The notes under the pieces are model-generated. The model saw only the letters and a program-made list of their open reading frames with translations, was not told where the DNA came from and searched no databases. Of a stretch of 39,015 nt of DNA, positions 1-39,015 are shown piece by piece. Positions within the stretch are counted from its first letter, which is position 1; each line of letters starts with the position of its first letter. The DNA lies in IMG/VR virus record IMGVR_UViG_2740892269_000012. The stretch is one strand, 5' to 3'. Both the position numbers and the translations under genes were made by a program. Source of the DNA: a virus (lineage: Duplodnaviria; Heunggongvirae; Uroviricota; Caudoviricetes).

Positions 1-1236
1 CTACGATAACCGCGCATTCAACATGGCTACCTGTTCGTCGTTCATGTCATCAATCCACATACCGTAAATTTCATACACCATCTGCGCAGTTTCATGCCCC
101 ATCTGGCTGGCTATAAACGCCGGGTTCGCTCCTGCCGTCAACAGCCAGCAGGCAAAAGTATGCCGCGTATGGTACGGATTACGGCGGCGAATACCAGCAC
201 GTTTTACTGCTGCATTCCATCTCGCACCCAAACTGCTTACCGAGTAATAAGGTTTCTGTTTTCCGTTACACACTCTGGGCATGAAAACAAAATGCAGTTT
301 TTGCTTTTCGGTTCTGCCGTACTCCCGATGATAAAAAGTGATTTCGCTTTTGCGATGATGCCCGGTCAGTTTGTATTGCTCCTTCAGTGCTTCAAGAGCA
401 GGCTGCAGTAGTGTTACCGTCCGGATCCCCGCATTTGTTTTTGGGGGACCGAACATATCCAGTATCGTCAGGTTTCTTCTGACATTCACAACTCCCTTCT
501 CGAAATCCACATCCTCCCACGCCAGAGCAGCCAGTTCCCCGTGACGAAGCCCGGAGTATACGGCAAATTTCCACAAGTTCTGGCTCTGTCCTTTTTCACT
601 TTCCATTAATGCATTGAATTCTGTTTTAGATAACGGGTCAGGCTTTATTCTGTTTCTCTGTAATTTCTTTACTCCTTCAAATGGTTTGGTTGATATAAAT
701 CCCGACTGATACGCAAAACGTAACAACGAACAGAGCAGGGCGATATAGTTATCAACTGTGCGCACGGTTCTTCCTTTTTTGTTGGATCTTGGATTATCCA
801 GGTAAAGCGTTTCTCCATGCAGCAGTTCATTCCGGTAGTTTAAGATATCGCTATAACGAATATGCGATATCGGAGTACTCTCACAAATTATTATCCTGAG
901 TGTTTTTAATTGTGATTTCGTTTTCTTCATTGTGTTTGTTGTTAACTCTGTTTCTTTAATTTTTGTCCAGATATCACAAAGCTCCCCGAACGTTTTTATG
1001 ACCCTCGTTGTCACCATTTTTGCCCCAGTGCTGGACTGGGGAAAACGTCTTAAATACTCAAACTCACCGGAATTGATTTCATGAACTATCAACGCTCTTA
1101 AATTCCCGGCTTTTTTAATGTTACTGTTAGTAACCTCCCAGCCTTTCAATGTTTCCCGACATCGTTTTCCTCGAAACATGAACCAGATGCGAATGTATTT
1201 ACCTCGAATCTCGACACCTGTTGGTAATTTAGACAT
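1..1236 (-). CDS. intR: Tyrosine-family site-specific integrase (Rac IntR-like), 411 aa; window begins at its stop codon
   Basis: Full-length 411-aa ORF; translation (MSKLPTGVEIRGKYIRIWFMFRGKRCRETLKGWE... RHTFACW...) matches my recollection of K-12 Rac IntR nearly residue for residue; ATG at 1236 overlaps the upstream xis stop in typical xis-int arrangement. Confidence 0.93.
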   Translation of the reverse strand: MSKLPTGVEIRGKYIRIWFMFRGKRCRETLKGWEVTNSNIKKAGNLRALIVHEINSGEFEYLRRFPQSSTGAKMVTTRVIKTFGELCDIWTKIKETELTTNTMKKTKSQLKTLRIIICESTPISHIRYSDILNYRNELLHGETLYLDNPRSNKKGRTVRTVDNYIALLCSLLRFAYQSGFISTKPFEGVKKLQRNRIKPDPLSKTEFNALMESEKGQSQNLWKFAVYSGLRHGELAALAWEDVDFEKGVVNVRRNLTILDMFGPPKTNAGIRTVTLLQPALEALKEQYKLTGHHRKSEITFYHREYGRTEKQKLHFVFMPRVCNGKQKPYYSVSSLGARWNAAVKRAGIRRRNPYHTRHTFACWLLTAGANPAFIASQMGHETAQMVYEIYGMWIDDMNDEQVAMLNARLS

Positions 1237-1237
1237 A

Positions 1238-1453
1238 TCATGAGTCTTTGATAAACTGATTTATCTTTGGATAGTTATACCAGATAATCCCTCGCTTACT
1301 GTCTGGCTTCCCTAAAGGAGATACTCGTTTGAAGTGGAAGCCTTCCACCCAACAGTTCTGGCGGTATGCTTCAATTTGTCTGGCCCCCAGACCAGTGCGA
1401 AGCATCAGGCCGTATTCAACCATCCACTCTTCATTAAAGATTACTTGTGCCAT
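1238..1453 (-). CDS. ydaQ: Excisionase-like protein (YdaQ/Xis), 71 aa
   Basis: ORF 1238..1477; internal ATG at 1453 ([21 protein letters not shown]...) is preceded by a GAGGTG Shine-Dalgarno and gives the 71-aa length I recall for Rac YdaQ; sits immediately upstream of int. Confidence 0.8.
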
Positions 1454-1552
1454 CGCATCACCTCTGGCAGGCGCCAATGTTAGACTTAAATTGACGCCCG
1501 ATGTTGATTATTAATAATCAGCTATGAAGTTTTAATTTGAATACAATGCAAT

Positions 1553-1741
1553 TCACGAGGACTGAAGTTTCTCGCAATTAAAATTTATCAGTTTTACTTT
1601 CTGCTCTCTGGAAACGCCTGCTTCTTTTTTACCTGAGAGCATTTTTTCGCATTCTGATTTCGTTAGTTTAGATTTTGAATATCTTGTCCAGTTAGTAGGA
1701 GTGCCACCTTCCTTTTCAATAGTGGCGGTAATTTTATACAT
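1553..1741 (-). CDS. ydaC: Small hypothetical protein at the Rac ydaC position, about 62 aa
   Basis: ORF 1553..1813; ATG at 1741 (MYKITATIEKEGG...) has a GGAGGTG SD 5 nt upstream and overlaps the ralR stop; position between ydaQ and ralR as in Rac. Confidence 0.55.
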   Translation of the reverse strand: MYKITATIEKEGGTPTNWTRYSKSKLTKSECEKMLSGKKEAGVSREQKVKLINFNCEKLQSS

Positions 1742-1928
1742 GAACACCTCCATTATTATTTCCAGTGGTTCGTTTATTTCATCGTTCGAGTGCTTCTTTT
1801 TCACTTCCACCATAACCGGTTCGGGATTCGCATCCGTTACACTTCGCTCGGTAATATCCTGAAATGGCTTTCACCGTTACTGATGGACAACCACAAAATG
1901 GACATGGTTTAACATTGTCATATCTCAT
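1734..1928 (-). pseudogene. ralR: ralR (type I toxin, DNase) reading frame interrupted by an in-frame TGA at codon 50
   Basis: Minus-strand translation from ATG 1928 gives MRYDNVKPCPFCGCPSVTVKAISGYYRAKCNGCESRTGYGGSEKEALER, then TGA (complement of 1779-1781), then in-frame NKRTTGNNNGGVHV and TAA at 1734-1736; total 64 codons matches RalR as I recall it, with TGG (Trp) expected at the stop position. Confidence 0.6.
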
Positions 1929-1983
1929 AATTTTTCTCATAAAAATATTTCAAGTTGGCGGTGCATTACACCGCCAGGCTGAA

Positions 1984-2793
1984 TTATTCCTCTGAATTAT
2001 CGATTACACTGTATTCCCCGGTTAATACAGAGGAATCTGCAGGATCGATTGTCAGTGGTTCCTTTTCATCCATTGATACTGCACGCTGGATCTCAATTGA
2101 TACGGGCAGATATTTGAACAGGCGACGAATAGCCGTTTTCTTTGCCATTTCTTCCCAGTGAGTTACCCACGGCCCGTTATTACCAGCTTTACTCTGGCTG
2201 CGCACCAGCTCAATCTGTTTGCGCGTCATAACTTCAAACTGAGTACCTCCGTCTTTCAGTCTTGCGACAGCATAGACGTGGGTAACAGGGGCATCTTCGT
2301 TTTCTCCTGGGCGGTGTATTAACTTTTCATCAAGGCCAAATTCGAAATTAAACTCGTCACCTTCACGGACAACACGGGCTGACAGGCTGGCGATTTGACC
2401 TGAACGGCGAGCCAGATCAATCATGCCGCGATAGCCAATGATTAGCTGAACGTTTTTTTTACCGCTCTTTTCGTTTTTATTACCAAAAGGCAGTAAATAT
2501 GCATGACCGAGGGCGCTACCGGGCTCAAGTCCGAGCTGTGAACACTGTACGATTGCACTGACAAAACTCATAGTGTCACAGTTTCCTAACGCCGGAACTT
2601 TACGAATTTCTGTGGTGGCGATACGGATCATACGTTCAGCCGTCATATGGCGTGGAAGAGCTGCTGCCAGTTGCTCTTTCATTGATGGCTGGTTAATAAA
2701 ACTAATCACGTCGTTATTTTTAATTGCTGCTGGTGCACGGTTTCCCTGAGTTTTTTGCAGATCGGCTTTTGCGATTGGTGGTTGCTTAGTCAT
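1984..2793 (-). CDS. recT: RecT single-strand annealing recombinase, 269 aa
   Basis: ORF 1984..2850; ATG at 2793 gives [16 protein letters not shown]..., the RecT N-terminus, and 269 aa; overlaps the recE 3' end by 8 nt. Confidence 0.93.
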
Positions 2794-5386
2794 TTGCATA
2801 TTCCTTAGCCCAGCGGGGCAGTGATAACGTCTTAATAGCTGGCCATTCATCGGTATTGAGGCAGTCAGCCAGGGTTCGCAGATTGCGGTGATATTCCAGC
2901 TGACCTGCCAGTTTTGCTTCTTCGCCCATCATGAAAATTTCAACCGGATAACGTCCGCATTCAATAGTTGTGCTGGCAACCAGAAAAACGAAAGTTGGCT
3001 GCACTCCAAACTGTGCTTCATAACCGTCACTGTAGAATGCATCCTGAACGTGATAGCGGTAGTCGTAATAAGCGGTTTTGAATCGTTGAATATCCGCCGT
3101 AGTTTTCACGTCCATGATCCAGTGAAATTCAGGGATAATTTTGTCCGGACGGCACCGACACAAAATTGCTGTTTCAGGATCTTCCCAGTAAATTGATGAT
3201 TCAGCGTGTCCGGCGCTTTCAACAAGCCATTGCCCCAGCGGCAAAGCCATAACGCTCTGATACATGAGTTCAATTTTCCGGCCTTCTTCGGCAGTGATAA
3301 CCGTTTTTCCTGTGCTTGCGCATTCCCTCAGAAACGCTTTCTCTTCTTCTTTTCCGGAGTTTGTCCGGCGGTTAAATTCAGGTGCTACGATAAAGCGGTT
3401 ACTGAATTCTTCCGGCTCAAGTACCCGGCAGTGGAAAGCGGTTCCTAAATCGAGCGTTTTTGTCTTTGTGGTGTCCACGGGGGCATTTTTACGCCACAAA
3501 TACAGTGCCGGAGTATCAGCAATGTCATCGAGCTGAGACTTACTGACACCGGGACCCGCGTGGTAATTCTCATTCGAAATTCCGTAATAAATACCTGGCT
3601 CTATGTCTTCTACGATTACGGGATCTGCGACTTCGCCAGTTTCATCACTGCAATCGCGATGCGGATCGCTGCCAGCATTCTCATTGTGCGGATGTTCAGC
3701 GCCTTCCATTTCCTCCGGATCATTTTCCTTAGCTTCAACCTGACTCTCTTCATCGAATGTTTCCTGGTATGTTGCGTCGCCCATCACCGCACCACAGTCA
3801 GGGCAGTTATCCCCGCCAGTCTGGCCGCAGGCATTGCAGGCTATTTCCGGTTCCTGTTGCACTACTGGCTCAGGTTGATTCATATCCGGGCTGGTTTTTT
3901 CCGTTTCTGGCTGGTTCTGGTACACACAATCGCGAGTCTGGATCCCCTTTACCCATTTCGGATCGTTCGGGTCGCTAATTCCGTCAACAAATTCACCACG
4001 TGATGCAGCAAGCAATTTATCGGCATCGACAGGATTTTTTGATGGAATGTTTTTCCGGGCTTCATGGAGTTCTGCCCGCAGTTCCTGATATTTCGCATCA
4101 ACAGAATTTACCTGTGACTGAGCATCCAGCGGCTGCGTGTCCTGATGATGTTCAGTTGCGTCCGGTTCCATTGTTTCAGCCTCTCCCTGTTCAACTGCCG
4201 TTGTTCCAGATGGTTGCGGTTTTTCTTCATCATCCTGTTTTCCTTCTTCTGTTACTCGCTGCGGCATCGGGGCAGAGGAGCGACCGCAGGCAATATCCAC
4301 GATTTCCGGATCAGGGTTGGCATGATCGGTTTCAGTCAGTACTTTGTTCAGATATTCAGTGACGTGCGCGGGGATGACCTCGATCCCAATTGGTGCTTCT
4401 TTTACGGACGCAACCACGATGGCGCGGGAATAATCCAGCCCGCCAGGCATGGTGATGAATTTGTCGCGGAAAACAGAAAAGGGCGGTTTATTTTCAGCGA
4501 TAATTTCCTCAATGCGTTTAGCGTGTGCCGGATGAAGGTTATAGATGTCCAGATCCATTGAACGGGCCAGTACGCCAGTGGCTACGTCCCGCGCCAGTGA
4601 CGTCAGATCGTGTACGAAACCTTCGCCGCGATCGGTGAGGTTTCCGCCGCCAGCATTAGCACCGGAAGCCGTGCGAGTGATGTGTGAAACACGATTACCC
4701 TTCATCCACTCTTTTGTCAGCAGTCCTCGATCGGTGTAGTCAGCGTTCAGGTATGCTTCGAAAAAAGCAGTTATCAGTCCCAGGTTTGAATTACCAGGAT
4801 TAGGGAAAACTTTGTCAGTGTCACGAACCAGTTTGTGGAGTTCGCGAATTTCCAGCGGGTCGAGCAGGCTGGTTTTGTGGGAAACAGCCAGGGCAGTAAC
4901 AGCCGGTAGTTCTTCAGCCCGAGCAATGTGTAATGCCTGGAGTCCGTCGCGTGAAACGTGCGTTACCGGTTTTTCGCTGCCGTGTTGAGCAAGCCAACGA
5001 ATGGGCAGTTCCTGGCCAGAAATTGGGAGTAGCATATTCTCCTCAATCTCAGTCATGTCTTCGCCGTTGACGTTGGTATTGCCTTGATAGTGAGCGTTGT
5101 CTGGTGCTGCTCCCGGTTTTAGTTCCCATGTCATGGAGTCTTTGCTGAGTTGATAGCGTTCACTCCAGGTAAAATCGATCTCACCTTCAGCGGGCAGGTC
5201 ATTAACGACAGGAAAATTCGTGGCAACAGCTTTAAAATAGCTGCTCAGTTTTTTACCTGACTTAACGATCAGGTAGTCCAGAGTGGCACAGGTCGATTCA
5301 AAATCGTTGCTTGCCCACAGGACGACGTCAGGTTCACCGGATGATTTTTTCGCTTTCCGTAACAGGAAGAGTGGTTTTGTGCTCAT
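2786..5386 (-). CDS. recE: RecE exonuclease VIII, 866 aa
   Basis: 866-aa ORF with acidic central region and C-terminal nuclease domain; length and sequence fit K-12 RecE; immediately upstream of recT. Confidence 0.93.
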
Positions 5387-5457
5387 TGTTTTTTAACCTC
5401 AACTCAGATTAAAATTCGTTTTGTTCAGTGAATGATCTTGCCGGATACACACTGTTC

Positions 5458-5482
5458 ATAGCCTGCGCCATACGCAGGCTAT
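5458..5482. other. Perfect 10-bp inverted repeat (atagcctgcg / cgcaggctat, 5-nt loop) in the racC-recE intergenic region
   Basis: Read directly from sequence; followed on the plus strand by TTCTTTC, but flanking genes are on the minus strand, so function is unclear (RNA structure or processing site). Confidence 0.3.
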
Positions 5483-5487
5483 TTCTT

Positions 5488-5763
5488 TCAGATTTCACCT
5501 TTTAATTTCATTGCAATTAGAGTTGCCAGAAATTCGGCTTTTTTTTCTGCGGGCAGATTCTTTCCGATATGCACCAGGCACATTTTTTTGACACCTTCAT
5601 CAAGTGTTTTTACGTTGCCTGATGGACCATCGATATCAACCACAGTGAATGGGGTTTCTTTATTTTCTGTTTTAATTACGTAGCCAATGCGCTTTCCTTC
5701 CAGATTCACCTCGTGAACAATGTCATCGGTAGTTACAACAGTGGCTTCATAATTGGTAATCAT
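5488..5763 (-). CDS. racC: RacC, 91 aa
   Basis: ORF 5488..5811; ATG at 5763 (MITNYEATVVTTDDIVHEVNLEG...) with AAGGAG SD; matches my recollection of Rac RacC. Confidence 0.82.
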   Translation of the reverse strand: MITNYEATVVTTDDIVHEVNLEGKRIGYVIKTENKETPFTVVDIDGPSGNVKTLDEGVKKMCLVHIGKNLPAEKKAEFLATLIAMKLKGEI

Positions 5764-5837
5764 GTTTTTCTCCTTAATTAAGGTTGAGCGAATACCTGCC
5801 ATTTCTGGCATAAATTCAGTTTCGAATAGTCAATTAA

Positions 5838-6008
5838 TTAAAGTTCATGTGCCATCTGGTCTTTTTCGGCACAAGCTTCACTGCAATATTTTCTCGGTTC
5901 GTCTTTTGATAAAATCCCGTGCATGAAGTGAAGCATTCTTTCAATAGCTTTGCTTTCTTCAACGTCTTTTTTGCAAAGGTGGTAAGCACATTTTATTTTC
6001 TTAGTCAT
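5838..6008 (-). CDS. ydaE: YdaE, small Cys-containing protein, 56 aa (below ORF-track cutoff)
   Basis: Hand-translated: [56 protein letters not shown]; start ATG shares one base with the kilR TGA stop (ATGA overlap). Confidence 0.75.
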   Translation of the reverse strand: MTKKIKCAYHLCKKDVEESKAIERMLHFMHGILSKDEPRKYCSEACAEKDQMAHEL

Positions 6009-6229
6009 CACCATGACTCCGCCTTTACAGGTAAACCATCACGACCGAGGAAGACTTTAATCATGCGGTCAGTAATGCATGTTTTTGTGGTCAGGTTACG
6101 AATATATAGTTTTCGCTTTTTAATATTGTTTGCCGAGGCAATATATGTCCGGCCTTCATGAAGAACATAATCGCCAGGAGTCACACACTGACGTGGTATT
6201 TCATCAGTTCCGAAGTGATGTGCAATCAT
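6008..6229 (-). CDS. kilR: KilR cell-division inhibitor (FtsZ inhibitor), 73 aa
   Basis: ORF 6008..6241; ATG at 6229 ([26 protein letters not shown]...) preceded by GGAGA SD; matches recollected KilR. Confidence 0.85.
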
Positions 6230-6670
6230 AATTATCTCCATTTTTACAAATGAACTTTGTTGATGCGGTGCCTGGTGCCTCCAGGTGACTGCAACCAGTT
6301 AACAATTACAGTCGGCTTTCCCACCCAAACCAATAAGGACTAACATGACTTTTAACTGTGCCACGTGCGCTTAGCCGCATTCACCGCATCACAAAATTCA
6401 CTTTAAAAAGGGCGGACATCAGCCGAACTTCAAGAAAAAAACTGATGCCGCCAGGACTACACACAGCAATGTCGTTATTTACAACCGGAGGCGCACTCCC
6501 ACCATTTAAATTTAACAGACAAGACCGACTCTTTATGGATATCGGAAATGCGCCTTCGTGTTGTGCCCGGTTTTATTTCACCACCTCCGGGCTTCGGTGG
6601 TCTCGGCTATACCCCTACAGCGAGAGCTTGTGTTAACATTTCAATACCCTTACAGTTGAGAGTTATTGAT

Positions 6671-7159
6671 ATGTTGGATGTATTTACTCCATTGTTGAAA
6701 CTTTTTGCTAACGAGCCACTCGAAATACTTATGTATACGATTATCATTTTTGGTCTCACTCTCTGGCTGATACCGAAAGAGTTTACTGTCGCATTCAATG
6801 CTTATACTGAAATACCTTGGCTCTTTCAGATTATCGTTTTTGCCTTTTCTTTCGTGGTCGCCATTTCCTTCTCAAGATTGCGAGCACATATTCAAAAGCA
6901 TTATTCATTACTACCAGAGCAACGAGTATTGCTTCGTTTATCTGAGAAAGAAATCGCTGTATTTAAAGATTTCCTTAAAACAGGAAATCTTATTATCACT
7001 TCTCCTTGCCGTAACCCGGTTATGAAAAAATTAGAACGGAAGGGCATCATTCAACATCAGAGTGATAGCGCAAACTGTTCTTATTATCTCGTCACCGAAA
7101 AATACTCCCATTTTATGAAGTTATTCTGGAACAGCAGGAGTAGACGTTTTAATCGTTAG
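6671..7159 (+). CDS. sieB: SieB superinfection exclusion protein B, 162 aa, membrane protein
   Basis: ATG at 6671 within ORF 6548..7159; MLDVFTPLLKLFANEPLEILMYTIIIFGLTLWLIPKEF... with two hydrophobic helices; matches recollected Rac SieB. Confidence 0.85.
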   Translation: MLDVFTPLLKLFANEPLEILMYTIIIFGLTLWLIPKEFTVAFNAYTEIPWLFQIIVFAFSFVVAISFSRLRAHIQKHYSLLPEQRVLLRLSEKEIAVFKDFLKTGNLIITSPCRNPVMKKLERKGIIQHQSDSANCSYYLVTEKYSHFMKLFWNSRSRRFNR

Positions 7160-7311
7160 CTTACTGTGTGCTTCTCCAACCATCGGCGCGCACCAGTTTC
7201 GGTTTTAAATGTTTTGCTTTTGGTATACGTCATGGCAGTGAACGTTCCATCCTGGTTGGGGAACACGCCGCACACCAGGGATTCGTTGTTGCCGAGGTCG
7301 ATTTTTTGCAT
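7156..7311 (-). CDS. ydaF: YdaF, 51 aa (below ORF-track cutoff)
   Basis: Hand-translated MQKIDLGNNESLVCGVFPNQDGTFTAMTYTKSKTFKTETGARRWLEKHTVS; convergent with sieB, 4-nt overlap. Confidence 0.7.
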   Translation of the reverse strand: MQKIDLGNNESLVCGVFPNQDGTFTAMTYTKSKTFKTETGARRWLEKHTVS

Positions 7312-7321
7312 TTTGCGAATC

Positions 7322-7456
7322 TCACATCTTGTTGCTGTGTATAGCGACTTCTGCCTGCCAGAGATCCCAGTCGTTGCTGCGTAAAGCCTGCACAGCCTGG
7401 TTGTAAGTGATACCGCAACAATCCATCAAATACTGAACTACTTCGTAATGCACCAT
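7322..7456 (-). CDS. ydaG: YdaG, 44 aa
   Basis: ATG at 7456 inside ORF 7322..7504 (MVHYEVVQYLMDCCGITYNQAVQALRSNDWDLWQAEVAIHSNKM) with AAGGGGAGAG SD. Confidence 0.7.
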   Translation of the reverse strand: MVHYEVVQYLMDCCGITYNQAVQALRSNDWDLWQAEVAIHSNKM

Positions 7457-7628
7457 CTTATCTCTCCCCTTAACGCCGGGTGGCGGAACTGAAACCTGCT
7501 GCACTGCAAAATCTGAACCCTGCCGTCATGTTCATACGCCTCGGGCTGGCTACTTAACCCCTGACCACTGCCTGGTAACTCGAAGTATTGCCCTGCGTTC
7601 TGTGGGGCGGGGTGGGTTGGTAGGTATA

Positions 7629-7672
7629 TAATGTACTTTGTGTTCATTGATGTAAAGTACTATAAGTACATT
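7629..7672. promoter_or_regulatory. Putative left operator/promoter (OL/PL-like): inverted ATGTACTT / AAGTACAT repeats flanking a central AGTACT palindrome
   Basis: ATGTACTT at 7631-7638 and its exact reverse complement AAGTACAT at 7664-7671; AGTACT at 7656-7661; lies just beyond the 3' end of the repressor gene at the head of the leftward early operon; the same 7-mer recurs in the repressor/cro intergenic region. Confidence 0.4.
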
Positions 7673-7746
7673 TTGTGTGTAAAAAAATGAGATGGGATAA
7701 AGTGAAGCACAAACCCGGAGGGGGACGCTACCGGATTTATGCTGGT

Positions 7747-8166
7747 TTAAGAGGCTTTTTGTTTTTTCTTTCGTGCTAGCTCTTCGTAAATTGCATTGTA
7801 CTTCTGTTTTTTCTCCTCAAGAGTTTTTAAAAGTTCATCTGTCTCACTGTCAGGGAGCTCGTCCAGAAGGTCAATGATGATTTTTTGTCTTGGATTTAAC
7901 TCCTGATAGAAACGTACCTGTCCACTTTCTTCTGTATCCTCTCCCAAAAGATAGGTTGGTGTTGTTCCAATGAGTGTTGCTAATTCCCTTAATTTCTCTC
8001 GGCGAGGAATTGTTTCGCCATTAAACCATTTGCTAACCGCTTTTGGTGTTAATTTCATTCGACGGGCAATTTCTGCCTGCCTTCCATGTTGTTCATAACC
8101 AGCGTTTTCACAGGCTAGCGCAAGCCTACTGGCGAACTCTTTACGCGCTTTATCTTCATGAACCAT
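7747..8166 (-). CDS. CI-like prophage repressor (XRE-family HTH) at the racR position; alternative GTG start at 8184
   Basis: ORF 7747..8184; HTH segment QAEIARRMKLTPKAVSKWFNGETIP; divergent from a Cro-like gene; ATG at 8166 (MVHEDKARKEF...). I could not confirm identity to K-12 RacR, so no symbol is given. Confidence 0.72.
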   Translation of the reverse strand: MVHEDKARKEFASRLALACENAGYEQHGRQAEIARRMKLTPKAVSKWFNGETIPRREKLRELATLIGTTPTYLLGEDTEESGQVRFYQELNPRQKIIIDLLDELPDSETDELLKTLEEKKQKYNAIYEELARKKKQKAS

Positions 8167-8184
8167 AAGTTCAATGATATTCAC

Positions 8185-8245
8185 TCTTGAATGTACTGTC
8201 AGTTCTGTTATAGCATGTACTCAAAGTTCACATTGTGAGGGTGAT
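8185..8245. promoter_or_regulatory. Putative right operator region (OR, PRM/PR-like) between divergent repressor and cro-like genes
   Basis: Two direct copies of ATGTACT (8191-8197 and 8215-8221) in a 61-bp divergent intergenic region; same motif as the OL-like site. Confidence 0.45.
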
Positions 8246-8500
8246 ATGAACCAGAAAACACTTGAAGATGTAATCAAAACTGTTCGCGTTTCTGTTGTGG
8301 CCGACGTTTGTGGTGTCAGCCAAAGAGCAATCTACAAATGGATGGATAACGGAAAATTGCCTCGCACAGAATATACCGGCGAAACAAATTACGCTGAAAA
8401 AATCGCTCATGCATCAAACGGATTATTTTCTGCTGATGTAATTTTAACTATTGGCAGAAATAAAACTACTACGAAAAAGCTGATGGGAGTTGATTCATGA
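8246..8500 (+). CDS. Cro-like small HTH DNA-binding protein (ydaS position), 84 aa
   Basis: ATG at 8246 with GAGGGTG SD; HTH-like segment VADVCGVSQRAIYKWMDNGKLP; divergent from the repressor; stop overlaps ydaT start (ATGA). Sequence differs from the K-12 YdaS I recall. Confidence 0.7.
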   Translation: MNQKTLEDVIKTVRVSVVADVCGVSQRAIYKWMDNGKLPRTEYTGETNYAEKIAHASNGLFSADVILTIGRNKTTTKKLMGVDS

Positions 8501-8919
8501 AAATCAAGCATGAGCACATCGAGTCAGTGTTGTTAGCCCTGGCAGCCGAAAAAGGGCAGGCATGGGTAGCCAATGCCATTACTGAAGAATATCTGCGCCA
8601 GGGGGGCGGCGAATTGCCCCTGGTACCAGGCAAGGACTGGAATAATCAGCAGAATATCTATCACCGTTGGTTGAAAGGTGAAACGAAAACGCAAAGAGAA
8701 AAAATTCAGAAGCTGATCCCAGCAATTCTGGCAATCCTTCCGCGCGAGCTGCGTCACCGACTCTGCATCTTCGATACCCTGGAACGCCGTGCATTACTGG
8801 CGGCGCAGGAAGCGTTAAGTACGGCAATTGATGCGCATGATGATGCAGTCCAAGCCGTTTACCGGAAAGCGCATTTCAGCGGCGGCGGGTCTTCCGACGA
8901 TTCTGTCATTGTTCATTAA
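8497..8919 (+). CDS. ydaT: YdaT (CII-like regulator/toxin of the Rac immunity region), 140 aa
   Basis: MKIKHEHIESVLLALAAEKGQAWVANAITEEYLRQGGGELPLVPGKDWNNQQ... matches my recollection of Rac YdaT; follows the cro-like gene. Confidence 0.8.
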   Translation: MKIKHEHIESVLLALAAEKGQAWVANAITEEYLRQGGGELPLVPGKDWNNQQNIYHRWLKGETKTQREKIQKLIPAILAILPRELRHRLCIFDTLERRALLAAQEALSTAIDAHDDAVQAVYRKAHFSGGGSSDDSVIVH

Positions 8920-8931
8920 GCAAAAGTTTCC

Positions 8932-9789
8932 ATGCTGTTTGTGCTTATTCTAAGCCACCGGGCAGCATCATACGGGGCAATTATGGCCGCATTACCATAC
9001 ATGCAACTGTACATAGCTGATTACCTGGCTGACACCATGCATTTGTCAGCAGAGGAGCATGGTGCGTATTTGTTGCTGATGTTCAATTACTGGCAAACAG
9101 GAAAGCCAATACCTAAAAACAGGCTGGCAAAAATTGCCCGTCTGACTAACGAGCGATGGGCTGATGTTGAACCATCCTTGCAGGAGTTTTTTTGCGATAA
9201 CGGCGAGGAATGGGTGCATCTTCGGATTGAGGAAGATCTGGCATCAGTCAGGGAAAAATTAACCAAAAAATCAGCCGCAGGAAAAGCATCTGTTCAGGCC
9301 AGAAGAAGCAGAAAGGAAGCAGATGTTCAAACAAAACAAGAGAGAAATTTAACAGGTGTTCAAACAGATGTTGAAGTGGTGTTTGAACATGATGTCAACA
9401 CAAAGGCAACTAATAAAGATACAGATAAAGATCTAAAAACAGATCCCCCCCTAAATCCCCCCCGGGGGAATCGAGGTGTCAAAAAGTTTGACCCTCTGGA
9501 TATTGCTTTGCCGAACTGGATTTCTGTCTCGCTTTGGCGTGAGTGGGTTGAATTTCGCCAGGCATTGCGAAAACCGATTCGAACGGAGCAGGGCGCTAAC
9601 GGGGCGATACGGGAGCTGGAAAAATTCCGCCAGCAGGGTTTTTCACCTGAGCAGGTGATTCGACACAGCATCGCCAATGAATACCAGGGCTTGTTCGCGC
9701 CGAAAGGTGTTCGACCTGAGACGTTACTCCGACAGGTTAACACCGTCTCGTTACCGGATAGTGCGATCCCGCCAGGCTTCAGGGGGTAA
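8932..9789 (+). CDS. ydaU: YdaU (DUF1376) replication-associated protein, 285 aa
   Basis: 285-aa ORF, same length as Rac YdaU; positioned as the replication initiator partner of the DnaC-like gene. Confidence 0.78.
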   Translation: MLFVLILSHRAASYGAIMAALPYMQLYIADYLADTMHLSAEEHGAYLLLMFNYWQTGKPIPKNRLAKIARLTNERWADVEPSLQEFFCDNGEEWVHLRIEEDLASVREKLTKKSAAGKASVQARRSRKEADVQTKQERNLTGVQTDVEVVFEHDVNTKATNKDTDKDLKTDPPLNPPRGNRGVKKFDPLDIALPNWISVSLWREWVEFRQALRKPIRTEQGANGAIRELEKFRQQGFSPEQVIRHSIANEYQGLFAPKGVRPETLLRQVNTVSLPDSAIPPGFRG

Positions 9790-9795
9790 CTGACC

Positions 9796-10542
9796 ATGAA
9801 AAATATTGCGACAGGCGACGTTCTTGAACGTATCCGCAGACTGGCCCCGTCACATGTAACCGCGCCATTCAAGACGGTAGCGGAGTGGCGCGAGTGGCAA
9901 CTTTCCGAAGGCCAGAAACGTTGTGAGGAGATCAACCGTCAGAATCGTCAGTTGCGGGTGGAAAAAATTCTGAATCGCTCTGGCATCCAGCCATTGCACC
10001 GCAAATGCTCGTTTTCGAATTACCAGGTGCAGAACGAAGCGCAGCGATACGCGTTGAGTCAGGCGAAATCCATCGCTGATGAACTGATGACCGGGTGTAC
10101 AAATTTTGCGTTCAGCGGAAAACCTGGTACCGGGAAGAACCACTTAGCGGCAGCTATCGGGAATCGCCTGCTGAAAGACGGTCAGACAGTGATTGTGGTT
10201 ACCGTGGCTGATGTTATGAGTGCCCTGCACGCCAGCTATGACGATGGGCAGTCAGGCGAAAAATTTTTGCGGGAACTATGCGAAGTGGATCTGCTGGTTC
10301 TTGATGAAATTGGCATTCAGCGCGAGACGAAAAACGAGCAGGTGGTGCTGCACCAGATTGTTGATCGCCGGACAGCGTCGATGCGCAGCGTGGGGATGCT
10401 GACAAACCTGAACTATGAGGCCATGAAAACATTGCTCGGCGAGCGGATTATGGATCGCATGACCATGAACGGCGGGCGATGGGTGAATTTTAACTGGGAG
10501 AGCTGGCGTCCGAATGTCGTCCAGCCAGGAATTGAGAAGTAA
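9796..10542 (+). CDS. ydaV: DnaC/IstB-like AAA+ helicase loader, 248 aa
   Basis: Walker [16 protein letters not shown] and Walker [10 protein letters not shown] motifs; 248 aa as in Rac YdaV. Confidence 0.9.
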
Positions 10543-10564
10543 TTTTTACCGGGAGGAAATTTTT

Positions 10565-11326
10565 ATGGAGACTGTTTTTGACGCACTGAAAGCAATGGGA
10601 AAAGCCACATCCATAGAACTTGCTGCGCGACTTGATATCAGTCGTGAAGAAGTGCTGAACGAACTATGGGAACTGAAAAAAGCTGGTTTCGTTGATAAAA
10701 GCGCGTACACCTGGCGTGTGGCTGATAACAACGTTCAGCAGGAACAGCCAATGCAGGCAGAACTGCCGGAAGAAACCACCACGGCAACTGTAGTGAAAAT
10801 CTCAGAGTGCGATTTAACCGCGACGATTGAACAACGCGGACCACAAACGGCGGATGAACTGGCTACGCTGTTCGGTACAACATCCCGCAAAGTTGCTTCA
10901 ACGCTGGCAATGGCAATCAGCAAAGGACGCCTGATTCGCGTAAACCAGAACAGTAAATTTCGTTACTGCATGCCGGGCGATAATTTACCAGCAGAGCCGA
11001 AAGCTGCATCGGTAGCGGAAACTGATGGTAAAGCCTTTCCTCAGCCAGCCGGTGTTGCGTTACCAGTACAGGAAGCGGCAACACAGGAAGATATTAAAAC
11101 AGAAACTGTGGCGGACATTGTGCAGTCGCTGCCATCGTTTACTGAAACGCAAGCGGATGACCTAGTTTTACCATCGCTGCATATGGCAAACCGCGAACTG
11201 CGTCGGGCGAAAAATCATGTCCAGAAGTGGGAGCGAGTCTGCGCCGCGCTGCGGGAGCTGAACAAGCACCGGGATATTGTCCGACAGATTGTCGATTCCT
11301 CCAGTCGTATTGTGTCGGAAAAGTGA
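10565..11326 (+). CDS. DUF1627-like phage protein, full-length counterpart of the K-12 ydaW remnant
   Basis: ATG at 10565 ([43 protein letters not shown]...) with N-terminal winged-helix-like segment; ORF 10514..11326. Confidence 0.65.
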
Positions 11327-11341
11327 TTGCCGGAGGCGCTT

Positions 11342-11758
11342 ATGGCAAAAGTTTTTACACAGGAAGAGCGTGAAAAAATTAAGGAGCAGGTTGTTGAGTT
11401 GGTACGCCAGAGTGGGCGCGAGACGTTAAGGCAACTGGAGGCCAAGACAGGTGCGACAAGATATCTGATGAGCATTCTTGCCAGAGAGTTGGTTGCCAGT
11501 GGCGATGTATACAACTCTGGCTATGGGTTATTCCCGTCTGAACAGGCTCGTAAGGATTGGAAAAACGCCCGCAAAAAACTATCCAGGGCAAAGGTGAAAA
11601 AAACGGTTGTGGTTGATCCTGACCTTATCTGGTCATTACCAGACGGAGAAATACGCCGCTATGACAGGCGTCAGAACATAATCTGTCGCGAGTGCCGGAA
11701 GAGTGAAGTTATGAAACGTGTACTGGCATTTTATCAAGGAAATCTTCGGTATTTATAG
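11342..11758 (+). CDS. Hypothetical phage protein, 138 aa
   Basis: ATG at 11342 with GGAGG SD; contains a CxxC pair (CRECRK); no family recognised. Confidence 0.55.
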   Translation: MAKVFTQEEREKIKEQVVELVRQSGRETLRQLEAKTGATRYLMSILARELVASGDVYNSGYGLFPSEQARKDWKNARKKLSRAKVKKTVVVDPDLIWSLPDGEIRRYDRRQNIICRECRKSEVMKRVLAFYQGNLRYL

Positions 11759-11896
11759 ACGTTACTAGATCAAAGAGCATTAGTTCATATGTAAATTGAC
11801 ATTTTTCTGGCACAGGGGAGAGCTAGCGTGGTTGTCCGCTTTGTGCCAATAGCGGACATTGCTGGCTCATGGTATGTTAGTTTAAGGAGGCAGGTT

Positions 11897-12919
11897 ATGC
11901 CCTGTATTTCGCTGTGGTATAATAGTTGCGCAATTGATACAAGGGAGCGTTACATCGTGAAAATTGTTTTCGAGGTTAATGGAAAGAAAGTTCCACTAAA
12001 ATCTTTAAAATACATAAGCAAAAAAGATCAACTCGAAGTAATGAAAAACTGGTTCTTTGAAAACTTTGAAGATCCGGCAAATGCTTGTCCGTATGAAAGT
12101 AGAGAAGGTGGCTATGCTTACATATATGGCGGGCCGTATGATGCGAGCGAAGAACTACAATCCATCTTCGGTCAATATGTTAAATCTGAGTATATTGAGG
12201 AATTAGTAGATGAATTACAAACACAATGTTTTGACTGGTCTGGAAACTCAAATAATATAGATGATTGGTACGATGATGATATCTACGACGCTGTAACGTC
12301 TTCCGGTAATCCGTATTTAAAATTCATTGATAATATCGATAAAATAAAAAAACTTGCAAAAGATAAAACTGAACAACAGCAAAAAAACCACTTGCTTAGT
12401 TTGCTCTACACGAATGTTATTACAGCTTTGGAAACGCTTTATGTTGAGCTATTCATTAATTCTATAGAGAAAGATGATGTCTACATAGCCAATTGTATAG
12501 AAAAAGGTAAGACTGAATTTAAAGTAAGCAAAGATATTGCTGCGTTGCCTTTCAAGGGTGAACCCATCGAGAAAATTAGGGGAGAGCTAATCAGGTCAAT
12601 CAAGGAACACTTGATCAGTGCAAGCTGGCATAGCACTAAAAAGGTAATCGACCGCTATGAAGCTACATTCGATATAAAAGTACAAAAAGACTGTCCGATA
12701 GAAGCTATTGAATTGGCAACCCTCAATCGAAATCACTTAGTGCATCGTGGTGGAAAGGATAAAGAAGGGAACCTCGTAGTGATTACAGACCAGGATCTTG
12801 AAACGCTGATTGAAAATGCATCGAACCTGGCAATTATGCTCTACAACAGTTTAAATGTAGCAACGAATAAAACCACCATTTTGCAACCAGATGACAAACC
12901 GTTCATTCATGAATTTTAA
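11897..12919 (+). CDS. Unknown protein A of an AT-rich two-gene accessory cassette, 340 aa; candidate HEPN-like R-x4-H motif (RNHLVH)
   Basis: ATG at 11897 preceded by AAGGAGG at ideal spacing; strongly AT-rich relative to flanks; Asn/Lys/Ile/Glu/Asp-rich; no family recognised by eye. Confidence 0.7.
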   Translation: MPCISLWYNSCAIDTRERYIVKIVFEVNGKKVPLKSLKYISKKDQLEVMKNWFFENFEDPANACPYESREGGYAYIYGGPYDASEELQSIFGQYVKSEYIEELVDELQTQCFDWSGNSNNIDDWYDDDIYDAVTSSGNPYLKFIDNIDKIKKLAKDKTEQQQKNHLLSLLYTNVITALETLYVELFINSIEKDDVYIANCIEKGKTEFKVSKDIAALPFKGEPIEKIRGELIRSIKEHLISASWHSTKKVIDRYEATFDIKVQKDCPIEAIELATLNRNHLVHRGGKDKEGNLVVITDQDLETLIENASNLAIMLYNSLNVATNKTTILQPDDKPFIHEF

Positions 12920-12934
12920 TAGCGCAGGTCATAC

Positions 12935-13936
12935 ATGGATATTCGCACACGAAAGACAAAATTTTTAGAGTCGTTAGATTCAACTGAAGTGATACGCAAA
13001 GCAGTAAGTCTCGCTATAGATTGCATTATTGATAATCATAATAGTAATGAAGATACCCCCTTAGTTATTACCAGCTATGATGATCTCTGTAGAATCCAGG
13101 TGCTAAATTATGTACAGGAGTTTTGCGAAGCTGCATTCCCTGATATGGATGAATATTACTTTAGTCCTAACATACTTCGCATCAACGGCAAGACTAGTGA
13201 AGAAGCTTGTATTAACTTAATTAAACTCTTAAGAAGTACAAAAGGCATGCTATTCTGGTCCGATGCCCCATCGTGGTTCGCTAGCCTCCCCGACGGATTA
13301 TTCCATGTTGTTAACATTGATCAAAAAATCGTTACTCGCGGCCTTAATAAGAAAAACTCTAAGCCGACAATAATCAATAAAGATTACAGTGTAGATACAC
13401 TACTATCAGAGCTATTTTTGAATGGCGCACACATGGAGCAACCCAACGTACACAACGTTTCTGAGGGAAACATGAAGTTCTATGATGAATGCCATGCTGG
13501 ATTAATCAGACCAATACCCGCTCCAATAGGCGCGTCATACGATGAAGAGATCACAATTAATTCTCCAGATTGGCAAAAGCTCGCGTGTGTAGCTTTACGC
13601 CGCTATCAGTCGAAGGAATGTCATGACGGAATGCAATGGGATACAACCGATCATGGTTGGACTGATGTAATCGCGTATCCATTCGTCGAAGAAATACAAT
13701 CAATGGATAATAGTGGTTATCGACAATGTTTAGTTGGGCTGGTCACAATAAACAATTCAAATGCAAATTCTCCGTACCTATCTACCGTTTGGATACATCC
13801 ATTTTATCGCAGGAGAGGGTTATTAAGTAAGTTATGGCCAAAATTACAAGAGTTATATGGAAGTAACTTCGAAATTGAGCGACCTAATGAAAATATGAAA
13901 GCATTTCTGAAAAGTGCGAAACACGCAGATTACTAA
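12935..13936 (+). CDS. Unknown protein B of the same cassette, 333 aa; C-terminal GNAT-like acetyltransferase motif
   Basis: Starts 15 bp after protein A on the same strand; C-terminal segment CLVGLVTIN...YLSTVWIHPFYRRRGLLSKLW resembles GNAT motif A (beta strand, then R-x-x-G-x-G/A-like). Confidence 0.72.
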   Translation: MDIRTRKTKFLESLDSTEVIRKAVSLAIDCIIDNHNSNEDTPLVITSYDDLCRIQVLNYVQEFCEAAFPDMDEYYFSPNILRINGKTSEEACINLIKLLRSTKGMLFWSDAPSWFASLPDGLFHVVNIDQKIVTRGLNKKNSKPTIINKDYSVDTLLSELFLNGAHMEQPNVHNVSEGNMKFYDECHAGLIRPIPAPIGASYDEEITINSPDWQKLACVALRRYQSKECHDGMQWDTTDHGWTDVIAYPFVEEIQSMDNSGYRQCLVGLVTINNSNANSPYLSTVWIHPFYRRRGLLSKLWPKLQELYGSNFEIERPNENMKAFLKSAKHADY

Positions 13937-14488
13937 TTTATGAATCAGTCTGTGGAGTTAGGGTTGGTGTGAACAAGTAGGGTAAGAGCCTCAACGTGAT
14001 GCTATGCCGACCTGCTCCCTGAGAATTCACACAGAAGGCTGCTAGCAATGTCTGCAGATCGCTCAAAGCGGACTAAAATGTTGGCTTGTTTCTGACTTAG
14101 AGCATTTAAGGAAGTGCTGGTGGTGACTGGTTGTTGTGTTCCATTTCTACAGAATAAAATCACAGAAACTATACCCAATAGTTGTATTGAATCACTGACG
14201 AGACAGCCTCATATTTATCAGGACTGGTGTGCGTCTAATACAGGGGGTTGTCGTGCTGGTTCTCAAATGTGCGCTGGCTATTGCGGCTGTAATGGCAATT
14301 TATTGTCTTGCTGTTGTTCTTATGGAGCGGCTTTCTGATTGATTACATACTGGCTAGAAAAAAGGTGTTACCTTGGTTTATCTTTGTCCGGCAAGGTGCG
14401 CTCATTAATCTTAAGTAAATTTATTGCTCAAGTATTCAGATTACTTCTTATGGTTGAAGTCTCCTGTCAATGTAGAACCAATATATTT

Positions 14489-14528
14489 ACAAAAATGAGA
14501 CCCGTCGGGGATAGCCCTGCCGGGTCTG
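14489..14528 (-). terminator. Putative rho-independent terminator for the minus-strand gene 14557..14895
   Basis: Minus-strand stem AGACCCG/CGGGTCT (complement of 14498-14527) followed by CATTTTTGT. Confidence 0.4.
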
Positions 14529-14556
14529 ACTGTTAAAGCATTTTTAATATGATCAT

Positions 14557-14895
14557 CTATTTTTTGGTGCTATAGACTTTTTCGCCCGAAAAGTCTGGAG
14601 CGACCCAAAAGTTAATATTAAACTGAGCATCATCGCTTAGTTCAACACGGTGCCAGTATTGTGGTGGGCTTGTTGCAAAAGCGCCAGCATTAATGACTAC
14701 TTTTATCTCCGGTTCAGTAGCATTCTCATCAGTAAAACCATAATATGTTACAGTGCCTTCCATTACGCACAACTGCCCAAAAACACCTGCTGCTGTATTA
14801 TGATGTGTTAATAACGCTGAAGGTACGTTCTCTTTTGTGAAGAACGGAGTTGAGCGTTTGATTACCCAATCTTTAGGAATTCTCTTGTGTGTCAT
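14557..14895 (-). CDS. Small cupin-like hypothetical protein (possibly DUF1971 / tellurite-resistance-related family), 112 aa
   Basis: ATG at 14895 (MTHKRIPKDWVIKRSTPFFTKENVP...) preceded by GGAGGAGGTGG SD; family assignment is from memory and uncertain. Confidence 0.68.
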   Translation of the reverse strand: MTHKRIPKDWVIKRSTPFFTKENVPSALLTHHNTAAGVFGQLCVMEGTVTYYGFTDENATEPEIKVVINAGAFATSPPQYWHRVELSDDAQFNINFWVAPDFSGEKVYSTKK

Positions 14896-14904
14896 AACCA
14901 CCTC

Positions 14905-14939
14905 CTCCAAAACATGCATTAAAAATGCATCTTTTGGAG
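14905..14939. promoter_or_regulatory. Near-perfect 15-bp inverted repeat (CTCCAAAACATGCAT / ATGCATCTTTTGGAG, 5-bp spacer) abutting the SD of the 14557..14895 gene
   Basis: Read directly; 14/15 complementary; in the mRNA the 3' arm GTTTTGGAG runs into the GGAGGAGG SD, so it could be an operator or a translation-control hairpin. Confidence 0.35.
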
Positions 14940-15708
14940 GGTTATGTCAAGCTGTTATGAAACACATAATTGATATGTTGATTAGAGGAGAAGATAGAAT
15001 AAATATGGTTGTTTTTCGTATAACTATTTGTTTTACTTTTAGTTTATGCATTCTGTGTGTTAGGAATAAGTTATTAAAGTTTAATCAAAAAATCTCGATG
15101 TAGTCCACATAGATTACTGTTACTGAACCTTATTGTGTGTATTAGTTGTGTTCTGAAATTTCAGCTTAATTATTTATGATGTATTTTTTAACGATAAATA
15201 TTTTCCCAGGATACCTTTACTGTGTATATAAATAAATTATATACGCATAAATAATGTAAAGGCGTCCTTTTAGATATATCTTATCAAATGTTAATGACTT
15301 GAGTGGGAAATATGATTCCAGCAACTTATCATGTGGCTACTTTATAAAAATAATGCCCATATAAAACAACAAGCGAAAAGGATTACGGATAAAAAAGGAG
15401 CGAGATGTGCGAACTTGTTATTTTCCATGTTTAACCACCTTAAATAATTGATGATGACGGGATGATTGCATCTGTAATGCTTTTATTGAAATGTTATGAT
15501 AAAAAAGAACTTTTGCATAACATTAAAATGTAATTTATCTAATCGTTTTTAATAATAAGTGTCGTATTTCTATCCTTGTACCAGCTATTTGATATGTAGT
15601 GTTTGTTCATGCTATGTGGGGCTTTACACCATAGCCAGTTTATTTATACTTTATTCGTCAGCCTGAACAACTGGCATCTGCTGCGCTGCGCCATCGAGAG
15701 ATTGAGAA

Positions 15709-16308
15709 ATGGCGCATATACAACTGGTCAAACAAACCTCTTCTGGTTTACTTCTCCCGGCGACGCCGGAGAGTTGCGATTTTCTGCATCAAATCAAAAT
15801 AGGTGAGTGGATACACGCAGACTTTAAGCGTGTGCGTAACTACGCATTCCACAAGCGTTTTTTCAAACTCCTGCAACTGGGATTCGATTACTGGACTCCG
15901 GTCGGTGGGGCGATCACGCCTCGCGAACGAGAACTGCTGTCTGGTTTCGTTGATTACCTGTGCGAATCAGTTGGTCGGGAACACACGCCAGCCCTGAGTG
16001 ATGCCGCAGAGCAATACCTTAACACCGTTGCGACTCGTAGAACCCGGGATACGGCGTTGCTAAAGTCGTTTGAGGCTTTCCGCGAGTGGGTAACCATTCA
16101 GGCCGGATTTTACACCGAGCATATTTATCCGGACGGTAGCCGTGGGCGTCGGGCAAAATCCATCGCTTTTGCGAATATGGACGAAGTCGAGTTTCAGCAG
16201 GTTTATAAATCTGTACTGAATGTGCTGTGGAACTGGATTCTGTTCCGTAAATTCTCCTCTCAGGAGGAAGTTGAAAATGTGGCCGCACAACTACTGGAGT
16301 TTGCGTAA
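15709..16308 (+). CDS. DUF1367 family phage protein (nin-region type), 199 aa
   Basis: Sequence character and position upstream of YbcO-like and Q genes; stop overlaps next start (TAATG). Confidence 0.75.
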   Translation: MAHIQLVKQTSSGLLLPATPESCDFLHQIKIGEWIHADFKRVRNYAFHKRFFKLLQLGFDYWTPVGGAITPRERELLSGFVDYLCESVGREHTPALSDAAEQYLNTVATRRTRDTALLKSFEAFREWVTIQAGFYTEHIYPDGSRGRRAKSIAFANMDEVEFQQVYKSVLNVLWNWILFRKFSSQEEVENVAAQLLEFA

Positions 16309-16598
16309 TGGTGAATTTACGTAAAGCGGCTAAAGGCCAGATGTGCCAGATCAGAATCCCTGGCTACTGCAATCACAATCCCGAAACCTCTGTGCTGGCG
16401 CATTACAGGCTGGCGGGGACGTGCGGAACAGCGACAAAACCACATGATATGCAGGCGGCGATAGCCTGTAGCTCATGCCACGATCTAATCGACGGGCGGG
16501 TAAAAACCAGCGATTACACCAAAGAAGAATTGCGCCTGATGCATGCTGAAGGGGTTTTTCGCACACAAGAAATCTGGAGAAAGAAAGGTCATTTATGA
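16308..16598 (+). CDS. YbcO-like (DUF1364) zinc-binding putative nuclease, 96 aa
   Basis: MVNLRKAAKGQMCQIRIPGYCNHNPETSVLAHYRLAG..CSSCHD resembles DLP12 YbcO as I recall it (Cys pattern and length). Confidence 0.78.
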   Translation: MVNLRKAAKGQMCQIRIPGYCNHNPETSVLAHYRLAGTCGTATKPHDMQAAIACSSCHDLIDGRVKTSDYTKEELRLMHAEGVFRTQEIWRKKGHL

Positions 16599-17137
16599 TT
16601 TACCCAACGAATACAGGAAAAAGCGGAGAACACCTTCGCCTCACCACGCTGGAAAGTGTCTGGATTCAGGGAAAACTACGTATGTGGGGGCGCTGGTCGT
16701 ATATTGGCGGTGGCAGGTCAGGGAATATGTTCAATCAGTTGTTGGCATCCAAAAAACTGACGAAAACAGCCATTAATGAAGCCCTGCGCAGAATGAAAAA
16801 AGCGGGAATAGAGAAAGCTGAGCTGGAAGCGTTTTTGCGAGAGATGATCAACGGCAAGCAAAAGAGCTGGCTGGCGCATTGTACTGATGCAGAGGCGTTA
16901 TGTATTGATCGAGTCATAAGTGAGGTGCTGGCAGAGCATCCAGGATTGATTTGCATTCTCCGGCAACGCTATGAAGGGCGGGGGATGACTAAGCGCAAAA
17001 TGGCTGAATTGCTAAATGATGCACACCCAGAGTGGTGTTTTAGCACATGCGAAAAACGGATTGCTAATTGGTTAGCTGTTGCTGAGTATGCCCTATATAT
17101 TCCCATGCGTGAATCATTTGCTGAGAAAATGGCTTGA
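16595..17137 (+). CDS. Putative late-gene antiterminator Q, 180 aa
   Basis: Position (last nin-region gene, followed by a short untranslated region and strong terminator, then lysis genes); family assigned mainly from context. Confidence 0.55.
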   Translation: MIYPTNTGKSGEHLRLTTLESVWIQGKLRMWGRWSYIGGGRSGNMFNQLLASKKLTKTAINEALRRMKKAGIEKAELEAFLREMINGKQKSWLAHCTDAEALCIDRVISEVLAEHPGLICILRQRYEGRGMTKRKMAELLNDAHPEWCFSTCEKRIANWLAVAEYALYIPMRESFAEKMA

Positions 17138-17214
17138 TTTCTTACGTATAAACTGCTTCAATTTTGCTATGCTTCGCAAAGCTGTATCGCGAGGCGGATT
17201 GCAGACATGGACAT

Positions 17215-17245
17215 CGTAAAAAAACCGCTTAATGCGGTTTTTTTA
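17215..17245 (+). terminator. Rho-independent terminator, tR'-like, about 90 bp downstream of Q
   Basis: Stem AACCGC / GCGGTT with 5-nt loop (17222-17238) followed by a T7 run. Confidence 0.6.
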
Positions 17246-17562
17246 CGTCAGGAAAGCAGGGGAGAATGCTGCTAGTTGGGCAACTGGTCTTTCTGCTCCA
17301 AATTATAACAGAGACCAGTTATAGTTTCGGTGCTGTGTTTTTTTTACAATATTGTGATAACACATTGCTGGCGGGAGTTTTGATATTTCTTGGCAGGGGC
17401 TGATGATGCGTTATCCTGATGTCGTCAACTCATATAAAATGAGATGAGAGATCATTGCAGGGTGGTTTGTAATTCGCTGTTTAGCGGGACAATATGTTGT
17501 CTGATACAAGACACCCGACGCCTCAGATTACTATAATAAAGACGAAGCATCCTTTGTATTGA

Positions 17563-17592
17563 CCAACCGCCTGTTTAGGCGGTTCTTTTTGG
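17563..17592 (+). terminator. Second putative rho-independent terminator in the Q-to-lysis spacer
   Basis: Stem AACCGCC / GGCGGTT, loop TGTTTA, then CTTTTTGGG. Confidence 0.4.
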
Positions 17593-18122
17593 GCTGGTTT
17601 ATTGTATGCCAAATGATTATTAAAAAGGTTGTGTTAATAACAAGATCCGAAATAATATGCCTGCATATTTTTATCTTGCTTATATTCTGCATATTGTGCA
17701 TAGCAGGCTCATCCCTGCAATCAAAACTGTATGATGAGTATTTTTTGTTTTCCTTTTTTCCAGTCATCTGATGATGACCTGCTTCTTTTTAATCCGGATC
17801 GACATCAGTTTTTTAAGATAATTCCTGCGAGTTATATGCATAAATGCCACAAACTCCGCATTTTATGTGGTTGGGAGTTGCCGGGCGCGCAGTGAGTTTG
17901 CTAAGAAAACTCCTGCATGGTGAATCCCCCTGTGCGGTGGGGTGATACCATTAACCTTTTCTGTCGCCGACAGGTATCACGAACATTTTGTTCACCGGGA
18001 GGCACCCGGCACCATGCACTTCAATAGATTCTCTCCACATTATGGATATTCTTTCAGAATATCCCACGCAGACTTTGTGTAAATGTTAACAAATGTGCGT
18101 TTTATTTGATCTGATTCGCTGT

Positions 18123-18152
18123 TTGAGCGTCCAAAACAACGGTATATATAAT
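18123..18152 (+). promoter_or_regulatory. Putative sigma70 promoter for the TolA-like lipoprotein genes
   Basis: TTGAGC (-35, 18123-18128), 18-bp spacer, TATAAT (-10, 18147-18152), about 30 bp upstream of the ATG at 18182. Confidence 0.4.
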
Positions 18153-18181
18153 CCTTTACTATATGACATATGTGAGGAAAA

Positions 18182-18610
18182 ATGGGTTTTCGTAGCGCAT
18201 CAATTCTTACGTTGATTATTAGTGGGATTATTATCGGGTGCACTGATGCTGTATCGACAAATTATCATGACCGTACATCATATTACTCCGATAAAGCAAT
18301 AGAGACACAGTATGTGAGTTCATCTGAACGTACTTCTGATGTTAGTGAGGATATCCGTCTGTATGCCCATCAAATCAAGAGCGCCATCGAAAAACAGTTC
18401 GGGGATGCGAGTAAGTATTCAGGAAAAGAGTGTACACTGAGAATGCATATGGCCCCGAATGGCCTTCTACTGGAGGTTAAAAGAGAAAGTGGAGACCTCG
18501 ATTTATGTCGTGAAGCGATGAATGCGATAAAGAATGCTGATATACCTGCCCCCCCTTCGCCGGAAGTATATAAAGTATTTCAAAATGGGGTGCTGGATTT
18601 TAAACCCTGA
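18182..18610 (+). CDS. Lipoprotein with C-terminal TolA domain III-like region, 142 aa
   Basis: Signal peptide with lipobox IIGC; C-terminal 85 aa (YAHQIKSAIEKQFGDASKYSGKECTLRMHMAPNGLLLEVKRESGDLDLCREAMNAIKNADIPAPPSPEVYKVFQNGVLDFKP) aligns closely with the E. coli TolA C-terminus as I recall it (...YAGQIKSAIESKFYDASSYAGKTCTLRIKLAPDGMLLDIKPEGGDPALCQAALAAAKLAKIPKPPSQAVYEVFKNAPLDFKP); GAGGAAAA SD. Confidence 0.8.
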   Translation: MGFRSASILTLIISGIIIGCTDAVSTNYHDRTSYYSDKAIETQYVSSSERTSDVSEDIRLYAHQIKSAIEKQFGDASKYSGKECTLRMHMAPNGLLLEVKRESGDLDLCREAMNAIKNADIPAPPSPEVYKVFQNGVLDFKP

Positions 18611-18760
18611 TATTTATTGTTTTGTAATAAACGGTTTCGGCTTAGGTTTGTTCTGACACAGCTACGGCACTGAGCTAAATTTAGCGGATAGTCAGCTCTG
18701 AGCCAGTGGCGGACGTAACAACTACTATTGCTGAGATTTTAATGGATTGAGGAGCAAGAA

Positions 18761-19156
18761 GTGGGATTAAAGAAAATCGTTATGTTGACTTTTTGGGTCG
18801 GTTTTGTTGCGGGATGCACACCTTTACACCCTTCAGATTGCCACAAAACTACTGCTACAGGTAGTTGCAGTTCAGGACGCTGGGATGATCAGGATGAATG
18901 GGGGGCGCAAGCGCGGGGAATCAGAGCTGCAATTAATGCCAAACTTGATGAGCCGCATAACTGGAAAGGGAAAAAATGCAGGTTGCATATGGAATTCTCT
19001 CAGGATGGCACGGCGTTAAAAATATCTACCAGTAACGGTGATAAAGCCTATTGCGAAGCGATAAAGTCCGCAGCTCATAAAGCCAAATTTCCGGCCTTCA
19101 ACAATCCGGAAGTCTACAGAGATTTTCAGAAATCTGGCTTTGACATGCGAGGTTAG
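18761..19156 (+). CDS. Second, more divergent TolA domain III-like lipoprotein, 131 aa (GTG start)
   Basis: Signal peptide with lipobox VAGC; C-terminal ...GKKCRLHMEFSQDGTALKISTSNGDKAYCEAIKSAAHKAKFPAFNNPEVYRDFQKSGFDMRG keeps the TolA-III Cys pair and PxVY/F motif; GAGGAG SD. Confidence 0.72.
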   Translation: MGLKKIVMLTFWVGFVAGCTPLHPSDCHKTTATGSCSSGRWDDQDEWGAQARGIRAAINAKLDEPHNWKGKKCRLHMEFSQDGTALKISTSNGDKAYCEAIKSAAHKAKFPAFNNPEVYRDFQKSGFDMRG

Positions 19157-19281
19157 CTCTTCAATTACTATATCTCATTCATAGCAAACTGACAGATTTG
19201 ATGATGTTCTATATACGAAACCTGTGATGTCAAGTCTGAGCTAATACAAATAAACATAATATCAGAGAAATACATTTTATT

Positions 19282-19305
19282 AGCTCGCTACGGCGAGCTT
19301 TTTAT
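19282..19305 (+). terminator. Rho-independent terminator after the lipoprotein pair
   Basis: Stem AGCTCGC / GCGAGCT with TACG loop followed by TTTTT. Confidence 0.6.
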
Positions 19306-19407
19306 ATTGCATCGTCTCCAGCATATATATCAATTAAGGCTCTGATTGATGTGTCTGAAAGCCTACACATAATAACTATGCCATCCGTTCCGTGCGGAGG
19401 TGAGGCT

Positions 19408-19623
19408 ATGAAATCCATGGACAAAATTTCAACAGGCATTGCCTACGGCACCTCCGCAGGCAGTGCTGGCTACTGGTTTTTACAGTTGCTCGATAGAGTA
19501 ACTCCGTCACAGTGGGCTGCAATCGGTGTGCTGGGTAGTCTGGTATTTGGCCTGCTGACGTACCTGACAAACCTTTATTTCAAGATTAAAGAAGATAAGC
19601 GCAAGGCTGCGAGAGGTGAATAA
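19408..19623 (+). CDS. Class II pinholin (phage 21 S21 / EssD-like), 71 aa
   Basis: [71 protein letters not shown]; two TM segments; TAATG overlap with endolysin start. Confidence 0.9.
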
Positions 19624-20120
19624 TGCCTCCATCATTACGAAAAGTCGTTGCTGCTGCTATTGGTGGCGGAGCAATTGCTATAGCATCAGTGTTAATCACT
19701 GGCCCAAGTGGTAACGATGGTCTGGAAGGTGTCAGCTACATACCATACAAAGATATTGTTGGTGTATGGACTGTATGTCACGGGCATACAGGAAAAGACA
19801 TCATGCTCGGTAAAACGTATACCAAAGCAGAATGCAAAACACTCTTGAATAAAGACCTTGCCACTGTCGCCAGACAAATTAACCCGTACATCAAAGTCGA
19901 TATACCGGAAACAACGCGCGGCGCTCTTTACTCATTCGTTTACAACGTGGGTGCTGGCAATTTCAGAACATCGACGCTTCTTCGCAAAATAAACCAGGGC
20001 GATATCAAAGGCGCATGTGATCAGCTACGTCGCTGGACATATGCTGGCGGTAAGCAATGGAAAGGTCTCATGACTCGTCGTGAGATTGAGCGTGAAATCT
20101 GTTTGTGGGGTCAGCAATGA
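19623..20120 (+). CDS. SAR endolysin (lysozyme, phage 21 R21 / RrrD-like), 165 aa
   Basis: N-terminal signal-arrest-release hydrophobic segment [18 protein letters not shown] followed by a lysozyme domain; closely matches recollected R21. Confidence 0.9.
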
Positions 20121-20581
20121 ACAGAGTAACCGCGATTATCTCCGCTCTGGTTATCTGCATCATCGTCTGCCTGTCATGGGCTGTTAATCATTACCGTGAT
20201 AACGCCATTACCTACAAAGCCCAGCGCGACAAAAATGCCAGAGAACTGAAGCTGGCGAACGCGGCAATTACTGACATGCAGATGCGTCAGCGTGATGTTG
20301 CTGCGCTCGATGCAAAATACACGAAGGAGTTAGCTGATGCGAAAGCTGAAAATGATGCTCTGCGTGATGATGTTGCCGCTGGTCGTCGTCGGTTGCACAT
20401 CAAAGCAGTCTGTCAGTCAGTGCGTGAAGCCACCACCGCCTCCGGCGTGGATAATGCAGCCTCCCCCCGACTGGCAGACACCGCTGAACGGGATTATTTC
20501 ACCCTCCGGGAACGACTGGTAATGATGCAGGCCCAACTTGAAGGTGCTCAGCAATACATAACCGAGCAGTGTTTAAAGTAA
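20117..20581 (+). CDS. Rz-like inner-membrane spanin (i-spanin), 154 aa
   Basis: ATG at 20117 overlapping the endolysin stop; N-terminal TM segment then coiled-coil; contains an embedded +1-frame Rz1. Confidence 0.85.
20337..20522 (+). CDS. Rz1-like outer-membrane lipoprotein spanin (o-spanin), 61 aa, embedded in Rz
   Basis: Lipobox VVGC then proline-rich [16 protein letters not shown]; lies entirely inside Rz in the +1 frame. Confidence 0.8.
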
Positions 20582-20718
20582 AATCTTAACTACAATATGA
20601 TTCATTTTGATGATTGTTTCATAAGGAACAGTGAAGTAAGATCTAAGAGGAGTTAAATTTTATACAGTATAATCATAATATTGCAGCAAGGTGGTTATAA
20701 TTGAAAGAATATTTAGAT

Positions 20719-22176
20719 ATGAATACATCTCATGTAAGAGTTGTTACTCATATGTGTGGGTTCCTGGTTTGGCTCTATAGTCTTTCAATGTTGCCACCAA
20801 TGGTTGTAGCATTGTTTTATAAAGAAAAAAGCCTGTTCGTTTTCTTTATAACTTTCGTTATATTTTTTTGCATTGGTGGCGGAGCGTGGTATACAACTAA
20901 GAAATCTGGCATTCAATTACGTACCCGTGATGGGTTTATTATAATTGTAATGTTTTGGATTTTGTTTTCTGTTATTAGTGCATTCCCTTTATGGATTGAC
21001 TCAGAACTTAATTTAACGTTCATTGATGCTCTGTTTGAAGGGGTTTCTGGAATAACAACAACAGGAGCAACTGTAATTGATGATGTTAGTTCATTACCTC
21101 GGGCATATTTGTACTATCGGTCACAGTTAAATTTTATAGGTGGTTTAGGAGTTATTGTTCTGGCGGTTGCAGTATTGCCATTATTGGGTATTGGTGGTGC
21201 AAAGCTTTATCAGTCAGAAATGCCGGGGCCATTTAAGGATGACAAACTCACTCCCCGCCTGGCCGATACGTCACGGACACTGTGGATAACTTATTCTTTA
21301 TTAGGTATTGCTTGTATTGTCTGTTATAGACTTGCAGGAATGCCTTTGTTTGATGCTATTTGTCACGGGATTTCCACAGTTTCGCTTGGTGGTTTCTCAA
21401 CTCATAGCGAGAGTATCGGATATTTTAATAACTATTTGGTTGAGCTGGTGGCTGGTTCTTTTTCCCTGCTATCGGCTTTCAACTTCACTCTTTGGTATAT
21501 TGTTATTAGCAGAAAAACGATAAAACCTTTAATCAGAGATATTGAACTTCGTTTCTTTCTGTTAATAGCCTTAGGGGTGATCATTGTTACCTCTTTCCAG
21601 GTCTGGCATATAGGTATGTATGACTTGCATGGAAGTTTTATTCATTCGTTTTTTCTTGCCAGCTCCATGCTCACTGATAATGGTTTAGCTACGCAGGATT
21701 ATGCAAACTGGCCCACGCACACGATAGTGTTTTTGCTGTTGTCAAGTTTCTTTGGGGGATGTATAGGTTCAACCTGTGGTGGAATTAAGTCACTTCGATT
21801 TCTTATACTTTTCAAACAAAGCAAACACGAGATAAATCAGCTTTCTCATCCCAGAGCGTTGTTGAGTGTAAATGTAGGAGGGAAGATAGTTACAGATCGT
21901 GTAATGAGGTCTGTATGGAGTTTCTTTTTTCTTTATACTCTCTTCACGGTGTTTTTTATACTGGTGTTAAATGGTATGGGATATGATTTTCTTACATCAT
22001 TTGCAACAGTGGCTGCATGTATTAATAATATGGGATTAGGTTTTGGGGCTACTGCATCGTCATTCGGAGTGCTTAATGACATTGCAAAATATTTAATGTG
22101 CATAGCTATGATTCTTGGTCGCCTTGAAATTTATCCTGTTATTATATTGTTTTCAGGTTTTTTTTGGCGCTCCTAA
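20719..22176 (+). CDS. trkG: TrkG potassium uptake transporter (TrkH paralogue), 485 aa
   Basis: ATG at 20719 (MNTSHVRVVTHMCGFLVWLYSLSMLPP...) gives 485 aa as in K-12 TrkG; polytopic membrane protein; AT-rich gene. Confidence 0.9.
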   Translation: MNTSHVRVVTHMCGFLVWLYSLSMLPPMVVALFYKEKSLFVFFITFVIFFCIGGGAWYTTKKSGIQLRTRDGFIIIVMFWILFSVISAFPLWIDSELNLTFIDALFEGVSGITTTGATVIDDVSSLPRAYLYYRSQLNFIGGLGVIVLAVAVLPLLGIGGAKLYQSEMPGPFKDDKLTPRLADTSRTLWITYSLLGIACIVCYRLAGMPLFDAICHGISTVSLGGFSTHSESIGYFNNYLVELVAGSFSLLSAFNFTLWYIVISRKTIKPLIRDIELRFFLLIALGVIIVTSFQVWHIGMYDLHGSFIHSFFLASSMLTDNGLATQDYANWPTHTIVFLLLSSFFGGCIGSTCGGIKSLRFLILFKQSKHEINQLSHPRALLSVNVGGKIVTDRVMRSVWSFFFLYTLFTVFFILVLNGMGYDFLTSFATVAACINNMGLGFGATASSFGVLNDIAKYLMCIAMILGRLEIYPVIILFSGFFWRS

Positions 22177-22313
22177 TATATGGCTGATTTATAATTGTGA
22201 GTTTAATATTATGTTGACTCACTCATTGATCCAATACCTAACTTTACCAGCAACACCTCCGCCCCCAGTAGCACTGGCTGCTGGGGTGCGTTTTATTCAT
22301 AAAGCAAGGCTGT

Positions 22314-23102
22314 ATGAGCGAGAAATTAAAGATAGTCTATCGCCCATTACAAGAATTGTCACCGTATGCGCACAACGCCAGGACGCACAGTACTGAGCAG
22401 GTGGCACAACTGGTAGAAAGTATTAAGCAATTCGGCTGGACTAATCCGGTGCTGATTGACGAAAAGGGCGAAATTATTGCGGGTCACGGTCGTGTTATGG
22501 CGGCTGAAATGCTCAAAATGGATTCTGTTCCGGTCATTGTTCTGTCTGGCCTGACGGATGAGCAGAAAAAGGCGTACCGCCTGGCAGATAATCGCCTGCC
22601 GATGAATGCTGGCTGGGATGAAGATCTGTTGCGGATGGAGCTGTCGGACCTAATCAATGCTGATTTTGATGTCTCCCTGACAGGCTTCATCCCGGCAGAA
22701 ATTGATGAACTGTTGACGGATGTTTTGCCCGGTACAGGAAATGAGGAGGAGCCGTATACGACGAAAATTGATACGCCTGTTTATGAGCCGTCAGGCGGTA
22801 AACCGGATATCAGTGAACTGTACGACGATACGAAAACTCAGGAGCTGATCAGCCGGATACGTTCGGCGTCCCTTGATCCTGATATTGAGAAATTCCTCCT
22901 GTGTGCAGCAGAACGTCACACGGTGTTTAATTTCAGCAGAATTGCGGACTATTACGCTCATGCCCCCGCTGAAATTCAGTGCCTTTTCGAGGAGTCGGCG
23001 CTGGTGATCATTGATTATCAGCAGGCTATTGAAAATGGATTTGTCCGAATGACGCAGCGCATGGTGGAGATCATGCATGGCGGGGAGGAGGAATATGCGT
23101 GA
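22314..23102 (+). CDS. ynaK: ParB/Srx-like nuclease-domain protein, 262 aa; full-length counterpart of the K-12 ynaK remnant
   Basis: N-terminus MSEKLKIVYRPLQELSPYAHNARTHSTEQVAQLVESIKQFGWTNPVLIDEKGEIIAGHGRVMAA... is ParB N-terminal-domain-like; sits upstream of terminase. Confidence 0.78.
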   Translation: MSEKLKIVYRPLQELSPYAHNARTHSTEQVAQLVESIKQFGWTNPVLIDEKGEIIAGHGRVMAAEMLKMDSVPVIVLSGLTDEQKKAYRLADNRLPMNAGWDEDLLRMELSDLINADFDVSLTGFIPAEIDELLTDVLPGTGNEEEPYTTKIDTPVYEPSGGKPDISELYDDTKTQELISRIRSASLDPDIEKFLLCAAERHTVFNFSRIADYYAHAPAEIQCLFEESALVIIDYQQAIENGFVRMTQRMVEIMHGGEEEYA

Positions 23103-24027
23103 TGATTTTTGCGCCTTTATTCTGACTCACGGGCGACCGGACAAAGTTCTGACTTACCGGACGTTGCGTCGTGCTGGCTATACCGGGAAAATTTTTATCG
23201 TTGTTGATGATGAAGATAAGACACGGCATCAGTACATGGCTGAATTTGGTGAACAGGTGCTGGTATTTTCCAAAGCCGATATTGCTAGTCGTTTTGACGA
23301 AGCCGATAATTTTAGTGACCGCCGCTCAATTTTTTACGCCCGTAATGCCTGTTTCGACCAGGCAAAACTGGTCGGGTGTAAATACTTCATTCAGCTCGAT
23401 GATGATTATCACGAGTTCCAGTTTCGGGTGGATCGCAACTATGACCAGGCCTATTTCCCGATAAGGAAACTGGATGAGATCCTTTCTGAAATGCTTGCGT
23501 ACTACGAATCAATACCTGCTCTTTCCATCGCTATGTCGCAGGGCGGGGATTTTCTTGGTGACAATGGCGGCCATGCTTCGTGGGTGAAACGCAAGGCAAT
23601 GAACAGCTTTATCTGTTCGGTTGATCGACCGTTCTCATTCATGGGGCGCATTAACGAGGATGTGAATACGTACACGAATCTCGGTCGCTGTGGTGAATTG
23701 TTTATGACGATCGGTGCTGTCCAGTTAGGGCAGAAACAGACGCAGAAAAACAGCGGCGGAATGACCGAGCTGTATCTGGATTCCGGAACCTACGTTAAAA
23801 GTTTTTACTCCGTCATGTATGCGCCGTCGTGCGTAAAAATCTCACTTATGGGTGCCAGTCATAAACGCATTCACCATCAGGTCACCTGGAACAACGCTGC
23901 AGTAAAAATCCTTCACGAAAAATACAGGAAGAAGACACCCTGCATATCAATGGGGGTGACAAATGATTCCGTATTCGAAAGTCGAGTCTCTGGCAGCGTG
24001 CCGGATGACTGCACAACAAATCGCTGA
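23095..24027 (+). CDS. Hypothetical protein, 310 aa; possible GT-A-like fold (VVDDED and QLDDDY motifs)
   Basis: ATG at 23095 overlapping the previous stop (ATGCGTGA); motif spacing resembles GT-A glycosyltransferases, but this is by-eye inference only; no methyltransferase (D/N-PP-Y/F/W) motif found. Confidence 0.5.
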   Translation: MRDDFCAFILTHGRPDKVLTYRTLRRAGYTGKIFIVVDDEDKTRHQYMAEFGEQVLVFSKADIASRFDEADNFSDRRSIFYARNACFDQAKLVGCKYFIQLDDDYHEFQFRVDRNYDQAYFPIRKLDEILSEMLAYYESIPALSIAMSQGGDFLGDNGGHASWVKRKAMNSFICSVDRPFSFMGRINEDVNTYTNLGRCGELFMTIGAVQLGQKQTQKNSGGMTELYLDSGTYVKSFYSVMYAPSCVKISLMGASHKRIHHQVTWNNAAVKILHEKYRKKTPCISMGVTNDSVFESRVSGSVPDDCTTNR

Positions 24028-24214
24028 CGTTCTGGATGTTGATCTGAACCGACTGAAAGAAAATCGGGAAGCAATGACAGATTTTTATGCGGCCATCCGT
24101 AAGGGCAGAGCGAAAGGTGAAGCCGAGTTACGAGCGGCATTGTTTAAGCTTGCCAGAAAAGGGGATGCCTTTGCTCTGCGCGAACTACTCAGGGTGGATA
24201 AAAATCAGGACTAA
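24005..24214 (+). CDS. Small HTH-like DNA-binding protein upstream of terminase, about 69 aa (ORF may start at 23963)
   Basis: MTAQQIADVLDVDLNRLKENREAM... HTH-like; start ambiguous. Confidence 0.45.
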   Translation: MTAQQIADVLDVDLNRLKENREAMTDFYAAIRKGRAKGEAELRAALFKLARKGDAFALRELLRVDKNQD

Positions 24215-24217
24215 CTG

Positions 24218-25312
24218 ATGAGCAGACCGGACTGGGGGGCGTTGCAGCAGGAGTATATTGCTGAATACACCCGCTCCGGTATATCTCCGGTGGCATGGTG
24301 TGAAGCAAGGGGACTGAATTACGCAACAGCCCGTCGTTACATCAAAAAAACTCCGAAAAATGCGCAGACAGAAATGTGCAAAACTGCGCAAAAAAGTGCG
24401 CAGAAAAAATCTGCGCAGACTGCACAAAAGCGGAACGAAAAATCTCAGGAAAAAAAGCCAGTATTCGATGCGGGCCTGAATGAGGGCGACGCGGAGGAAT
24501 TTTCGTTCTGTCCCGATGAATTCGGCATTTCTGACCAGCAGGCTAAGTTTGCGATGCTTGTTGCTCAGGGTAAAAAGCCGACAGAGGCGTACCGACTAGC
24601 CGGTTATGAGGGGCAAGGTGCGACAGCTAACAGCAACGCCAGTCGTATGCTTAGAAATGCCAGGGTTTTTCGCGCTATCAGCTACTTCCGCAATCAGTAC
24701 CAGAAACGCTATACCGCAGACCTGGATTTACTAGTGAGTCAGTTGATGGCTATTGTCCTGGCCGACCCCAATCAGCTTGCACAATTTCGCCGTGTTAACT
24801 GCCGTTATTGCTGGGGCGAGAATCATCTCTACCAGTGGCGCGATATAGCAGAATTCGACAAGGCAGCGGCGCAGGCTTCCAGAGATGGCAAACCCGAACC
24901 GGAATATGGAGGCCTCGGCTTTGTTGATAACGCCATACCCAATCCGGACTGCCCGAAGTGCTGCGGTGAGGGAACGGGACAGCTTTATATGGCTGATACC
25001 ACTCTGCTTGATGGGGATGCGCGGCAATTATATGCAGGGGCAAAATTCGGAAAATTCGGCGTTGAGATCCTGCTGGAGGATAAGGCTGCCGCCCGGCGTG
25101 AATTGTTGCGTTTGTTTTCTGCTGGCGGGGCTTTATGTGCAGATAAGCGGCTACGGGAACTGGAAATTGAACGGCGCAGAATGGAAAACCAGAAGCTGCG
25201 CAAAGAGATCGAAACGGTGGAAGATAATGAACATCCCCAGCCTGTGGCGATCAATATTAATGTGGTTGATGCCAGAGTAAGGAGTGATGAAGATGATCTC
25301 TCCGACGCTTAA
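24218..25312 (+). CDS. Terminase small subunit (Terminase_2-like core), 364 aa
   Basis: N-terminal HTH, then AKFAMLVAQGKKPTEAYRLAGYEGQGATANSNASRMLRNARV, typical of small terminase; immediately upstream of TerL. Confidence 0.7.
   Translation: MSRPDWGALQQEYIAEYTRSGISPVAWCEARGLNYATARRYIKKTPKNAQTEMCKTAQKSAQKKSAQTAQKRNEKSQEKKPVFDAGLNEGDAEEFSFCPDEFGISDQQAKFAMLVAQGKKPTEAYRLAGYEGQGATANSNASRMLRNARVFRAISYFRNQYQKRYTADLDLLVSQLMAIVLADPNQLAQFRRVNCRYCWGENHLYQWRDIAEFDKAAAQASRDGKPEPEYGGLGFVDNAIPNPDCPKCCGEGTGQLYMADTTLLDGDARQLYAGAKFGKFGVEILLEDKAAARRELLRLFSAGGALCADKRLRELEIERRRMENQKLRKEIETVEDNEHPQPVAININVVDARVRSDEDDLSDA
24361..24426. repeat. Array of six TGCGCA/TGYRCA palindromic hexamers at 9-15 bp spacing inside the 5' part of the small-terminase gene; candidate pac/TerS site
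   Basis: TGCGCA at 24361, 24385, 24397, 24412; variants TGTGCA at 24376 and TGCACA at 24421. Confidence 0.4.
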
Positions 25313-26594
25313 TGTGCCTCAGGCGCGATTTCTTTCAATGCCCCATAAATTTAAAGCCTATATTGCTGGTTTTGGCTCGGGCAAAACATGGGTTGGGTGT
25401 GGCGGCATATGCAAGGGGATTTGGGAGCATCCAGGTATAAATCAGGGATATTTTGCGCCAACGTATCCCCAAATTCGCGATATTTTTTACCCTACAGTGG
25501 AAGAAGTTGCTGCTGACTGGGGATTGAACGTAAAAATTAATGAGGGAAATAAAGAGGTTCACTTTTATTACGGACGCCAGTATCGGGGAACCACTATCTG
25601 CAGATCGATGGAGAAGCCACAAACGATCGTCGGTTTCAAAATTGGTAATGCGTTGGTGGATGAACTGGACATTTTGCCGAAGGAAAAAGCCAGAACGGCG
25701 TGGCGCAAGATAATTGCACGTATGCGTTATAAGATTGATGGACTTCGCAACGGTATTGACGTTACAACCACGCCGGAAGGATTCAAATTTGTCTACGAGC
25801 AGTTTGTTAAAGCCGTGCGTGAAAAAACAGAGCTGGCCTCACTGTATGGTCTGGTGCAGGCATCTACTTTCGATAATGAAAAGAACCTGCCAGCAGATTA
25901 CATTCCTTCGCTTCTTGAATCATACCCTCCAGAGCTGATTAAAGCCTATCTTCGAGGACAGTTTACTAACCTGACAAGTGGTACTGTTTACCATCAGTTT
26001 GACCGGAAACTGAATAATTGCGAAGAAGTGGAGCAGCCAGGGGAGCCGATTTATATTGGGATGGATTTTAACGTTGGAAAGATGGCGGGAATCGTCCATG
26101 TGCTGCGTTTGGGGCTTCCATGTGCGGTAACTGAAATCATCAATGCCTACGATACGCCGGATATGATCCGCATCATTAAAGAACGCTTCTGGCTGTATGA
26201 TGGGAATGATTACCGGAAAGTGAGGGAAATTTATATTTATCCAGATGCTTCCGGGGATTCCAGAAAATCAAGTAACGCAAGTACGACGGATATAGCCCAG
26301 CTTAAGCAGGCTGGTTTTAACGTTGTGGTGAACAGCTCGAACCCGCCAGTAAAAGATCGCGTTAACTCAATGAATGCAATGTTCTGCAATGCCAATGGTG
26401 AGCGTCGCTATAAAGTTAATGTGAAGCGTTGCCCGTTATATGCCGAATCTCTGGAGCAACAGGTCTGGGATGAGAAGGGGGAGCCTGATAAAAAATCTGG
26501 CAATGATCACCCGAATGATGCCGGAGGTTATTTCATCGTTAAGCAATTCCCTATTGTCAAACCGACCGGAAGAGTCACATCACTTCGGATTTAA
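25284..26594 (+). CDS. Terminase large subunit (ATPase/nuclease), about 435 aa; start GTG 25284 or ATG 25287
   Basis: Walker A AGFGSGKTW near the N-terminus; acidic nuclease-domain residues; AAGGAG SD at 25277-25282. Confidence 0.9.
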   Translation: MMKMISPTLNVPQARFLSMPHKFKAYIAGFGSGKTWVGCGGICKGIWEHPGINQGYFAPTYPQIRDIFYPTVEEVAADWGLNVKINEGNKEVHFYYGRQYRGTTICRSMEKPQTIVGFKIGNALVDELDILPKEKARTAWRKIIARMRYKIDGLRNGIDVTTTPEGFKFVYEQFVKAVREKTELASLYGLVQASTFDNEKNLPADYIPSLLESYPPELIKAYLRGQFTNLTSGTVYHQFDRKLNNCEEVEQPGEPIYIGMDFNVGKMAGIVHVLRLGLPCAVTEIINAYDTPDMIRIIKERFWLYDGNDYRKVREIYIYPDASGDSRKSSNASTTDIAQLKQAGFNVVVNSSNPPVKDRVNSMNAMFCNANGERRYKVNVKRCPLYAESLEQQVWDEKGEPDKKSGNDHPNDAGGYFIVKQFPIVKPTGRVTSLRI

Positions 26595-26596
26595 TT

Positions 26597-28003
26597 ATGG
26601 CTGATATATCAACACCCAACCTCGACTATAACGATATGCTGGAGGCGTGGGATATTAACGACGCACTGATGGGCGGTACGCTTGAAATGCGCAGGCAGGG
26701 GGAAAATTATCTCCCAAAATGGCCTAACGAAGATGAAGACGCTTATAAAAAACGCCTGTCTGTGGCTACGCTACTTCCTGTGTATGAAGAAAGCATCAAG
26801 CAAAATATTGGGCGCATATTTGCAGAGCCGACAGTATTGAGTGAGGAAACGCCGGCAAAAATCAGGGAATATGCAGAAAATATCGACATGGAGGGGAGCC
26901 GACTGGATGTGTGGGCGCAGCAATTTTTCAGCCTCGCATTTCAGTATGGTGTGGCACATGCGCTGGTGGACTATCCACGAACGGATATGAAAGAGATTCG
27001 GACAAAAGCCGATGAAAACGCGACCGGTGGTCGTCCGTACGTTACGATGCTGAATCCACGCCAGGTTATTGGATGGAAATCGAAAGTTGAAAAAGGGAAA
27101 GTTGTTCTCACTGATTTGCGTATAAAAGAGGTCATCATTATTGATGGTGATGATTTCGGGCAGAAGAAGGTGGAGCAGATCCGCCATATTATGCCCCGTC
27201 GAGTTGAAATTTATCGACGTAGCGAAGGCACTAATGGCGAATCTGTCTGGACGCTTCATGAGTCATGGAATACCAGCCGTGATGATATTCCTCTGGTAAC
27301 ACTGTACACGAAGAAAACAGGATTTATGCGTGGTACACCGCCATTGCTTAATCTTGGCTTGCTGAATATCAAGCACTGGCAAAGCCAGAGCGAGCAGGAC
27401 AATATTCTTCATGTTGCCCGCGTTCCATTGCTGGTGGCCTACGGGCTGGACAGGAATGAAGAACTGACGGTTGGTGCATCCACCGCTACGATTTTTGAGG
27501 ACAGAACAAAAAATGGCCTCGAATATGTTGAACATAGTGGCGCAGCGATAGAATCTGGCGAAACATCACTTGAGAAGCTGGAAAATCAGATGCGTCATGC
27601 CGGCGCTAAACTTCTGCGTGCTGAAAATACATCCACCAAATCTGTTGATCAGACTAATGAAGAGCGAATGCAGGAAAACTCGCCGCTTTATACAATGGCG
27701 AACTCCCTCGAAGATGCCCTCGATAATATTCTCCAGATAATGGCGGAATGGATCGGAGAGAGTTGCGGTGGCAATGTGGATGTGCGCACTGAACTGGATG
27801 TATCTGCCCAGGTGTTTGACTCATCCTCCGCGCTGGCTGTTCAGTCATTGCGTCAGGGCGGTGATATACGTCAGATTGATGCGGTTCGGGTGTTGCAGGC
27901 GTTGAAATTTATCGATCAGGATTCCCGTCCAGAGGAAGTGATCGATGAATTAAAAAATCAGAGTGTAATGCTGATGGAAATCAATGATGCAAACCGTGAA
28001 TGA
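26597..28003 (+). CDS. Portal protein, 468 aa
   Basis: Size and position between TerL and the head-morphogenesis gene; assigned by synteny. Confidence 0.7.
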   Translation: MADISTPNLDYNDMLEAWDINDALMGGTLEMRRQGENYLPKWPNEDEDAYKKRLSVATLLPVYEESIKQNIGRIFAEPTVLSEETPAKIREYAENIDMEGSRLDVWAQQFFSLAFQYGVAHALVDYPRTDMKEIRTKADENATGGRPYVTMLNPRQVIGWKSKVEKGKVVLTDLRIKEVIIIDGDDFGQKKVEQIRHIMPRRVEIYRRSEGTNGESVWTLHESWNTSRDDIPLVTLYTKKTGFMRGTPPLLNLGLLNIKHWQSQSEQDNILHVARVPLLVAYGLDRNEELTVGASTATIFEDRTKNGLEYVEHSGAAIESGETSLEKLENQMRHAGAKLLRAENTSTKSVDQTNEERMQENSPLYTMANSLEDALDNILQIMAEWIGESCGGNVDVRTELDVSAQVFDSSSALAVQSLRQGGDIRQIDAVRVLQALKFIDQDSRPEEVIDELKNQSVMLMEINDANRE

Positions 28004-29099
28004 ACGGCTGCGTGATGAATCAATTGCTCATGCAGTCTGGATATCCCGCTATAGCACTGGCGTGGCTGCCAGAATGGTGAAAATACTGAATGACAGCGAT
28101 GCGGAACTTACTGCTCGCCTGCTGATAGCACTGGACAGCCTCGATCCAGGTAGTTTTACCGTTAAGCGCCTGGAGTCACTTCTGGCGAGCGTCAGAGAGG
28201 TTAACCGCACTGCTATTAACAGCATGTTTACCAGTCTCTCCGGAGAGCTGAACGAGCTGGCAATTTATGAGGCTGGTTATCAGTTAAGTCTGTTTGATTC
28301 TATGCTACCTGATTTTGTTGCTGATGTTCACCCTCTGGTTGGTATCTCTCCTGATGCACTTTATGCCGCTGCAATGGCGCGACCATTCCAGGGACGACTG
28401 CTCAGTGAGTGGGCCTCAGATCTTGAGGCGGATCGGCTCAGACGCATAACAAATACAGTGCGTCAGGGTTTTTTGCTGGGGGATACCAATGAGCAGATCG
28501 CAAGAAAAATTCGGGGACATGTCAGTAAGGGATTTCAGGATGGTGCATTGCAGATGAGCCGGGCTAATGCGGCCAGCATTGCAAAAACAGCGGTTGGACA
28601 TCTTGCTGCTACTGCCCGTGAGAGTTTTGCCAGCGCGAATAATGATTTGATTAAGGGTAAGCAATGGTTATCAACGCTTGATAATCGTACTACGCCACAA
28701 TGTCGAATCAGGGATCGCCTCAAATATACGCTGAATAATAAACCTGTAGGTCACAGCGTGCCTTATTTGCAGGGGCCGGGAAAAATTCATTTCTGCTGCC
28801 GCTCAACGGAAACGTTCATTCTGAAATCAGCGAAGGAACTGGGTATTGATGTTCGCGATATTTCCCCGGCTGAGCGGGCCAGCATGGATGGCGTGGTGGC
28901 CGGAGATACAACCTACAGGGAATGGTTTTTGCGTCAGCCTTACACCAGACAAAAACAGATTGTGGGGGAAAGCCGAGCAAAGCTGATTCGGGATGGTGGT
29001 ATGTCGCCAGATGAATTTTACACCGATAAAGGCGAATGGCTGACGCTGAAGCAGCTCCGTGAGCGTGATGCACAGGTATTCAGAAAAGCAGGGATTTAA
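27984..29099 (+). CDS. Head morphogenesis / minor head protein (SPP1 gp7 / Mu F-like), 371 aa
   Basis: Position after portal; sequence character of the gp7/Mu-F family (recollection). Confidence 0.75.
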   Translation: MMQTVNERLRDESIAHAVWISRYSTGVAARMVKILNDSDAELTARLLIALDSLDPGSFTVKRLESLLASVREVNRTAINSMFTSLSGELNELAIYEAGYQLSLFDSMLPDFVADVHPLVGISPDALYAAAMARPFQGRLLSEWASDLEADRLRRITNTVRQGFLLGDTNEQIARKIRGHVSKGFQDGALQMSRANAASIAKTAVGHLAATARESFASANNDLIKGKQWLSTLDNRTTPQCRIRDRLKYTLNNKPVGHSVPYLQGPGKIHFCCRSTETFILKSAKELGIDVRDISPAERASMDGVVAGDTTYREWFLRQPYTRQKQIVGESRAKLIRDGGMSPDEFYTDKGEWLTLKQLRERDAQVFRKAGI

Positions 29100-29118
29100 A
29101 TAAATCATTTATTACAAC

Positions 29119-29145
29119 AGGCTACCTTCGGGTGGCCTTTTTTAT
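29119..29145 (+). terminator. Rho-independent terminator after the head-morphogenesis gene
   Basis: Stem AGGCTACC / GGTGGCCT (one G-U) with TTCG tetraloop, then TTTTTTATT. Confidence 0.5.
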
Positions 29146-29182
29146 TGCTGCGATCCGGATGGTGAGCAGCGTAACTGTCGGA

Positions 29183-29438
29183 NNNNNNNNNNNNNNNNNN
29201 NNNNNNNNNNNNNNNNNNNNNNNNNNNNNNNNNNNNNNNNNNNNNNNNNNNNNNNNNNNNNNNNNNNNNNNNNNNNNNNNNNNNNNNNNNNNNNNNNNNN
29301 NNNNNNNNNNNNNNNNNNNNNNNNNNNNNNNNNNNNNNNNNNNNNNNNNNNNNNNNNNNNNNNNNNNNNNNNNNNNNNNNNNNNNNNNNNNNNNNNNNNN
29401 NNNNNNNNNNNNNNNNNNNNNNNNNNNNNNNNNNNNNN
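29183..29438. other. Assembly gap: 256 consecutive N
   Basis: Run of n characters; true length and content unknown. Confidence 0.99.
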
Positions 29439-29771
29439 ATTGCGATCCCGGCAGATTTATTACAAGCCCGCTTCGGGCAGGCATTCAAAGTGGAAGAAGG
29501 GAGGATCGTTGCTTATGACGCTTCCGGCAACAAAATTTATTCCCGCGCGAAGCCTGGCGAACTGGCGCAGTTTGATGAGGCGCTGGAGTTCCTTGTCGAA
29601 AATTACCCTCAGAAAGACTACATCCTGAAAGCCAGTGGCAACAATGGCGGCGGCTCCCGTCCGACACAGCATGATATTGGTCAGAAAACGATGAAACGCT
29701 CTGCTTTTGATGCACTGGATGTTGCAGGTAAGCAAAACGCATTGAAAGACGGTATCACAATCGTTGATTAA
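29439..29771 (+). CDS. 3' part of a head-module gene (possibly scaffolding protein) whose 5' end lies in the gap
   Basis: Frame is open from the gap edge to the TAA ending at 29771 (…VEEGRIVAYDASGNKIYSRAKPGELAQFDEALEFLVENYPQ...); located just upstream of the major capsid gene. Confidence 0.35.
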   Translation: MAIPADLLQARFGQAFKVEEGRIVAYDASGNKIYSRAKPGELAQFDEALEFLVENYPQKDYILKASGNNGGGSRPTQHDIGQKTMKRSAFDALDVAGKQNALKDGITIVD

Positions 29772-29869
29772 CACATTTGTCAGCTTCCGGATGGGAGCTG
29801 GTGTCAGGGCTGGATAGCTCATTACTCCATCTATTCACAATTACGCAAATTTTTAAGGAATATTTAATT

Positions 29870-31009
29870 ATGGCTGGAAATACCCTGACCGGGTTGATCC
29901 CGACTATTTATACCGCCCTGGATGTTGTATCCCGTGAGCAGGTAGGTTTTATCCCTGCGGTAGCAAAAAACGCAAAAGCTGACGCCGCAGCAAAAGATCA
30001 GACGGTAACCGCGCCAGTTGCGCCTGAGGCGAAAACCGAAGATATCGTACCGGGGCCGTCAGCTCCGAATACCGGTGATCAAAATATTGGCACTGTTGAT
30101 GTAAAAATTACTAAATCCAAAATGGCACCGGTTAAATGGAATGGTGAAGAACAACTGGCTCTTGGCCCTTCAGGGACTTACAACACCATTCTGGCTGATC
30201 AGTTCAAGCAGGCTTTTCGCGCCCTTGCAAACGAGGTTGAGGCTGATCTTGGTGCGTTGTATTTCGGTGCTTCCCGCGCCGTGGGAACCGCAGGGACAAC
30301 GCCGTTTGGTGTTAAAGATGATCTTTCTGATGCTGCTCTGGCTCGTCAGGTTCTGGAGGATAACGGCGCACCGACAACCGATCTGCAGATGGTGCTTGGC
30401 TCCACTGCCATTGCTAATTTGCGCGGAAAACAGTCTGTATTGTTTAAAGTGAATGAATCCGGCACTGAACAGCTACTGCGTGAGGGCGTGTTGGGGCGTC
30501 TGGAGGGATTCAATATTCACAGTTCGGCAGGTGTGAAACGAGCGCCAAAGGTTGCTGCAACTGGTTATCTCGTGAATGGAGAGAAAAAAGAAGGCGATGT
30601 TCTTATTTCCATTGATACTGGTTCGGGGAGTATTTCTGCAGGTCAGATTGTTACGTTCGCTGGTGATCCGAATCAGTATGTTGTGGCAGCAGCGACCAGC
30701 AATCTGATTACTCTTGCAGCGCCCGGACTGCGTCAGGATCTGGCCGATGATACTGCCATCACAGTTGTTGGGGCCTTTACTGCAAATATGGCGTTTGATC
30801 GCAACGCGTTTCTGCTGGCATCCCGTACTCCGGCAATGCCGGAAGGTGGCGATAATGCTGATGATGTAATGAATGTTACGGACCCGATTTCAGGGATTAC
30901 GTTCCAGATTGCACTGTATCGTCAGTATCGCCAGGTGCGCTATGAAGTTGGACTGGCATGGGGTGTTTCATCAGTGAAGCCGGCACATGGTTGTCTGATT
31001 CTTGGTTAA
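29870..31009 (+). CDS. Major capsid protein, 379 aa
   Basis: ATG at 29870 with AAGGAA SD; Ala/Gly/Thr-rich; followed by a strong terminator, as expected for the most abundant structural protein. Confidence 0.72.
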   Translation: MAGNTLTGLIPTIYTALDVVSREQVGFIPAVAKNAKADAAAKDQTVTAPVAPEAKTEDIVPGPSAPNTGDQNIGTVDVKITKSKMAPVKWNGEEQLALGPSGTYNTILADQFKQAFRALANEVEADLGALYFGASRAVGTAGTTPFGVKDDLSDAALARQVLEDNGAPTTDLQMVLGSTAIANLRGKQSVLFKVNESGTEQLLREGVLGRLEGFNIHSSAGVKRAPKVAATGYLVNGEKKEGDVLISIDTGSGSISAGQIVTFAGDPNQYVVAAATSNLITLAAPGLRQDLADDTAITVVGAFTANMAFDRNAFLLASRTPAMPEGGDNADDVMNVTDPISGITFQIALYRQYRQVRYEVGLAWGVSSVKPAHGCLILG

Positions 31010-31019
31010 ACATTCAAAC

Positions 31020-31039
31020 GGGGCTTCGGCCCCATTTTT
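31020..31039 (+). terminator. Rho-independent terminator after the capsid gene
   Basis: GGGGC-TTCG-GCCCC hairpin followed by ATTTTTA. Confidence 0.6.
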
Positions 31040-31051
31040 AATGGGGGGCAT

Positions 31052-31228
31052 ATGGCCGGATTAACTAAAGAGCAAAGAGCACAGCGTGAAGCCGCACAAA
31101 AAACGCAAATTGAGTTAGTGGTTATGGTGACCGATTATCAGATGTTTCCCGGCGCACCAACTATCGCTAATGTTCATCCTGATGAAGTTGACAACTGGAA
31201 GGCTATGGGCTGGAAAACTCAGGAGTAA
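31052..31228 (+). CDS. Small hypothetical head-module protein, 58 aa (below ORF-track cutoff)
   Basis: Hand-translated MAGLTKEQRAQREAAQKTQIELVVMVTDYQMFPGAPTIANVHPDEVDNWKAMGWKTQE; GGGGGG SD-like run upstream. Confidence 0.45.
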   Translation: MAGLTKEQRAQREAAQKTQIELVVMVTDYQMFPGAPTIANVHPDEVDNWKAMGWKTQE

Positions 31229-31231
31229 CAC

Positions 31232-31627
31232 ATGATCACTTACGTGACCTGTGATGACGTTGATAATGCGTTTGGGAACGCCTGGACGAGTGAGAACGCT
31301 AAAAATAAAGCTGTTTTAATGGCTAATGCCTGGCTTAATGGCTTCAACCTGAAAATTAACCCATCCCGTATTCCGGAAGAGGTAAAACTTGCGGGAGCAT
31401 ATGCAGCCAGAATTGCCTCATTCGGTAAGTTGTTTCAGCAGAAAAATGATTCTGGCGTTGTTATCAGTAAAGCCGTGTCGGCTGACGGGGTCAGTGTATC
31501 GAAATCATTTTCTGAGTTGCCAGCAAACAGCACTGCATTGCTTGAACCCGATTTACAGCTTGCGATAGCACTGCTGAAACCGTACGGACTTAGTCGCTCA
31601 CAAGTCAGGGTTGTGAGGGGGGGATAA
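31232..31627 (+). CDS. Head-tail connector / head completion protein, 131 aa
   Basis: Size and position in head-to-tail joining module; stop overlaps next start. Confidence 0.6.
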   Translation: MITYVTCDDVDNAFGNAWTSENAKNKAVLMANAWLNGFNLKINPSRIPEEVKLAGAYAARIASFGKLFQQKNDSGVVISKAVSADGVSVSKSFSELPANSTALLEPDLQLAIALLKPYGLSRSQVRVVRGG

Positions 31628-32010
31628 TGGGGCTTCGTGAAGAGATTCAGTCAGAGGTTGCCGCTGCTTTTGATGAGGATTTAGCGGACGCCGTGAGTGA
31701 TTTTTCTGGTTCTTACGTTACGCACCGGCACTGGGATCCTGTGACGGAAACTGGCGGCGAATCAACCGCAATCTATACCGGGCGAGGCGTGTTGACACGT
31801 TATAAGCTGGGCAGAATTGATGGGATTAATATTTTGCATGGTGACCTTAAATTAACCGCTCTGGTATGCGAGGTTACGGATAAACCAGCTGTCGACCATA
31901 TTATTGAGATTTATGATCCTGTATCAAGGCAGTTACAACGATACGAGGTAATTACAGCAAGTGTAGATCCTTCCGCATCAGTTTACTCTATCCAGTTAAG
32001 GAGAGCGTAA
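31627..32010 (+). CDS. Head-tail adaptor protein, 127 aa
   Basis: Synteny; translationally coupled to flanking genes. Confidence 0.6.
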   Translation: MGLREEIQSEVAAAFDEDLADAVSDFSGSYVTHRHWDPVTETGGESTAIYTGRGVLTRYKLGRIDGINILHGDLKLTALVCEVTDKPAVDHIIEIYDPVSRQLQRYEVITASVDPSASVYSIQLRRA

Positions 32011-32391
32011 ATGGCAAAGGCATGGGATATAGAACCGTCAATATTTGCCGGGATGATTGAGGAAGATGTAGGGCTGAAGATTCGCTACATCGCTATGCAG
32101 ATTCTTACTGCTATTGATATTGCTGCTCCGGTTGATACCGGACGTTTCAGAAATAACAACCTGGTGTCGTTACAGCATCCCGATTTTGGTATATCTGATA
32201 ACGTGGATCCGAACGGTACGATTGCTGTTCAGCGTGGGATCGGGGTTATTTCGAAAGCTGCAAATTACGGGGTTATTTATATCCAGAATAACCTTCCTTA
32301 TGCAGAGGCTCTTGAAAACGGTCATTCACAACAAGCGCCAACTGGCGTGTATGCCAACGCTTTTCATGGTGTTTTACAGGCTTACAAATGA
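32011..32391 (+). CDS. HK97 gp10-like head-tail joining protein, 126 aa
   Basis: Synteny and size. Confidence 0.6.
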   Translation: MAKAWDIEPSIFAGMIEEDVGLKIRYIAMQILTAIDIAAPVDTGRFRNNNLVSLQHPDFGISDNVDPNGTIAVQRGIGVISKAANYGVIYIQNNLPYAEALENGHSQQAPTGVYANAFHGVLQAYK

Positions 32392-32780
32392 AGTTTACTG
32401 AAATCAGAAATACGGTTATTTCCAGAATGACGGCACAGACGATTATTGATGGAAAAGACGTATTGTATCCGAACGGGCCAACGTTCGATCCTTCCGGTAA
32501 GTTAATCTGGGCGCGGTTAAGTAATATTCCCGGGCAGGCTGGAGTTAATGAAATTGGCGCGGGGCCGGTTGTTTATCGCACGGGGATAATCATTATTCAG
32601 TTATTTGTCCCCGCAGGTTCTGGTTCAAAACTCATTACTGAGACAGCCGATAAATTGCGGGAACTGTTTGAGTTTCAGGATGACGATCGTCTCAGTTACC
32701 AGGCTGTTTCCTCAATAGCCGTTGGCGAAAAGAATGGCTGGTTCCAGCTTAATCTTCAAATTCCATATCGCGCGCTCTAG
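32388..32780 (+). CDS. Tail terminator / tail completion protein, 130 aa
   Basis: Synteny (immediately upstream of major tail protein); ATGA overlap with previous gene. Confidence 0.6.
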   Translation: MKFTEIRNTVISRMTAQTIIDGKDVLYPNGPTFDPSGKLIWARLSNIPGQAGVNEIGAGPVVYRTGIIIIQLFVPAGSGSKLITETADKLRELFEFQDDDRLSYQAVSSIAVGEKNGWFQLNLQIPYRAL

Positions 32781-32806
32781 CGCAATTAATGACATAGGAG
32801 GCTCCT

Positions 32807-33769
32807 GTGAGTTCAGGTGCAAAGGTTATCTCGGCATTTATCCGGGAGACGGTTGCAGGCACTACGCCAGCAAGTGGTGACTGGAGTTTATTAAAACGCA
32901 CAAGCTGGGGAGTAAAACCCACCCAGAATAAAGGCGAAAATAATGAGATTGGTGGCTCCCGGATGGCTCAGGGGGCGACGCCTGGCACTGTGGATGTCGG
33001 CGGTGATGTTGGTACCAAATTTCGCTGGGGTCAACATGATGATTTTCTTGCATCCTGTTTCGGCGCGGAATGGTCAGGCGATTCTCTGACAATGGGGAAT
33101 GAGCGAATAACATTTTCTCTGGCGACCTATGCGTCCGATGTCGGAATTGCCTCTGTCGTCAGAGGAGCGCAGGTTGGCTCATGGAAAATGCAGATCCCTA
33201 ACGACGGCGATATTACAGCGACCGTAACCTTTGCCGGACTGGACTGGGAATCAAAGGCCGATGATACGAATTTTATCAAAGGCGAACCTGTGGATAGTGC
33301 AGGAAAGCTACGTTATTCGTTTAAGGAGGTTTCAGCAGTAAGCCTGAATGGTGTTGCCGGAGGTAACGGTTTTTGTATCGACAGTTTTGATATTCAGTTC
33401 GATAACAAACTCCAGACACAGCGTTGTATCGGGACTGGCTCGCCTTATGCAGGAGCAAATATTCCGACTACTTTTACACCGTCCGGTACGGTGACGCTTT
33501 CATGGTCTAAAGCCGCGTGGGAAATCTGGAGTAAAACACTGACTGGAGAAACAGTTCCGTTCAGCTTCACGCTTTCGAATGGAGAGGGGGCATACACTTT
33601 CAGTTTCCCGAAGGTTCAGGTGTCAGGTGAATGGCCTGATGGGGGTAATAGCGACATTATCCAGGTTCAATTGAGCATTACCGCAGCAGATGAAGCACCT
33701 ACGATAACCAGAAAAAAAAATTCCCCGGCTGCCGTGATCGCAAAAGCCAGTGCTGAGGCGATTAGTTGA
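32807..33769 (+). CDS. Major tail (tube) protein, 320 aa, GTG start
   Basis: AGGAGG SD 5 nt upstream of GTG; Gly/Ser/Thr-rich beta-type sequence; position before the G/GT chaperone. Confidence 0.72.
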   Translation: MSSGAKVISAFIRETVAGTTPASGDWSLLKRTSWGVKPTQNKGENNEIGGSRMAQGATPGTVDVGGDVGTKFRWGQHDDFLASCFGAEWSGDSLTMGNERITFSLATYASDVGIASVVRGAQVGSWKMQIPNDGDITATVTFAGLDWESKADDTNFIKGEPVDSAGKLRYSFKEVSAVSLNGVAGGNGFCIDSFDIQFDNKLQTQRCIGTGSPYAGANIPTTFTPSGTVTLSWSKAAWEIWSKTLTGETVPFSFTLSNGEGAYTFSFPKVQVSGEWPDGGNSDIIQVQLSITAADEAPTITRKKNSPAAVIAKASAEAIS

Positions 33770-33817
33770 TTTTCCGTTATTCCTCCTGTGGTACTGCCCT
33801 ACAGGGGGACGCATTGA

Positions 33818-34279
33818 ATGAGGTTATGGATGTTTATTCTTAATCAGAAAATTATCATTGGTGGAGAACGCTGGTTTACGCCAATGAAGGACTTAAAACC
33901 TGTAGACGGGTTAAAACTGTTGGTGGCAAGCAGCGATAACGATCAGTATCGCTCCCGTAATGCATTAATCCGTCGCCACATTGAGAAAATGGATGCCAGT
34001 TTGCACGTCGGAACGAAGGAGTTTGATATTTCAAAGGTTTCCGAGGTGGATTCTGTTGATGATTTACTCATTGATAATGCCGCTCGTTATCTGCTGAAAG
34101 ACTGGAAAGGGGTTGGTGAACTGGTTAATGGTGTTGAGGTTGCACTGGAATATACGGCAGAACGAGGGATCGCGCTGCTTAAGCAGAATCCAGAGTTGTA
34201 CTGGCAGATCCTTGCAGAAGCAGCCAGCATCGCCCAGGGTAAAGAGCAGCAGAAGCAGGATACGATAAAAAAGCCATAG
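33818..34279 (+). CDS. Tail assembly chaperone (lambda gpG analogue), 153 aa
   Basis: Position between major tail protein and tape measure; acidic; carries A_AAA_AAG slippery heptamer three codons before its stop. Confidence 0.72.
   Translation: MRLWMFILNQKIIIGGERWFTPMKDLKPVDGLKLLVASSDNDQYRSRNALIRRHIEKMDASLHVGTKEFDISKVSEVDSVDDLLIDNAARYLLKDWKGVGELVNGVEVALEYTAERGIALLKQNPELYWQILAEAASIAQGKEQQKQDTIKKP
34267..34273 (+). promoter_or_regulatory. -1 programmed ribosomal frameshift slippery heptamer A_AAA_AAG (G/GT-type)
   Basis: Zero-frame codons AAA(34268-70) AAG(34271-73) CCA TAG; a -1 slip enters the frame of ORF 34354..34587, which is open from 34273. Confidence 0.6.
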
Positions 34280-34587
34280 CTGCCCAGCGGTGGTTATCGG
34301 AGTTCGGGGGAGAAAGGGGGGAAAAGGCAAGATGGAAGCGAGAAAAACTCAGGTTGCCACCGATACCGGAACCAGAAATAGACCCGGTGCTTAAGGAGTT
34401 GTTGTACGCCTATTCGGTAATATCCCGTGCCCGACGTTATGCTGGAATGGCTGGGGTGCCTTTGCCTTTATCTCTGACAGAGATAAATGAATATTTAGCC
34501 ACTCATCCGGTATTGATTGAGCGCGATGAATTTGAAGCAGTGATCTTTGCACTGGATGACCAGTATTTTCAGGAGCAGTGTGTGTAG
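34273..34587 (+). CDS. Frameshift extension (gpT-like) of the tail assembly chaperone; no independent start, expressed as a G-T fusion
   Basis: -1 frame open from the slip site to the TAG ending at 34587; the ORF-track entry 34354..34587 begins at a TTG and has no SD. Confidence 0.55.
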   Translation, partial: AIAAQRWLSEFGGERGEKARWKREKLRLPPIPEPEIDPVLKELLYAYSVISRARRYAGMAGVPLPLSLTEINEYLATHPVLIERDEFEAVIFALDDQYFQEQCV

Positions 34588-34705
34588 TTGTTAATTACGT
34601 ACACTCTGTTACAGAGATGTGATGGTGTCTTTAATTAAATCGATGATGCTCCTGGAGAAAAGCATTGCGTGGCCTCGTAATCGCTATATCTACTATTATG
34701 TCGCC

Positions 34706-34732
34706 TGAAACCCACTTCGCGGTGGGTTTTTT
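34706..34732 (+). terminator. Putative rho-independent terminator/attenuator between the chaperone and tape-measure genes
   Basis: GAAACCCAC-TTCG-CGGTGGGTTT hairpin followed by TTTTTTG. Confidence 0.45.
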
Positions 34733-34752
34733 GTTGTCAGGAGTTTTAATAA

Positions 34753-37700
34753 ATGGCAGAGCAAACCTCGCGTCTCGCAATAATTATTGATAGCACTGGA
34801 GCGAAAAATAATGCTGACAATCTGACCTCCTCATTAGTCAAAATGACGCAGGCTGGGGAAACTGCTGCAAATAGCGCAGGGAAAGTGACTAAGGCAACAG
34901 AAGATGAGAAGAACGCGCTCGCAAAATTAAAAGCAGCTATTGATCCAGTTGGTGCCGCAATTGATACTGTCGGTCGACGCTATTCTGAATTAAAGAAATT
35001 TTTCGATAAAGGGCTTATTGATAAAGAAGAATATGAATTTCTTGTCCGTAAACTTAATGAAACCACAGAGGAATTGAGCGGGGTTGCGCAAGCGCAGAGA
35101 GAAGCCGAGAAGGCCGGAAAACTTGCTGCCGCCCAGCAGGAAGCGCAGGCTCAGGCCTTTCAAAGAATGCTGGACAAGATCGACCCTCTGGCTGCGGCGC
35201 TAAGAAATCTTGAACAACAGCATGATGAACTTAATGCTGCGTTTGCATCCGGGAAAATAAATGGTTCTCAGTTTGAGAATTATAGCCGAAAAATACAGGA
35301 AACACGGCGAGAGCTTACCGGAGAGGCTCAGGCAGAGCGAGAAGCAGCAAAAGCGCATGATGAACAGGTTGTTGCTTTGCAACGTCTGATTGCTCAACTT
35401 GATCCTGTCGGAACTGCTTTTAATCGTCTGGTAGAACAACAGAAACAGCTCAATGAAGCAAAAGCTAAGGGGATGCTTTCTCCTGAAATGTATGAGGAGC
35501 TTTCTGGAAAACTTCGTGCTATGCGGAGTGAGCTTGAGGTTACTCAATCACAATTAAGCAAAACCGGAATGTCGGCAAAACAAACGGCTTTTGCTATGCG
35601 CATGTTGCCTGTACAAATGACGGATATTGTTGTTGGGTTGTCCACTGGTCAGTCGCCATTTATGGTGTTAATGCAGCAGGGCGGCCAGCTAAAAGATATG
35701 TTCGGTGGGATTGGCCCGGCGATCAAAGGTGTAGGTTCTTATGTGCTGGGATTAATTAATCCTTTTACCCTGGCCGCAGCAGCCGTTGGGGTCTTAGGAC
35801 TGGCTTACTATAAAGGCTCTCAGGAGCAGGACGAATTTAATAAATCTCTTATTCTTACCGGAAATCAGTTGGGGACAACCAGCGGGCAATTGGGCGATAT
35901 AGCTCAACGTGCCGGGAATGCGGCTGATTCGACAACTGGTGCTGCGGCGGCAGTATTAAATCAGCTTGTGCGTTCGGGAAAGGTAGCGAGCAGTTCGCTG
36001 GAGCAAGTGACGACAGCGATAGTAAAAACGAGCGAAGTAACAGGAATATCAACCGAACAACTGGTTAATGACTTCAATGAAATTGCAAAGGATCCTGTCA
36101 GTGCCATATCAAAACTTAATGATCAGTACCATTTTCTGACACTTGCGACTTATAACCAGATTAAGGCGCTACAGGATGAAGGGAACCAGCAGGAGGCCGC
36201 CCGCATTGCGACAGAAGAATACTCATCCTCAATGATCCAGCGCACCAACCAGATTAAAGAAAATCTTGGTTATCTTGAGACTGCATGGAAAGCTGTCGCA
36301 GACTCCGCAAAATGGGCATGGGATTCCATGCTGGATATTGGCCGTGAGGCCTCCCTTGATCAAAAAATCTCAGATGTTCTCCGTCAAATTGATGAAATAG
36401 AAAAAAATACCCGACCCGGAGTTTTCGGGTTAGGTGGCATTGGAGATGGCGGAGCTCAAAATAAAAGGCTGGCACGATTAAAGCAGCAATTGGGCGTACT
36501 TCAAGCAGAAAAAATTGCTCAGGACGTACTAAATTCATCAATAAACGATTACAACAAGCGACAACAGGAAGGAATTGAACTCAGACAGAGAGCAGATGCC
36601 TTTTCAAAACAATATCAGACCCGGGAGCAGCAGAGAGCTAGTGAACTTGCAAAACTGGAAAAGCTAAAGAATCAGTATTCAAAGGAAGAATATAATAATC
36701 TTATCGCTCAAATAAATGAGCGTTATAAAGATCCAAAGCAACCAAAGGCGAAAGGTTATTCTGATGATGCAGCCCAACGAATGATTGATCATCTGAATCA
36801 ACAGAATGCGTTACTAAGTTCACAAGCTGAGTTGACCGTTAAATTAAGTTCCTCTGAACAGGAACTGGTTAAGTGGCGTCAGCGGATTGCCGACCTAGAG
36901 TCACGACCATCATCGAAATTAACCCAGGATCAGAAATCGCTTCTCTTACACCGGGAAGAAATAACCACGTTGATGGAGAAAAATGTTGCGATTGAAAAAA
37001 ATAACAGGCTAATCAAGGAATCCGCCGAAATAACAGCATGGCGTGATTCATTGCAGGCTTCGATTGATAATCGTCAGCAGGGGTATGATATTCAGATTGC
37101 TGGTTATGGGGTTGGCGATAAAAATCAGCAACGCCAGCAGGAATTACTGCGGATTGAACATGGATATAACAATCAGCGTCTGCAACTTGAACGTGACTAT
37201 GCAGATAAATCCCGTGGAATGTCAGATCATGTTTTTCAAGAGAAAATGCAGGCTCTGAATGATGCTCTGGAACGGGAAAAAGAAATTGTCAGACAGAAAA
37301 ACGAGCAGCTCGATATTCAGGCAGGAGACTGGGTTAGTGGTGCCTCCCAGGGATTCAATAACTGGCTGGATGACACTAAGGATATCAGTGAGCAGATAAA
37401 ATCAACCACGACTCAGATGTTTGATGGGATGACCGATGCGCTGGGTGATTTTGTCACGACAGGCAAGGCAAATTTTCGTTCTTTCGCTACTTCCGTGATT
37501 TCGGATCTTAGTCGAATAGCATTAAAGGCTTCAATTACTGGGATTTTCGACAGCATTAGTAACAGTTCTTCTGGGGGGATTTTAGGAACTATCGGGAGTG
37601 CTATTAGTAAATTTATTCCGAATGCAAAGGGCGGTGTTTATGAGTCTCCGTCATTGAGCACGTATTCGAACGGTATTTATGATTCCCCGCAATTTTTTGC

Positions 37701-37986
37701 TTTTGCAAAAGGGGCTGGTGTTTTTGGTGAGGCTGGACCGGAAGCCATTATGCCATTAACACGAACTTCCGATGGTTCTCTTGGTGTCAGAGCTATTAAT
37801 AGTAAAAGTGGTAATGGAGGCGGAGATATTACCTATGCCCCTGTATACCAAATCACTATTCAAAATGACGGCCAGAATGGAGAGATTGGCCCTCAGGCAA
37901 TAAAAGCACTTATGGGGATGGTTGATCAGCGGGTGCAGGGCAATCTGTTAAATATGCGACGTGATGGGGGAATGTTAAGTGGCTAA
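34753..37986 (+). CDS. Tail tape measure protein, 1077 aa
   Basis: Very long, coiled-coil-rich (Ala/Gln/Glu/Lys/Leu) ORF with hydrophobic central segment, directly before gpM/gpL homologues. Confidence 0.9.
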
Positions 37987-38317
37987 TACGGAAGAATTTC
38001 ACTGGTTACCAGAGGATGGAATGAAAACAGAAAATAAACCATCGATAAAAACTGTAAGATTTGGTGATGGTTATGAGCAACGAAGTCCAAATGGACTTAA
38101 TCATTCTCTGCGCGTTTTCACCTGTGATTTCAAAGTTGAGGCGAATGAACGTGATTCATTTGAAAAATTTTTAGCCCGGCATGAAGGCTATAAATCTTTT
38201 TTTTGGCGCCCGCCGGGTATTAACAGAAAAATCAGAGTGGTGTGTCGAACGTGGTCAGCGACAGAACATATCACCTATACCGATTTTTCGTGTCAGTTTG
38301 ACGAAGTGGTGATCTGA
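37979..38317 (+). CDS. Minor tail protein M (lambda gpM-like), 112 aa from GTG 37979 (alternative ATG at 38021)
   Basis: ...[16 protein letters not shown]...KSFFWRPP...FDEVVI aligns with lambda gpM as recalled (VRFGDGYSQRAPAGLN...KSFLWTPP...FEQVVN). Confidence 0.88.
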
Positions 38318-39015
38318 TGCAGGACATACAACAGGAAACGCTGAATGAATGCATTCGTGCGGAGCAGTCGGCCAGCGTGGTGCTCTGGGAAATCGACCTG
38401 ACCGAGGTAGGCGGGGATCGCTACTTTTTCTGCAATGAGCAGAACGAGAAAGGAGAGTCTGTCACCTGGCAGAGTCGGCAGTATCAGGCCTATCCCATTC
38501 AGGGGAGTGGATTTGAGATGAACGGCAAAGGTGCCAGTGCAAGGCCAACGCTGAAAGTCTCTAATCTGCACGGCATGGTCACCGGGATGGCGGAAGACCT
38601 GCAGAGTCTGGTCGGCGGAACGGTGGTCAGGCGTAAGGTTTACGCCCGTTTTCTGGATGCGGTGAACTTCGTCAACGGAAACAGTGACGCCGATCCGGAG
38701 CAGGAGGTGATCAGCCGCTGGCGTATTGAGCAGTGCAGCGAACTGAGCGCGGTCAGTGCCTCCTTTGTACTGTCCACGCCGACGGAAACGGACGGCGCTG
38801 TTTTTCCGGGGCGCATCATGCTTGCTAATACCTGCACCTGGACCTATCGCGGTGATGAGTGCGGTTATCACGGTCCGGCTGTCGCGGATGAATATGACCA
38901 GCCAACGTCCGATATCACGAAGGATAAATGCAGCAAATGCCTGAGCGGTTGTAAGTTCCGCAATAACGTCGGCAACTTTGGCGGCTTCCTTTCCATTAAC
39001 AAACTTTCGCAGTAA
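38317..39015 (+). CDS. Minor tail protein L (lambda gpL-like), 232 aa; window ends at its stop codon
   Basis: [47 protein letters not shown]... nearly identical to lambda gpL as recalled, including the C-terminal Cys cluster CSKCLSGCKF. Confidence 0.92.
   Translation: MQDIQQETLNECIRAEQSASVVLWEIDLTEVGGDRYFFCNEQNEKGESVTWQSRQYQAYPIQGSGFEMNGKGASARPTLKVSNLHGMVTGMAEDLQSLVGGTVVRRKVYARFLDAVNFVNGNSDADPEQEVISRWRIEQCSELSAVSASFVLSTPTETDGAVFPGRIMLANTCTWTYRGDECGYHGPAVADEYDQPTSDITKDKCSKCLSGCKFRNNVGNFGGFLSINKLSQ

Follow-up and report, generated by a model that had tools for sequence, protein, structure and literature searches.

Prophage context of ralR

The window, that is, the whole 39,015-nt stretch of DNA that was analysed, contains a Rac-like prophage in which the gene order recT-ralR-ydaC-xisR-intR at ttcA is the same as around the RalR/RalA pair of the Rac prophage in E. 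coli K-12 (PMC4041452). Over its first 25 kb, the window matches the calf isolate E. coli NCTC10444 with 100% identity, and integration at ttcA is taken from the RefSeq annotation of that genome. The positions of the features discussed below are collected in Table 1.

Compared with the 23-kb Rac remnant of K-12, the prophage in the window is far more complete: it keeps morphogenesis genes, with a lysis region, both terminase subunits, and portal, capsid and tail genes. The gene trkG is embedded in it, and its tolA fragment and truncated ynaK are flagged as pseudogenes. In the late region, between a DUF1133 gene and the tolA-like fragment, there is a match to the sRNA STnc100. In addition, GenBank records of 37.8-38.7 kb that are described as complete phage genomes share the left arm of the prophage.

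Table 1. Positions of the features in the window (strand given where the annotation provides it)
Feature	Position	Strand	Remarks
intR	1-1236		
xisR	1238-1453		
ydaC/rcbA homologue	1553..1741	-	DUF1187, 62 aa; Pfam PF06688, E = 8e-39; RefSeq annotation
RalA antitoxin sRNA	1557..1735	+	179 nt; Rfam RF02694, 225.1 bits (gathering score 170), model 1-179 of 179
Former ralR codons after the stop	1734..1778	-	14 codons (NKRTTGNNNGGVHV) and the old TAA stop; same as K-12
Truncated ralR CDS	1779..1928	-	49 codons and TGA stop; RefSeq WP_001443846.1
Premature stop W50*	1779..1781	-	TGA, codon 50; context CGA TGA AAT (CGA-UGA-A)
RalA-pairing site in ralR	1791..1806	-	16 nt, codons 41-46, intact; partner segment in RalA 1619-1634
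recT	1984-2793		
recE	2786-5386		
Genes beyond recE			racC, ydaE, kilR, sieB, immunity and replication, lysis, trkG, terminase, portal, capsid and tail genes
sRNA STnc100	17885-18071	+	Rfam RF02076, 86.6 bits (gathering score 47)
trkG	20720-22177		

Between recT and ralR lies an inverted repeat (1937-1995, core GGCGGTG / CACCGCC), which is followed a few bases downstream on the minus strand by a T-run that is one T shorter than that of K-12. The repeat looks like a putative terminator or attenuator just upstream of the ralR start; a simple terminator scan made no terminator call at 1937-1995.

The ralR frame and its codon 50

The ralR frame (complement of 1734-1928) translates as MRYDNVKPCPFCGCPSVTVKAISGYYRAKCNGCESRTGYGGSEKEALER*NKRTTGNNNGGVHV*, and the longest open version of this frame in the open-reading-frame list is 1779-1940. 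The original prediction was that the frame is interrupted by an in-frame TGA at codon 50, where Trp is expected, and that the codons past the stop still encode the RalR C-terminus; the translation and the alignment with other strains confirm both points. K-12 ralR is annotated by RefSeq as 195 nt, or 64 aa, and the reference protein therefore does not itself end at this position: codon 65 is the stop in K-12, while the stop comes at codon 50 here and residues 50-64 are lost. On the upstream side, all of residues 1-49 match K-12 RalR, and on the downstream side the 14 codons show no change relative to K-12, nor do they in any of 10 further carriers of the TGA.

Codons 49-50 read CGA TGA in the window, AGA TGG in K-12 MG1655, CGA TGG in O145:H28 RM12581, and AGG TGG in strain H9, an isolate from a Panamanian river. 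The comparison with alleles of other strains, which had been proposed as a check, thus gives TGG at codon 50 in K-12, O145 and H9, and also in strain 042. Relative to the intact CGA-TGG allele, the window differs by the single G-to-A change that had been postulated (on the plus strand, a C-to-T change at 1779); relative to K-12, it has two substitutions within codons 49-50.

The identity of the gene as ralR (also called lar) of the RalR/RalA type I pair, likewise part of the prediction, is supported by profile matches. The 49-aa product scores 126.9 bits against the NCBIfam RalR equivalog NF007260 (cut-off 113; profile positions 1-49 of 64), 39 bits against Pfam PF14354 Lar_restr_allev (cut-off 28.6; model positions 2-52 of 58), and 40.3 bits against TIGR03655 (cut-off 39.6); when TGG is restored, the protein reaches 53.5 bits against PF14354 and covers model positions 2-58. 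The NF007260 score, the 49 of 49 identical residues and the synteny between recT and ydaC establish orthology to K-12 ralR. In RefSeq, the 150-nt CDS is WP_001443846.1, with the name 'type I toxin-antitoxin system endodeoxyribonuclease toxin RalR', and has no pseudogene flag, because the score of the 49-aa product is still above the curated cut-off of the NCBIfam equivalog. When all six frames of the window were scanned for the motif, no further Lar-type gene able to stand in for ralR was found.

Frequency and spread of the TGA allele

A 61-mer centred on the TGA is found exactly in 310 of the about 1,560 complete E. coli genomes that bear the ralR stretch, and codon 50 is polymorphic among complete genomes (310 TGA versus about 1,250 intact). 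The corresponding CGA-TGG 61-mer is exact in 123 of 1,619 complete genomes with the stretch; the remaining genomes are mostly K-12-like, with two mismatches to the window 61-mer. Carriers of the TGA include O157:H7 strains, Shiga-toxin producers of O26, O103 and O111, and dog, human and calf isolates, while at least two O157:H7 strains have a different Rac mosaic in which ralR is intact. In the index of an assembly collection, 9,944 blocks contain the exact 49-aa protein, which occurs on at least 1,000 contigs. In all 10 places listed, of the 9,944 blocks, its neighbours are racC-recE-recT-ralR-DUF1187-xisR-intR-ttcA. Furthermore, a 401-nt stretch identical to that of the window occurs in the GenBank phage records vB_EcoS-666R9, -673R7 and -613R10, and in two of the three the 150-nt CDS carries the annotation RalR.

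The TGA allele is an already catalogued, widespread natural polymorphism of a known prophage toxin gene. A lesion private to this genome is rejected by the same data, since the allele is the widespread and already annotated WP_001443846.1, which travels with the prophage. A sequencing or assembly error as the source of the stop can be dismissed almost entirely, and so can a UGA that encodes selenocysteine. All that speaks for an error is the prior chance of one wrong base call, against which stand the identical sequence in 310 independent complete genomes and a product found in thousands of assembly blocks, so that we reject it; against selenocysteine stands the ancestral residue, which is Trp and neither Cys nor Sec. 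Literature searches (ralR in O157; Lar restriction alleviation) returned no title or abstract on a truncated allele, and the two papers that were term-searched contain no mention of one.

The carriers are very similar to each other around ralR. Six of them, which are very different strains, show 0-5 differing sites in the 3 kb around the gene, the exception being an O26 strain with a replaced, recombinant intR. Ten further carriers differ at 0-12 sites in the 4.7-kb prophage arm from racC to xisR, whereas the adjoining 2.2-kb chromosomal ttcA-dbpA flank of the same ten differs at up to 72 sites; one pair has 1 difference in the prophage arm versus 56 in the chromosomal flank. That carriers with divergent chromosomes share one young haplotype speaks for one origin of the TGA allele, followed by horizontal spread with the Rac-like prophage, and the haplotype would have moved between backgrounds most simply as part of the prophage. 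Recurrent independent mutation is unsupported, as every carrier examined has the one haplotype. Among 5,426 complete genomes, none has the exact 401-nt haplotype with TGG in place of TGA, which would be the direct progenitor; the best matches to this query are the TGA carriers themselves, with one mismatch.

The prophage arm is not uniform throughout. Among TGA carriers, intR falls into at least three sequence types with 9-48 differing sites next to a nearly identical recET-ralR arm, which suggests recombination breakpoints between xisR and intR. Intact CGA-TGG genomes (e.g. O157:H7 7.1_Anguil and 042) mostly have another recombination module, with a RecT-family protein of 350-362 aa and a longer RecE, and their RalA is not identical to that of K-12. 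Since two recombination modules occur beside the same genes, the ralR/ydaC/xisR block is common to two distinct Rac mosaics.

What the premature stop removes

When 1.84 billion cluster representatives were searched with a profile, 3,968 relatives were found at E <= 0.001, from which 76 single-domain representatives of 50%-identity clusters, 30-77% identical to RalR, were aligned for the analysis of conservation. Ten positions are invariant in all 76: C9, P10, F11, C12, G13, C30, C33, W50, N51 and R53. Three of these ten (W50, N51 and R53) are at or past the stop, and they are conserved as strictly as the four Cys ligands. The residue expected at codon 50 in the original prediction is therefore that of the whole sample (76/76), and TGG is the ancestral state, because homologues from Salmonella and Citrobacter have Trp here, as does every family representative examined.

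In an AlphaFold2 model based on the 76-homologue alignment (mean pLDDT 77), residues 17-30 form a beta-hairpin zinc ribbon and residues 43-52 the sole helix. The pLDDT is about 86 up to residue 50, averages 59 for residues 51-60, and is below 50 for residues 61-64. According to this model, the stop removes the last turn of the helix together with the conserved motif, and much of what lies beyond the motif is predicted to be a low-confidence tail. For comparison with solved structures, a search by sequence found no RalR-like structure (best E = 0.46), and a search by fold gave no match with E <= 0.001 and returned generic zinc ribbons only.

With respect to the Lar family (PF14354, TIGR03655), the 49-aa fragment keeps the common plan of a CPFCG...C..C zinc ribbon followed by one helix, with C9, C12, C30 and C33 all present, and it exceeds the family cut-offs. 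It differs in that the W-N-x-R motif at the helix end, which every sampled member has, falls after the stop. Guo et al. (2014, PMC4041452) mutagenized K-12 RalR by error-prone PCR and found that changes at residues 14, 37, 39, 49, 51 and 52 lower its toxicity; in the same work, purified RalR mutated at K52 did not cleave DNA, and rewriting residues 43-46 abolished toxicity. The window lacks the complete 64-aa toxin frame, and residues 51 and 52 are among those that it has lost. Because W50, N51 and R53 and the toxicity residues 51 and 52 are removed, the best reading is that the 49-aa product is most likely a toxin with lost or strongly reduced function, and toxin activity can hardly be expected of a protein without residues 50-64.

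Some observations do not fit this reading well. The fragment keeps the zinc ribbon and most of the helix and is still above the curated Pfam and NCBIfam cut-offs, and the high frequency of the allele with its intact neighbours would also fit retained function. One way to accommodate them is a functional, 'detoxified' Lar protein of 49 aa that has lost DNase toxicity but has kept a useful activity, for example restriction alleviation or modification enhancement through binding of a partner. Such a protein would explain why the allele spread and is frequent; it would have the four-Cys zinc ribbon and helix residues 43-49, and it would be recognized, as the fragment is, by PF14354 (39 versus 28.6 bits) and by TIGR03655 (40.3 versus 39.6 bits). 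However, the W-N-x-R motif that is removed is invariant (76/76) and is thus likely to be needed for any function of the family, not for toxicity alone. Moreover, no sampled homologue ends before W-N-x-R (none of the 76 representatives ends less than 5 residues after the Trp), and hitch-hiking on a mobile prophage explains the frequency equally well. We find a detoxified Lar protein hard to credit for these reasons and retain loss or strong reduction of function.

RalA and the downstream gene

The original prediction offered loss of the antitoxin sRNA as an example of what might have led to decay of the toxin, and proposed to look for ralA nearby. In the known pair, RalA acts with Hfq to neutralize a toxin that cleaves DNA and kills or arrests cells. 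RalA is indeed found, encoded on the opposite strand downstream of ralR, but the suggested loss is not what the window contains: RalA is full length and identical to K-12 RalA at 179 of 179 positions, its fold ends in a terminal hairpin and U-run, and the pairing site in ralR is intact, as in K-12. A direct repeat (1619-1632 / 1791-1804) underlies the pairing, and RalA 1619-1634 and ralR 1791-1806 can form 11 contiguous Watson-Crick pairs, in accordance with the 16-nt complementarity with 11 contiguous perfect pairs reported by Guo et al. (2014, PMC4041452). Since the premature stop is 9 nt (three codons) downstream of the pairing site, control of the truncated ralR mRNA by RalA should be unaffected.

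The exact RalA sequence is also present in all 10 further carriers and in five carrier loci. Note that this conservation is no argument for retained function, because decay cannot yet be expected in so young a haplotype and because RalA is antisense to the whole ydaC CDS; the ydaC homologue is antisense to RalA along RalA's whole length.

Where ralR is intact, its stop codon and the start of ydaC overlap (ATGTATAA), an arrangement that allows translational coupling. In the TGA allele, the premature stop is 37 nt before the ydaC ATG. Little effect on ydaC is expected from this, because ydaC has its own Shine-Dalgarno sequence, GGAGGTG, which sits within the post-stop stretch of ralR (1734-1778).

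The end of ydaC is itself variable. In the window it reads TCG TGA, with the stop at 1553-1555 on the minus strand, and the 62-aa product has the length of the Pfam DUF1187 family; O145 and strain H9 are the same. K-12 reads TCG AGA at this point, and the frame continues for seven codons to give the 69-aa RcbA. K-12 therefore has the unusual ydaC allele, as the 62-aa ending is found in O145 and H9 and corresponds to the family length. The variable base is 2 nt outside the 5' end of RalA.

Possible readthrough and recoding at the UGA

The prediction had left the choice between a product that is truncated and one that depends on readthrough, and in this form it holds. In the latter case, ralR would be a leaky toxin gene in which Trp-tRNA(Trp) occasionally decodes the UGA and 64-aa RalR is made at a few per cent of normal output. 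The gene would then be attenuated, not dead, and its output would possibly depend on stress or temperature and vary from cell to cell. Reporter assays in E. coli K-12 put UGA readthrough with Trp insertion at about 2% (37 C) and about 4% (25 C); such readthrough arises because Trp-tRNA(Trp) competes with RF2, and its level changes with cAMP and from one cell to the next (PMC10570021). In ralR, the inserted Trp would be the ancestral residue and readthrough would regenerate the exact wild-type protein, so that the allele may be leaky and not null. The base 3' of the stop is A, and UGA-A is said to be a leaky context, as reportedly described by Engelberg-Kulka in 1981. In addition, none of the carriers examined shows a change in the post-stop codons, in RalA or in the pairing site.

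However, intact post-stop codons are uninformative about selection because the haplotype is so young (0-12 differences in 4.7 kb), and these codons double as the ribosome-binding region of ydaC. There is no structure downstream of the stop that might stimulate recoding: the 66 nt around and after the UGA have a minimum free energy of -3.8 kcal/mol (z = +1.44), and 195 of 200 shuffled sequences fold at least as well. The fold of this stretch shows no SECIS-type hairpin 3' of the UGA either, by which both selenocysteine and a structured recoding signal are rejected. The readthrough figures, moreover, derive from K-12, whose RF2 is unusually weak; natural isolates terminate better at UGA. Finally, RalR from its chromosomal copy is already restrained by RalA. 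On balance, we consider a leaky toxin unlikely.

A stronger version of this idea would make the UGA a selected attenuator, such that authentic RalR appears only in the minority of cells or conditions with high tRNA(Trp)/RF2 readthrough. If true, the gate would open, for instance, in the cold, at high cAMP or under translational stress; what was a constitutive toxin-antitoxin pair would have become a stochastic DNase switch controlled by physiology, and this switch would have helped the Rac-like prophage to spread through EHEC and other lineages. We regard this as highly improbable.

Interpretation

We therefore come back to termination at codon 50. In our view, it is very probable that the window carries a naturally segregating nonsense allele, W50* (TGG -> TGA), of the Rac-prophage ralR, the product of which is most likely non-toxic while the rest of the module is unchanged. 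The ribosome would stop after residue 49 and release a zinc-ribbon fragment, and this fragment, without the last turn of its only helix and without W-N-x-R, would most likely be non-toxic. The parts that are left as they were are the RalA sRNA, the 16-nt pairing site, and ydaC with its own ribosome-binding site. The allele would have arisen once, on a K-12-like recET-ralR haplotype, and then spread with a Rac-like prophage into many E. coli lineages. What the analysis shows directly is the sequence itself, how the allele is distributed, the common haplotype of its carriers, an intact RalA and the removal of invariant residues; we infer the loss of toxicity and of DNase activity, as well as the neutrality or mild benefit of that loss.

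In most respects, this is an ordinary case of a point mutation that knocks out a prophage toxin gene. It can be compared with the inactive hok homologues of K-12, in which the toxin ORF is likewise inactivated while the antisense or sRNA partner and the surroundings persist; Guo et al. make this point generally for Hok-like loci (PMC4041452). The decayed hok-type pseudogenes are old and multiply damaged, whereas ralR has one nonsense change, which is young and still segregates in the species.

The allele matters because what is known about RalR/RalA, namely DNase toxicity, fosfomycin tolerance and possible roles in biofilm cell death, comes from K-12. In about one in five of the complete E. 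coli genomes that bear ralR, the copy stops before residues needed for activity. As the annotation still says 'toxin RalR' with no pseudogene flag, inventories of toxin-antitoxin systems in pathogenic E. coli overcount functional RalR, and in EHEC, as in many other strains, an entry named RalR should not be taken for a functional toxin. In the strains that carry the allele, RalA would effectively be an orphan sRNA antisense to ydaC.

Other lesions of the module

Two database proteins, P0012 (...GGSEKEAGVSREQ...) and P0015 (...SEKEGGTPTNW...), are RalR-YdaC fusions, and both look like the result of deletions between short direct repeats. The junction of P0012 lies exactly at the 16-nt RalA/ralR repeat (1619-1634, 1791-1806), corresponding to a 172-bp deletion, and a deletion of this type would take out most of RalA along with the end of ralR. 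Such fusions are rare, independent ways of destroying the module.

Follow-up and report, generated by a model that had tools for sequence, protein, structure and literature searches.

The window analysed here, i.e., the whole 39,015-nt stretch of IMG/VR virus record IMGVR_UViG_2740892269_000012, contains a cassette of two genes, A (11897/11957..12919, with two candidate starts) and B (12935..13936), which the ORF list places on the + strand, with the stop codon of A and the ATG of B 15 bp apart (TAA-TAGCGCAGGTCATAC-ATG). The features of this cassette, with both genes named after the published system DS-33, are as follows.

11915..11923, + strand: putative extended -10 promoter element TGgTATAAT, read from sequence
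11941..11947, + strand: Shine-Dalgarno-like AAGGGAG, 9 nt upstream of GTG 11957
11957..12919, + strand: gene A (DS-33A), 320 aa, HEPN/RES-NTD1 (about aa 1-100) and HEPN (about aa 118-308)
12728..12748, + strand: HEPN motif codons R258-N-H-L-V-H263-R264, invariant; R258A published as defence-null
12920..12934, + strand: A-B intergenic spacer, 15 bp, same length in nearly all paired loci
12935..13936, + strand: gene B (DS-33B), 333 aa, N-terminal alpha/beta domain (about aa 1-165) and divergent GNAT (about aa 176-333)
13790..13837, + strand: GNAT motif-A-like segment WIHPFYRRRGLLSKLW, aa 286-301 of B
13937..14010, + strand: conserved 3' tail of the cassette; in a DNA alignment of six contexts it is conserved, after which the contexts diverge

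The window sequence confirmed two same-strand ORFs 15 bp apart in an AT-rich block, as described in an earlier note made from the sequence alone; GC content is 0.36 in gene A and 0.39 in gene B, as compared to 0.50 in the upstream replication genes (8932-11758) and 0.45 in the whole window. On its left the cassette adjoins a DUF977 gene (11327..11758; Pfam E 3e-31); on its right flank is a DUF1367 gene (15709..16308; Pfam E 6e-98). While the earlier note had placed a cupin-like gene, i.e., the DUF1971 gene at 14557..14895 (Pfam E 2.6e-26), and AT-rich DNA in one island with the cassette, conservation across contexts stops about 35-110 bp past the stop codon of B, and strain S88 carries hokD where the window has the DUF1971 gene. 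This gene and the AT-rich spacer are therefore neighbouring cargo outside the cassette. A search of 11760-15700 against Rfam identified no hok/sok-type or other RNA.

With regard to the start of gene A, sequence comparison indicates that translation most likely begins at GTG 11957 (320 aa) rather than at ATG 11897 (340 aa), the start given in the earlier note, because (i) A homologues from other genera all begin at the GTG position, (ii) in Serratia there is a 1-nt indel between both candidate starts and the ORF opens just 5 codons upstream of the GTG, (iii) the Aeromonas cassette has neither the ATG nor the AAGGAGG, (iv) the extended -10 at 11915-11923 lies 3' of ATG 11897, and (v) the PGAP gene call for A is 963 nt. 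The extended -10 is located within a block that is conserved in E. coli, Serratia, and Aeromonas and that starts approximately 60 bp upstream of the GTG; the Shine-Dalgarno-like element is conserved in part, reading AAGGGAG in the window but AATGGAG in Serratia and AAGGAGA in Aeromonas. A promoter and terminator scan yielded signals at background level only, with the two-hexamer promoter scan missing the extended -10 because of its poor -35. The corrected gene model for A is thus almost certainly one of 320 aa, with its own putative extended -10 promoter.

Protein A of the window is identical to DS-33A (320/320), and protein B is identical to DS-33B at 332/333 positions, the sole difference being P289L (P289, the consensus residue, in the window and L289 in the tested allele); in addition, the published DS-33 CDS span of 1980 nt equals 963+15+1002 nt of the window. 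Given these matches and the same spacing, the cassette is the published anti-phage defence operon DS-33 and is already known. The term "undescribed" used in the earlier note thus has to be dropped, as the same proteins had been cloned, shown to be protective, and named by DeWeirdt et al. (DefensePredictor, Science 2026, PMC13092281; bioRxiv 10.1101/2025.01.08.631726, January 2025; Tables S6-S8). The main text of that paper does not discuss DS-33, the data being in supplementary tables; searches of the full-text literature found nothing on the locus, and the match surfaced only through these tables. DS-40 (D295, 311 aa), which was considered as a solo A homologue, proved unrelated; its annotation includes a transmembrane segment.

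In MG1655 carrying DS-33 constructs with the native promoter on a low-copy plasmid, the operon was reported to confer 2-6 logs of protection against T7, T3, Bas67, and Bas26 (PMC13092281); wild-type -log(EOP) values in two replicates were 3.8/2.6 for T7, 3.3/2.4 for T3, 4.0/2.0 for Bas67, and 5.0/5.9 for Bas26. Mutants were assayed with a panel of five phages; -log(EOP) was about 0 when the HEPN gene was deleted and 0-0.8 with R258A, while deletion of the GNAT gene gave 4.8/4.3 for T7, 3.3/3.3 for T3, 4.0/3.3 for Bas67, and 5.0/4.9 for Bas26 (PMC13092281). A is necessary for the published protection, is sufficient without B, and needs the HEPN arginine R258. The operon structure and the co-inheritance of both genes within their clade would fit an obligate two-component system that needs both HEPN and GNAT, as the earlier note had implied, but this is very improbable, as deletion of the GNAT gene left defence against all five tested phages intact or slightly stronger and as most relatives of either gene are solo. 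That A and B represent ordinary phage housekeeping or lysogeny genes without a conflict function is hardly credible; no support for this explanation was found, both being annotated as "hypothetical protein" (NCBIfam and PHROGs scans provided no functional name for either) and belonging to PHROGs families of unknown function, and it is contradicted by the published protection phenotype (PMC13092281), by absence of the cassette among 50,697 GenBank phage records, by the restriction of its proteins to 205-209 of 5426 E. coli genomes, and by their presence on unrelated mobile elements.

Protein A has the alpha-helical HEPN fold as well as the conserved R-x4-6-H motif of the HEPN superfamily. The HEPN-like R-x4-H pointed out in the earlier note is indeed present as RNHLVH; R258, H263, and R264 of the extended motif R-x4-H-R do not vary among 66 homologues with identities as low as 26%, and R258A abolishes defence. 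Among Pfam families, PF18870 (HEPN_RES_NTD1) matched aa 26-92 of the window protein with 22.2 bits (E 1.9e-4), below the gathering threshold of 27.4, and matched 44/66 A homologues at E<=1e-3, mostly just under threshold; PF18735 (HEPN_RiboL-PSP; gathering threshold 28.4 bits) did not match the window protein and matched 26/66 homologues at E<=1e-3 (best 7e-11; 36.1 bits for P0101 and 28.5 bits for P0060). NTD1 is fused to a PIN domain in one relative (P0116), and NTD1 fusions to RES and ABC modules have been described (PMC3710099). PDB sequence searches with profiles of A and B and with the GNAT half alone gave chance-level matches only, and a profile-profile comparison of A and B identified no domain in common. 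PADLOC v2.0.0 models yielded nothing meaningful for A or B (best E 0.01) and, among the 66 A homologues, three weak RTasHEPN matches and one weak PDC-S26 match.

Protein B has a GNAT fold, from which it is predicted to be acetyltransferase-like; for its N-terminal domain (about aa 1-165), no structural or family match was found. PF00583 matched aa 264-311 of B weakly (19.9 bits; threshold 20.7 bits) and matched 13/53 B homologues at E<=1e-3. The C-terminal segment likened to GNAT motif A in the earlier note is a motif-A region of this fold, and motif A (R/Q-x-x-G-x-G/A) reads R-R-R-G-L-L in B, with R292 invariant and the last G/A substituted. W286, H288, P289, and R292 are invariant across 53 homologues, and residue 289 is Pro in 84/84 B loci examined. 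The likening of B to tRNA-acetylating toxins was not supported, as B showed no sequence match to solved GNAT toxins (at E<=1-10), solo B loci have no recurrent partner, and B is a two-domain protein of 333 aa. Stand-alone homologues of the GNAT half (~160 aa) exist, including one in a phage contig directly 3' of a DUF3987 gene.

The cassette is located directly 3' of the DUF977 gene in a Rac-like E. coli prophage, and in other E. coli the same slot is filled by a type II R-M system, a DUF262 protein, QueH, or a hydrolase, which supports the earlier view that the cassette is defence cargo that entered a variable prophage position by horizontal transfer. Among complete E. coli genomes, A (at least 95% identity) was found in 209 and B in 209. 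Where a B homologue shares at least 73% identity, A almost always precedes it by 15 bp, and the divergence of the two genes is correlated; the 15-bp spacer was found in E. coli, Serratia, Aeromonas, and metagenomic loci with identities as low as 78% for A and 74% for B (two loci have 14 bp). By contrast, B homologues below 62% identity are all solo, as are three loci at 86% and one at 75%; among 80 species-representative A loci, B is present at only 2, with at least 98% identity (plus S88 locus L001), and neither B nor a recurrent neighbour accompanies the A homologues at 54-76% identity or about 75 others that are more distant. When the genes around the 80 A loci and around 19 solo B loci were clustered, no recurrent partner emerged. 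Solo A homologues adjoin integrases, a restriction endonuclease, and an ABC-three-component system; solo B settings include an ICE, a Mu-like prophage, a TerB/BrxC/Mrr/HEPN_Toprim_N island, and polA-adjacent islets; and an Aeromonas A-B pair is located beside SIR2/cREC genes on a relaxase-bearing element. On the question raised in the earlier note of whether the two genes co-occur, A and B are paired and syntenic, travelling as a 15-bp-spaced unit, within one clade only, while distant relatives of each are solo and lie in defence islands or on mobile elements.

That A and B have long been inherited together at a fixed 15 bp suggests that B matters under some condition. That B is dispensable is secure because it is based on a deletion; that B is without any effect is an insecure statement, as the tested allele carries P289L at a family-invariant Pro. 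It is conceivable, if doubtful, that a real function of B was hidden by this rare allele and the five-phage panel and that B, in the consensus form present in the window, either tunes or restrains the HEPN protein via acetylation or represents a separate acetyltransferase-based defence or counter-defence module. With regard to the latter, B may be independent cargo that joined the A operon in one clade only, whether as a defence protein in its own right, as an acetyltransferase with a counter-defence or host-modifying role, or as a factor that alters the phage range of A; we consider this possible but somewhat unlikely. The consistently solo occurrence of relatives below 62% identity on varied elements, the existence of stand-alone GNAT-half homologues, and the mutated invariant residue in the tested allele favour independence of B, while its low DefensePredictor score (1.08, versus 9.45 for A; PMC13092281), the lack of protection against five phages by the A-deleted construct, which still carries B, and the lack of a family or PADLOC match pointing to a known role argue against it.

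By analogy with MNT proteins that AMPylate HEPN toxins, B could also be a negative regulator, i.e., an antitoxin-like enzyme that would acetylate or bind A, although we consider this unlikely. Without B, protection was higher by 1.0 and 1.7 logs for T7 in the two replicates and, in one replicate, by 0.9 logs for T3 and 1.3 logs for Bas67; tight coupling with a conserved spacer and the presence of enzymatically neutralised HEPN toxins (8xdj, 7ae2) among the structural neighbours of A are also consistent with a regulatory role. However, these gains are small, were measured in spot assays, and may stem from deletion-caused changes in expression; Bas26 showed the opposite direction in one replicate, the B-deleted strain was viable and assayable, and the A homologues at 54-76% identity and the more distant ones live without B.

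Overall, we consider it highly probable that the cassette is the DS-33 defence operon, present as cargo in the variable slot that follows DUF977, with A as HEPN effector and B as accessory. In the lysogen, A would be inactive and expressed from its own putative extended -10 promoter, and NTD1, which elsewhere is fused to RES, PIN, and ABC modules, may be the sensing or regulatory part of A. Based on the HEPN superfamily, infection would lead to a HEPN dimer with a composite R-x4-H active site that may cleave RNA (tRNA or mRNA), which in turn would shut down translation and the production of phage, in the manner of HepS, RnlA/LsoA, or AbiD/F-type systems; nuclease activity of A and an abortive outcome are thus predicted by analogy. 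B, presumably co-transcribed 15 bp 3' of A and dispensable for protection against the tested phages, would be an accessory module that became linked to A in one clade, possibly as a mild negative modulator of A or as a module with its own function. While the discovery value is small, as the operon has already been validated and the HEPN architecture was predicted in 2013, viewing the defence as residing in a HEPN module of one gene, with a GNAT gene coupled to it in one enterobacterial/Aeromonas clade, explains the published persistence of defence after GNAT deletion. The role of the GNAT partner has been probed only through an allele mutated at an invariant residue and is cheaply testable, and the slot 3' of the DUF977 gene in Rac/Qin-like prophages represents a cargo hotspot that can be mined.

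Among known systems, the GNAT toxins TacT, AtaT, ItaT, and KacT share the GNAT fold with B; TacAT/AtaRT-type modules, however, consist of a small single-domain toxin and an adjacent antitoxin, unlike the larger two-domain B. HEPN-MNT pairs share the HEPN fold with A and show enzymatic control of HEPN toxins, but no MNT gene is found next to A, for which the sole partner is the GNAT-type B and which is tolerated alone, at solo loci without a recurrent neighbour. PD-T4-2 (Vassallo et al. 2022, PMC9519451) includes a RiboL-PSP-HEPN protein, PD-T4-2_B, which DS-33A remotely matched by HHblits in the DefensePredictor study (probability 96.1, coverage 0.55; PMC13092281); the likeness is limited to the HEPN domain, and no PADLOC PD-T4-2 model matched A or B. 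HepS from the Salmonella Gifsy-1 prophage (PMC13043305) resembles A distantly, through the HEPN fold only; unlike DS-33, it has neither NTD1 nor a GNAT partner, and its trigger is a siphovirus tail tip, with a known target, whereas DS-33 restricts T7 and T3. The same NTD1 plus HEPN architecture was computationally predicted as a conflict-system toxin by Anantharaman et al. 2013 (PMC3710099), whose families (HEPN/RES-NTD1-fused HEPN, RiboL-PSP-HEPN, called distantly related to AbiD/AbiF, and MAE_28990/MAE_18760) are predictions without experiments; members of the A family match PF18870 and PF18735, and no GNAT partner is described there, the terms "acetyltransferase" and "GNAT" being absent from that paper. 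Finally, DS-33 itself is the same locus with the same 15-bp spacing, and it has been validated as defensive, with R258 essential.

The window holds a Rac-like lambdoid prophage, with a left-end integrase, replication genes of the ydaT/ydaU/ydaV type and, after these, nin-type and late genes; its left arm is Rac-like, as marked by a match to the RalA sRNA. Between the DUF977 and DUF1367 genes lie two co-oriented genes, here called A and B, which are separated by 15 bp:

1557-1735, + strand, RalA sRNA, antitoxin of the RalR/RalA type I toxin-antitoxin pair (Rfam, 225 bits)
11327..11758, DUF977 gene, left neighbour of the A-B cassette
11915-11923, putative extended -10 element (TGgTATAAT)
11957..12919, gene A
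12935..13936, gene B
14557-14895, - strand, DUF1971 (TehB N-terminal-like) gene
15709..16308, DUF1367 gene, right-hand flank
17885-18071, + strand, STnc100 sRNA match in the nin/Q region (Rfam, 86.6 bits, above gathering)

GC content is 0.36 in A and 0.39 in B, lower than in the replication genes upstream (0.50) and in the window overall (0.45); with both co-oriented ORFs present, the AT-rich two-gene block described in an earlier note is therefore real. In the late-gene region, the ORFs at 29001-29500 (GC 0.23) are all short and overlap one another, on both strands; this very AT-rich patch may be another moron or insertion.

While the earlier note proposed an undescribed defence-type system, the pair is already known as DS-33. 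WP_014639476 led to the locus in Table S6 of the DefensePredictor supplement (PMC13092281; Science 2026, with a preprint in January 2025), where WP_014639476.1 and WP_000354965.1 (assembly GCF_003334765.1) are listed under the working id 'GNAT', flagged defensive = TRUE and named DS-33. Compared with the Table S8 sequences, A is identical (320/320 residues) and B is identical except for P289L. DS-33 was assayed in MG1655 against 24 phages, from a low-copy plasmid into which transcription units had been cloned together with their native promoter regions (PMC13092281).

Plating on DS-33 strains, as -log(EOP) in two replicates (Table S7, PMC13092281)
T7: wild type 3.78/2.60; GNAT deleted 4.78/4.30
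T3: wild type 3.30/2.40; GNAT deleted 3.30/3.30
Bas67: wild type 4.0/1.98; GNAT deleted 4.0/3.30
Bas26: wild type 5.0/5.9; GNAT deleted 5.0/4.9
T5: wild type 0.77/0.08; GNAT deleted 1.73/0.55
HEPN deleted: -0.48 to 0.54 throughout
R258A: -0.3 to 0.78 throughout

The HEPN gene (A) is thus necessary for protection, sufficient without B, and dependent on the arginine of its R-x4-H motif; B is dispensable for the protection tested, and in functional terms a single HEPN gene makes up the DS-33 defence, the GNAT gene being an accessory. Without B, protection rose slightly: for T7 this was seen in both replicates, for T3 and Bas67 in one. The tested DS-33B allele (WP_000354965.1) encodes Leu at residue 289 (window 13799-13801), which is Pro in the window, in 84/84 B loci and in all 53 aligned homologues; judged from this substitution, the published construct may have carried a compromised GNAT. 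Given Leu289 and the slight gain in protection upon deletion, B may yet have a role. DS-33 does not appear in the main-text discussion of the paper, which gives neither a trigger, a target, nor a role for B (PMC13092281).

Two start codons were considered for A, i.e., ATG 11897, preceded by AAGGAGG and preferred in the earlier note (340 aa), and GTG 11957 (320 aa). Five lines of evidence favour the latter, and A was therefore taken as 11957..12919: (i) in other genera, each of the 26 aligned homologues starts with the residue that GTG 11957 encodes; (ii) Serratia grimesii carries a 1-nt indel between the two candidates, its ORF starting just five codons 5' of the GTG; (iii) the Aeromonas cassette lacks both the ATG and AAGGAGG; (iv) the extended -10 element lies downstream of ATG 11897, within the conserved block, as conservation between cassettes starts approx. 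60 bp 5' of GTG 11957; and (v) PGAP annotates A as 963 nt.

A alone falls under Pfam thresholds (HEPN_RES_NTD1, 22 bits, E 2e-4); of 66 A homologues, by contrast, PF18870 is matched by 44 and PF18735 (RiboL-PSP-HEPN; best E 7e-11) by 26. The NTD1 + HEPN architecture was described computationally in 2013, along with NTD1 fusions to RES and ABC modules, and RiboL-PSP-HEPN is a distant relative of AbiD/AbiF (PMC3710099). One homologue of the NTD1 region (P0116) has a PIN domain in place of the HEPN. For B, exhaustive profile searching yielded no more than about ten full-length clusters (50% identity), as well as stand-alone proteins of ~160 aa that match positions ~180-328 only; B therefore consists of a GNAT module to which an N-terminal alpha/beta domain (aa 1-165) has been added, and no structural or family match was found for this domain. 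B gave no sequence match to solved GNATs, including tRNA-acetylating toxins. The domain guesses made from sequence alone, a HEPN-like A and a GNAT-like end of B, were good ones. One stand-alone GNAT-half homologue (160 aa; L099, 4929-5411) is on a phage-like contig with ERF, DUF669 and terminase genes; it overlaps the end of a DUF3987 gene and hence also lies between replication and late genes.

Among 5426 complete E. coli genomes, A and B were each found in 209 (A at >=95% identity), and 20 further genomes had a divergent A (60-80% DNA identity) but no B; the cassette was found in 0/50,697 GenBank phage records. Viral and metagenomic contigs supplied 69 further B loci; in these, B at >=73% identity was nearly always preceded by A, almost always with the 15-bp spacing, and divergence was correlated (e.g., B 78%/A 84%, B 93%/A 97%); three loci at 86% B identity were exceptions, and B below 62% identity was solo in every case. 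Conversely, B accompanied A homologues at only two of 80 species-representative loci, both at >=98% identity. No recurrent neighbour was found for A homologues at these 80 loci or for solo B loci, the latter lying in an ICE, a Mu-like prophage, polA-adjacent islets and a TerB/BrxC/Mrr/HEPN_Toprim_N island. The A homologues that lack B in E. coli adjoin integrases, one being next to an ABC-three-component system and another next to a restriction endonuclease. Linkage and solo loci together indicate two self-contained modules, A and B, which in one enterobacterial/Aeromonas clade were joined into an operon and inherited together; the dispensability of B fits this modular distribution. In E. coli L26 (L092, 3577-8919), an A homologue without B (72% identity) is flanked by a tRNA-Gly-adjacent integrase on one side and a DUF2326/ABC-three-component system on the other; the ABC-three-component annotation is similar to the DS-30 (ABC3) entry of PMC13092281. 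In Aeromonas caviae, a relaxase-bearing element carries the pair, adjoining SIR2 and cREC (cREC_REC) genes (L084-L087, about 7200-9300), in what looks like a small defence island. A 3.3-kb contig labelled as a Collinsella sp. (actinobacterial) MAG (L002) has a B that is 100% identical to the E. coli cassette and an A that differs in its start codon only; contamination during binning is the probable explanation.

The position after DUF977 carries other genes in other E. coli prophages, namely QueH, a DUF262 protein together with a TPR protein (strain SE11), an alpha/beta hydrolase, or QueH with a cytosine methyltransferase and an NgoMIV-type endonuclease (OkiPb01684). This variety, which includes known defence genes, confirms that the slot is a cargo hotspot, one open to mining. 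The 1.8 kb at 13937-15708 are non-coding apart from the DUF1971 gene (GC 0.37 overall, 0.29 at 15001-15500). This gene had been counted as part of the cassette's island; however, conserved cassette DNA stops about 35-110 bp 3' of the B stop, and S88 carries hokD at the equivalent place, so DUF1971 represents separate cargo in a second, independent slot.

With regard to mechanism, infection-triggered RNA cleavage by a HEPN dimer is likely, by analogy with the HEPN superfamily and with single-protein prophage HEPN systems, HepS (PMC13043305) among them: NTD1 of A would serve as a sensing or regulatory domain, and infection would trigger the HEPN dimer of A to cleave RNA.

Follow-up and report, generated by a model that had tools for sequence, protein, structure and literature searches.

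Two TolA-domain-III lipoprotein genes in the Q-to-lysis slot of a Rac-type Escherichia coli prophage: possible decoys for Tol-dependent bacteriocins and filamentous phages

A two-gene cassette between the late antiterminator and the lysis genes

The window, a 39,015-nucleotide stretch of DNA holding a Rac-type Escherichia coli prophage, carries two small lipoprotein genes, ORF1 and ORF2, between the late-gene activator and the lysis genes (Table 1). It is colinear with strain ECCHD184 over about 15.3-36.6 kb only, and outside that part its genes were annotated from its own sequence. The product of the gene bounding the slot upstream matches phrog_753, 'anti-termination protein Q-like' (E = 2e-79). 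The P21-type holin gene S on the downstream side is followed by genes for a lysozyme (Pfam Phage_lysozyme; RefSeq rrrD) and for Rz/Rz1 (Pfam Phage_lysis), and the phage encodes a complete spanin pair. The original prediction had described the position as a Q-to-lysis moron slot equivalent to that of the Stx genes, and the flanking genes bear this out, as do other ORF1 alleles, which occupy the exact stxAB position in Stx-phage-type backbones. In these backbones the alleles lie between Q and the holin, in the order Q, DNA methylase, tRNA-Ile, tRNA-Arg, tolA-like gene, nanS-p esterase and holin. The tRNAs expected upstream of cargo in the stx slot are present upstream of these other alleles, and none were found in the window. 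The GC content of the cassette is lower (0.40-0.46).

Table 1. Features in and around the cassette, in coordinates of the window
Feature	Position	Strand	Basis or remark
Q-like late antiterminator gene	16595..17137	+	Upstream slot boundary; Pfam DUF1133 (E = 2.5e-107) and Phage_antitermQ
STnc100-family RNA element	17885..18071	+	Directly upstream of the cassette; Rfam RF02076, 86.6 bits (gathering score 47), E = 2e-17
Sigma70 promoter-like site, TTGAGC-18-TATAAT	18123..18152	+	10/12 consensus match; 30 nt upstream of the ORF1 start
ORF1, TolA-domain-III lipoprotein, 142 aa	18182..18610	+	Intact ORF; Pfam, phmmer, AlphaFold, dN/dS
ORF1 lipoprotein signal peptide	18182..18241	+	Lipobox IIGC; Cys20 codon 18239-18241; Thr at +2
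ORF1 TolAIII domain, residues 53-142	18338..18607	+	pLDDT >90; Foldseek to 2X9A chain B
C7 homopolymer within ORF1	18549..18555	+	Site of frameshifted database alleles
ORF2 Shine-Dalgarno sequence GAGGAG	18749..18754	+	6 nt before the GTG start
ORF2, divergent TolA-domain-III lipoprotein, 131 aa, GTG start	18761..19156	+	Pfam, phmmer, AlphaFold, dN/dS
ORF2 lipoprotein signal peptide	18761..18817	+	Lipobox VAGC; Cys19 codon 18815-18817; Thr at +2; family-conserved
ORF2 linker	18818..18895	+	Family-invariant Cys27 and Cys36; start of GRWDDQDEWG; alignment
ORF2 TolAIII domain, residues 46-131	18896..19153	+	pLDDT 87-97; Foldseek to 3QDP
Intrinsic terminator-like hairpin and T-run	19282..19304	+	7 bp, 5 GC pairs; hairpin 19282-19299; closes the cassette
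P21-type holin gene S	19408..19623	+	Downstream slot boundary; Pfam Phage_holin_2_1 (E = 4.5e-35); RefSeq essD

The STnc100 element accompanies the cassette in 79 of 80 IMG/VR copies. Of the two signals that had led to the pair being called an independently expressed moron, the terminator is real as a structure, folding with a minimum free energy of -16.4 kcal/mol (z = -3.6). The promoter is a match to the consensus and no more: the region holds 11 promoter-like matches against 6.5±2.3 in shuffled sequences, about 2 standard deviations above, and the same kind of scan finds no comparable match at an ORF1 allele in an Stx-type backbone. Expression in the lysogen would start from the site at 18123, as predicted from its sequence. 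Purely late expression from pR' is nevertheless possible, since the promoter is known as a consensus match only and has no equivalent at the Stx-backbone allele, and such expression would fit lysis-associated roles better than protection of the lysogen. No terminator lies in the spacer between ORF1 and ORF2, and its folding is not significant (z = -0.3). The two genes are probably co-transcribed prophage cargo.

Copies of TolA domain III with a predicted lipid anchor

Both open reading frames are present and intact where they had been placed, and both are genuine genes under purifying selection. Each begins with the lipoprotein signal claimed for it, conserved in its respective family, in which a lipobox of the form [LVI][ASTVI][GAS]C follows a positively charged n-region and a hydrophobic h-region. 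ORF1 starts with MGFRSASILTLIISGIIIGC and continues TD, with R4 in the n-region. Alleles of 65-99% identity all share L9, L11, I12, G19 and C20, the lipobox Gly-Cys being retained even though the signal peptide has otherwise diverged. ORF2 starts with MGLKKIVMLTFWVGFVAGC and continues TP, with K4 and K5 in the n-region, and homologues on plasmids and chromosomes of five genera retain its GAGGAG and GTG start. Lipoprotein signals are found in 60 of the 76 complete short TolAIII proteins that serve as representatives at 50% identity, and in none of these 60 is the +2 residue Asp; a few others carry ordinary secretion signals. The products of both genes are thus predicted to carry lipid on the lipobox cysteine and, as neither has Asp at +2, are likely to be sorted to the outer membrane.

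The remainder of each protein is a linker and one domain. The alignment and structure prediction suggested at the outset converge on TolAIII for both proteins by Pfam, phmmer and Foldseek alike. Pfam TolA_C (PF06519; gathering score 25 bits) covers residues 49-140 of ORF1 (82.6 bits, E = 2.4e-23) and residues 44-125 of ORF2 (54.6 bits, E = 1.3e-14), and against the TolAIII chains of the PDB (1S62, 3QDP, 1TOL, 2X9A) phmmer returns E-values of about 1e-27 and 5e-9, respectively. The AlphaFold models, with domain pLDDT of at least 87 in every 10-residue block and mostly above 90, superpose on solved TolAIII at 0.6-1.0 Å and share its alpha/beta architecture, in which helices pack against a sheet of three strands (compare 1TOL, 3QDP and 2X9A). 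The target-normalised TM score is 0.93 in both cases, at an rmsd of 0.6 Å and 60% identity for ORF1 against 2X9A chain B and 1.0 Å for ORF2 against 3QDP. In sequence, ORF1 shares 60.5% identity with residues 336-421 of E. coli TolA (86 aa), in line with the roughly 60% first estimated, whereas ORF2, as had been noted, is more divergent (33.8% over 77 aa). Two features had been said to be kept in both. The cysteine pair of TolA, C363/C388, is indeed invariant in both families (C84/C109 in ORF1, C73/C98 in ORF2), but the PxVYxxF...LDFKP end is retained in ORF1 only, ORF2 ending in FDMRG.

Neither protein is a full-length TolA. The N-terminal 45-52 residues consist of the signal peptide and a predicted disordered linker, with no transmembrane anchor; domain I, which couples TolA to TolQ-TolR, and the Ala/Lys/Glu-rich helical domain II are both absent. 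The match to a full-length TolA profile is restricted to positions 293-386 of 387, and the scores against the TolA equivalog model NF007065 (107.8 bits for ORF1, 53.7 for ORF2) lie below its cut-off of 213. ORF1 does pass the cut-off of TIGR02794 (75.6 against 59.45), on the C-terminal quarter of that model only.

ORF1 has evolved under constraint, with a dN/dS of 0.36 overall and 0.25 in the domain (dS 0.44-0.59). Its homopolymer is C7 in 78 of 79 IMG/VR copies and C8 in one, which leaves the gene intact in 78 of 79; the scan contains only 99%-identical Rac-type copies and is informative on integrity counts, not on diversity. Among the 50%-identity representatives from a profile search, no full-length TolA exceeds 57% identity to ORF1, and its capture is therefore not recent. 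ORF2 is constrained more tightly still (dN/dS 0.06-0.15). Its linker, modelled with a small hairpin at pLDDT 56-62, has no counterpart in TolA and carries a motif, C27...C36...GRWDDQDEWG (the last part being residues 39-48, extending to 18904), which is kept from Serratia to E. coli.

To get into a cell, colicins and filamentous phages need to take hold of the periplasmic domain of TolA. Strand β3 of TolAIII is bound by g3p, colicin N and TolB, and the backbone hydrogen bonds of D418 and K420 within it are required for binding of g3p-N1 and colicin N (by SPR) and, via TolB, for killing by colicin E9 (PMC4339652). The colicin A site lies on β2 (375-LLDIKP-380; PMC3365938). Affinities are about 1 µM for g3p and colicin N and 40-200 µM for TolB (PMC4339652, PMC7391070), and the TolAIII-TolB complex resembles that of TonB with the TonB box (PMC7391070). 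In the ORF1 family, β3 (LDFKP; L417-D418-F419-K420-P421 of TolA) is unchanged, K396 is kept (PMC3365938), and β2 reads LL(E/Q)VKR, with LLEVKR in ORF1 itself. By a hand count, ORF1-TolA identity is about 66% at the known interfaces and about 57% over the rest, which is no clear enrichment. ORF2 lacks the colicin A contacts (K368E; β2 = ALKIST), while its domain core and C-terminal strand are still TolA-like. Its family is older, has spread horizontally and is very conserved, but the surfaces have changed, so ORF2 may have a different ligand range.

Distribution and annotation of the family

Of 5426 complete E. coli genomes, 771 contain the pair at 99% identity or more, and short TolAIII proteins, mostly with a predicted lipid anchor, occur on prophages, on about 1300 plasmids and in chromosomal islets. 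Homologues of ORF2 lie in the leading region of pO157 and on IncI1 plasmids, in the latter adjoining the relaxase gene; further homologues have a TrbB/thioredoxin-like gene as their neighbour on conjugative plasmids of Klebsiella, or adjoin mbeD. On cloacin-DF13-type ColRNAI plasmids of K. pneumoniae, the gene for a TolA_C lipoprotein shares its operon with that for a secreted TonB C-terminal domain (TonB_C) protein, and another TolA_C lipoprotein is found on an E. hormaechei plasmid encoding a pore-forming colicin, unrelated to the cloacin type. In many genera ORF2 homologues also stand alone on the chromosome and are strongly constrained by purifying selection; they are fixed in some Enterobacter lineages and adjoin GmrSD/HEPN genes in Serratia, and their neighbours change from each examined genus to the next. 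Among sequenced phage isolates the fold is all but missing: tblastn finds one phage record only, and a search of viral structures in BFVD gives no match at E ≤ 0.001.

Over nearly their full length, both proteins belong to phrog_5772 (E = 1e-62 and 1e-65), an automatic grouping labelled 'unknown function' whose profile spans residues 6-142 of ORF1, almost the whole protein with most of its signal peptide. ORF2 corresponds to WP_001348108.1, named by NCBI 'cell envelope integrity TolA C-terminal domain-containing protein'. A full-text literature search found no paper characterising these proteins or giving phrog_5772 or the NCBI-named family a role. PGAP labels 18350-18610 as 'tolA, incomplete, missing N-terminus', a pseudogene, the tolA name arising because the TIGR02794 cut-off is passed on the C-terminal quarter of the model; the full ORF1 is annotated in other RefSeq genomes and in the record of phage mEp460_ev081. 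For ORF2, RefSeq places the start later than the GTG at 18761, at the cost of the n-region of the signal peptide. Both annotations look wrong and, independently of function, need correction.

Candidate functions and comparison with known systems

We give roughly even chances to a role of both proteins as uncoupled periplasmic decoys that intercept Tol-dependent bacteriocins and phage g3p. Once exported and lipid-modified at the lipobox cysteine, the products would, lacking Asp at +2, most likely reside in the inner leaflet of the outer membrane, where a disordered linker of about 25-33 residues would present the folded TolAIII copy in the periplasm. Because domains I and II are missing, the copy would not be coupled to the TolQ-TolR motor, and a ligand caught by its β-strand-augmentation surface would meet no force and no import. 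Such a decoy would lie just beneath the outer membrane, where the disordered translocation domains of group A (Tol-dependent) bacteriocins and the g3p N1 domain of filamentous phages first emerge, and capture there would render the lysogen tolerant to both. ORF1 would serve as a close mimic of enterobacterial TolA surfaces, and ORF2, with its altered ones, would perhaps take other ligands.

The selection on both genes, their intact alleles and wide carriage, and lipoprotein signals without Asp at +2 throughout the class are consistent with such decoys. Circumstantial support comes from ORF1, which keeps β3 identical and β2 nearly so, and from the recurrence of short TolAIII lipoproteins on two plasmids for colicin-like bacteriocins that are unrelated to each other; on one of these plasmids the lipoprotein is paired with the secreted TonB_C protein. 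Escherichia coli with TolAIII in its periplasm is reportedly tolerant to colicins, resistant to Ff phages and leaky. The affinities given above suggest that a decoy could trap invaders with little interference with Tol-Pal. Against the decoy stand the lack of clear enrichment of ORF1-TolA identity at the interfaces, the altered colicin A site of ORF2 and its conserved, Cys-rich acidic linker, which the model leaves unexplained. The promoter-like site, a consensus match lacking at the Stx-backbone allele, also weighs against it, as expression could be purely late. PADLOC returns no match and has no model for these proteins, and the fixation of ORF2 in some Enterobacter chromosomes could reflect a physiological role in the envelope. 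More tentatively, and with some doubt, the TolAIII copies of lambdoid prophages, pO157, IncI1 and Klebsiella conjugative plasmids, colicin-like bacteriocin plasmids and chromosomal islets may, if they act as decoys, form an unrecognised, widespread class of broad-spectrum 'import immunity' directed at colicin-like bacteriocins and pilus-dependent filamentous phages, with the pair in the window as its prophage representative.

We consider it unlikely that the proteins act on the host envelope itself, the TolAIII copies binding the N-terminus of TolB, or another TolA partner, in competition with host TolA and leaving the outer membrane destabilised, leaky and hypervesiculating. Transcribed late from pR', they would then aid lysis or the release of particles or cargo and, on bacteriocin plasmids, the release of bacteriocin. 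The genes lie downstream of Q and directly upstream of holin, lysozyme and Rz, where a Q-modified polymerase would read through both of them and the terminator at 19282, and the Stx-backbone ORF1 allele is without a promoter-like site of its own; short TolAIII genes also share plasmids with bacteriocin and lysis genes. Overproduction of TolAIII is said to cause leakage of periplasmic proteins. That the TolB-binding strand β3 of ORF1 is identical to that of TolA fits as well, but the affinity of TolB for TolAIII is weak (PMC7391070), the phage already has its spanins, and the secreted TonB_C partner has no obvious role in release. Co-induction with bacteriocin release is not indicated, because there is no LexA box in the window or near the TolA-like genes: the sole box on the cloacin plasmid is that of the cloacin promoter, and the TolA/TonB-like operon is transcribed divergently from it at a distance of over 260 nt. 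Constitutive envelope damage would also be costly, and so sits poorly with strongly selected, stand-alone chromosomal homologues of ORF2 in many genera.

It is improbable, too, that the TolA/TonB-type fold serves here, mainly in ORF2, as a generic β-strand-augmentation module against another periplasmic target, be it the TonB box of an outer-membrane receptor, to keep out tailed phages or group B colicins much as Cor or Llp would, or a conjugative-transfer component, for entry exclusion. The low identity of ORF2 to TolAIII, its different side chains on β2 and β3, and a linker motif absent from TolA agree with such a module, as do the neighbouring relaxase, pO157 leading region, TrbB/thioredoxin-like gene and mbeD, and the likeness between TolAIII-TolB and TonB-TonB-box complexes (PMC7391070). 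No specific partner emerges from the neighbourhoods, however, in view of their variable flanks; Pfam TonB_C and TonB_2 score far below TolA_C on ORF2 or do not match; and its core and C-terminal strand are TolA-like. Finally, the PGAP label and the frameshifted alleles in the protein database would suit a decaying, captured tolA fragment with a fortuitous lipobox, which is very improbable for an ORF1 that has a start codon and signal peptide, an invariant lipobox Gly-Cys, constrained substitution rates, an unbroken frame in nearly every copy, a phrog profile over almost its whole length and full annotation elsewhere.

If the decoy proposal is true, about one in seven complete E. coli genomes would carry prophage-borne tolerance to Tol-dependent colicins and filamentous phages, and related determinants would travel on about 1300 sequenced plasmids, among them pO157, IncI1 plasmids and the small plasmids of cloacin type that epidemic clones of K. 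pneumoniae harbour. Genome-based prediction of colicin and klebicin sensitivity would change, with relevance to therapeutics based on bacteriocins or plasmid-dependent phages, and mimicry of the host co-receptor domain would join the exclusion strategies that block, modify or remove a receptor.

Several known systems invite comparison. The pair shares with stxAB and with the morons lambda bor/lom, DLP12 nmpC and Rac trkG a position between Q/tR' and lysis, and its cassette has a promoter-like site and a terminator on its flanks and lower GC, but the functions of the cargo are unrelated. Its proteins belong to phrog_5772 and the NCBI family, but these are automatic groupings. With domain III of host TolA they have in common the fold, the disulfide pair and, in ORF1, an identical β3 and nearly identical colicin A site on β2; TolA, however, is an inner-membrane protein with domains I and II, whereas ORF1 and ORF2 are prophage-encoded, lack both domains and are predicted to carry an N-terminal lipid, probably in the outer membrane. 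The engineered periplasmic TolAIII is likewise an isolated domain in the periplasm, and the colicin tolerance, Ff resistance and leakiness reported for it are the phenotype predicted for ORF1 and ORF2, which differ in being natural, 40-66% diverged from TolA, carried on mobile elements and, by prediction, lipid-tethered. Cor of phi80, N15 and mEp phages and Llp of T5 are, similarly, small phage lipoproteins encoded by cargo genes that block the entry of competitors from the periplasmic side of the outer membrane. They have no sequence or fold relationship to ORF1 or ORF2, and they bind and inactivate FhuA rather than copying a host protein, whereas ORF1 and ORF2 reproduce a domain of a host co-receptor, and their ligand would be the invader, not the receptor. 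In infected cells, g3p is said to occupy TolA, resulting in phage exclusion and colicin tolerance. The decoy would employ this same g3p-N1/TolAIII interaction in mirror image: there the ligand saturates the receptor, and here a copy of the receptor would saturate the ligand.

Domain, signals and prophage setting of ORF1 and ORF2

ORF1 begins with MGFRSASILTLIISGIIIGC followed by TD and ORF2 with MGLKKIVMLTFWVGFVAGC followed by TP; judged by sequence, both N-termini are classic lipoprotein signals, and Thr occupies the +2 position in each, as the original prediction had it. We infer the lipidation, localisation, expression and phenotype of both products. The Pfam TolA_C profile (PF06519) covers ORF1 residues 49-140 (E 2.4e-23) and ORF2 residues 44-125 (E 1.3e-14), and PDB sequence searches return TolA domain III (TolAIII) entries alone (E ~1e-27 for ORF1, 5e-9 for ORF2). 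The predicted similarity to TolAIII, about 60% in ORF1 and more divergent in ORF2, agrees with the measured identities to E. coli TolA 336-421 (60.5% and 33.8%), and ORF1 shares 28% identity with ORF2. AlphaFold models of both show a confident C-terminal domain preceded by 45-52 disordered residues, with the domains superposing on solved TolAIII structures (ORF1 on 2X9A chain B, target-normalised TM 0.93, rmsd 0.6 Å; ORF2 on 3QDP, target-normalised TM 0.93, rmsd 1.0 Å).

The window represents a lambdoid E. coli prophage of the Rac type. Many complete genomes, such as that of strain ECCHD184, match the 1.5 kb around the pair at 100% identity, and in ECCHD184 the annotated order runs from recET, kilR and sieB through DUF1367, DUF1364 and DUF1133 to the two TolA-like genes, and then to essD, rrrD, a lysis protein and trkG. 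Colinearity with ECCHD184 is not kept throughout, and the window's own genes 5′ of the pair comprise replication functions and a two-gene cargo. This cargo, located between the replication module (DUF1376, DnaC-like, DUF1627, DUF977) and a nin-like region, may encode a toxin or defence pair not yet characterised; PADLOC matches neither of its ORFs, and ECCHD184 carries other cargo (BCCT and MFS transporters) at the equivalent position. RalA is present as expected for Rac. The Trk potassium transporter gene trkG, of very low GC, is the classic Rac cargo gene and a second moron in this late region.

The gap of ~1 kb between the Q-like gene and ORF1 is non-coding; several hairpins in it resemble terminators, and Rfam gives a strong match to STnc100. 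The match, immediately 5′ of the ORF1 promoter-like site, accompanies the cassette in 79/80 IMG/VR copies and may be part of the late leader; its 3′ half lies inside a segment common to the window and phage mEp460_ev081, and the 3′ hairpin of the window's copy is without a T-run. The pair had been credited with its own promoter and terminator. The terminator hairpin holds up, folding far better than shuffles (z -3.6), and the scan also recovers the promoter-like site, as a consensus match only, in a region rich in matches of this kind (11 observed, 6.5±2.3 expected). Co-transcription of ORF1 and ORF2 is likely, because no terminator or significant structure was found in the 150-nt spacer between them.

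Features of the ORF1/ORF2 region and of related loci (window positions unless a locus is named)
Feature	Position	Strand	Details
RalA antitoxin sRNA, RalR/RalA type I system	1557-1735	+	Rfam RF02694, 225 bits
Two-gene cargo	11828-13936	+	363-aa ORF, weak HEPN_RES_NTD1 match; 333-aa ORF, weak GNAT match
Q-like antiterminator	upstream of ORF1		DUF1133, phrog_753
A-run, hairpin, T-run	17218-17246		just 3′ of Q-like gene; AAAAAAACCGCTTAATGCGGTTTTTTT; candidate pR'/tR' element
Promoter-like site, then terminator	17508-17537, 17565-17584		candidate pR'/tR' elements (17508-17584)
STnc100 match	17885-18071	+	Rfam RF02076; 86.6 bits, gathering score 47
Promoter-like site	18123-18152		TTGAGC-18-TATAAT; consensus scan
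ORF1	18182-18610		142 aa
C7 homopolymer	18549-18555		within ORF1
ORF2	18761-19156		131 aa, GTG start
ORF2 linker	18818-18904		residues 20-48
Terminator hairpin	19282-19299 plus T-run		same scan as promoter-like site
P21-type holin, lysozyme, Rz	downstream of ORF2
trkG	20701-22176	+	directly 3′ of Rz/Rz1; GC 0.34-0.39
ORF2 homologue and its neighbourhood, Serratia marcescens	locus L010, 6957-8736
TolA_C/TonB_C operon, K. pneumoniae plasmid	locus L017, 1512-2245		NZ_CP031718.1; also in locus L018
TolA_C lipoprotein, E. hormaechei plasmid	locus L100, 4406-4828		NZ_CP053647.1; 140 aa; …FLTAC followed by T…; adjoins mbeD

Relatives on chromosomes, on plasmids and in Stx-phage-type backbones

Homologues of ORF2 with 65-89% identity are single genes in unrelated chromosomal neighbourhoods of genera including Citrobacter, Enterobacter, Klebsiella, Raoultella, Leclercia, Pantoea, Serratia and Rouxiella. 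The Serratia marcescens homologue lies immediately 5′ of GmrSD-type and HEPN (RiboL-PSP/MAE_28990) genes, a defence-island-like neighbourhood. Searching 1.84 billion representative proteins with a profile yielded 573 matches, the best 149 of which include 76 complete proteins of 105-170 aa; a lipoprotein signal is present in 60 of the 76, Asp at +2 in none, and a few have a type-I signal peptide instead. Any names given in the sources are automatic and generic, for instance 'cell envelope integrity protein TolA'.

With tblastn, relatives were found on 1297 plasmids. E. coli or Shigella plasmids account for ~600, among them pO157, where the psiB-psiA-hok leading region and toxB flank the TolA-like gene, and an IncI1 plasmid in which this gene directly follows that for the relaxase. 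Another ~300 are large Klebsiella conjugative plasmids, of which one was examined; there, a thioredoxin/TrbB-like gene adjoins that for a lipoprotein version of 144 aa. Small K. pneumoniae ColRNAI plasmids of 10,060 and 11,970 bp (~380) encode a cloacin-DF13-like bacteriocin with its immunity and lysis proteins, and a 123-aa TolA_C lipoprotein (…LLLTAC followed by K…, C-terminus NAPLDFRP) in an operon with a 121-aa TonB_C protein that has an ordinary signal peptide. This operon is divergent from the bacteriocin-immunity-lysis genes, and plasmids of this cloacin-DF13 type occur in hundreds of K. pneumoniae records. A 6.4-kb E. hormaechei plasmid with a pore-forming colicin, unrelated to the cloacin plasmids, is a second, independent association of a bacteriocin plasmid with a short TolAIII gene.

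Other ORF1 alleles (P0028 and its relatives) are carried by ~136 more of the complete E. coli genomes. In the three P0028 loci examined, and in a bovine O22:H8 strain, the allele sits in a Stx-phage-type backbone, in the order Q, (DNA methylase), tRNA-Ile/Met(CAU), tRNA-Arg, tolA-like gene, nanS-p-type SASA esterase, DUF1378, DUF826 and holin. Here, the tolA-like gene stands alone, with ORF2 absent, and is at the stxAB position, so that the 'Stx-equivalent slot' of the original prediction is literally correct for P0028-type alleles.

Binding surfaces, the decoy proposal and its alternatives

TolAIII is the periplasmic hub, where TolB, filamentous-phage g3p-N1 and colicin N bind strand beta3 by beta-strand augmentation and colicin A binds the opposite edge, beta2 (375-LLDIKP-380, with K368 and K396) (PMC4339652, PMC3365938, PMC7391070). 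Mapped to these positions, the ORF1 family has beta3 LDFKP unchanged and beta2 as LL(E/Q)VKR, with K396 and most of helix alpha2 kept. The ORF2 family carries K368E and K396H/Q, with beta2 as ALKIST in the window allele and ALNIST in most of the family; beta3, where the original prediction had the DFKP end in both ORFs, is FDMRG here. TolA domains I and II are absent from both ORFs, and TolQR therefore cannot energise either product.

Our preferred proposal, to which we give an even chance, is that ORF1 and ORF2 work as decoys. A TolAIII copy lipid-anchored directly under the outer membrane would encounter arriving translocation domains ahead of host TolA, and would hold those it captured unproductively. 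Since TolAIII binds invaders at ~1 uM and TolB at 40-200 uM, protection with little harm to Tol-Pal is plausible. Periplasmic TolAIII production is said to have given exactly this tolerance, together with leakiness, in the hands of Levengood-Freyermuth in 1993 and Bouveret in 2002. The best circumstantial evidence linking the class to the import of bacteriocins or phages is its recurrence on bacteriocin plasmids, once with a secreted TonB C-terminal domain.

The pair could alternatively destabilise the outer membrane by titrating TolB, aiding release at lysis or bacteriocin export. Adjacency to the lysis cassette fits this, as do the leakiness known from TolAIII overproduction and the Stx-type ORF1 allele, for which the scan used on the window found no promoter-like site. 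However, the phage already has spanins, a search for a LexA box near the TolA-like genes found none, and in many genera ORF2 stands by itself as a conserved chromosomal gene; we consider such a role unlikely. A ligand other than the decoy targets, above all for ORF2, strikes us as distinctly improbable, although the ORF2 surface is changed and its linker has two additional cysteines (C27, C36) and an acidic, Trp-containing motif, GRWDDQDEWG, that are kept from Serratia to E. coli and have no counterpart in TolA or ORF1. The motif shows rare single substitutions only (e.g. G-H-W, R-W-E); the linker is loosely similar in composition to colicin TolB boxes, but the DGSGW consensus is unmatched.

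Gene integrity and relation to known systems

A pseudogene, as RefSeq (PGAP, NZ_CP033250.1) annotates ORF1 (tolA 'missing N-terminus', window 18350-18610), is rejected on selection and integrity data. The 142-aa frame is intact in 78/79 IMG/VR copies, alleles just 65-74% identical keep the lipobox Gly-Cys and hydrophobic core in a changed signal peptide sequence (MYCRAVPVLVLILASLTTGC vs MGFRSASILTLIISGIIIGC), and comparison of the window allele with one that is 66% identical to it gives an overall dN/dS of 0.36, and 0.25 for the domain. The same annotation starts ORF2 at a downstream internal ATG (window 18782-19156), removing the charged n-region of the signal peptide. The start GAGGAG-N6-GTG/ATG is kept in homologues of five genera, plasmid-borne as well as chromosomal, among which the PGAP-chosen ATG is not conserved, and ORF2 dN/dS against such homologues is 0.06-0.15. 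Both calls look wrong, because conservation and dN/dS argue against them. In each of 80 IMG/VR copies, ORF1, ORF2 and the holin are found together. Some protein database alleles of ORF1 (e.g. P0010, P0015; 157-158 aa) are frameshifted exactly at C7; C8 occurs in merely 1/79 IMG/VR copies, and frequent phase variation is therefore unlikely.

We found no functional study of these proteins in the literature, no PADLOC model for them and no structural relative in BFVD. As genes they have catalogue entries already, under an NCBI product name and in phrog_5772 ('unknown function'), a single phage protein family that takes in both ORFs nearly full-length; the novelty would lie in the function and in recognising the class. 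Cargo lipoproteins acting to exclude competitors are a known kind, to which the pair may belong, here by copying a host co-receptor domain.
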